This document shows positions 1-28,934 of a DNA stretch of 28,934 bases, piece by piece (positions within the stretch are counted from its first letter, which is position 1; each line of letters starts with the position of its first letter). Both the position numbers and the translations under genes were made by a program. The DNA comes from an uncultured Thermoplasmatales archaeon (lineage in GTDB: Archaea > Thermoplasmatota > E2 > DHVEG-1). The notes below the pieces were generated by a model. It searched no databases, was not told the DNA's origin, and saw nothing but the letters and a program-made list of their open reading frames with translations. Location of the stretch: positions 1 through 28,934 of the forward strand of contig CAZLDE010000001.1 of assembly GCA_964558215.1 (NCBI GenBank), given 5' to 3'.

Positions 1-318
1 ACCGATATAGAAAATGATAATGTCTATTACTATATTGACTGGGGGGATAACATAACAAGTGGATGGTGTGGTCTTTATGACTCTGGTGAACAAATATCGG
101 CATCTCACAAATGGAGCCAGAATGGAACATTTGTTATAAAAGTTAAAGCTAAAGATGTTTGGGGAGCGGAGAGCGGTTGGGGAAAACTTTCTGTGCAAAT
201 CCCCTATATTTTTAGTGTCTTTGTTGTATCGTTTGTTGAATGGTTGTTGACACACTTTCCCGGTTCCTTTCCAATTCTATGGTTTCTTCTTCATACTGCG
301 GGGAAGGGGCTTGATTGA
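1..318 (+). CDS. 3' end (partial) of a secreted PKD-domain protein with an FPxxFPIL-type C-terminal tail
   Basis: Frame +1 is open from base 1 to TGA at 316-318: TDIENDNVYYYIDWGDNITSGWCGLYDSGEQISASHKWSQNGTFVIKVKAKDVWGAESGWGKLSVQIPY...SFVEWLLTHFPGSFPILWFLLHTAGKGLD*. It matches the last PKD domain and tail of the 2314-4509 protein. Confidence 0.88.
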   Translation, partial: TDIENDNVYYYIDWGDNITSGWCGLYDSGEQISASHKWSQNGTFVIKVKAKDVWGAESGWGKLSVQIPYIFSVFVVSFVEWLLTHFPGSFPILWFLLHTAGKGLD

Positions 319-329
319 GTGTGAGGAAA

Positions 330-2240
330 ATGTCACATGACATCTTTGGAAAGATACTCGCTTGGGGCCTCATCTTCTTGTTCATTGGAACTAGTTTGAT
401 TGCATCGACTGAAACAGTACCACCCGATTTACAAGAATCACAACCAGTTCTAGATAAGAGAGCGTCAGCTACTTGGCAGTCCCTAATAGCTGGAGATACG
501 AAAGTAGCAACACAAAATCAACAACGTGACATCGCTGAATTTTATGGTTGTGCAGTCAGCCCCGAAAATTACTGGTTTTCTTCTCAGGGATATCTCGCAC
601 CATGTATTTTTCCAACGTTTGCTTCTGGCTCTGACATCGATTTGGAAGGGAACTGGTACGCAGTTGATTTTGCTGGCGGAATCTATCAGATTTTTTATGA
701 TGGATATCAAGTGTTCGTTGCGCCAAGTATTGGGTTAAACAGTCTGACTTTTAATCCATGGACAGAGTGTTGGTATGGATGCGATGCAATATACTTGTAT
801 CTTGTAAATGTCACCACAGGTGAAAGCAGCATTATTGGAGCATTAAATGTTCCAAACACTATTATCGGTATTTCCTGTAATCTTTACGGGGGGTTGTATG
901 GATATGACGTGGTCTGGACCGGCTACAGCACGTTGTATTCCATCAACCTAGATACCGGTGCGTGTACAGCAGTGGGGTCTATGGGATATGGCTTCATTTA
1001 TGCACAAGACTGCTGTTTTGATCGAGACGATGATATCCTCTACATCGCTGGGTATTTCAACGACGGGTCACCATCTGCGTTGTTGATTTGTGATGTAGCA
1101 ACGGGTCAATGTACCATCGTTGGTCCTTTTGCCGGTGGAATTGAAGTTGATGCACTCACGTTTCCCTATAACACCTCAAACTGGTCTTTGCACCCACGGG
1201 CGAACTACACTTGGACACCATCAACCCCCCATCCTGGAGAAATAATTTTCTTTAATGCTTCAACAAGTGTCGATGATGATGGATACATAACCCTCTATGA
1301 ATGGGATTGGGACAATGATAGCATCTATGATGAGTCTTCTTTTCTTCCAACCACAACACATCTATGGACTTCACATGGGGAGCACCCCGTCACTCTAAGG
1401 GTCACCGATGACATGGGATTAACTGCAACAAAAATGCATATTATTCTAGTCGTAAGTAACCCACCACCGCCACCAGTAATCCATGGTCCTGACGAGGGAT
1501 TCATTAACATCTCCTATACATTTACCACAGACCCAATCACAGATCCCAACGGAGATTCATTCTACTGTCAATGGGACTGGGGAGACGAAAACATGACTGA
1601 TTGGCTTGGTCCGTACTCCTCAGGTTCGGTTATCTCAGCATCGCATACCTGGAGACGTTGTGGTATCTATGATGTTCGAGCACGAGTACAGGGATCAGGA
1701 GGTGAAAGTGACTGGTCTGAACCACATTCCATCACAATTTTTGAGGATCAACCACCGGAATCACCAATCATCACCGGCCCCACGGTTGGAAGAGTAAAAC
1801 TACTCTATAATTTCACGTTTTCTATTACTGACCCCCAAGCAGATCAGTTCTACTTCATGATTGGTTGGGATGATGGAAACACCTCGGGATGGATCGGTCC
1901 ATATGACTCAGGAGAGTTAGTACAAGTATCTCACGCATGGAATACTGTTGGAACATATCTGATTCAAGTAAAGGCAAAGGACGTATTTGGGCAAGAAAGT
2001 AATACAGCATTGTGGAATATTCAGATCGTTGAACTGAAAAAAACCATTCTTCTTGGAACCTTTAGGAACCAGAGTGAAACTGAAGATCTTAAAATCTTTC
2101 TAACAAATCTCTTACTTTGTGTCCCCGCAGAGACTCTTGTTAATTTTGGAGTACCGGTTGCAATATCCAAAGAGTATCGTTTCGGATTCATCGGTTCATC
2201 GTTTTTTGTAGGGATCTTTGAATCAGCAATTCTAAAATGA
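330..2240 (+). CDS. Secreted protein: signal peptide, putative beta-propeller-like N-terminal domain, 3 PKD domains and a beta-rich C-terminal domain
   Basis: The ATG at 330 is preferred over the track's TTG at 315 because it follows GTGAGG and gives MSHDIFGKILAWGLIFLFIGTSLIAS. PKD motifs: YEWDWDND, WDWGDE..TDWLGPY.SG, IGWDDG..SGWIGPYDSG. Confidence 0.85.
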   Translation: MSHDIFGKILAWGLIFLFIGTSLIASTETVPPDLQESQPVLDKRASATWQSLIAGDTKVATQNQQRDIAEFYGCAVSPENYWFSSQGYLAPCIFPTFASGSDIDLEGNWYAVDFAGGIYQIFYDGYQVFVAPSIGLNSLTFNPWTECWYGCDAIYLYLVNVTTGESSIIGALNVPNTIIGISCNLYGGLYGYDVVWTGYSTLYSINLDTGACTAVGSMGYGFIYAQDCCFDRDDDILYIAGYFNDGSPSALLICDVATGQCTIVGPFAGGIEVDALTFPYNTSNWSLHPRANYTWTPSTPHPGEIIFFNASTSVDDDGYITLYEWDWDNDSIYDESSFLPTTTHLWTSHGEHPVTLRVTDDMGLTATKMHIILVVSNPPPPPVIHGPDEGFINISYTFTTDPITDPNGDSFYCQWDWGDENMTDWLGPYSSGSVISASHTWRRCGIYDVRARVQGSGGESDWSEPHSITIFEDQPPESPIITGPTVGRVKLLYNFTFSITDPQADQFYFMIGWDDGNTSGWIGPYDSGELVQVSHAWNTVGTYLIQVKAKDVFGQESNTALWNIQIVELKKTILLGTFRNQSETEDLKIFLTNLLLCVPAETLVNFGVPVAISKEYRFGFIGSSFFVGIFESAILK

Positions 2241-2283
2241 ATGGCTACAAAATACCTCTGTAATACAGGAGTAGTAGATAACA

Positions 2284-2291
2284 TTTAAATA
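2284..2291 (+). promoter_or_regulatory. Putative archaeal TATA box (TTTAAATA)
   Basis: Consensus-like box about 22 nt upstream of the ATG at 2314, compatible with a leaderless or short-leader transcript. Confidence 0.45.
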
Positions 2292-2313
2292 CGTTTTAGA
2301 CTTTATTTTAGGA

Positions 2314-4509
2314 ATGGGGATACAAAGAATGAAAAATAAAAAAAATAAAATTACTTTGATTTTTCTTCTGATTGTTGTATTAATCTTTTCATCAATGCCT
2401 TCGTTTTCTGAGAACAATATCACCAAAGGAAACGAAACAACGCTGCATTCACGAACCATTTCCTTTGTTGAGAAATCTACTGGTCTGATTCCTCCGACAA
2501 TGGAAGGAGGGAACACTGAGCTGGAATTGGCAGATATGAACAATGATGGGAATCCAGATTTTATCAGTGTCGGCGATCACGGAAATCCGTATATTAATAC
2601 CGATCAACATGGAATCATGGTGTGGTTCAATAATGGTGAAGGGGGTTGGTCAGTGTACCAAGTCGGGGATTTTGGATATGGCGGGATTGAAGCAGGTGAC
2701 CTGGACTTGGATGGGAATCTTGATGTTGTCTGGGGCATTCATCATGATTACAGTGATATACCTGGATTTGGGGATACGTTAATTGGGGCTGCTCTTGGAG
2801 ATGGAACCGGTACGAATTGGATTCCTTGGGCGACGGGACTTGGAACGGGTGGAGAAACCTGGGGAATGTTTGAAACTGCTCTTGCTGATTTTGATTGTAA
2901 TGGACGTCTTGATCTTGTATCTCAATCCTTTGGATATGGCAACGGATATCATGTGTATGAAAATCATGGTAATGGAACCTGGATACAGCGATGGTGTATC
3001 ACCGATGGAAATAATAACAACGACTTAGAAATCGGTGATTTTAACGCGGATGGAATCCCTGATTTTGCAGGCAATCGTGAGGGTACCCATGTCTACTTTG
3101 GGGATGGTACTTTTAATTTTACCTTAACGCAAAATGGATTGCCGGGGGGACTCTGGAACGGTCTTGATTGTCGAGATATGAACAAAGACGGATGGGATGA
3201 TCTTGTACTAGGCACTGGCTCCACCGGGATTCAATGCTTCATATACAACACAGAGAACAATAACTGGGAATCCGCATCCAATGGTCTGCCCACAACTGGT
3301 GCGTATTCTCCGCAATTCGGTGATGTTGACGGTGATGGAAATCTTGATATCGTCGGTTACATCGGCCCATCAGGGTATGCGTATCTTGGTGATGGAACAG
3401 GAAATTGGATCCTTGATGGTACATTTTCCATGTCCTCCCCCGGTGATATCTCCGAATTTCTCGTGGATGGTGATTTTGACCATGATGGTCGTGAGGATGT
3501 CGCAGTGATAGCTGATTCAGGGAGTTGGCCGAATGACCATAATGTCTTTAAAGCATTTTCACCCTGGGTTGCCCCAAGTGCCCTTACTGTGTTGGTGCAA
3601 TCACCGAATGGTGGGGAGGTATTCAGAAGTGGAACCATTCGTACTATCCGCTGGCTTTCTGCCGTCCCTGCCGCTCAAGGTGAGTCGACGGTCGATATTC
3701 TTCTCTCCCGCAACGGTATATCAGGTCCCTGGGAATCAATAACCACTGATGTTCCGAATAATGGACGGTATCAATGGTTAATTGGTTCTGGTGGTTCTGA
3801 GCATTGCCGGATTAAGGTTGTGGTGACGACGTCCCAGGATTCTGTGTCTGCGATTTCGGAAGCTGATTTTACTATTCTTGGATTTAATGTTGATGCGCAT
3901 GGCCCGTATTTTGGTGCACCTGGAGAGGTTATTCAATTTACCGGATCTGCGGATAACGGGAACCCACCGTATGAATATCACTGGGCATTTGGTGATGGGA
4001 ACACCGCTGATGAACAGAACCCGACCCATTGTTATTCAAACGAAGGGAATTACACAGTGGTCTTATCGGTCACCGATGCAGAGCAGATGACCGTAAGAGA
4101 TACGACATGGGCGTTGATTGGCGGATCGAATGTTCCTCCAGACATACCAGATGTCCAGGGACCTGCAAAGGGAAAACCCCTCTCGATATACAAGTATACG
4201 TTTATGGCAACAGACCCTAATCTCGATGCGCTGTTCTATTTTGTTGATTGGGGAGATAACACCTCAAGCGGATGGCTTGGTCCGTACAGTTCTGGGTTAC
4301 AAGGATCAGCGGTGCATAATTGGACTGAGAAAGGGACATATACGGTGAGAGTAAAAGCAAAGGATATCCATGATGCGGAGAGCGACTGGGGCATACTTTC
4401 AGTGAAGATCCCGTTCTCCTATAACTCGCCAGTTCTTTCTTTGCTTGAGCGATTCTTCCAGCGATTTCCTTATGCGTTCCCAATCCTAAGACTTCTCCTG
4501 GGTTGGTAA
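2314..4509 (+). CDS. Secreted FG-GAP/VCBS-repeat (7-blade, Ca-binding) protein with an Ig-like domain, 2 PKD domains and an FPxxFPIL tail
   Basis: Signal peptide, then seven DxxxDG-type repeats (ADMNNDG, GDLDLDG, ADFDCNG, GDFNADG, RDMNKDG, GDVDGDG, GDFDHDG), an SPNGGE Ig-like module and PKD motifs (YHWAFGDG; FVDWGDNTSSGWLGPY). An alternative ATG lies at 2329. Confidence 0.88.
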   Translation: MGIQRMKNKKNKITLIFLLIVVLIFSSMPSFSENNITKGNETTLHSRTISFVEKSTGLIPPTMEGGNTELELADMNNDGNPDFISVGDHGNPYINTDQHGIMVWFNNGEGGWSVYQVGDFGYGGIEAGDLDLDGNLDVVWGIHHDYSDIPGFGDTLIGAALGDGTGTNWIPWATGLGTGGETWGMFETALADFDCNGRLDLVSQSFGYGNGYHVYENHGNGTWIQRWCITDGNNNNDLEIGDFNADGIPDFAGNREGTHVYFGDGTFNFTLTQNGLPGGLWNGLDCRDMNKDGWDDLVLGTGSTGIQCFIYNTENNNWESASNGLPTTGAYSPQFGDVDGDGNLDIVGYIGPSGYAYLGDGTGNWILDGTFSMSSPGDISEFLVDGDFDHDGREDVAVIADSGSWPNDHNVFKAFSPWVAPSALTVLVQSPNGGEVFRSGTIRTIRWLSAVPAAQGESTVDILLSRNGISGPWESITTDVPNNGRYQWLIGSGGSEHCRIKVVVTTSQDSVSAISEADFTILGFNVDAHGPYFGAPGEVIQFTGSADNGNPPYEYHWAFGDGNTADEQNPTHCYSNEGNYTVVLSVTDAEQMTVRDTTWALIGGSNVPPDIPDVQGPAKGKPLSIYKYTFMATDPNLDALFYFVDWGDNTSSGWLGPYSSGLQGSAVHNWTEKGTYTVRVKAKDIHDAESDWGILSVKIPFSYNSPVLSLLERFFQRFPYAFPILRLLLGW

Positions 4510-4599
4510 GAAACCGTTATTTTTTCTTCTTTTTAGAAATTTGATAATCTAAACTAGTAATAAAATATATACATATATATATCTTTAAATTAGGAGAAA

Positions 4600-5079
4600 T
4601 CACCGCTGTAACGTCACACCACGCTGATTCTGATACGTCCCAGACCGTTCATGATACAACGCCTTTGGAACACATGAAAGGTTCTCAAACACAATCTGGC
4701 AAAACCGATCACCAATCGGAATCTCCACATCCTTATCACTTGCATTAAAACAACCAAAGGTCAATGTTCCATGAAAACCGGCATCGACCTTCCCGAAACT
4801 CGCCAGGATTCCTTTCCGAGCATAACTCGACCGGATCCACAATTGAGAGGTTATCTGCGGGCCCATCTTGACAAACTCCTTTGTACTGATCGCAAACCAC
4901 GTCAAGGGTGGAATCACCGCGACACCTTCCGTGACATGCTGATTGATCTTCCGGATGAAGACTTCTTCGATAGAAAGATCATACCCATTCGGAGTCAAAT
5001 TTTTCGACACGAAAGGCTCGATTCCAAGAATCCCTTGCTCCAGAGCCTGCTGGATGTCTGAATCAGAAAGAACCGGCAT
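4600..5079 (-). CDS. dcd: dCTP deaminase/dUTPase family protein (would be annotated dcd; probably a dUTPase)
   Basis: Motifs PNGYDL, IRSSYARKG, VDAGFHGTL and GDRFCQIVF. The ATG at 5079 is preferred over GTG at 5088 because GGGTGG lies upstream as an SD-like sequence. The deaminase Glu position is Gly (see findings). Confidence 0.85.
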   Translation of the reverse strand: MPVLSDSDIQQALEQGILGIEPFVSKNLTPNGYDLSIEEVFIRKINQHVTEGVAVIPPLTWFAISTKEFVKMGPQITSQLWIRSSYARKGILASFGKVDAGFHGTLTFGCFNASDKDVEIPIGDRFCQIVFENLSCVPKALYHERSGTYQNQRGVTLQR

Positions 5080-5093
5080 ACGAACCACCCATC

Positions 5094-5579
5094 TTACCCT
5101 GAGATCGTAACCTTATTAATCCGGACATCCTGAACCGGTTTATCGTTCGCGTCAGTCTTAGCATTGGAAATCAGGTCAACGACATCCATCCCCTCGATGA
5201 CCTTTCCGAATACGGGATGTGCACTGGAATACGGTTTCTTATCGAAATCAAGGTAACAATTATCGATCACATTAATGAACCATTGACTCCCACCGGTGTC
5301 GGGACCTCGGTTCGCCATCGCAATGGTACCCCGAACGTTACTGAGGTCCTTATGAAACTCATCTTTAATCGTATACCCAGGGCCACTGGTGCCGTTTCCC
5401 TTCGGACATCCTCCTTGGATCATGAACTGCGGGATGACCCGATGGAAAATCAACCCATTGTAGAACCCTTGGTTCACCAGTTTAATGAAATTCGCTGTGG
5501 TAAGTGGTACTTTATCTTCGAAGAGTTCTAGTGTAAATTTGCCTTTGTTTGTCTCAAAAATCGCTTTTCTGTTCCCCAT
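5094..5579 (-). CDS. ppiA: Cytoplasmic cyclophilin-type peptidyl-prolyl cis-trans isomerase
   Basis: [30 protein letters not shown] and HPVFGKV motifs; SD-like GAGGAGTGA upstream. Confidence 0.93.
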
Positions 5580-5596
5580 TTCGTTTTCACTCCTCT

Positions 5597-6262
5597 TTAT
5601 GAGTTTATGATGATGATGTTATTAATGACAATATCAGTAAGTGGTTTACCTCCACCAGGATTTGGTTCTAAACTACCATCATTTGGAGAGGCAGCGATTG
5701 TTCGTACAACATCCATTCCTTCGATAACTACTCCAAAAGCTGCATAGTTCCCATCAAGAAACGTCTGAGCTCCATCGCAAATGAAAAACTCGGCGGATCC
5801 TCCGACTTGTGCTGCGGTGCTTGCCATAGAAATCGCTCCATCCACATGCGATACATCACTTGTTTCAAATTGAATATTTCCATAGGGGCTCGTTTTTACA
5901 GTTCCATCTGGTGTTTCTCGACCAGCTTGAATCATAAAGTCATCTTTAATTCTATGAAAGATCACTCCATTGTAAAACCCATCATTTACCAGTTTTACAA
6001 AATTATCGACGGTCTGCGGCATTTTATCCTGGAACAATTCTACCTTAAATGTTCCATAGTCTGTATCAAAGAGTACGACGGGATTTCCTTCAGGTTCATT
6101 ATTATTTGGTTTTGACAAAAGATTCTGAGATACTACGACTGCGACAACAGCGATCACAATAACGATGAATATCAATGCAAGGTACACCCATTTCCGTGAT
6201 GATTTTTTTAGATTTTGCGGTGGATTATCCACCCGCTTCCGAGGTTTATCGATTGGACTCAT
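5597..6262 (-). CDS. Membrane-anchored cyclophilin-type PPIase
   Basis: Basic N-terminus, then one hydrophobic helix ([20 protein letters not shown]), then a cyclophilin domain ([28 protein letters not shown]). Confidence 0.88.
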
Positions 6263-6345
6263 GATTCATTCCCCACAATAACTAATCAGTAACAGGGATG
6301 CTGCATCCTCTTTTAAAAGTTATCAAAAATCTGAAAAAAGGTTTT

Positions 6346-9213
6346 TTAGGAGATGGTGAACGAATCACCCTCGGATTGTATGCTGTTACCAGCGGTGTCA
6401 GTTGCGACAATCCAGAACCCGATGGTCTGACCGGAGGGAAATTGACCAAGTTCAACACCATAGACAGGGGCGTTGGACTCATTGAACAAGGGATCTTCCT
6501 CATGGCGGGATTGTACTGGGAAATCCCCATAACAATACATCTCATAGGCGACCGTATCGGTCCCATCATCACAGTACAGCGTGATGCCTCTGATGGCAAA
6601 GGGACCTGTTGACGTCACGTTTGCATAGATAATTATATTACTTGTATTGGTAGGATTTGCTGGGGTGTATGACATGGAGTTGATTTGAGGCCCCCAGCTC
6701 TGTCCACTTTCATTAAGAACAAACGATCGTGTTTGAAGACAAACCAGACCCTGAGTATCAACTGCTTTTACAAAGAGAACATAATCACCAAGCGGATACT
6801 GGCTCAGATCCCAAGAGAGATTCCACATAGTCGTCCCAACAGCTGTTTTCGTGATGTTGTTCAGGGAAACCTCGACATATGCCATGCCAAGATTATCTGA
6901 GCTAGACCCCAAAATCGAGAAGATACCTCGCTCAAGAACAGCATCCTCAACGGGATTCTCAACAGAAAGCATTGGTGGGAGTGCATCAATCAAAAGAATC
7001 GATCGTTCATCGGTGATGTTCCCCGGTGTCAGAGCCGTAATCAAATGACTGCCTAGGGTTTCTCCAGAAGTGTCCCATGCGTATCCCCATTCCCCGTCAA
7101 CCACAGGGCATTCGATCACCGTAGGGTTCTCATCAAAGCAGAGAAACACCAGGTCTGTTGAGGCAACGCCAGACAGCAACACCATATCACCAACATTCAC
7201 AACAGGGGTCTCGAAAAGAACAGTATCCGGGGTGACGATCTGCACATGTTCTGTGGTGGTCTGAACAGAAACCTCAAGAGTAACATCAAGAATGACATGG
7301 GTTTGACGATTCGTATTCCGGAAGACCACATACCAGTCTTGAGGAACGGTCCACCCAGTGAACGTCGCACCCGGATTATCTATATAATTATAACAGACAA
7401 ATGATTCTCCTTGTTTGTAGCGTTCGAAGTTCTCCGGGTCAACAAAAAAGCATTCTAAATCCACTCTAGACTCATGTCTGCCGATCCCGTCGTTAAAAAA
7501 ATGTTTCTGCAGTTGATATCCTTTACAGGACATATGAAGATAAAATTGACAATCACCTGAAGGTAACGTCTCCTTGGTGATTTGTTGAGGCTTATGGGAG
7601 ACATCACATAAGGTGATGATGAATTGTTTATCGACCCCGGTCTTCAGACTCCGCAGGATGTTATGTCGTGCGAGCTGCCAGGGGTTTTTCAGGTTACCCT
7701 CCTGGATTAAAAAAATATAATCAAGGTTTTTCCCCAGCTCAAAACTACACCATCCATCCGAATCGGTATAATTCCAAGTAGTAATCGTGACCCCATCGAT
7801 GACATCGGGGATCTGATGCAGTCGCTCCTGGACCCTGCTAAACAGAGCGGTGAGGAGTCTTCCTTTGAGGATTTCAGGGAGTTTATCCCAGATGCTTTGA
7901 ATCCGCTCCCAGACAAGGTTCTTATAATACGTGATATCCTTCAATCCTTTCACCAGGACAATGACTCGTGCACCGTCAACAGGTTGTTTGAACAGGTCGG
8001 TGACCTGGAAATCAACGGTGATACGGTCTTCCTCATGGATATAGCGTGCGGTGTCATGAAGAATGGTGCCATCACCACGCCATTGATAGATCGCTGACAT
8101 GTTCTTTCCCCACCCGTAGGCATACACATCAGGTTGGTCCACCGCTCCACCTGTATCACTCCACCAGTTGTCGTTCTCATGCCAGCCTTGTTCATAGAAC
8201 TCCCGCCAGACATGATCTTCCCCAACGTTGCTTGTAGCAATGGAGGGAACAAGGGCTGTGCGTAGCGCAGCGATTGCTATCTTCTGTAGCTCCCCGCACC
8301 AGCCGTTATGCTCATGGGCAATCACACTAGCCTGCACAGGTCTATCGCCAAACGCAGGGTAGGGGACTGTTTTACCGATCCAATAGCTCACCGCTTCAAT
8401 TGCTGTCGGATGCTCTTCGATACACCTGCTCCATAAACGAGATCCTGGTTGATAATACGATTCACAGTCCCAGAGGTACTGGATAGTAGAGAGTTTCTCT
8501 TTAAGTAAGGGATATCCCAGGTCATTATGGTCAAAAAGATAGTTGCGCCATAACGGTCCGTAGACTGCATCGATGTCTTCGTTGGTGATCTTGGGATGCA
8601 CCACGTACCAGTAATAGATCTCAGAGGGAAGTTCATACTGCTGCTCCACACCATCCTCTAGGACTCGGTATTGTATCGTTGAGAAATACTCATCGGTTCC
8701 CTCGTCATAGTCGATGATGTCAGCATACGCTATCCATTGATCATGGTCATACAACGCTTTAGCGTTTTCTTTCAAAAGAGCAGCGGAAGGAACCCTGCCA
8801 ACTGGGCAGCATGCGATGGAAAACGCTATCTCATCCGCATAGGTTTTACTTACATTTCGTAAGACATCTGCATAACTCTCCGGGTCGTCAAGGCTATGGA
8901 ACTGACTGGTGAGTCTTGACTGGATCCAGCGTGGTGATTTCACAATCGCTGCGATAACGTTCTCAGAAAGCCCACTTGTTGTTGGTTCAATGATTTTTGA
9001 TTGCAATGTATTGTTCTGCGCATGAAACTGGAGATAGTAATCAGAACCAGGTGGTATTTCGATTTCCTTTGATATCTTTGAGACAAAGGGAAGTGCTGAG
9101 GATGACATCGCGGGTGATAAACGTACCGTACCAAACAACCCTTGGAAAACAAGACAAAACGTTAGACCCGCGATACACAGGATTTTAACAGTAGAAACAA
9201 TTTTCGATGAAAT
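6346..9213 (-). CDS. Large secreted transglutaminase-like (Cys-His-Asp) enzyme with C-terminal Ig-like domains
   Basis: Core motifs GWCGE, GEDHVWREFY and GWHENDNWW give an intact C/H/D triad. The track start is TTG at 9138, but the frame stays open upstream to TAA at 9226-9228 and adds a signal peptide. The 9213 (ATT) start is inferred from SD and TATA spacing. Confidence 0.8.
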   Translation of the reverse strand: MSSKIVSTVKILCIAGLTFCLVFQGLFGTVRLSPAMSSSALPFVSKISKEIEIPPGSDYYLQFHAQNNTLQSKIIEPTTSGLSENVIAAIVKSPRWIQSRLTSQFHSLDDPESYADVLRNVSKTYADEIAFSIACCPVGRVPSAALLKENAKALYDHDQWIAYADIIDYDEGTDEYFSTIQYRVLEDGVEQQYELPSEIYYWYVVHPKITNEDIDAVYGPLWRNYLFDHNDLGYPLLKEKLSTIQYLWDCESYYQPGSRLWSRCIEEHPTAIEAVSYWIGKTVPYPAFGDRPVQASVIAHEHNGWCGELQKIAIAALRTALVPSIATSNVGEDHVWREFYEQGWHENDNWWSDTGGAVDQPDVYAYGWGKNMSAIYQWRGDGTILHDTARYIHEEDRITVDFQVTDLFKQPVDGARVIVLVKGLKDITYYKNLVWERIQSIWDKLPEILKGRLLTALFSRVQERLHQIPDVIDGVTITTWNYTDSDGWCSFELGKNLDYIFLIQEGNLKNPWQLARHNILRSLKTGVDKQFIITLCDVSHKPQQITKETLPSGDCQFYLHMSCKGYQLQKHFFNDGIGRHESRVDLECFFVDPENFERYKQGESFVCYNYIDNPGATFTGWTVPQDWYVVFRNTNRQTHVILDVTLEVSVQTTTEHVQIVTPDTVLFETPVVNVGDMVLLSGVASTDLVFLCFDENPTVIECPVVDGEWGYAWDTSGETLGSHLITALTPGNITDERSILLIDALPPMLSVENPVEDAVLERGIFSILGSSSDNLGMAYVEVSLNNITKTAVGTTMWNLSWDLSQYPLGDYVLFVKAVDTQGLVCLQTRSFVLNESGQSWGPQINSMSYTPANPTNTSNIIIYANVTSTGPFAIRGITLYCDDGTDTVAYEMYCYGDFPVQSRHEEDPLFNESNAPVYGVELGQFPSGQTIGFWIVATDTAGNSIQSEGDSFTIS

Positions 9214-9220
9214 ACGTAAG

Positions 9221-9257
9221 CCTCCTTAGATAAAATAATACGATTCCCATATATAAA
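9221..9257 (-). promoter_or_regulatory. TATA box (TTTATATA, 9257-9250) and SD (AGGAGG, 9226-9221) of the transglutaminase-like gene
   Basis: Both elements match archaeal consensus, and their spacing resembles the TATA/SD pair upstream of 23047. Confidence 0.6.
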
Positions 9258-9275
9258 TACACTTCGTCCTCCTAT

Positions 9276-9308
9276 AAAAAAAGAAAGTGGATGTATCTAT
9301 CAACATCC
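9276..9308 (-). terminator. Hairpin plus T-tract downstream of the M14 carboxypeptidase gene
   Basis: GGATGT(9289-9294)/ACATCC(9303-9308) stem, followed on the minus strand by ACTTTCTTTTTTT. Confidence 0.45.
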
Positions 9309-9372
9309 GACCGTTTGAAGTGCTAGCGTCTGTTTCCTTCCAAGACGGTCAAGTGTTGATATCTCTTTGGCC

Positions 9373-11331
9373 TTATGTTAGGACCACGGCATTAAACTTT
9401 CCAAATACGAATCGTTCTCCGACGAACCCCCTCATTGAGCTTTTTGAAATCATGATGCTCTCATCAGAACGATACAGACGCAGCGTGGAAGGAAGGATAA
9501 CGAGGAACTTCGCGTTGCAACTGATATAGTCCTCTGTCTCGTTCTTCTCGCTGATAAGACCAAACATCGTTGATCGAGTGAGAGTAAAAATATTCACATC
9601 TAAGGGAGAAGACCAGGTGCTTTCTTCATGAAGGGGATCCCTTGCCTTGACTTTGACCTGAAAAGTGCCTGCCGTAGTCCAGTAGCGTACCACGGTTACC
9701 TCCTGCCCCGACTCAAAGGGGCCTATCCAAGAGGAATTTGACCCATCATCCCAGTCGACGAAATATTCGACATCGTTGTTATCGGGATCGTTGGTTGAAA
9801 AACAATATTCGTATAGCTTTCCAGTAAAACCAGTTGTCGTGCCGTCGATGATCGGTGGGCAGGGTGGTGAATTGGGACGGGTGAGGGGAACTTCAAGGAT
9901 TTCCGCGCTGGACAACGTGATGTTAACTTGATGAATCTGAGACCTGTACCCTTGTGCAGAGAAATTCACATTATAGGTTCCGGGAGGAAGGAACAAATGG
10001 TATCTACCGAACCGTGGTTCACTCATGTAATGCTCCTCGTTTGTAAAGGTGACTCCTTCAAGCGTTATCGTCGCTACTAATGGTGCGCCGGTCGCATGAT
10101 CTGTCACATGGCCGCTAATGGATATTTCCCGTTGCAACTCCCACAGGGTCCCTGGCCAGACCAATGCTGCTTCACTGAGAGCACTAGCATAGGTTGGCTG
10201 GAAGGAAGTATGGGTTTCGATGAGGTTCGCATACGATCCGTTATAGGCCAGATGCCATTGATAGTTTTCACCATCTGCGCTGGCTAGACGGGTCGATCCG
10301 CTGTACCCAACAGCATACGCAAGACGTATTCCTTCTGATTGCAGAAAGCTGGTAAAGGGATGGGACAGGGAGAGGTACCCGTACAATACCTCGCGGCCAT
10401 AGGAATGGTAATCAAGGACTTTGGCAAAATGTCGGTCGTTTCCGAATGTCATCATGGTCTGTGTTTCTGGTTCAGAGGCTGCACTGGGTCCTTTGTAGGT
10501 TTCATCATAGGGATTTGTACTTCCTCCGCCAGCGGAATTCCAGCCAAAGGGATAATTACGATTCAAATCGACACCATCAGGGGGAGCTCGGTTCTTCCGC
10601 CAGTAGTTATCATAGTTGAACATGTAGACATATCCATCTGGATTCCAAATAGGAGATATCCAGATTTCGTAATTGTCAACCGCTGCAGTGATGTCTGGGT
10701 CGATTCCATACTGGGTTGTGAATTGTTGTATTGAATTGTTACAGATGACCGGGGTGACGACTTCTCTGGCATGATGAGCACCGACCATAAGGAAATTTGG
10801 TTCATCCTCATCCGTTGCGACGTTATCTGAGATTTTTATGGCATAGAGATGCCTGCCTTCATACGTTGGGGAAAGGCCGTACCATGTCGTGAGGTCATAG
10901 ACCTTGCAGATAGAAGGATACTGACTTTCATAGGTATACAACACATCAACCATTGCAGGGTAATCGATGTATCCTGCTGGTAGTAATGGTTCCAGGATCA
11001 TCTGCTCTGCTTGAATGTCACGAAATGGTCTTCCTTGCGAGAGTAACTCAAGGTGATATCCTTGTGTTTGTAATTTTTTAAAGACACCTGGTTTTACAAC
11101 CAATTCAAAAGAATCATCAGTGATAGTATTCACGAACACATCGAATCCTCCTTTAATAAAGATAGAAGCAACCTGTCGTGCATCCTGCACTTTTAGAAGA
11201 CTATGGCAGAGAGTCTCAGATGTTGGAGTTTCTGCTCTTACTGGATCGTATGCTTGATTTCCTGTTACACTTACATAACTTATACCAATTAACAAAATAC
11301 ATGCAGATAGGCTCACCAATTTCTTTTTCAC
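9373..11331 (-). CDS. Secreted M14 zinc carboxypeptidase (carboxypeptidase T-like) with a carboxypeptidase-regulatory-like domain, a PKD domain and a beta-rich C-terminal domain
   Basis: GTG start and signal peptide. Zn ligands in GAHHARE (HxxE) and DYHSYG; DLNRNY substrate motif; catalytic Glu candidate in LIETH. Confidence 0.92.
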   Translation of the reverse strand: MKKKLVSLSACILLIGISYVSVTGNQAYDPVRAETPTSETLCHSLLKVQDARQVASIFIKGGFDVFVNTITDDSFELVVKPGVFKKLQTQGYHLELLSQGRPFRDIQAEQMILEPLLPAGYIDYPAMVDVLYTYESQYPSICKVYDLTTWYGLSPTYEGRHLYAIKISDNVATDEDEPNFLMVGAHHAREVVTPVICNNSIQQFTTQYGIDPDITAAVDNYEIWISPIWNPDGYVYMFNYDNYWRKNRAPPDGVDLNRNYPFGWNSAGGGSTNPYDETYKGPSAASEPETQTMMTFGNDRHFAKVLDYHSYGREVLYGYLSLSHPFTSFLQSEGIRLAYAVGYSGSTRLASADGENYQWHLAYNGSYANLIETHTSFQPTYASALSEAALVWPGTLWELQREISISGHVTDHATGAPLVATITLEGVTFTNEEHYMSEPRFGRYHLFLPPGTYNVNFSAQGYRSQIHQVNITLSSAEILEVPLTRPNSPPCPPIIDGTTTGFTGKLYEYCFSTNDPDNNDVEYFVDWDDGSNSSWIGPFESGQEVTVVRYWTTAGTFQVKVKARDPLHEESTWSSPLDVNIFTLTRSTMFGLISEKNETEDYISCNAKFLVILPSTLRLYRSDESIMISKSSMRGFVGERFVFGKFNAVVLT

Positions 11332-11608
11332 GATATATCCCCCAAAGAGAATAACAATAATAAAATACAGAAAAGGGCTTATAAAACTACCTCAACAATG
11401 AATCAGATAAAACAAAAAGGATTTTCTTTGAAATTAGGATGGGTAATGATAGAAAAAACACACATAGAATTTTCTCTTGTTTAAACCTCTAGAGAAAATA
11501 AATGAGGATGATGATACCAGTAATAGGAAGAAAATTTTCCCAGTCCAAGAATGCGCTCGGATGTACGAATTCAGTGGTGAATATAGACGTAACTTCAGAA
11601 AAAAAGTT

Positions 11609-12754
11609 TTACGAAGTAAGAACCATGGGATGAATCGGAAGAGGGGGTGTGACATTTCCTAATCGTTTCAACGCGTCAAGCTTCTCCCGTTTACCGATTT
11701 TTGCTTGTTCCAGAGCATCTCCCAGGATCTGTATCGACCTTGCGTAGGTCGGAAGGTCAACCGGGTGAGGTACACCGTCTTTCCCCCCATGGGCAAATGT
11801 GTAGCGAATCGGATCCTCCCAAGAAGGTCGTCCACCATAGAGGAGATCCGAGATAAGTGCCAAAGCACGAATAGCCATCGGACCGACCCCATTCATCGCG
11901 AGAAGCTCCTCATAACTTGTTGGATGGATATCATAAATCTGCTTCATCCTCGCCCAATTAATCGACCGTGGCATATCCAGACGAGGTAAGAGAGCACTGC
12001 TCCGATGATGCCAAGACCAAGTATCTAATGTTGTCTGGTTCTTATGTTTTGTAACAATCGCCCAGTCTTCTCTAAGATGTACTGGATTATCATTGATCAG
12101 ATCGACAGAGATTTTCTGGGCAGTGGTGCTTTGTTTCGCGGTCATGTCAAGTACGTTTTCTTGTCGATCTTCCCCGATGATCGCAGTGTGAGGATCACAA
12201 ACAAAATTATTAACATCCTCTGATAACCAATGGTAACGACGGGCGTATCCGGTATCGTTATTCATCCCCTGCTGAATCACCATCCACCGTTTGGTTTCCG
12301 ACACAAGAAACACATGATGATACAGTCTATGGCCGTCTTGTATCGCTGTGCTATCAACCTTGGCGGCCATGCGGCTACAATACTGCAGACGATCAACAAG
12401 AGACGCTGAAAGATTGAGATTTTCAGCATATACCTTTATCTCTGCAAGGGTGTTTTGCGACGCTTTCCCCTTCCCGCCACACAACCTCACCCCAAGCTCC
12501 TCATGGTTCAATGCTTCTTTCAAGGCACCACAGGTGACCGTGGTAGTCCCTGATGAATGCCAATCATACCCAAGAACACAGCAGAACGCCTGAAACCAGA
12601 ATGGGTCAGCAAGCCTGCGGAGGAACTCATCAGCCCCATATTCATAAACAATGACCTTGGTGATTTCTCTGGAGAGGGCAACCATCCTTTTGAATAACCA
12701 CCGAGGTGCTTTTCCTGAATGAAGTGGAAGAGTAGCGACACCTGTCCTTCGCAT
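11609..12754 (-). CDS. DUF763 family protein
   Basis: Family motifs LPLHSGKAPRWL, DWHSSGTTT, GGKG, SRMAAKVD, YHH, QQGMN, ARRYHW and FAHGGKDGVP. The ATG at 12754 is preferred over TTG at 12760. Confidence 0.9.
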   Translation of the reverse strand: MRRTGVATLPLHSGKAPRWLFKRMVALSREITKVIVYEYGADEFLRRLADPFWFQAFCCVLGYDWHSSGTTTVTCGALKEALNHEELGVRLCGGKGKASQNTLAEIKVYAENLNLSASLVDRLQYCSRMAAKVDSTAIQDGHRLYHHVFLVSETKRWMVIQQGMNNDTGYARRYHWLSEDVNNFVCDPHTAIIGEDRQENVLDMTAKQSTTAQKISVDLINDNPVHLREDWAIVTKHKNQTTLDTWSWHHRSSALLPRLDMPRSINWARMKQIYDIHPTSYEELLAMNGVGPMAIRALALISDLLYGGRPSWEDPIRYTFAHGGKDGVPHPVDLPTYARSIQILGDALEQAKIGKREKLDALKRLGNVTPPLPIHPMVLTS

Positions 12755-12999
12755 AGTCAACTATGTTTTAGAGCAATTAAAGGTTATAATCTTTCATGGG
12801 AGATCAATGAAAGTATCAGTTTCCCTAATATGGGAAGATATAAAAAACCATAGTGTTTCTCAGAGTGCATAATATCAGGAGACTACCTAAAATTGCTACA
12901 AATAGTGACACAAGGAAATGCTTCTGGAAACAGGCATCGGTTTAATCCTTCTTCATTTATTTTAAGTGATATCAGCGAAAAAGAAAAGGAGCTGAAAAA

Positions 13000-14382
13000 A
13001 TGGAACATCCAGATTATCTAACGTATATGAAGAATTTTGATATGCATATGCAAAAATACTTCCCATCAAAAGAAGCTTGGACACCAGTTGATGATGCGTT
13101 ATACAAACCACCCGACCTGTTCCGCATCCCATTAAAAGAAGCATCTGAAATGCTTTTAAAATCCATGAAATACACCTTTGCTCTTCAGTACAACAACAAT
13201 AAGGTCTACCATACTTTCTGTAAAGAACGCGACTTCGCTCCAGATAACATTAAAACCGTTGAGGACCTTGATAAGATCCCTCTCATCCCAGATAACTTCT
13301 TCAAGGATTATCCCTCCGGGAAAGATTTCGCATTATGGCTCGGCAACCTGTTCACAGGGGATCTCCCCCGGGTTGTTATTAAACAAGCTAACCCGACCTA
13401 CGATGAGGTCATCAACGCTTTTAACGAGGCAGGCATGGCCGTCGCTTACAGCAGCGGGACGAGCGGGCGACACACGTTCATCCCACGGGATCAACGGACC
13501 TTCAATGTCTCCGAGTATGCCATTGCAAAATCCGTTATTTCCATGATCTACCCACTCTGGGATTATTCACTGCATGGCTATTTACTCATGCCCAACCCAA
13601 AGAAAACCAATGTGTACGCTGGAAAAGTCTGCACCGTGTATTTCGACGCAATCCATGATGTACGGGTCGCAATTGACCGTGATATCACCACAGAACTCAT
13701 CCGGATGACGATGACCGGCCAAAAAGGAGTAAAAACCAAAATCGTGAAATATTTCGCGAAACGGGAATCGGAAAAAATGATCAACGAGATCATCAAATGG
13801 CTGGAGCATCACGAGAAAACCAACGAGAAAATCGCGTTGGTCGGCGCTCCCTTCATCCTATCCTTTGTGATGAAAAAACTCCAGAAAGAAGGGAAAAGCT
13901 TTGATTTTGGTGAACGCGGTGGTGTCGGTACAGGTGGCGGCTGGAAAGCCTATGAAGGCGCTCGCGTACCTGTCGCAGAATTCCGCAAGCAGGTCGAGAA
14001 AGTCCTGGGCATCCCTGAAAAATTTTGCCTGGATATCTACGGCATGGTTGAGGGAAACGGTTGGATGGTCCACTGCCCAGAAGGCCATTACTTGCATGCA
14101 CCATATTCATATTATAAACCCCTTGTGCTTGATTCGGAGTATAAACCAGTGGGGTACGGGGAATGGGGACGCTTTGCGTTCCTTGATGCTGCCGCGTACA
14201 GCTACCCTGGTTTCATCATCTCTGGTGATAAGGTCCGCATGCTTGAGCACTGCCCAGTCTGCGACCGTCCAGGACCAGTCCTTGAACCAGAGGTGAAACG
14301 GGCTGCCGGTGAGGAGATCCGCGGATGTGCCGAGGAGTTACGCAGGATGCTTTCTGCAGATCTTGGGAAGGATACGAAATAA
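13000..14382 (+). CDS. luxE: LuxE/PaaK-family acyl-protein synthetase (adenylate-forming ligase)
   Basis: YSSGTSG P-loop, LDIYGMVE, YPGFIISGD and a C-terminal EIRGCA motif (Cys443); AGGAG SD upstream. The symbol is a family label only; no lux operon is in the window. Confidence 0.82.
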   Translation: MEHPDYLTYMKNFDMHMQKYFPSKEAWTPVDDALYKPPDLFRIPLKEASEMLLKSMKYTFALQYNNNKVYHTFCKERDFAPDNIKTVEDLDKIPLIPDNFFKDYPSGKDFALWLGNLFTGDLPRVVIKQANPTYDEVINAFNEAGMAVAYSSGTSGRHTFIPRDQRTFNVSEYAIAKSVISMIYPLWDYSLHGYLLMPNPKKTNVYAGKVCTVYFDAIHDVRVAIDRDITTELIRMTMTGQKGVKTKIVKYFAKRESEKMINEIIKWLEHHEKTNEKIALVGAPFILSFVMKKLQKEGKSFDFGERGGVGTGGGWKAYEGARVPVAEFRKQVEKVLGIPEKFCLDIYGMVEGNGWMVHCPEGHYLHAPYSYYKPLVLDSEYKPVGYGEWGRFAFLDAAAYSYPGFIISGDKVRMLEHCPVCDRPGPVLEPEVKRAAGEEIRGCAEELRRMLSADLGKDTK

Positions 14383-14383
14383 C

Positions 14384-15364
14384 ATGCTGACACCCTGGGA
14401 AATCAAAAAAAAAGAAATGGTCCCTCCACGTCATATGATTCAGATGAATGTCGGAGGCATATTTTTTCTTCTAAAAATGCTGTTGATGAACCTAGGGACA
14501 CTCAAAATGCTCAAGAACCAGGAAAAAAACATTTACACCCGACCATCACCAACCTATACCCTGCCGATCCTTACAGCGGAAATGAAGAAAAATCATTCGG
14601 AAGAGAAGTACCTCAGACCTACGTTGTTTTGTAACTGTCGAGCCCCCGAGATAATCGCAGTAGCCCACGAGCTTGGCGCCTATAAAAAAACAGATCAAAA
14701 GTATGCTGAGGCGGCTTTTGAGTTTGCAAAAAGGAAAATTATCCTTGAAATGGTTCCATTGGACGATGTCGATGCAGTATTACGTCGAGGCACGGGGACC
14801 TGTCTGCATAAGATCTCTGTCTTTATCGCCCTCTGCCGAGCCGCTGGGATACCGGCACGGTACAAGTTCTTTGCTCTGACCATGCTGGAAAACTGGATGG
14901 GGCCTGCGCTTGACCGGGCACCGCTTATGAAACAGTGGTATGACGCGATGGGGCATTTCTTGCTGCATGGTGAAGGAGAGGCCTATATCAATGGAAGATG
15001 GATCACTGCTGATGTTGGTGCAGAGCCACAGCGACAAGCAGCAGCATGGATTCCGGTGACAAAACTAGGGGAGGACTCTGCTGGACTGTGGTTATTCCCA
15101 ATCCCAGGGACGATTTTCCAGAGAGAATCCATCCCGCTTGGTCTTGGACTCCCATCTCAACTTCTTATGAAGCGGTTGGTGCCAAACTCTGTGGCTGGTA
15201 TAAATATTGGAATTTTGGAACAAATCGAGAAAGGCAGAAAGATAATTGAACAAGCAGGTGGAGAAGCAGCGTATGACGCGGAGGCTCGGAAGAGACGCAC
15301 ACAGATGGCAACGAAAACAGAGCTACTGAAAAACCATGAAAATATTGTTTTTGAGGGGAAGTAA
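14384..15364 (+). CDS. Cytoplasmic transglutaminase-like protein, paralog 1 (Cys-His-Asp)
   Basis: RRGTGTCLHK..ALCRAAGIPARY, LLHGEGEAY and WITADVG motifs. The ATG at 14384 lies 1 nt after the luxE stop; the track's 14309 start overlaps luxE. Confidence 0.85.
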   Translation: MLTPWEIKKKEMVPPRHMIQMNVGGIFFLLKMLLMNLGTLKMLKNQEKNIYTRPSPTYTLPILTAEMKKNHSEEKYLRPTLFCNCRAPEIIAVAHELGAYKKTDQKYAEAAFEFAKRKIILEMVPLDDVDAVLRRGTGTCLHKISVFIALCRAAGIPARYKFFALTMLENWMGPALDRAPLMKQWYDAMGHFLLHGEGEAYINGRWITADVGAEPQRQAAAWIPVTKLGEDSAGLWLFPIPGTIFQRESIPLGLGLPSQLLMKRLVPNSVAGINIGILEQIEKGRKIIEQAGGEAAYDAEARKRRTQMATKTELLKNHENIVFEGK

Positions 15365-16660
15365 ATGGAGAAGAAAAAACATCAGTATCTGCGGTATGTA
15401 AAATATTTTGGCCCCGGGGCGATCCTCGCATCGATGACCATTGGTGCAGGTAACATTGTGTTAGCTCCACGGGTTGGAGCATGGGCTATTCCTGCGTACT
15501 CAGCGTTATGGGTCATCACGTTTGCCCTGATCACCAAGGGTCTGACCGCTTATTTGGCGACCCGGTATTCGTTACTCTCCGGGGAACATATCATGTCGTT
15601 GTTTGCTCGCGTGCGTCCTCGGGGTTGGATTAATATCGTATCCATCATCATCGGGTTTGCATTACTCCCATTTATGATTGCGACGTTTCTGACAATCCTT
15701 GGCAACGTCCTAACATTGTTTACGAGTGTCGGTAATTATTTTATCTGGGGAGTTGGCATTGGACTTCTGATAGCTTTTTTCGGGTTCTTCGGTACGCTTC
15801 GTATCATGGAAATCGTTCAACTGGTCTTTGCCGTGTTTCTAGCTATTGGTGCGATTGTCGCAGTCATGGTTGTCAATCCCGAATGGCTGACGGTCATTCA
15901 AGGGTTAGTGACGGTTCAGGTCCCCCGAGTTGCTACATGGGTCACTGCCGAGGATATCATCGCAGTACCAATCCTACTTCAGATGGCAGCGGTGTACGGC
16001 ACGATGAATGGGGTATACTCAGATTTTACTGCATATATCGCCTGGTGGAGACAAAAGACAAATGAGAAAAAAATCTCCCTGAAATCAGAAGCGTTCACCG
16101 GTATGAAAGTAGATTTGTTCCTCTCTCTTCTGATTGTCGCGATTTTTACCATTGCGTTTATGGTTGCTGGAGCTGTAATCCTTGGTCAGAAACAAATCGT
16201 CCCCAACGGCGTCGATCTTATCTCGGCGCAGCGCGAGATTTACGCGACAATCAATCCGTTCATTGGAATGTATCTGTATCCTTTGGCTGTGCTGGTGGTT
16301 ATCGGTGGAACGATCTATGCAGGGATGGACGCAGTACCTAGGATGATTAAGGCATGGGCTGATCCGATTAGCGCACGGGTACAAAAAATCACGTTTAAAC
16401 GTTTCAAAGGATATATCGTCCTTTATCTGCTTCTCGTCAGTCTTCCCTTGATGGTCATTGAAAAACCGATTATTCTGATGACTCTATATCTGCTGTTGAC
16501 CGGTGTGTTTGGCATGTGGCTTCTTGGATGGGGTGCCCTCTGGGCAAACCAACGTCATCTGCCAAAAGAAGAGCGGATCGGAAAAGGGATGTTTCTTATC
16601 TATGCAGTCAACAACGTCATCGTCACTATCTTCATTGTTGCTATCCTGATTATCCGATGA
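15365..16660 (+). CDS. Nramp/APC-superfamily (YcsG-like) membrane transporter
   Basis: About 11 hydrophobic segments and an N-terminal FGPGAILASMTIGAGN motif; abuts the upstream stop codon with no gap. Confidence 0.75.
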   Translation: MEKKKHQYLRYVKYFGPGAILASMTIGAGNIVLAPRVGAWAIPAYSALWVITFALITKGLTAYLATRYSLLSGEHIMSLFARVRPRGWINIVSIIIGFALLPFMIATFLTILGNVLTLFTSVGNYFIWGVGIGLLIAFFGFFGTLRIMEIVQLVFAVFLAIGAIVAVMVVNPEWLTVIQGLVTVQVPRVATWVTAEDIIAVPILLQMAAVYGTMNGVYSDFTAYIAWWRQKTNEKKISLKSEAFTGMKVDLFLSLLIVAIFTIAFMVAGAVILGQKQIVPNGVDLISAQREIYATINPFIGMYLYPLAVLVVIGGTIYAGMDAVPRMIKAWADPISARVQKITFKRFKGYIVLYLLLVSLPLMVIEKPIILMTLYLLLTGVFGMWLLGWGALWANQRHLPKEERIGKGMFLIYAVNNVIVTIFIVAILIIR

Positions 16661-17639
16661 TATCTTCTCTCCGGTGATACCATCTGACGAGATCATCAAT
16701 CGTCGAAGTCACGGTATATCGTGGTTTGTAGTGTAGCTCATGTTCTGCTTTTGTTATGTCCAGCTGACGTGCATGCCCAAGGACTTTCACCTTATGACGC
16801 GTGAAAGGAGGGTTTTGTTTCCTGCGAAGAGCCCATAAACCTTCAATGAGGCTTGCAAGGACATATGCTCCAAGATAAGACCGGTGTGTCTTAGGAGTAG
16901 GGACATGAATTTTTTCTGCAAGCGCCTCGATCAATTGTTTCGGGGTGCTATCAAAACTCTTCACATTATATACCTGGCCAGCTGCGTTGTCGGTTTCACC
17001 AGAGAGACGCAGACAAGAGGCGACGTCACGGCCATCGGAGATGGAGATCTGTTGTTGTCCGTTTCCGATATAGAATAATCTTCCTTGTTTGAGTGCTTGA
17101 ACCAGGAAAGGGGTAATTAACGAATCACGGGGACCAACTACCAGTGGTGATCGAATCGCTGAAACCGCCATGTCATATTTCTTTCCATACGCCCAGATCA
17201 ATTGTTCAGCTCGTAGTTTTGATTCCCCATATTTCGCGGTTGGTTTTTTCTGATACTCTTCTTTGATTGGCATGGTTGTTTTTGGGAACCCGTACACTGC
17301 AGCCGAGCTCATGAATACGAACCGTGGGACCTTGTTCTTAACGCATGCGTCAAGAAGGTTTTTCGTTCCATCGACATTGATGTCGAAAAATGTTTTCTTC
17401 GGGCCCCAATCCCGTGGGAGAGCAGCAACGTGAAACACCACATCAACATGTTCACATGCGTGGACCAGGGACTCTGGGTCCGTGAGATCACCGAGAGAAA
17501 AAGAAGCTTTTTTTCCTATGAGCGCTTTCGTAGAGCTTGTAGTTCGTCGCAACACCCGTACTTCATAACCCTGTTCTATGAGCTCATCGGTGAGGTGACT
17601 GCCGATAAAGCCTGTTCCACCGGTTACCAGCGCCTGCAT
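16650..17639 (-). CDS. Extended SDR: NAD-dependent epimerase/dehydratase or 3-beta-HSD-like reductase
   Basis: ALVTGGTGFIG Rossmann motif, SSAAVYG and YGESK (YxxxK). The ATG at 17639 is preferred over TTG at 17651. Confidence 0.9.
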   Translation of the reverse strand: MQALVTGGTGFIGSHLTDELIEQGYEVRVLRRTTSSTKALIGKKASFSLGDLTDPESLVHACEHVDVVFHVAALPRDWGPKKTFFDINVDGTKNLLDACVKNKVPRFVFMSSAAVYGFPKTTMPIKEEYQKKPTAKYGESKLRAEQLIWAYGKKYDMAVSAIRSPLVVGPRDSLITPFLVQALKQGRLFYIGNGQQQISISDGRDVASCLRLSGETDNAAGQVYNVKSFDSTPKQLIEALAEKIHVPTPKTHRSYLGAYVLASLIEGLWALRRKQNPPFTRHKVKVLGHARQLDITKAEHELHYKPRYTVTSTIDDLVRWYHRREDIIG

Positions 17640-17718
17640 GGAAAGGGACAATATCTTCTTGTTAAAAAACTCATTCAGAAAAGATAATATGCTCCTATTA
17701 TTTCATGGACGGATTAGC

Positions 17719-18696
17719 ATGGTAGGTCTTAGAGAGATAAAAGACAAGGGATATTTCCCACAAAAAACCTATCTCAAACTCATGATTGGTGGTGGTTTAT
17801 CCTTAACCAAGGTGTTACTGACATCCCCGGGTGATCTGAAAAAACTTCGGACGATCCATGGTTCCGCGGAGCGATACATCCGACCGAAACGACTCTACGA
17901 GTTACCTGTGTATGTAGAAGGGATGCGATGTGGTGTAACCGAGGAGAGGTACCTGAGACCGACGCTGTTTTGTAACCCGTGTGCACCCGAGGTTGTCGCG
18001 TTAGCACATCACCTGGGTGCCTTTCAGAAATCGGATTATGAGTTTGCGAAGGCTGCATTTGAGTTTACGAAGGAAAACCTTGATTTGGAAATCTGCACAA
18101 TGAACCCTGTGGAAGAGACTATCAGGCGGGGCACAGGAACCTGTTTTCATTTAATTACGGTGTTCATCGCACTGTGCCGTGCAGCAGGGATAAAAGCACG
18201 CTATAAGATGTTTGCGATGAATATGATTAAAGCATGGTACGATGTGCTTGTCGGAGCCGACCCTTTGGTGAAAAAATGGTATGATTCGATGGGGTATTTC
18301 ATGATTGAGGGTGAAGGAGAGGCGTTCATCGATGGCAGATGGGTCGTTGCTCATGTCGGTCCGACCGCGGAGCGGCAAGCTGCAGCAGGGATCCCCATTA
18401 CGAAGTTCGGGGAGGATTCTTTGGGTATTTGGTTCTTTGCTATTCCTGGGACGACCATGTATATGGAGTCGATGCCCTATGGGTTGGGCGGTGCGACGAA
18501 ACTGCTGAAACGGATAGCCCCTGGCTCGATGGAGCGGGTCAACATCAGCATCCAGCATCAGAATACGATGGGTAAAAAGATCATTACGGATGCCGGTGGG
18601 GAAGAAGCCTATGATGCGATGGCACGTAAGAAGCTGGGGCCGAAAGGGCCAACGGTAGAGCTTACGAAGAAAAGTCAAATCGTTTTTGGGGAGTGA
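17719..18696 (+). CDS. Cytoplasmic transglutaminase-like protein, paralog 2 (Cys-Glu-His at the triad positions)
   Basis: Colinear with paralog 1 (YLRPTLFCN, RRGTGTC, ALCRAAGI, RQAAA, GEDS, AGGE.AYDA.ARK). The ATG at 17719 is chosen because it gives the same length as paralog 1 and avoids overlap with the SDR. Confidence 0.85.
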   Translation: MVGLREIKDKGYFPQKTYLKLMIGGGLSLTKVLLTSPGDLKKLRTIHGSAERYIRPKRLYELPVYVEGMRCGVTEERYLRPTLFCNPCAPEVVALAHHLGAFQKSDYEFAKAAFEFTKENLDLEICTMNPVEETIRRGTGTCFHLITVFIALCRAAGIKARYKMFAMNMIKAWYDVLVGADPLVKKWYDSMGYFMIEGEGEAFIDGRWVVAHVGPTAERQAAAGIPITKFGEDSLGIWFFAIPGTTMYMESMPYGLGGATKLLKRIAPGSMERVNISIQHQNTMGKKIITDAGGEEAYDAMARKKLGPKGPTVELTKKSQIVFGE

Positions 18697-19961
18697 ACGT
18701 TATGCAAACCACCGAGCAGACACAGCCAAGTGTCTTTTTGAAACCCCGATCGAGACGGTATATCATTTACCTGGTTTTTTTTATGGGGATTGTGGCAATC
18801 ATGGATCAGTATCTTTCCATGGTCCCTATCACGTATATGAACTCCATCCTTGATGAATATTCAATGAGCGCCTCGCAGTTCTCATGGTGGGAGGCGCTGT
18901 ATTTGATTCCTACGTTTTTCATTTTCGCCCTCAACGGACTCGTTGATATTATCGGGAGAAAATTCTCCATTCTTGTTCTTGTCCTCATCATGGGATTGTC
19001 ATCGCTGGCTATCGTCCTTTTCACCCCAACGTTTCATCTCTTCATGGTCTTCTACGCGATCGTTACGTTCACAACCGTATCAAATATGTGGACGATTCCG
19101 ATTAGTGAAGAATCCCCAGCAAAAAAACGCGCGGAGCTTACCTCCATTGTGTATGTGATAGGGTTGTTTCCCCTCTCAGCCATCATACCTCTCTATGTTA
19201 TTCCGACACTCGGATGGAAGTGGATGTATGGGATCATGTTTTTCTTTATGATACCTGTTCTTGTCCTCTGGGTGTTCATGAAGGAAACTGGACGGTATGA
19301 GGAAATCAAAGAGGAACGCAAGTCTGGGAAATTGAAAAAGCATTTCTTTGGACTCGGGTCAATCAATCGAAGTGACATAAAATATATCTTTTTCTCTGCG
19401 GTTATTTGGCTATGCTGGCTGATTAATTCTCTTCTTATCATCCGCTGGATGGGGTATTATTTCATGGAGGTTCATGGGTATGCTCGGAGCGAATGGCTCA
19501 TGGTCTTTCTTGCTTCAGGCATCATGATGATCATCGGTGGTGTCGTCAGCGGATATGTCATGGACAAAATAGGGAGAAAAATCGGGTTTATCATCGGAGC
19601 AGCAGGGTTTGCTGTCTCCTTGTTTCTCATGTCGTTTGGACCAGTGCCGTTACTGCCTGTTTGGGGTGCTCTGACAGGATTTTTCATCGCATTTGCTTAT
19701 GCATGGGTCATCGTGTATATCCCAGAGATTTTCCCAACAGAGCGGAGAGGAACCTGTCTTGGTTGGACAACGACCGTGGCACGTGTCTCCTATGTTGTCG
19801 GACCCGTGATCGCAGCGGTGATGTTGGAAACAAATCCTACCATGGAATGGTTCTGGGTCGTGGGGGGACTGCTGATGATCCTTGCCATCGTTATTGTGGT
19901 CTTGTTCCATCCCTATGAGACCAAGGTTATGGAACTCGAAGAAATCGAGGTAAACCGGTAG
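18693..19961 (+). CDS. MFS transporter
   Basis: About 12 TM segments, motif A in both halves (GLVDIIGRK, GYVMDKIGRK), and EIFPTERRG. Overlaps the paralog-2 stop (GTGA); an alternative ATG lies at 18702. Confidence 0.92.
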   Translation: MNVMQTTEQTQPSVFLKPRSRRYIIYLVFFMGIVAIMDQYLSMVPITYMNSILDEYSMSASQFSWWEALYLIPTFFIFALNGLVDIIGRKFSILVLVLIMGLSSLAIVLFTPTFHLFMVFYAIVTFTTVSNMWTIPISEESPAKKRAELTSIVYVIGLFPLSAIIPLYVIPTLGWKWMYGIMFFFMIPVLVLWVFMKETGRYEEIKEERKSGKLKKHFFGLGSINRSDIKYIFFSAVIWLCWLINSLLIIRWMGYYFMEVHGYARSEWLMVFLASGIMMIIGGVVSGYVMDKIGRKIGFIIGAAGFAVSLFLMSFGPVPLLPVWGALTGFFIAFAYAWVIVYIPEIFPTERRGTCLGWTTTVARVSYVVGPVIAAVMLETNPTMEWFWVVGGLLMILAIVIVVLFHPYETKVMELEEIEVNR

Positions 19962-19990
19962 AAGATGCTTCACAATAAACTGGTAACGAT

Positions 19991-20038
19991 TTATTTTTTA
20001 AAGTAATAATACCAAGTAGGGTTCCCAGTTACTTTTTT
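19991..20038 (+). terminator. Possible T-rich terminator of the transglutaminase-2/MFS unit
   Basis: T-tracts at 19995-19999 and 20033-20038, flanking an AAAGTAA/TTACTTT inverted repeat (20000-20006/20029-20035). Confidence 0.3.
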
Positions 20039-20422
20039 AGTATCTGGATGGGAAACGCCGTTATGATGGAAAATCGGTATGGATTGTACAACAAGTCCTT
20101 TATAACGCGACAGACAAAAGAACGTGTTGAGGAACCTGTATGAAAACAATCCTGCGGAGAAAAGATAACACCAGTATTTTCTGTCCAAGCCTTATAAAAC
20201 GAAACGTATCTTCTTCTGGTAAAAACAAAGTCATTGAAGGATGCATTGGGTGTTCACTTCTAGTGATCGGGCTTTTTATTCTTCTCTTTTTTTAAGTTGC
20301 AGGCACAGAACTCCAACCCTTGTGAAAGACCTTGTCCCTGCAATCTTTTTTTCGAAATCCATATAAAATAGAAAACCCTAATAGAGACATAACGACAGTG
20401 AATAAAGGGGAACTGTACAACT

Positions 20423-20719
20423 ATGATCAGTGTCAAGGTCTATCGACAGGGTGATGACGTTGTCATCAGCGCTTGTGACGAGCAGCTCTTGGGCAAAAAA
20501 TTCCGGAAAGGAAAGTTACAAATCGATGTCGCAAAGCACTTCTATGACGGCGAGCGGATCAATAAGAAAACCTTGGAGAAATTCCTTCTTGATGCAACCA
20601 TTGCTAACCTGGTTGGCAAAGAGACGGTTGCCTGTGCGATCAGCCTTGGGTTGGTGGATCCCAACTGCATCCTCAAAATCAAGGGGATCCCGCATGCTCA
20701 AATCGTCCATATGTTCTGA
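20423..20719 (+). CDS. DUF424 family protein
   Basis: ACDEQLLGKKF, FYDG and ATIANLVG motifs; 98 aa, as typical of archaeal DUF424. Confidence 0.88.
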   Translation: MISVKVYRQGDDVVISACDEQLLGKKFRKGKLQIDVAKHFYDGERINKKTLEKFLLDATIANLVGKETVACAISLGLVDPNCILKIKGIPHAQIVHMF

Positions 20720-20721
20720 GT

Positions 20722-21192
20722 TCATGAGGAGCCTTTTAGAAGATGGAGGTTTATTTTTTCTCTCATGTTCTCATAATGTGTTCCCATCCAGTAGTATTTC
20801 TTGCAGGTTGGGCAGTACCAGAACGCGTCCCTTGTTCTGAATACCTGTTCAGGGATATACGGTTCAAGTCCTTTTTTTTCAACGGAACGAAGAGGGTTGT
20901 TACACAGGGTGCAGCGGGATAGAATTGTCTTTTCATCAACCGTTATATGTGAGAGAACCTGTGCTATTTGTTCAGAAAGACGGGTCGTCTGTATTTCTAG
21001 GACAGGGAGCTGTGCTTTCTTGCCTCGTTGTATCAATCGTTTATCACGGGAGATAAGAAGTCGGTTTTCCTCTTTGGCAGTCTGCAGGAGAGAATCATCA
21101 GTGGTCGTATTATCTGGATACATCGTATCAAATCCAAAAATACGCAGCCATTTCGCAAGCGAACCAAGCATGTGATCACAGAGTAGTTTCAT
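20722..21192 (-). CDS. Mut7-C RNase domain protein (PIN-like fold with Zn ribbon)
   Basis: CDHMLGSLAKWLRIFGFDT, SRD, RCTLCN and CPTCKKYYWMGTH motifs. Confidence 0.9.
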   Translation of the reverse strand: MKLLCDHMLGSLAKWLRIFGFDTMYPDNTTTDDSLLQTAKEENRLLISRDKRLIQRGKKAQLPVLEIQTTRLSEQIAQVLSHITVDEKTILSRCTLCNNPLRSVEKKGLEPYIPEQVFRTRDAFWYCPTCKKYYWMGTHYENMREKINLHLLKGSS

Positions 21193-21253
21193 AGTACACC
21201 AGAATGGTAAGGAGGAATTTGTCTTTTACAATACTGTCCTATTCATGGTTTTC

Positions 21254-23047
21254 TTAGAAATATCGACGGACCTCAAGCATATCAAAATTCGGGTTCCCGA
21301 CGTTATCGTAAGCGATGACGATGATGGTGTGTTTGTGGAAGAAGAGCGGGGCTTTTGTCCATCTCCAGCTGTAGGGCTCCTGGGTATCGGTGAAGAGGGG
21401 TTCATTGGAGTCATCAATGAGGAATTCAACTCGGGCGATACCAGAATGGGCATCTGATGCTTCGACATCAATAGTCACAGGGCCGAAAAGCAGGGTTCCT
21501 TGTCTAAACATCCAGGGCATAAAACGGAGGTTCCCAAGATACAGTCCATTTGTTGGCGAGACGATCGTCACAACTGGAGGAATGGTATCCTCGCCGATGT
21601 ACGGCTCCATTAAAGGATAGCGGTCCGTGTTAATCCCATCTGGGATTGCGTACGGTGTATCACCAATACCATCCCCGTCGTCATCAGAACCAGTGTAATC
21701 ATCCCAGTAGTTACCCCCCGAGGGGTATCCGTCATCCCAGATGTTGTTCCCATTGTCATAGGCGTGATGGCGGTTTGATTGGAATGTATTGTGGTAGATA
21801 CAATTGTTGGATGCATCTGAAATCCCTAGACCTGCGTAGAAGTTATTGGCAATGGTATTCTCGATAATGTTGCTGTTGATACATCCGGGTTTCAGGACAA
21901 CCCCGTTCCATCCATTATCCGTGATTTGATTGTTCGCAATGGTGGTATCCTGCACGTTCTGTTTCAGTATGATGCCGTGGAAGTTTTTAGTGATGATATT
22001 ATACAGGAGAGAACAAGTATTTCCCTGTACAACAATGCCAGCGTTTTGTTCCATGGTGCCACTGTGTCGAACCATAAATCCTTCGATTGAGACATTATCA
22101 GAACAGATTGTTATCACATCGCCATTGTATCGTCCATCAATGATCGTTTCACAGGAGTGACCTCCACCCCAGAGCATGATTGATTTGGAAATCAAGAGAT
22201 GTTCTAAATAGATACCATGTGAAACGCTAATCTCTTGGCCATCCTGGGTGTTATCATCATCGATGGCTTTCTGGATTGTTAAAAAAATCTCCTCGGTATC
22301 GGTGTTGTAGATGGAGCCATAGGGATGGATGAGTGGGTAGGTATCCTGAGAGCAGTTTCCCGTAGGATAGGGGATCTCTCCAATACCGTCTTCATCGTCA
22401 TCTGTTCCGTTGTAATCATCCCAGTAGTTTCCTCCACCGGGGTATCCTGCATCCCAAGTACTGCCTGCGGTGATATCAACTGCTTGATAGGCGTTTTTCA
22501 TGAAGTTGTTGTGGCAGATTTGGTTGTTTGTCCCAATGACATACAGCCCGTAGTTATCATTATTGCGGAAATTATTGTTTGTGATGACATTATTTGAGGT
22601 ATGGACCATGATTCCCGCGTTATTCGGCGCGCTTCCACAATCGGATATTGAAAACCCGCTGAGGGTCACATTGTCTGCAACGATTTGAACGATGGTCCCG
22701 CTATAGCTATATCCAACGATGGATGCAAATCTATCTTCACCAAGAAGTTCAATGGATTTGCTGACAACAATATTCTCCCGATAAACCCCAGGGAAGACAT
22801 AGACAGTATCTCCCTCGCTGGCATGGTCTATACCATCCTGGATGAATTGGTAGGGATAGTCCATGGTACCTTCCCAGGGTCCTTCGGTGTTGTCGTCATC
22901 AACATAGATGGTTAAGTCTCCATAGCTCGTTGTTTCGGTTTCTGTGCTAGGAATCATGGTTGCTGATGCAGGGATGATGCAGAGACTTGCGATAACAAAA
23001 ACGATTAACATCTTACTGACATATGTTTTTAGCGATATAGTTCTCAT
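21254..23047 (-). CDS. Secreted NosD/pectin-lyase-like parallel beta-helix protein with two beta-helix units and a C-terminal Ig-like domain
   Basis: Signal peptide; IYVDDDN; IQDGID/IQKAID unit starts; Asn-ladder repeats; GGNYWDDY twice; C-terminal PPVVTIVSP...AYDNVGN domain. Confidence 0.88.
   Translation of the reverse strand: MRTISLKTYVSKMLIVFVIASLCIIPASATMIPSTETETTSYGDLTIYVDDDNTEGPWEGTMDYPYQFIQDGIDHASEGDTVYVFPGVYRENIVVSKSIELLGEDRFASIVGYSYSGTIVQIVADNVTLSGFSISDCGSAPNNAGIMVHTSNNVITNNNFRNNDNYGLYVIGTNNQICHNNFMKNAYQAVDITAGSTWDAGYPGGGNYWDDYNGTDDDEDGIGEIPYPTGNCSQDTYPLIHPYGSIYNTDTEEIFLTIQKAIDDDNTQDGQEISVSHGIYLEHLLISKSIMLWGGGHSCETIIDGRYNGDVITICSDNVSIEGFMVRHSGTMEQNAGIVVQGNTCSLLYNIITKNFHGIILKQNVQDTTIANNQITDNGWNGVVLKPGCINSNIIENTIANNFYAGLGISDASNNCIYHNTFQSNRHHAYDNGNNIWDDGYPSGGNYWDDYTGSDDDGDGIGDTPYAIPDGINTDRYPLMEPYIGEDTIPPVVTIVSPTNGLYLGNLRFMPWMFRQGTLLFGPVTIDVEASDAHSGIARVEFLIDDSNEPLFTDTQEPYSWRWTKAPLFFHKHTIIVIAYDNVGNPNFDMLEVRRYF
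21610..22845 (-). repeat. Intragenic tandem duplication of a beta-helix unit
   Basis: GYPGGGNYWDDYNGTDDDEDGIGEIPY (about 22365-22456) and GYPSGGNYWDDYTGSDDDGDGIGDTPY (about 21651-21739). The second unit is roughly 50 aa longer. Confidence 0.8.
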
Positions 23048-23053
23048 GATATT

Positions 23054-23105
23054 CCTCCGACTCCTTTATTTTATCTAATATTTAGTTATATAAATAGTCT
23101 ATTTA
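23054..23105 (-). promoter_or_regulatory. TATA box (TTTATATA, 23094-23087), SD (GGAGG, 23058-23054) and an overlapping 15-bp palindrome (23091-23105)
   Basis: Consensus elements at plausible spacing from the ATG at 23047; perfect palindrome TAAATAG-T-CTATTTA. Confidence 0.55.
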
Positions 23106-23141
23106 AATATTTTCTGAATTAATCAGCGGAATATACTGATT

Positions 23142-24248
23142 TTATAAATCTAAAAATCGTCCGTTCTTGTAAATCAGCTCGTTATCCGCGTAGACTTCCC
23201 CGTTTTTCCGCAGGTCAAGGACCATGTCCCAATGCAAACTGGATTTGTTTTTACTTTTTGTCTCTGGGTATCCAGCTCCCACTGCAAGATGGATGGTGCC
23301 ACCTATCTTTTCATCAAACAAGGTATTCTTCGTATAGTTCTTCACCCCGTAATTCGTACCAAACGCGAACTCGCCTAATCGCTTTGCACCAGGATCCATA
23401 GCAAGCATGGCGCGAAGGAAGGATTCTCCTTTCGATGCGGTCGCCTTTACCACAGCGCCTTTCTTGAACCAAAGCTGGATGTCGTTGACCTCACGACCGC
23501 TGTATGATCCGGGGAATGAATAGCTGATGTATCCCTCTGCAGAGTTTTCGACAGGACCTGTAAACACCTCGCCATCAGGGAAATTTTCTTTCCCTGAGCA
23601 GTTTATCCAGGTCCGACCTGCCACGGAGACTGTTAAATCAGTGTCTTTTGCTACGACATGGAGATTTTTTTTCGTACTAAGCAGTCTTCGAATCTTCTCC
23701 TGCTGCTTGTGGACGTCTCTCCAATATTTGATGGGTTCTTTGGCCTGGACATGGGCAGCGTTGAATACAAAATCCTCATACTCGGCAAGGGACATCTCTG
23801 CGTCTTGAGCGGAGGATTGGGTTGGATACTGGGTGACGCACCAGCGGAGGTCTTTCTTTGCTGCTCGCTCAAGGAACGTCCGATGGATCTGCTCATGGGC
23901 AGCGCTGCTAATCGCCTGTTTCTTTGGGTCGATGTTGGTCATGTTTCGTGTATTCTCCGGGCTGATGATGGCTAGGCTGGCATTGATGCGTTCGATTTCG
24001 AATTTGCTCAGTGGAGAGACGTATTTTAGCTGCTGCTCGGAGGAGTGTTTGTAGTAAATCTCCGCAAGACCATCGATACCGATATTGGTGAAGGGATGTG
24101 CACCAATCCTCACCGCTTGCTTGTAGACTTCCTTGATTAATGGTGCTGCAAGATGACTGCCTGAAATTCTGAATAAATCGTTCTTCTTCAGCTCCAATGA
24201 ATACTTAACGAGGATGGTTGCGAGTTTTTCTAATCGTTTGTCCATCAT
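23142..24248 (-). CDS. M29 family (aminopeptidase T/II, AmpS-like) metallo-aminopeptidase
   Basis: NFPDGEVFTGP, LGEFAFG, LFDEKIGGTIHLAVG and SSLHWDMV motifs. The ATG at 24248 is preferred over TTG at 24272. Confidence 0.93.
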   Translation of the reverse strand: MMDKRLEKLATILVKYSLELKKNDLFRISGSHLAAPLIKEVYKQAVRIGAHPFTNIGIDGLAEIYYKHSSEQQLKYVSPLSKFEIERINASLAIISPENTRNMTNIDPKKQAISSAAHEQIHRTFLERAAKKDLRWCVTQYPTQSSAQDAEMSLAEYEDFVFNAAHVQAKEPIKYWRDVHKQQEKIRRLLSTKKNLHVVAKDTDLTVSVAGRTWINCSGKENFPDGEVFTGPVENSAEGYISYSFPGSYSGREVNDIQLWFKKGAVVKATASKGESFLRAMLAMDPGAKRLGEFAFGTNYGVKNYTKNTLFDEKIGGTIHLAVGAGYPETKSKNKSSLHWDMVLDLRKNGEVYADNELIYKNGRFLDL

Positions 24249-24301
24249 AGTTGATACCCTGCCTGAGAACAAGTAAAATGATAAAAGAGTTTCTGGTCGG
24301 G

Positions 24302-25555
24302 TTAGATCTTCTCCCAGTCTTTGAGCACGGATTCCCAGTGGTATTTTTTTATTGCCTCGATCTCGTCAAGTTTTCGAATGATGCGCTCGTAACCCTTCAG
24401 CAGGGTTCGTGTCGAGACCTTTACGATGAAATCATATTTTCCTGAGGTTGCAGACACATGGGAGACCCCTCGGATGTCCCAGAGTTTCATCAATGTCTCA
24501 CGTATGGGTGTTCCTGGTTTGACGGTGATGAAGATATACGATTTCACCACGGTGAGTGCAAAGGAGATGATGCCCATGGCGATCAGGACCATACCGATGA
24601 CTTTAATGAGAAGCATCACGGGGTCTGTTGAAAACTCCGTGATGACACCCATCTGAAGGAGGATGATGGAGAAGGGGATAGCAAAGATGATGGTGGATGC
24701 ACGGATCGCGTTATTGACACTGGCTTTTCCCATACCCAGGGAACGGATATAAAGAACGTAGGAGAAGAACGTTGTCCCCATGGTCAAGGCAAGCAGGAGG
24801 AAATAGTGAGGATCGATGGAGGTTGTAAACCCTGCGATGAGGTGATTACCATTTGTAAAAAAATCAAAGAAGAACAAGACGAGGGCAGTGAAGAGGCAGG
24901 AAAACACAACGTTCCAGAAACGGATGTTGATGGAATCATTTGGCCTATTCTGTATTTTTAAAATCTTTAATTTTCTTTGATAGATGGAGAAGACCGCCCA
25001 GGTTGGGTTGACGATGATGAAGACAAGAAGGATTGGCAGGAGCTGGAATTTCCCTGTCAAGCTGATGGATGCGAGAACAGCTCCGAAGGTGACGATGACG
25101 GATGATTGTATCTCTACCAAAGTTGGTACGTCTTTTTCCGTGATGGATTCCATGAGAAGCAGATACAAGATGACAATCTGGGAGAACGATAAGATTACGC
25201 TTGGGTCCTGCACCGTTGAGACGATCGCACAGTATCCGACCGTGTTGATCGCGTTCATAATACCTGCAATGAGATGGTATTTCACCTCGCTTTTCTTTAC
25301 CATGCGGATATGCTTGAAGGAGGGATCAAGGACTCGCGCTCCGAGACTTTCTCCTTTTACTTTTACGGAGAGAGCAAGGGTGATGAGCAGAGTAATCACC
25401 GACCCGATAAAAAAGAGTGCAAATGCGAACGACCAGGGGTCGTATTTGAACGCGGGCTGACCACCGACATAGCTATCGATTGCGGTAACTGCCGCGGCAA
25501 TGAACGACGACGTGATCGCCAGGATATAAAATAGGTATTTTTTCCTAATGATCAT
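24302..25555 (-). CDS. EamA/DMT-family transporter fused to a C-terminal Lrp/AsnC ligand-binding (RAM) domain
   Basis: About 10 TM segments in two similar halves. The soluble C-terminal ~80 aa (YIFITVKPG...ATSGKYDFIVKV) align with the neighbouring stand-alone Lrp domain. Confidence 0.82.
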   Translation of the reverse strand: MIIRKKYLFYILAITSSFIAAAVTAIDSYVGGQPAFKYDPWSFAFALFFIGSVITLLITLALSVKVKGESLGARVLDPSFKHIRMVKKSEVKYHLIAGIMNAINTVGYCAIVSTVQDPSVILSFSQIVILYLLLMESITEKDVPTLVEIQSSVIVTFGAVLASISLTGKFQLLPILLVFIIVNPTWAVFSIYQRKLKILKIQNRPNDSINIRFWNVVFSCLFTALVLFFFDFFTNGNHLIAGFTTSIDPHYFLLLALTMGTTFFSYVLYIRSLGMGKASVNNAIRASTIIFAIPFSIILLQMGVITEFSTDPVMLLIKVIGMVLIAMGIISFALTVVKSYIFITVKPGTPIRETLMKLWDIRGVSHVSATSGKYDFIVKVSTRTLLKGYERIIRKLDEIEAIKKYHWESVLKDWEKI

Positions 25556-25567
25556 GTTTTCGTCTCA

Positions 25568-25810
25568 TTATTGTAGGCTGATTTCTTTTTCTATGATTTG
25601 GGTGGTGGTCTTCGTAACTCCATCGATCATCTGGATCTTGTCAGTGACGTTTAACAGTTCTTCGAGGTTTTTTACCTGGGCTCGTACGACGATGTCGTAT
25701 TCCCCGGCGATAACTGAGATTTTTGCGACGTTGTCGAGCTGTCGCATTTCCTTTATCGCTTTGTCTGTTTTCCCTGGTTGGATGGTGATAAGGATGTACG
25801 CGCTTATCAT
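25568..25810 (-). CDS. Stand-alone Lrp/AsnC ligand-binding domain protein (no HTH)
   Basis: 80 aa; AYILITIQPG...IAGEYDIVVRA...IDGVTKTTT is the typical RAM-domain pattern. Confidence 0.9.
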   Translation of the reverse strand: MISAYILITIQPGKTDKAIKEMRQLDNVAKISVIAGEYDIVVRAQVKNLEELLNVTDKIQMIDGVTKTTTQIIEKEISLQ

Positions 25811-26034
25811 GGTTCTTCACCCGTCTTTCACGCGGAATATTGATTGTTGGTATAAAGTTATCTGTATATGAGTTTACAGGGTTGCACACATCATTCATCT
25901 GGTTTCTCCTAATACGCCCTTGTTACCTTCTCTGATTCCTCTTTCTAGTGACATTTAATTTTACAATAAATTATGCTACAATAGATACTTTATTAAAGAG
26001 AGAACTATTATAAAACGACTATCTGGAGGAAAAA

Positions 26035-26562
26035 ATGCCAAAAAATAGTAATGAACAGATGAACCAGGACGAAAAAAAAGTGCTTTCTGAGCTTGTGAAA
26101 AACGCAAACAAAAACATTGAAACAATCGCAGAGCACTGTGGTTTCTCAAAACAAAAGACATGGCGTATAATCAAACGATTGGAAACCAATGGGTTTATTT
26201 GGGGGTATACCGCGGTTTTTAACGAAGAGAAAGCTGGGTTGAAACATTTCATGTTGATGGTGAAACGGACGATGAAACAGCTTGACCAAAAAACAATCGA
26301 TAAAATCGTTTCAAGAAAATTGGAAGAATCTGCGACAAGGCTAGGTATTATAATTGAAAGTAGCGCCTATGTGCATGGGGACTATGACTGGATTTTGACG
26401 TTCACTACTAAAGACATCATCCATGCGAAAAAGTTTGCTGATATATTAGTCGAGTTTCATCCAGGTATAATCGAGAAAACCACGATTCTTGAGACGTTGA
26501 TGTATATCAGGAAACACTACATCCTTAACCCTGAGAAAGAACGATTGATAGAATTCCTTTAA
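26035..26562 (+). CDS. Lrp/AsnC family transcriptional regulator
   Basis: N-terminal HTH (DEKKVLSEL...IAEHCGFSKQKTWRIIKRLE..GFIWGYTA) and C-terminal VHGDYDW; GGAGG SD upstream. Confidence 0.88.
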   Translation: MPKNSNEQMNQDEKKVLSELVKNANKNIETIAEHCGFSKQKTWRIIKRLETNGFIWGYTAVFNEEKAGLKHFMLMVKRTMKQLDQKTIDKIVSRKLEESATRLGIIIESSAYVHGDYDWILTFTTKDIIHAKKFADILVEFHPGIIEKTTILETLMYIRKHYILNPEKERLIEFL

Positions 26563-26632
26563 TATTTTTTTCAAAATGATCTAGGATAATAAAAAGGAAG
26601 TTTTTTAAAGATGAGGAAGGTTCAACAGACTG

Positions 26633-28360
26633 ATGCTTCATGTCTATATTCTTGATGGGTATGTCGACGAACCGACCTGTCTTGGTGTTCCCCCCTACAT
26701 CAGCCCTTATCCTCGCTACATCGCTGGCGCGGTCTGGGATTCCGATCCACATGCTACAGTAGAGTATGTCACTATTGATCAACTCAGAAACGACAGATTC
26801 CTGTTGCAACGAATAGAAAAATCCGATATCCTCATTGTCATCGCAGGTATGTCAGTCCCAGGGAGATACCTCTCCGGGTTCCCGGTCAGCCCCCACGAGC
26901 TGGTCTCGTACCTCAGCCAGGTGATAAAACCAGTCAAAGTGTTATGTGGTCCTGCAGCCAGGTATGGGTTTGGGATGTCTGGTGGAAAGCAGGTGACTGA
27001 AACCGATTATGTCAGACATGTGTTCGACGTCATCGCAGATGGTGATGGTGAGATCGTCATCTCTGAACTGATGAAAAACAACCTCAGGTATGAAGAAATA
27101 GATTCTTCGGTCTGCAGAGAAAGCCAGTTAATGATTAAGGATTTTGCAGTCCGTGGCGCAGCAATCGTCGCTCAGCATCCGTTTTTTCCGGAGTATCTGA
27201 TAACGGAAATCGAGACGTACCGCGGATGTTCACGGAGCATTACAGGCGGATGTTCGTTTTGTAGTGAGCCTTTCAAAGGAAAACCGAGTTTCCGGACTAT
27301 CAAAGAAATCTGTGGGGAGATAGCCGCTTTGTACGATGCCGGGGTGCGTCATTTCCGTATCGGCAGTCAGCCCTGCATCTTCTCTTACCAAGCCCTTGGC
27401 GCAAGTGAGCAAGAGTTCCCTAAACCTAATCCTGAGGCTCTTGAACTGTTGTTCCATGGGATACGCACCGCTGCACCAGATCTGAAAACACTGCATATCG
27501 ACAATGCGAATCCCGGAATCATCGCACGGTACCCGGAGGAATGCCGACGGATAGCAAAAAGCATCATCAGATATCATACCGCTGGCGATGTCGCAGCACT
27601 TGGTGTGGAGAGCGTCGATCCTGTGGTTATCAAAAACAACAACCTCAAGGCAACAGCTGAGGAGGTGTTTTCTGTTATTCGATTGTTTAATGAGGTGGGT
27701 GCACAGAGGGGAAAAAATGGACTGCCAGAACTACTCCCCGGGTTGAATTTCGTGTTTGGTCTTGAGGGGGAAACAAAAAACACCTTTGCTCTTGATTATG
27801 AATTCCTTAAAAAAGTCGCAGAGAACAATCTTCTGTTGCGCCGTATTAATCTTAGGCAGGTCATCCCGATACCAGGGACGCGGATGGGGAAGGTCGGTGA
27901 GAAAAACATCAGGAAACATAAAGCCGATTTCCAACGCTTCAAACGCAAGGTCCGTGAGACCATTGAGCGTCCCTTGCTTCAGCGGTTAGTGCCTCAAGGA
28001 ACTCTTGTTACGGATGTTTTTGCGGAGATGTATGAGGGGAAGCTGACGTTCGGCCGACAGCTGGGAAGTTACCCCCTGCTTATCGGAATCCCGGGGGTTT
28101 ACCCTTTGCGTCAGTTCTATGACGTCAAAATCGTGAACTATGGGTATCGGTCGCTGACCGCATTACCTTTCCCTCTTGATGTGAACACAGCACCCCGTGA
28201 GACACTTGAGGCAATCCCCGGGGTTGGGGTCAAACGAGCGATAAGGATTTTAGCGAAAAGACCGTTTCATACCAAAAAAGCATTTATCGACGCATTAGAT
28301 GATCCAGCTATTGCGCAGTCTCTTGATGTTTATGTGCAGATCGCTAAACAAAAGGACTGA
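26633..28360 (+). CDS. COG1031-type radical SAM protein with TRAM-like and C-terminal helix-hairpin-helix domains
   Basis: N-terminal LDGYVDEPTCLGVPPY; RGCSRSITGGCSFC cluster motif (C199, C207, C210); GRQLGSYP; IPGVGVKRA HhH. Confidence 0.87.
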   Translation: MLHVYILDGYVDEPTCLGVPPYISPYPRYIAGAVWDSDPHATVEYVTIDQLRNDRFLLQRIEKSDILIVIAGMSVPGRYLSGFPVSPHELVSYLSQVIKPVKVLCGPAARYGFGMSGGKQVTETDYVRHVFDVIADGDGEIVISELMKNNLRYEEIDSSVCRESQLMIKDFAVRGAAIVAQHPFFPEYLITEIETYRGCSRSITGGCSFCSEPFKGKPSFRTIKEICGEIAALYDAGVRHFRIGSQPCIFSYQALGASEQEFPKPNPEALELLFHGIRTAAPDLKTLHIDNANPGIIARYPEECRRIAKSIIRYHTAGDVAALGVESVDPVVIKNNNLKATAEEVFSVIRLFNEVGAQRGKNGLPELLPGLNFVFGLEGETKNTFALDYEFLKKVAENNLLLRRINLRQVIPIPGTRMGKVGEKNIRKHKADFQRFKRKVRETIERPLLQRLVPQGTLVTDVFAEMYEGKLTFGRQLGSYPLLIGIPGVYPLRQFYDVKIVNYGYRSLTALPFPLDVNTAPRETLEAIPGVGVKRAIRILAKRPFHTKKAFIDALDDPAIAQSLDVYVQIAKQKD

Positions 28361-28382
28361 AGAACTATCAGAGGAGAACAGA

Positions 28383-28850
28383 ATGAAGATGAAGAAAAAC
28401 AATCTCGAATCCTTGGAAGAAGACCTTGGGTATATCTTCAAAGATAAACAGCTGCTGACAACAGCTCTTACCCATAAGACATATGCATTTGAGGCACAGA
28501 CACCAGTGGAGTACAATGAGCGATTGGAGTTCCTTGGGGATAGTGTTCTGAACTTTGTCATTGCAGAGAAACTGTATCAGAGCAATCAGTTTTTTTCGGA
28601 GGGTGAGTTGACACGCAGACGTGCTATTGGTGTGAACAACAACGTCCTTGCCGATGTCGCAGGAATGCTGAATATTGGTTCGTATTTACTGCTGGGGAAA
28701 GGAGAGTCAAAACAGGAGGGGGCTAAGAACAGGACGAATCTGGCCAACGCTTTGGAGGCGCTAATCGGGGCTATCTACCTTGATTCAGACCTCAAGACAG
28801 TCCGACGGTTCATCTTCAAGAAGATTTATCGGGAAGAATTCCAGTTTTAG
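28383..28850 (+). CDS. rnc: Ribonuclease III catalytic domain without a dsRNA-binding domain
   Basis: Signature ERLEFLGDSVL, ALTHKT and ANALEALIGAIYLD. The ATG at 28383 follows GAGGAG; the track's 28299 start overlaps the upstream gene. TAG follows directly after the nuclease domain (155 aa). Confidence 0.88.
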   Translation: MKMKKNNLESLEEDLGYIFKDKQLLTTALTHKTYAFEAQTPVEYNERLEFLGDSVLNFVIAEKLYQSNQFFSEGELTRRRAIGVNNNVLADVAGMLNIGSYLLLGKGESKQEGAKNRTNLANALEALIGAIYLDSDLKTVRRFIFKKIYREEFQF

Positions 28851-28896
28851 TTCGACAGCCTCATAAAAAATTAATTTTTCTTATTATATAAAAAAA

Positions 28897-28904
28897 TTTA
28901 TATA
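28897..28904 (+). promoter_or_regulatory. Putative TATA box (TTTATATA) for a gene starting at the window edge
   Basis: A-rich BRE-like run immediately upstream, and an ATG at 28932-28934, 27 nt downstream (leaderless geometry). Confidence 0.4.
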
Positions 28905-28934
28905 TTAGATTTTGTTCCCTGTTAAAACTTAATG

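What the first reader, a model, noticed from the sequence alone, without database searches (positions are those of the whole stretch)
13000..19961. Candidate undescribed acyl-activation/acyl-transfer cluster: LuxE-like synthetase, two transglutaminase-like paralogs, an SDR and two transporters
Seen: luxE-like, TG1 and the Nramp-like transporter are tightly coupled (gaps of 1 and 0 nt). TG2 and the MFS gene overlap (GTGA). A divergent SDR sits between the two units, so a 'TG paralog then transporter' layout occurs twice. No luxC, luxD or luxAB is in the window. Known: LuxE adenylates an acid and holds it as a Cys thioester, normally for LuxC reduction. Papain-like Cys-His-Asp folds (transglutaminases, arylamine N-acetyltransferases) transfer acyl groups through a Cys thioester. 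Inference: the TG proteins may replace LuxC as thioester acceptors and form amides or esters, with the SDR tailoring and the transporters moving substrate or product. That would be an NRPS-independent amide or lipid-acylation pathway in an archaeon, a domain where acyl-lipid chemistry is uncommon.
Basis: partly seen in the sequence, partly recalled or inferred. Interest (0 to 1): 0.85.

Follow-up and report, generated by a model that had tools for sequence, protein, structure and literature searches.

The report
LuxE-like activator paired with transglutaminase-fold enzymes
An uncultured Thermoplasmata archaeon carries a conserved, undescribed gene pair: an ATP-using enzyme that probably loads an acid onto its own tail cysteine, and a transglutaminase-fold cysteine enzyme (two copies here) that probably takes the acid over, usually with a membrane permease next to it.

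Summary
All six genes are real and at the stated places. It is LuxE-like synthetase, then a transglutaminase-like (TG) gene, usually followed by a permease.

- **Linkage:** in 77 loci from different GTDB species, the LuxE-like gene lies directly upstream of TG in 54 of 59 loci with room. A permease follows in 44 of 63 (29 Nramp-like, 15 MFS).
- **This window:** within the genus, TG1, the Nramp-like gene and the SDR are present in only some relatives. The common layout is LuxE, TG2, MFS.
- **LuxE-like residues:** the tested LuxE residues are kept (K316, R434, tail Cys443).
- **TG triads:** TG1 has Cys-His-Asp. TG2 belongs to a derived Cys-Glu-His clade. Loci with two TG genes always hold one of each type (16 of 16).
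- **LuxC:** the genome has a luxC, but it sits beside a second LuxE paralog (41% identical) with a different tail. It is never beside the TG-linked one.
- **Bacteria:** related bacterial TG genes sit next to LuxE-like or AMP-binding/ACP genes in clusters with lipid- or natural-product-type enzymes.

Best reading (about 0.55): a Cys-to-Cys acyl relay that needs no CoA or carrier protein and ends in an amide or ester. The substrate is unknown. I found no paper describing the pair. This scan has already found it in other Thermoplasmatota genomes.

The parts
13000..14382 (+). LuxE-like acyl-protein synthetase, 460 aa. It has a PaaK-like fold, an SSGTSGR loop, TGGGWK (K316), R434, a Cys/His cluster (C359, H363/H366, C418, C421) and the tail motif RGC(443)AEExRR.
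14326..14328 (+). Codon of Cys443. It aligns with the acylated Cys364 of Photobacterium LuxE.
14384..15364 (+). TG1, a 326-aa transglutaminase-fold protein with the canonical triad Cys140 (14801), His195 (14966) and Asp210 (15011).
15365..16660 (+). Nramp-like permease, 431 aa with about 11 hydrophobic segments. The metal-binding Asp of the DPGN motif is replaced by Gly, so it is probably not a metal transporter.
16650..17639 (-). Extended SDR (epimerase / 3-beta-HSD type; weakly HpnA/OleD-like). It converges on the Nramp-like gene and diverges from TG2. It is a lineage-specific accessory.
17719..18696 (+). TG2, a 325-aa transglutaminase-fold paralog, 50% identical to TG1. It has Cys142 (18142), with Glu (18307) at the His position and His (18352) at the Asp position.
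18693..19961 (+). MFS permease. Its nearest subfamilies are aromatic-acid/H+ and metabolite/H+ symporters, all below their cut-offs. It starts at GTG 18693 or ATG 18703.

Best explanation
The functional unit is the LuxE-like enzyme plus the transglutaminase-fold enzyme(s). A permease handles the substrate or the product.

1. The LuxE-like enzyme adenylates a carboxylic acid with ATP.
2. It moves the acyl group onto Cys443 in its own flexible C-terminal tail, which acts as a built-in carrier arm.
3. The tail docks on the TG protein and passes the acyl group to the TG nucleophile (Cys140 in TG1, Cys142 in TG2).
4. TG then transfers the acyl group to an amine or hydroxyl acceptor, giving an amide or ester. 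No CoA and no carrier protein are needed.

In this window one activator would serve two TG enzymes of different active-site type (C-H-D and C-E-H). Each TG has its own permease. The SDR is an optional tailoring enzyme.

**Shown:** gene order and its conservation, conserved catalytic residues, and the folds.

**Inferred:** the Cys-to-Cys transfer, the acceptor, the direction of transport and the identity of the acid.
For: - **Adjacency.** LuxE-like lies directly upstream of TG in 54 of 59 loci with room, with HSP gaps mostly 0-15 nt. The same holds in relatives of several families, while the flanking genes differ.
- **LuxE residues.** K316, R434 and Cys443 align with LuxE K238, R355 and Cys364. 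All three are invariant in 62 sequences.
- **Tail motif.** The tail after the Cys (AEExR[RK]M) is nearly invariant in TG-linked enzymes. It differs in the LuxC-linked paralog. That fits partner-specific docking.
- **Tail structure.** In the model the tail has low confidence and carries one short helix.
- **LuxC.** It was found only in this genus, always beside paralog B. Other lineages have the TG pair and no LuxC.
- **No carrier protein.** No PP-binding carrier protein and no LuxD were found in the 89%-complete genome.
- **TG nucleophile.** The Cys is invariant, and both triad types are strictly conserved: 43 C-H-D and 51 C-E-H, with no intermediates.
- **Bacterial outgroup.** Outgroup TG genes lie next to LuxE-like genes (L041, L042, L120, L124) or next to AMP-binding and ACP genes (L040, P0190).
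- **Precedent.** AdmF and CtaJ are TGase homologues that take an acyl group from a thioester and form an amide (PMC7898593).
Against: - No biochemical data exist and no complex was modelled.
- TG-fold proteins are more often hydrolases. The best solved match is a putative cysteine protease, 3ISR.
- Distant family members P0172 and P0184 have no ligase neighbour. About 5 of 59 loci lack LuxE upstream.
- The activating enzyme keeps a PaaK-like C-terminal subdomain, so CoA as acceptor is not excluded.
- The C-E-H arrangement of TG2 has no characterised precedent that I know of, and it might not be catalytic in the usual way.
- Related species are not independent samples.
Confidence: 0.55

Rival explanations
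1. Salvage or catabolic module. The permease imports an amide-linked conjugate. The TG-fold enzyme works as an amidase or peptidase and releases a carboxylic acid. The LuxE/PaaK-like enzyme then activates that acid for further metabolism. There is no Cys-to-Cys transfer.
For: - The nearest solved TG match is a putative cysteine protease.
- The MFS is nearest to aromatic-acid and metabolite/H+ importers.
- The activating enzyme is structurally closest to PaaK-type ligases of aromatic-acid catabolism.
- The window also encodes secreted peptidases, such as an M14 carboxypeptidase.
Against: - A LuxE-type enzyme ends with the acyl group on its own Cys and needs an acceptor protein (PMC9157457). No other conserved partner is present.
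- The tail motif is specifically conserved in TG-linked enzymes.
- Bacterial relatives sit in biosynthetic-looking clusters, not catabolic ones.
Confidence: 0.15
2. Protein-modifying system. The activated acyl group, or an amino acid or peptide, is transferred by TG onto a lysine or the N-terminus of a target protein. This would be an acylation or tagging system. The permease linkage would then be secondary.
For: - Classical transglutaminases act on protein side chains (PMC7898593).
- The E1/E2-like logic of adenylation, then a thioester, then a second Cys fits the conserved residues.
- The N-terminal helix of TG1 is borderline hydrophobic, which could place the enzyme at the membrane.
Against: - No conserved candidate target or tag gene lies beside the pair.
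- Permeases of two unrelated families follow in 44 of 63 loci, which points to a small molecule.
Confidence: 0.15
3. Two-protein acyl-CoA, or other thiol, ligase. TG works like an arylamine N-acetyltransferase run in reverse and passes the acyl group from the LuxE tail to CoA or another small thiol.
For: - Arylamine N-acetyltransferases that bind CoA are among the fold matches.
- The activating enzyme keeps a PaaK-like C-terminal subdomain.
Against: - The genome has ordinary PaaK-like ligase matches (weak hits), so a split ligase has no obvious advantage.
- The NAT matches are weak (E about 0.03-0.1, TM below 0.3).
Confidence: 0.08
4. The genes are neighbours with no shared function.
For: - A few loci lack the LuxE-like gene upstream of TG.
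- Two distant TG relatives have no ligase neighbour.
Against: - Adjacency is kept at 92% of loci across species down to about 50% identity, with changing flanks.
- The same pairing occurs in bacterial contigs.
Confidence: 0.03

Closest known systems
LuxE-LuxC fatty acid reductase of luminous bacteria (PDB 7XC6; PMC9157457)
   Same: - It is an adenylate-forming enzyme of Pfam PF04443.
- It has the GGGWK lysine, the Arg before the tail and a C-terminal (K/R)GC cysteine. That Cys is acylated and swings to a Cys on a partner enzyme.
- The partner gene lies immediately downstream.
   Different: - The partner here is a transglutaminase-fold protein, not the aldehyde-dehydrogenase-like LuxC. So no reduction to an aldehyde is expected.
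- The archaeal enzyme is about 90 aa longer and aligns with nearly all of PaaK1, including its C-terminal part.
- It has a Cys/His cluster that Photobacterium LuxE lacks.
- It scores 80 bits against the NCBIfam LuxE equivalog cut-off of 550.
- The genome has a separate LuxE-LuxC pair.
AdmF (andrimid) and CtaJ (closthioamide), transglutaminase homologues used as condensation enzymes (PMC7898593)
   Same: They are TG-fold Cys enzymes that take an acyl group from a protein-bound thioester or thioamide and pass it to an amine. They are encoded beside the activating machinery. Bacterial outgroup members of the present TG family lie beside ACP and AMP-binding genes.
   Different: - In those systems the donor is a phosphopantetheinyl carrier protein. 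Here no carrier protein was found in the genome, and the donor would be the synthetase's own cysteine.
- The sequence relationship to AdmF and CtaJ could not be tested because no sequences were available.
- TG2 has C-E-H, whereas CtaJ uses Cys-His-Asp.
PaaK-type phenylacetate-CoA ligases and relatives (PDB 2Y27, 4R1L; ClxA 9S45; EhpF 3L2K)
   Same: These are the best structural matches to the model of the activating enzyme (E about 1e-14, 410 aligned columns). The N-terminal motif is shared.
   Different: - PaaK uses CoA and has no tail cysteine.
- Equivalog scores are far below the cut-offs: 24 bits against 646.
Nramp divalent-metal transporters (PF01566)
   Same: The fold family matches: Pfam 32 bits against a cut-off of 29.8, Atlas neighbours are all Nramp, and TM1 aligns with human NRAMP1.
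   Different: - The Asp of the DPGN metal site is Gly in all four aligned family members.
- NCBIfam scores 31 bits against a cut-off of 50.
- An MFS permease takes the same position in other loci. This suggests an organic substrate.

Membership tests
LuxE acyl-protein synthetase family (Pfam PF04443) | Score above the Pfam gathering cut-off | tested here: met
   90.3 bits against 24.9. Only the C-terminal half of the profile is matched. The family profile hits PDB 7xc6_E at E = 3e-38.
LuxE acyl-protein synthetase family (Pfam PF04443) | Catalytic Lys/Arg pair (LuxE K238/R355) and the acylated tail Cys (Cys364 in TRxxKGCxLS) | tested here: met
   K316, R434 and C443 align with them. All three are invariant in 62 sequences.
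LuxE proper (NCBIfam NF052244 equivalog; lux operon enzyme) | Equivalog score cut-off, adjacent luxC, and luxD in the genome | tested here: not met
   - 80.4 bits against a cut-off of 550.
- LuxC is never beside this paralog.
- No LuxD was found in the genome.
LuxE proper (structure) | Loss of the C-terminal ANL subdomain, replaced by a tail of about 20 residues (PMC9157457) | tested here: inconclusive
   The model aligns with PaaK1 over 410 columns of a 427-residue chain. This suggests the subdomain is kept, with the tail added. Residue ranges were not given and coordinates were not inspected.
Transglutaminase-like superfamily (Pfam PF01841) | Score above the gathering cut-off, and the papain-like core fold | tested here: met
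   - TG1 scores 40.3 bits and TG2 39.8 bits, against a cut-off of 23.
- The TG1 model has pLDDT 84.6.
- Foldseek hits include 3ISR, TgpA, TG2/FXIII and NATs.
Transglutaminase-like superfamily (Pfam PF01841) | Cys-His-Asp catalytic triad at the canonical positions | tested here: met
   This row is for TG1: C140, H195 and D210 align with the 3ISR motifs. TG2 is given in the next row.
Transglutaminase-like superfamily, TG2 paralog | Cys-His-Asp catalytic triad at the canonical positions | tested here: not met
   TG2 has Cys, then Glu at the His position and His at the Asp position. This state is fixed in 51 sequences that form one derived clade.
AdmF/CtaJ-type condensing transglutaminases | Accepts an acyl group from a protein-bound thioester and forms an amide | not testable with these tools
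   Only genomic association is available: adenylating enzymes lie next to TG genes. No sequences of AdmF or CtaJ were available for comparison.
Nramp metal transporters | DPGN and MPH metal-binding motifs, and the NCBIfam cut-off | tested here: not met
   - Asp is replaced by Gly in TM1.
- NCBIfam scores 31.3 bits against 50.
- The Pfam cut-off is only just met, 32.2 against 29.8.
- The TM6 motif was not aligned.
Extended SDR (PF01370); HpnA / OleD equivalogs | Rossmann GxxGxxG and YxxxK motifs; equivalog cut-offs | tested here: inconclusive
   Membership of the SDR family is met: 159 bits, with GGTGFIGS and YGESK present. HpnA (164 against 368) and OleD (162 against 580) are not met.

The most novel reading that the evidence does not exclude
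The LuxE-like/TG pair is a carrier-free and CoA-free acyl-transfer route. An acid is activated, carried on the synthetase's own tail cysteine, and handed to a transglutaminase-fold enzyme. That enzyme makes N-acyl or O-acyl small molecules, such as aminolipid-like or aryl-amide compounds, which are moved by the adjacent permease. The C-H-D and C-E-H forms would be two functionally distinct acyltransferases fed by one activator, with different acceptors or a two-step or heteromeric action. The C-E-H form would be a previously unseen working arrangement of the papain-like triad.
Probability: 0.3. Interest if true: 0.8.

Novelty: new variant of a known kind. Interest (0 to 1): 0.62.

Why it matters
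- **New way to build amides or esters.** If the relay is real, a LuxE-type self-acylating activator feeding a transglutaminase-fold transferase would be a minimal two-protein route to amide or ester bonds. It would need no CoA, no phosphopantetheinyl carrier and no NRPS.
- **Widespread but unstudied.** The pair occurs throughout a large uncultured class of sediment and soil archaea, and also in bacterial clusters that look like lipid or natural-product pathways.
- **Two enzyme families extended.** It would widen the known partners of LuxE beyond LuxC. It would add to the very few transglutaminase homologues known to act as condensation enzymes.
- **Active-site evolution.** The strictly conserved C-E-H variant offers a test case for how a papain-like active site can be rearranged.
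- **Directly testable.** The pair can be tested with two recombinant proteins.

Tried and rejected
- **Literature.** 'LuxE' + 'transglutaminase' returned only unrelated papers, because of word-start matches such as Luxembourg. 'Acyl-protein synthetase' + 'archaea' gave nothing on this pair.
- **RNA elements.** An Rfam scan of the whole window found nothing. The sigma-70 promoter and terminator scan was at or below the shuffled expectation, and it does not suit archaea anyway.
- **Nramp-like protein.** phmmer against the PDB gave no hit. Only a small family profile reached NRAMP1, and weakly.
- **Plasmids.** tblastn of a bacterial outgroup TG against plasmids gave only short, uninformative matches.
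- **AlphaFold DB.** Fold clusters returned only unnamed 'transglutaminase-like' entries.
- **Bioluminescence.** Rejected. There is no LuxD, and the LuxC in the genome belongs to the other LuxE paralog.
- **SDR as a LuxC substitute (thioester reductase).** Considered because of weak NAD_binding_4 and thioester-reductase cross-hits. Set aside because the SDR is missing from most loci that have the pair.
- **TG1 as a membrane-anchored protein.** Its N-terminal helix is only borderline hydrophobic (KD19 of 1.56, below 1.6).
- **Transcript evidence.** Soil metatranscriptome contigs from a 93-95% identical relative cover LuxE, TG1, TG2 and MFS, but not the Nramp-like gene or the SDR. No contig bridges the LuxE/TG1 junction by the required margin, and DNA carry-over is possible. 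I give this little weight.
- **Complex modelling.** The tools could not model a LuxE:TG complex or give access to model coordinates.


Full report
**1. What is in the sequence**

The ORF list, Pfam and NCBIfam confirm six genes:

| Gene | Coordinates | Match |
|---|---|---|
| LuxE-like enzyme | 13000-14382 (+) | PF04443, 90 bits, C-terminal half of the profile; N-terminal motif shared with PaaK and F390 synthetase |
| TG1 | 14384-15364 (+) | PF01841 |
| Nramp-like permease | 15365-16660 (+) | PF01566, 32 bits, just over the cut-off |
| Extended SDR | 16650-17639 (-) | PF01370 |
| TG2 | 17719-18696 (+) | PF01841 |
| MFS permease | 18693 or 18703 to 19961 (+) | PF07690 |

There is one base between the LuxE stop and the TG1 ATG, and none between TG1 and the Nramp-like gene. 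GTGA is present at the TG2/MFS junction, although ATG 18703 is an equally plausible MFS start.
- The longest TG2 ORF starts at 17638, but it is probably too long. Orthologs and the family profile begin at ATG 17719.
- The SDR most likely begins at ATG 17639 on the minus strand. TG2-MFS is therefore a second transcription unit that diverges from the SDR.
- Homolog names place the organism among uncultured Thermoplasmata/Thermoplasmatota MAGs. DNA nearly identical to the window is held in freshwater, freshwater-sediment, soil and sludge metagenomes.

**2. The conserved unit is LuxE-like then TG, usually then a permease**

- **Relatives.** In 41 relatives, almost every full-length TG hit lies next to a LuxE-like hit.
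- **History within the genus.**
  - The common layout is DUF763 on the opposite strand, then LuxE, TG2 and MFS, then Mut7-C on the opposite strand.
  - Some genomes add TG1 alone (L018). Others add TG1, Nramp-like and SDR between LuxE and TG2, as this window does.
  - Other genera have LuxE, a C-H-D TG, Nramp-like and SDR (L056). The window therefore looks like two module types merged behind one activator.
- **Across GTDB species.**
  - Seventy-seven loci were examined.
  - LuxE-like is directly upstream of the first TG in 54 of 59 loci with at least 1.5 kb of room. One more locus has only an SDR in between.
  - A permease directly follows the last TG in 44 of 63 loci: 29 Nramp-like (about 30% identical to the window's) and 15 MFS.
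- **Flanks.** Beyond these genes the neighbours differ: eRF1 and deoxyhypusine synthase, glycine-cleavage P protein, TauE, a peptide-binding protein.
- **Range.** In an even sample of 151 genomes of the phylum, the TG family was found in 22. Nearly all of these belong to a few families of the window's class.

**3. The activating enzyme**

- **Match to solved LuxE.** A family profile hits Photobacterium LuxE (7xc6_E) at E = 3e-38. In that alignment, GGGWK, the Arg before the tail and the (K/R)GC cysteine all line up.
- **What those residues do.** The LuxC-LuxE paper shows that K238 and R355 are needed for adenylation and thioesterification. It also places Cys364 in a flexible C-terminal motif that must swing to Cys296 of LuxC (PMC9157457).
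- **Conservation here.** The equivalents K316, R434 and C443 are invariant in 62 sequences. So are the SSGT.G loop and a Cys/His set (C359, H363, H366, C418, C421) that Photobacterium LuxE lacks.
- **Tail motif.** The residues after the Cys (A-E-E-x-R-R/K-M-L) are almost invariant in TG-linked enzymes.
- **Model.** It has pLDDT 86.5, with a low-confidence tail that carries one short helix at 443-452. Its best solved matches are PaaK1/2, BT_0428, EhpF, ClxA and 2-hydroxyisobutyryl-CoA ligase. The PaaK1 alignment covers 410 columns of a 427-residue chain.
- **Conclusion.** The protein looks like a PaaK-shaped ligase that has gained the LuxE-type tail cysteine. It is in the LuxE family by Pfam, but it is not LuxE proper (80 bits against an equivalog cut-off of 550).

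**4. LuxC exists, with another paralog**

- **Own genome.** It holds a second LuxE-like gene, 41% identical to the first, with a different tail after the Cys. This gene sits in a cluster of FAD-oxidase/4Fe-4S, SCP2, LuxE, SCP2 and LuxC on contig C2.
- **Relatives.** LuxC was found in 21 of 21 genomes of the genus and in none of 19 outside it. It is always a few hundred bases from paralog B and never beside the TG-linked paralog.
- **Other lux and carrier genes.** No LuxD and no PP-binding carrier protein were found in this 89%-complete genome.
Neither refutation condition holds: 'a cognate luxC is linked in relatives' and 'no recurrent linkage' are both contradicted by these results.

**5. The TG proteins**

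- **Identity and nucleophile.** TG1 and TG2 are 50% identical. The nucleophile Cys is invariant.
- **Mapping of the triad.** A profile match to 3ISR maps TG1 H195 and D210 onto the canonical His and Asp.
- **Two states only.** Across 94 homologs there are 43 C-H-D and 51 C-E-H sequences, with no intermediates. In all 16 loci with two TG genes there is one of each type, in two different gene orders.
- **Origin of C-E-H.** A tree rooted on distant relatives puts C-E-H as one derived clade inside C-H-D.
- **Model of TG1.** It has pLDDT 84.6. It matches transglutaminase-like putative proteases, TgpA, animal transglutaminases and, weakly, arylamine N-acetyltransferases. The family adds its own N- and C-terminal helices.
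- **Location.** Neither TG has a clear transmembrane segment.

**6. Outgroup evidence**

A profile search of 1.8 billion representatives found 78 clusters at E ≤ 1e-30. The contexts of divergent members are listed below.

| Member (locus) | Context |
|---|---|
| P0169 (L042) | LuxE-like gene immediately upstream |
| P0186 (L120) | LuxE-like gene immediately upstream |
| P0187 (L041) | LuxE-like gene immediately upstream, on a contig with an outer-membrane efflux protein |
| P0197 (L124) | LuxE-like gene immediately upstream, 32% identical over 442 aa, with the same CxxC and RGC tail |
| P0185 (L040) | ACP, unknown gene, TG, AMP-binding enzyme |
| P0190 | TG, then AMP-binding enzyme |
| P0172, P0184 | no ligase neighbour |

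The bacterial clusters also carry KASIII, P450, sulfotransferase, glycosyltransferase, an SDR, a PlsC-like acyltransferase and a type I phosphodiesterase. So this TG clade keeps company with acyl-activating enzymes in both domains. In bacteria the setting looks biosynthetic, lipid-like or natural-product-like.

**7. Permeases and the SDR**

- **Nramp-like permease.** Gly replaces the metal-binding Asp of DPGN in all four aligned family members.
- **Same slot, two families.** The Nramp-like permease shares its position with MFS permeases across loci. This points to an organic substrate or product.
- **MFS.** Its nearest subfamilies are aromatic-acid and metabolite/H+ symporters, all far below their cut-offs.
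- **SDR.** It is an ordinary extended SDR with weak HpnA/OleD likeness. It is absent from most loci.

**8. Mechanism**

The best-supported reading is an acyl relay:

1. The acid is adenylated.
2. The acyl group moves to Cys443 on the synthetase tail.
3. It passes to the TG cysteine.
4. TG transfers it to an amine or hydroxyl acceptor, and a permease moves the substrate or product.

Precedents exist for each half: LuxE to LuxC (PMC9157457), and AdmF and CtaJ (PMC7898593). The transfer itself, the acid, the acceptor and the direction of transport are all inferred. I put this reading at about 0.55.

The rivals are scored in their own section:
- an amidase-plus-ligase salvage module;
- protein acylation or tagging;
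- a split CoA ligase.

**9. Novelty and earlier notes**

- **Literature.** I found no paper on this pairing.
- **Earlier scan notes.** This scan has noted the same pair in other Thermoplasmatota genomes, with follow-ups reaching a similar reading. I reached mine before reading them. They agree with it but are not independent evidence.
- **New in this report:**
  - the history of the locus within the genus;
  - the rule that two-TG loci hold one C-H-D and one C-E-H;
  - the counts of alternating permeases;
  - the genus-restricted LuxC with paralog B and its different tail;
  - the bacterial cluster contexts.

Noticed in passing
L004:179-5866 (own genome, contig C2): A second cluster holds an FAD-binding oxidase with a 4Fe-4S domain, SCP2, LuxE paralog B, SCP2 and LuxC. 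It looks like a fatty-acid-reductase-type module with lipid-carrier proteins in an archaeon. LuxC was found only in this genus (21 of 21) among 41 relatives.
   Followed up: partly
window 14801-15013 and 18142-18354: The TG family has exactly two active-site states, C-H-D (43) and C-E-H (51). C-E-H is one derived clade. Loci with two TG genes always have one of each type (16 of 16).
   Followed up: yes
window 15365-16660: The Nramp-like permease family lacks the Asp of the DPGN metal site; it is Gly in all four aligned members. It occupies the same position as MFS permeases in other loci, so it may carry an organic molecule.
   Followed up: partly
L124:1-10507 (Logan contig, bacterial-looking): This cluster holds KASIII, sulfotransferase and P450, then LuxE-like and TG, then GT28-type glycosyltransferase, an extended SDR and GNAT. 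The same LuxE-TG pair here sits inside what looks like a lipid or natural-product gene cluster. L122 and L041 add a PlsC-like acyltransferase and a type I phosphodiesterase.
   Followed up: partly
L061 and L077: Contigs labelled 'Clostridia bacterium' and 'Acidobacteria bacterium' carry the archaeal-type LuxE-TG pair (50-57% identical). They share synteny with each other: a PP-loop ATPase and a TPM-domain gene lie downstream. This means either mis-binned or mislabelled archaeal contigs, or gene transfer.
   Followed up: partly
L031:7699-15135 (relative G033): Three LuxE-like paralogs, one TG, a TauE-type exporter and an Nramp-like permease lie in one stretch. Several activators may feed a single TG.
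   Followed up: no
window 12881-15223 and 17769-19958: Soil metatranscriptome contigs from a 93-95% identical relative cover LuxE, TG1, TG2 and MFS, but not the Nramp-like gene or the SDR. This fits a relative with the LuxE, TG1, TG2, MFS layout. It is weak evidence of expression, because DNA carry-over is possible.
   Followed up: partly
window 9373-12760 and 20722-23047: The flanking genes are a secreted M14 carboxypeptidase with PKD and CarboxypepD_reg domains, DUF763, a Mut7-C RNase and a NosD/beta-helix protein with a Big_7 domain. DUF763 and Mut7-C are syntenic with the cluster throughout the genus, but not beyond it.
   Followed up: no

Follow-up and report, generated by a model that had tools for sequence, protein, structure and literature searches.

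We found that the second of two transglutaminase-like paralogs in a 28,934-nucleotide stretch of DNA from an uncultured Thermoplasmatales archaeon (the window) most likely carried an alternative active site that works rather than a decayed one, since its inverted pair of catalytic residues was conserved, strongly selected and often the sole form of the family in a genome. The first paralog, TG1 (326 aa, positions 14384..15364, plus strand), had the canonical triad Cys140/His195/Asp210, whereas the same aligned positions in TG2 (325 aa, 17719..18696, plus strand) were occupied by Cys142/Glu197/His212. This swap, C-H-D versus C-E-H, had been proposed in the initial annotation and was borne out by direct reading of the codons at all six positions. 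Namely, TG1 had TGT for Cys140 (14801..14803), CAT in the canonical His slot (14966..14968) and GAT in the canonical Asp slot (15011..15013), the latter two also placed by the profile alignment, and TG2 had TGT for Cys142 (18142..18144), GAG for Glu197 in the His slot (18307..18309) and CAT for His212 in the Asp slot (18352..18354), all on the plus strand. The earlier residue numbering agreed with starts at ATG 14384 for TG1 and ATG 17719 for TG2. The TG2 open frame continued upstream to an ATG at 17638, and certain homologs were 335 aa long.

By homology and fold, TG2 was a member of the transglutaminase-like superfamily, variant in its catalytic residues. Both paralogs exceeded the gathering cut-off of Pfam PF01841 (Transglut_core, 23 bits), TG1 with 40.3 bits over profile positions 4-107 of 108 and TG2 with 39.8 bits over positions 3-75, so that the TG2 match ended just short of the part with His and Asp. 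NCBIfam had no model for either protein. The pairwise alignment (49% identity over 328 residues) had gaps at only 4 positions, none of them in the hairpin segment. The family profile aligned the segment H-x3-E-x6-W-x3-D with 3isr (HACFEAYIGGNWIIFD) and the Cys helix with GVCRDFA of the same structure; thus, the aligned Cys, His and Asp slots (slots 1 to 3 below) corresponded to the canonical triad. A search of the PDB with a single sequence gave no match, and 3isr was the sole match to the profile. The AF2 models were confident (pLDDT 91.9 for TG1 and 89.1 for TG2) and had one common architecture, a papain-like transglutaminase core with the Cys at the N-terminus of a helix on a beta-sheet and with slots 2 and 3 on a single beta-hairpin. 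In TG2, Cys142 began the predicted helix 142-155, Glu197 lay within the predicted strand 195-204, and His212 stood directly past the predicted strand 207-211. The codon of Glu199 was at 18313..18315 (plus strand), and the register of the hairpin would place this residue on the strand facing His212.

The fold searches (Foldseek and VIA) matched 3isr (E 3.5e-4, Z 10.6), factor XIII, the known transglutaminase that is also called TG2 (both Z about 8) and PeiW, and the fold neighbours comprised transglutaminase-like proteases, the factor XIII/TG2 enzymes and N-acyltransferases. Canonical PF01841 proteins (these together with PeiP and TgpA) shared the core fold, and TG1 resembled them in the G-x-C Cys at the helix N-terminus and in the H-x3-E-x6-W-x3-D hairpin. 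The G-x-C motif was also present in the window's TG2, around Cys142, whereas Glu and His replaced the hairpin His and Asp. The archaeal family further differed from the canonical proteins in about 90 N-terminal and 70 C-terminal residues that were family-specific and mostly helical in the models, and in its partnership with a LuxE-like gene.

The inverted pair was not confined to the window. C-E-H was present in 118 of 120 TG2 orthologs (66-98% identity), the exceptions being one C-D-H and one C-E-R, and C-H-D in all 120 TG1 orthologs; these positions thus did not show the free variation in TG2 that the initial annotation had named as speaking against its proposal. Among 341 family members, the Cys was invariant in every protein, including all those with an acidic slot 2 (the E-state). 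The commonest slot pairs were E/H (170), H/D (126) and E/Y (24), and the covariation with H/D that the initial annotation had named as a check was found across the family: a slot-2 His was partnered solely by D, E, S or N, and a slot-2 Glu or Asp solely by H, Y, Q, C or R, with no E/D or H/H intermediates among the 341. In the sister clade of the C-E-H proteins, slot 3 was Tyr (24 sequences), Gln (2), Cys or Arg, and the slot-2 Glu was constant. Two further positions were coupled to the change of state in both directions. Glu199 was invariant only in the E-state (170/170 C-E-H and 24/24 C-E-Y proteins) and varied in the H/D forms (E94, A16, Q9), and the residue following the Cys was aromatic in the E-state and aliphatic in the H/D forms. 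Two distant paralogs among the additional genome copies seemed to be C-H-H and C-G-E, but these readings were tblastn misalignments, the true states being C-H-D and C-H-E. Separately, one unverified sequence (P0327), with Gln in slot 2 and His in slot 3, may represent a third independent case; the genome scan gave no relatives of it.

The phylogeny gave a direction to these changes. C-H-D was ancestral and C-E-H derived (clade support 96/99 and 95-98), and accordingly the exchange between the two paralogs that had been suggested earlier gave way to a change from C-H-D to C-E-H. A nested clade of 7 rows reverted to a slot-2 His with N, D or E in slot 3 (support 99/95), and the AU test rejected grouping of these revertants with TG1 (delta lnL 260, p 1e-4). 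Since C-E-H was derived and one nested clade had switched back, at least two coupled changes occurred. In an independent-pairs sign test, 2/2 pairs had the same direction, which with two clearly independent switches was below significance. Purifying selection on TG2 was no weaker than on TG1, with dN/dS of 0.072 versus 0.077 and mean dN of 0.132 versus 0.166 in nine genomes of the window's genus. The initial annotation had doubted simple decay of TG2, and this view held: both slots were fixed within each clade, covariation was family-wide, dN/dS was about 0.07, and decay was rejected on the latter together with the genome census.

In that census, 29 genomes had a single family copy, and in 21 of them this copy was at least 63% identical to TG2. 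Nine of the single-copy genomes were checked directly, and all had C-E-H adjoining LuxE. Within the window's genus, 5 of 14 genomes had one family match only; the two of these that were checked (G009 and G063) had C-E-H and no TG1 on their loci.

In the window, a gene for a LuxE-like acyl-protein synthetase / adenylate-forming enzyme (13000..14382, plus strand) was followed immediately by TG1, which started 1 nt past its stop. TG2 stood farther away, behind TG1, a distant Nramp-like membrane transporter (15365..16660, plus strand) and an NAD-dependent SDR of the epimerase/dehydratase family (16650..17651, minus strand, divergent from TG2), the last being a variable member of the cluster. In relatives, on the other hand, TG2 orthologs directly followed LuxE, and the Nramp-like gene was the usual downstream neighbour of this pair at about 30% identity. 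The window's LuxE-like gene looked like an ortholog of those in relatives lacking TG1, since it was 77-85% identical to the genes immediately upstream of their C-E-H form. An MFS transporter gene (18693..19961, plus strand), whose GTG start overlapped the TG2 stop, retained this downstream position in the window's genus and in one sister genus. A LuxE match was present on the same short locus for 25 of 36 family copies from 10 genomes, and the pair of LuxE and transglutaminase-fold genes was widespread and multi-copy in Thermoplasmatota and Halobacteriota. The window's genome also carried a LuxE-SCP2-LuxC cluster. Our literature search found no paper on LuxE with transglutaminase-like proteins in archaea, on acyl-protein synthetase with transglutaminase, on a Cys-Asp variant in transglutaminase-like proteins, or on S. 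pyogenes TglA.

The closest functional precedent was the microbial transglutaminase (MTG) of Streptomyces mobaraensis (PDB 1IU4), which like TG2 has a Cys nucleophile, an acid in the position of the factor XIII His and a His in the acid position. Asp255 was reportedly placed in the His position, in this order, by Kashiwagi et al. in 2002, to which the two papers cited next lend indirect support only. The residues Cys64/Asp255/His274 overlap a Cys-His-Asp triad, and Cys-Asp is regarded as the catalytic pair (PMC6265872, PMC2777024). The D255A variant is inactive, while His274 variants retain partial activity on protein substrate (PMC2777024, PMC6265872). The sequence positions of TG2 agree with an MTG-type arrangement, in which the acid would stand beside the Cys in three dimensions and the His would be third.

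By analogy with MTG, we propose that TG2 has a putative active Cys-Glu site that accepts an acyl group from the LuxE-like enzyme, a proposal to which we give about an even chance. Cys142 would be retained as the nucleophile, and the Glu197 carboxylate would stand in for the imidazole that links Cys with Asp in the canonical site, serving as general base and proton shuttle as proposed for Cys64-Asp255(-His274) of MTG. The former Asp slot would hold a hydrogen-bond donor, His212 in TG2 and Tyr or Gln in sister lineages, by which Glu197 would be oriented and tuned with help from Glu199. Cys142 would then probably receive an acyl group that the neighbouring LuxE-like enzyme has activated, either as acyl-AMP or as an acyl-S-LuxE thioester, and pass it to an acceptor, most likely an amine, in ping-pong fashion, much as transglutaminases and arylamine N-acyltransferases do. 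More tentatively, and with somewhat less confidence than an even chance, the catalytic pair of the family may switch in either direction between two polarity states (His-to-Asp and Glu-from-His/Tyr/Gln), with catalysis possible in each and with single-step intermediates that do not survive; the LuxE-like enzyme of an undescribed archaeal acyl-transfer pathway would be partnered chiefly by the Glu state.

TG2 may thus work like MTG, but it was not a member of the MTG family, and the analogy would be functional and not one of homology, because MTG was absent from the 50 matches listed of a wide fold search (67 chains at Z >= 2). The PDB searches, with 3isr as their only match, detected no sequence relationship between them. 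Protein-glutaminase, whose fold we take to be related to that of MTG, reached a Z of only about 4 in the wide search. Unlike TG2, MTG has Asp and not Glu, comes from bacteria, which make it as a zymogen and secrete it, and has no LuxE partner. Moreover, its arrangement is read as convergence, whereas that of TG2 arose by divergence within a PF01841 family with a C-H-D ancestor. Arylamine N-acyltransferases and NAT-type amide synthases (4guz, 7qi3, GdmF 8oom) shared the papain/transglutaminase-like fold over 170-200 residues (Z 6-7.6) and perform ping-pong acyl transfer through an acyl-Cys, the type of reaction proposed for TG2; Bacillus cereus NAT3 (4dmo, Cys-His-Glu) indicates that slot 3 tolerates Glu. 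However, CoA thioesters are their acyl donors, their slot 2 retains the His, and no sequence similarity to TG2 was detected. In the lux system, LuxE hands its acyl group on to a Cys of LuxC. This fatty-acid reductase system is similar to the TG2 locus in that a LuxE-family enzyme is encoded beside a partner with an essential Cys, although LuxC is a reductase of the aldehyde-dehydrogenase type, the partner here is a transglutaminase-fold protein, and transfer from LuxE to TG2 would be the corresponding step.

The initial annotation had favoured a permuted triad, and this reading stood in part: a permuted site was the best interpretation and had its precedent in MTG, but the residue working with the Cys would be the Glu and not His212, because sister lineages had Tyr, Gln or Cys at slot 3 with the Glu constant. 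This pattern points to slot 3 as a hydrogen-bond donor. We therefore regard as improbable a true Cys-His212-Glu197 triad, in which His212 would be the base reaching Cys142 from the neighbouring strand and Glu197 would take the former role of Asp. The 99% conservation of His212 in TG2 orthologs favours it, as does the predicted hairpin with slots 2 and 3 on its two neighbouring strands, but Tyr and Gln are poor bases, and the canonical geometry puts slot 2, not slot 3, beside the Cys.

It is likewise unlikely that TG2 is a conserved pseudo-enzyme that binds the LuxE-like enzyme, its substrate or its product as a scaffold, carrier or regulator, with no Cys-based catalysis. Both the canonical His and Asp were gone, the Pfam match was truncated, the superfamily has non-catalytic members such as band 4.2 and Rad4/XPC, both among the fold matches, and conservation with purifying selection would also fit a non-catalytic binding protein. 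Against this, the Cys never varied in the family, the replacement residues were fixed and covaried with additional active-site positions, and a nested lineage had returned to H/D, as expected of a site still in use. Moreover, TG2 was often the only transglutaminase-fold partner of LuxE, so there was no catalytic paralog to do the work.

A metal site of the E-state, formed by Cys142, Glu197, Glu199, Glu201 and His212 and occupied by a divalent cation with a catalytic or sensing role, appears quite unlikely. Typical ligands, namely three Glu with a Cys and a His, would share one face of the hairpin, the restriction of invariant Glu199 to the E-state and the usual Nramp-like neighbour would fit, and calcium-dependent relatives such as LapG have the same fold. 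However, the Nramp-like gene was a weak match (32 bits) and about 30% identical from genome to genome, it also stood beside H/D copies (L053), and Gln or Tyr in slot 3 suits a hydrogen-bond donor more than one fixed metal geometry.

Finally, the earlier suggestion that TG2 is the specialised partner in a heteromer with TG1, read as an obligate relationship, is very improbable, as is an equally obligate two-step relay with labour divided between the active-site types: although the window's genus and genus g6 have C-E-H and C-H-D copies in one cluster behind a single LuxE, the tandem C-H-D copy of g6 was not a TG1 ortholog, and the obligate heteromer was excluded because many related genomes had C-E-H and no other family member, at least nine of them with this lone copy directly after LuxE.

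Cys-His-Asp triads are usually taken as fixed, and loss of the His is read as the mark of a dead enzyme. Here, the loss came with a regular compensation, has been kept across a broad set of archaea and was undone on at least one occasion. Should the Glu form prove active, caution would be due wherever proteins of the papain/transglutaminase clan are labelled pseudo-enzymes automatically, and the unusual site of MTG, an enzyme of industry, would acquire a homologous counterpart that arose by divergence and has a canonical sister encoded in one genome with it. TG1 and TG2 of one genome would then be a natural homologous pair for comparing Cys-carboxylate with Cys-His-Asp chemistry, for example transfer versus hydrolysis. 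An active Glu form would also offer a handle on the role of the LuxE/transglutaminase-fold gene pair in Thermoplasmatota and Halobacteriota.

The two neighbouring transglutaminase-fold paralogs of the window, TG1 (14384-15364) and TG2 (17719-18696), were open reading frames on the same strand, and their proteins were 49% identical across 328 residues. Both passed the Pfam model PF01841 (Transglut_core), with profile spans of 4-107 out of 108 positions in TG1 and 3-75 out of 108 in TG2. NCBIfam had no model for either protein, and a literature search found no paper on the LuxE-linked transglutaminase-fold family. Direct reading of the codons gave Cys140, His195 and Asp210 in TG1 and Cys142, Glu197 and His212 in TG2, the six residues named in the initial annotation. 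Since the family profile aligned to the solved transglutaminase-like protease 3isr, including its Cys helix and the H-x3-E-x6-W-x3-D hairpin, the two variable positions were the canonical triad slots 2 (His) and 3 (Asp). Thus, the codons and the aligned slots confirmed a triad swap between the paralogs, C-H-D in TG1 versus C-E-H in TG2. Their AlphaFold models were confident (pLDDT 91.9 for TG1 and 89.1 for TG2) and had one common architecture, in which the Cys was at a helix N-terminus and slots 2 and 3 were on the two strands of a single hairpin. The fold search matched transglutaminase-like proteases, factor XIII, the transglutaminase TG2, pseudomurein endoisopeptidases and arylamine N-acyltransferases. 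A His was also found two positions after the catalytic Cys (His142, 14807-14809, in TG1 and His144, 18148-18150, in TG2). This residue did not differ between the C-H-D and C-E-H states; nearly all proteins of the TG1 and TG2 types had His there, and remoter LuxE-linked relatives had Asp, Glu or Gln.

The triad of TG2 did not vary freely among its orthologs. Namely, its best 120 relatives (66-98% identity) had C-E-H in 118 cases, C-D-H in one and C-E-R in one, and all of the best 120 relatives of TG1 (56-94% identity) had C-H-D. For nine genomes in the window's genus with both genes, dN/dS was 0.072 for TG2 (mean dN 0.132) and 0.077 for TG1 (mean dN 0.166); the constraint on TG2 was at least equal to that on its canonical paralog.

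The family was small (247 representatives at 50% identity); when divergent members served as queries in a third search, a further clade was recovered, from Halobacteriota-type archaea. The Cys was invariant in all 341 full-length members. Their residues at slots 2 and 3 were E/H in 170 proteins, H/D in 126, E/Y in 24 and a deletion with Asp in 10; E/Q, H/E and H/S occurred twice each, and H/N, K/D, E/C, E/R and D/H once each. When slot 2 was His, its partners in slot 3 were all hydrogen-bond acceptors, and when it was Glu or Asp they were almost exclusively donors; the combinations E/D and H/H were absent among the 341. Two seeming exceptions to this pairing, found in extra genome copies, were ruled out as misalignments. 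Two other positions followed the state of slot 2. Glu199 (TG2 numbering), which would lie opposite slot 3 judging from the hairpin register, was invariant only in proteins with Glu in slot 2 and was relaxed again in the members that had regained His there. The residue after the Cys was aromatic in the Glu state and aliphatic in the H/D forms and most of the revertants. In one subclade (P0413, P0482, P0260 and seven other family members), a 7-residue deletion abolished slot 2 while the Cys and Asp were kept, and Asn replaced the His two positions after the Cys; this may be a third active-site solution or a true loss of function. A distant representative, P0327, apparently had Gln in slot 2 and His in slot 3, possibly a further independent change seen in this single sequence.

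In trees rooted on C-H-D outgroups, C-H-D was ancestral and C-E-H was derived inside a well-supported clade. Nested within this clade was a group of seven revertants (support 99/95) that had regained His together with Asn, Asp or Glu. Forcing them together with TG1 cost 260 log-likelihood units (AU p ~1e-4). Therefore, there were at least two coupled slot changes in opposite directions. A sign test on independent pairs had just two pairs and thus formally no power.

The conserved genomic unit was a LuxE-like gene (acyl-protein synthetase type; 13000-14382, plus strand, in the window) with a transglutaminase-fold gene immediately behind it. Each of ten high-quality genomes of the class had 2-5 copies of the family, usually with a separate LuxE paralog in front of each, and both C-H-D and C-E-H copies held this position. 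The family was present in 93 of the 151 sampled genomes of the class, as a single copy in 29; in 21 of these 29 the copy was at least 63% identical to TG2. All nine single-copy cases that were read were C-E-H, in the orders LuxE, TG2, Nramp-like; LuxE, SDR (minus strand), TG2, MFS; and LuxE, TG2, MFS. It was thus hard to hold that the C-E-H protein is a pseudo-enzyme, because in many genomes it was the sole possible catalytic partner of LuxE. The proposal of the initial annotation, either a permuted active site or a TG1/TG2 heteromer, was supported in part: an obligate heteromer was excluded by the C-E-H copies that occurred beside LuxE without TG1, and a permuted active site in TG2 was likely.

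The window had the order LuxE, TG1, Nramp-like, SDR (minus strand), TG2, MFS, and a contig with a 78%-identical TG2 had the same order minus the Nramp-like gene. The LuxE-like gene of the window was 77-85% identical to the LuxE genes directly 5' of TG2 where TG1 was absent and therefore looked orthologous to them. Given this apparent orthology and the arrangements in genomes lacking TG1, the window order was a derived form of this cluster. The TG1 ATG was 1 nt past the LuxE-like stop. The TG2 stop overlapped the GTG start of the MFS transporter gene (GTGA, 18693-18696), which suggested translational coupling. The Nramp-like transporter (15365-16660) had a weak Pfam Nramp match (32 bits), and its copies in related genomes shared only ~30% identity. 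Its place behind the LuxE-TG pair was nevertheless conserved, and it may transport something other than a metal. A divergent DUF763 gene (11609-12760, minus strand) upstream of the LuxE-like gene was similarly placed in several genus relatives (L001, L044, L045) and may be part of the cluster.

Outside the window, the genome had a second LuxE paralog on contig C2 (L097:31-4311), with 42% identity to the one in the window. Two ORFs with SCP2 lipid-carrier domains flanked it, and a LuxC-type acyl-CoA reductase followed. The locus was a fatty-acid reductase cluster resembling that of the lux system, here in a member of Thermoplasmatota. On a 2.58-Mb archaeal contig, ERZ25039515 (L006:2415-10987, L005:5199-15211), LuxE paralogs formed arrays, with four in succession, that were interleaved with transglutaminase-fold genes of differing states (C-E-Y, C-H-N, C-S-D). 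One copy was divided between two ORFs (180 and 154 aa) and a second one was truncated, suggesting that these modules turn over rapidly.

In canonical members of the fold, the thiol is linked to the carboxylate of Asp through the imidazole. In the permuted site, the Glu carboxylate in slot 2 could likewise bridge the thiol and the donor in slot 3. Sister lineages had Tyr or Gln in slot 3 with the slot 2 Glu unchanged, and this pattern pointed to Glu as the probable partner of the Cys and to slot 3 as an orienting donor. The known precedent for such a pair, with an acid as the Cys partner, is the microbial transglutaminase of Streptomyces mobaraensis, whose Cys64, Asp255 and His274 were reportedly matched to the Cys-His-Asp triad "in this order" by Kashiwagi et al. 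in 2002. These residues overlap the triad of factor-XIII-type enzymes, and the catalytic pair is taken as Cys-Asp; D255A is inactive and His274 variants are partly active (PMC6265872, PMC2777024). By analogy with LuxE-LuxC, the LuxE-like enzyme would activate an acyl group and hand it to Cys142 of TG2, from where it would go to an acceptor.
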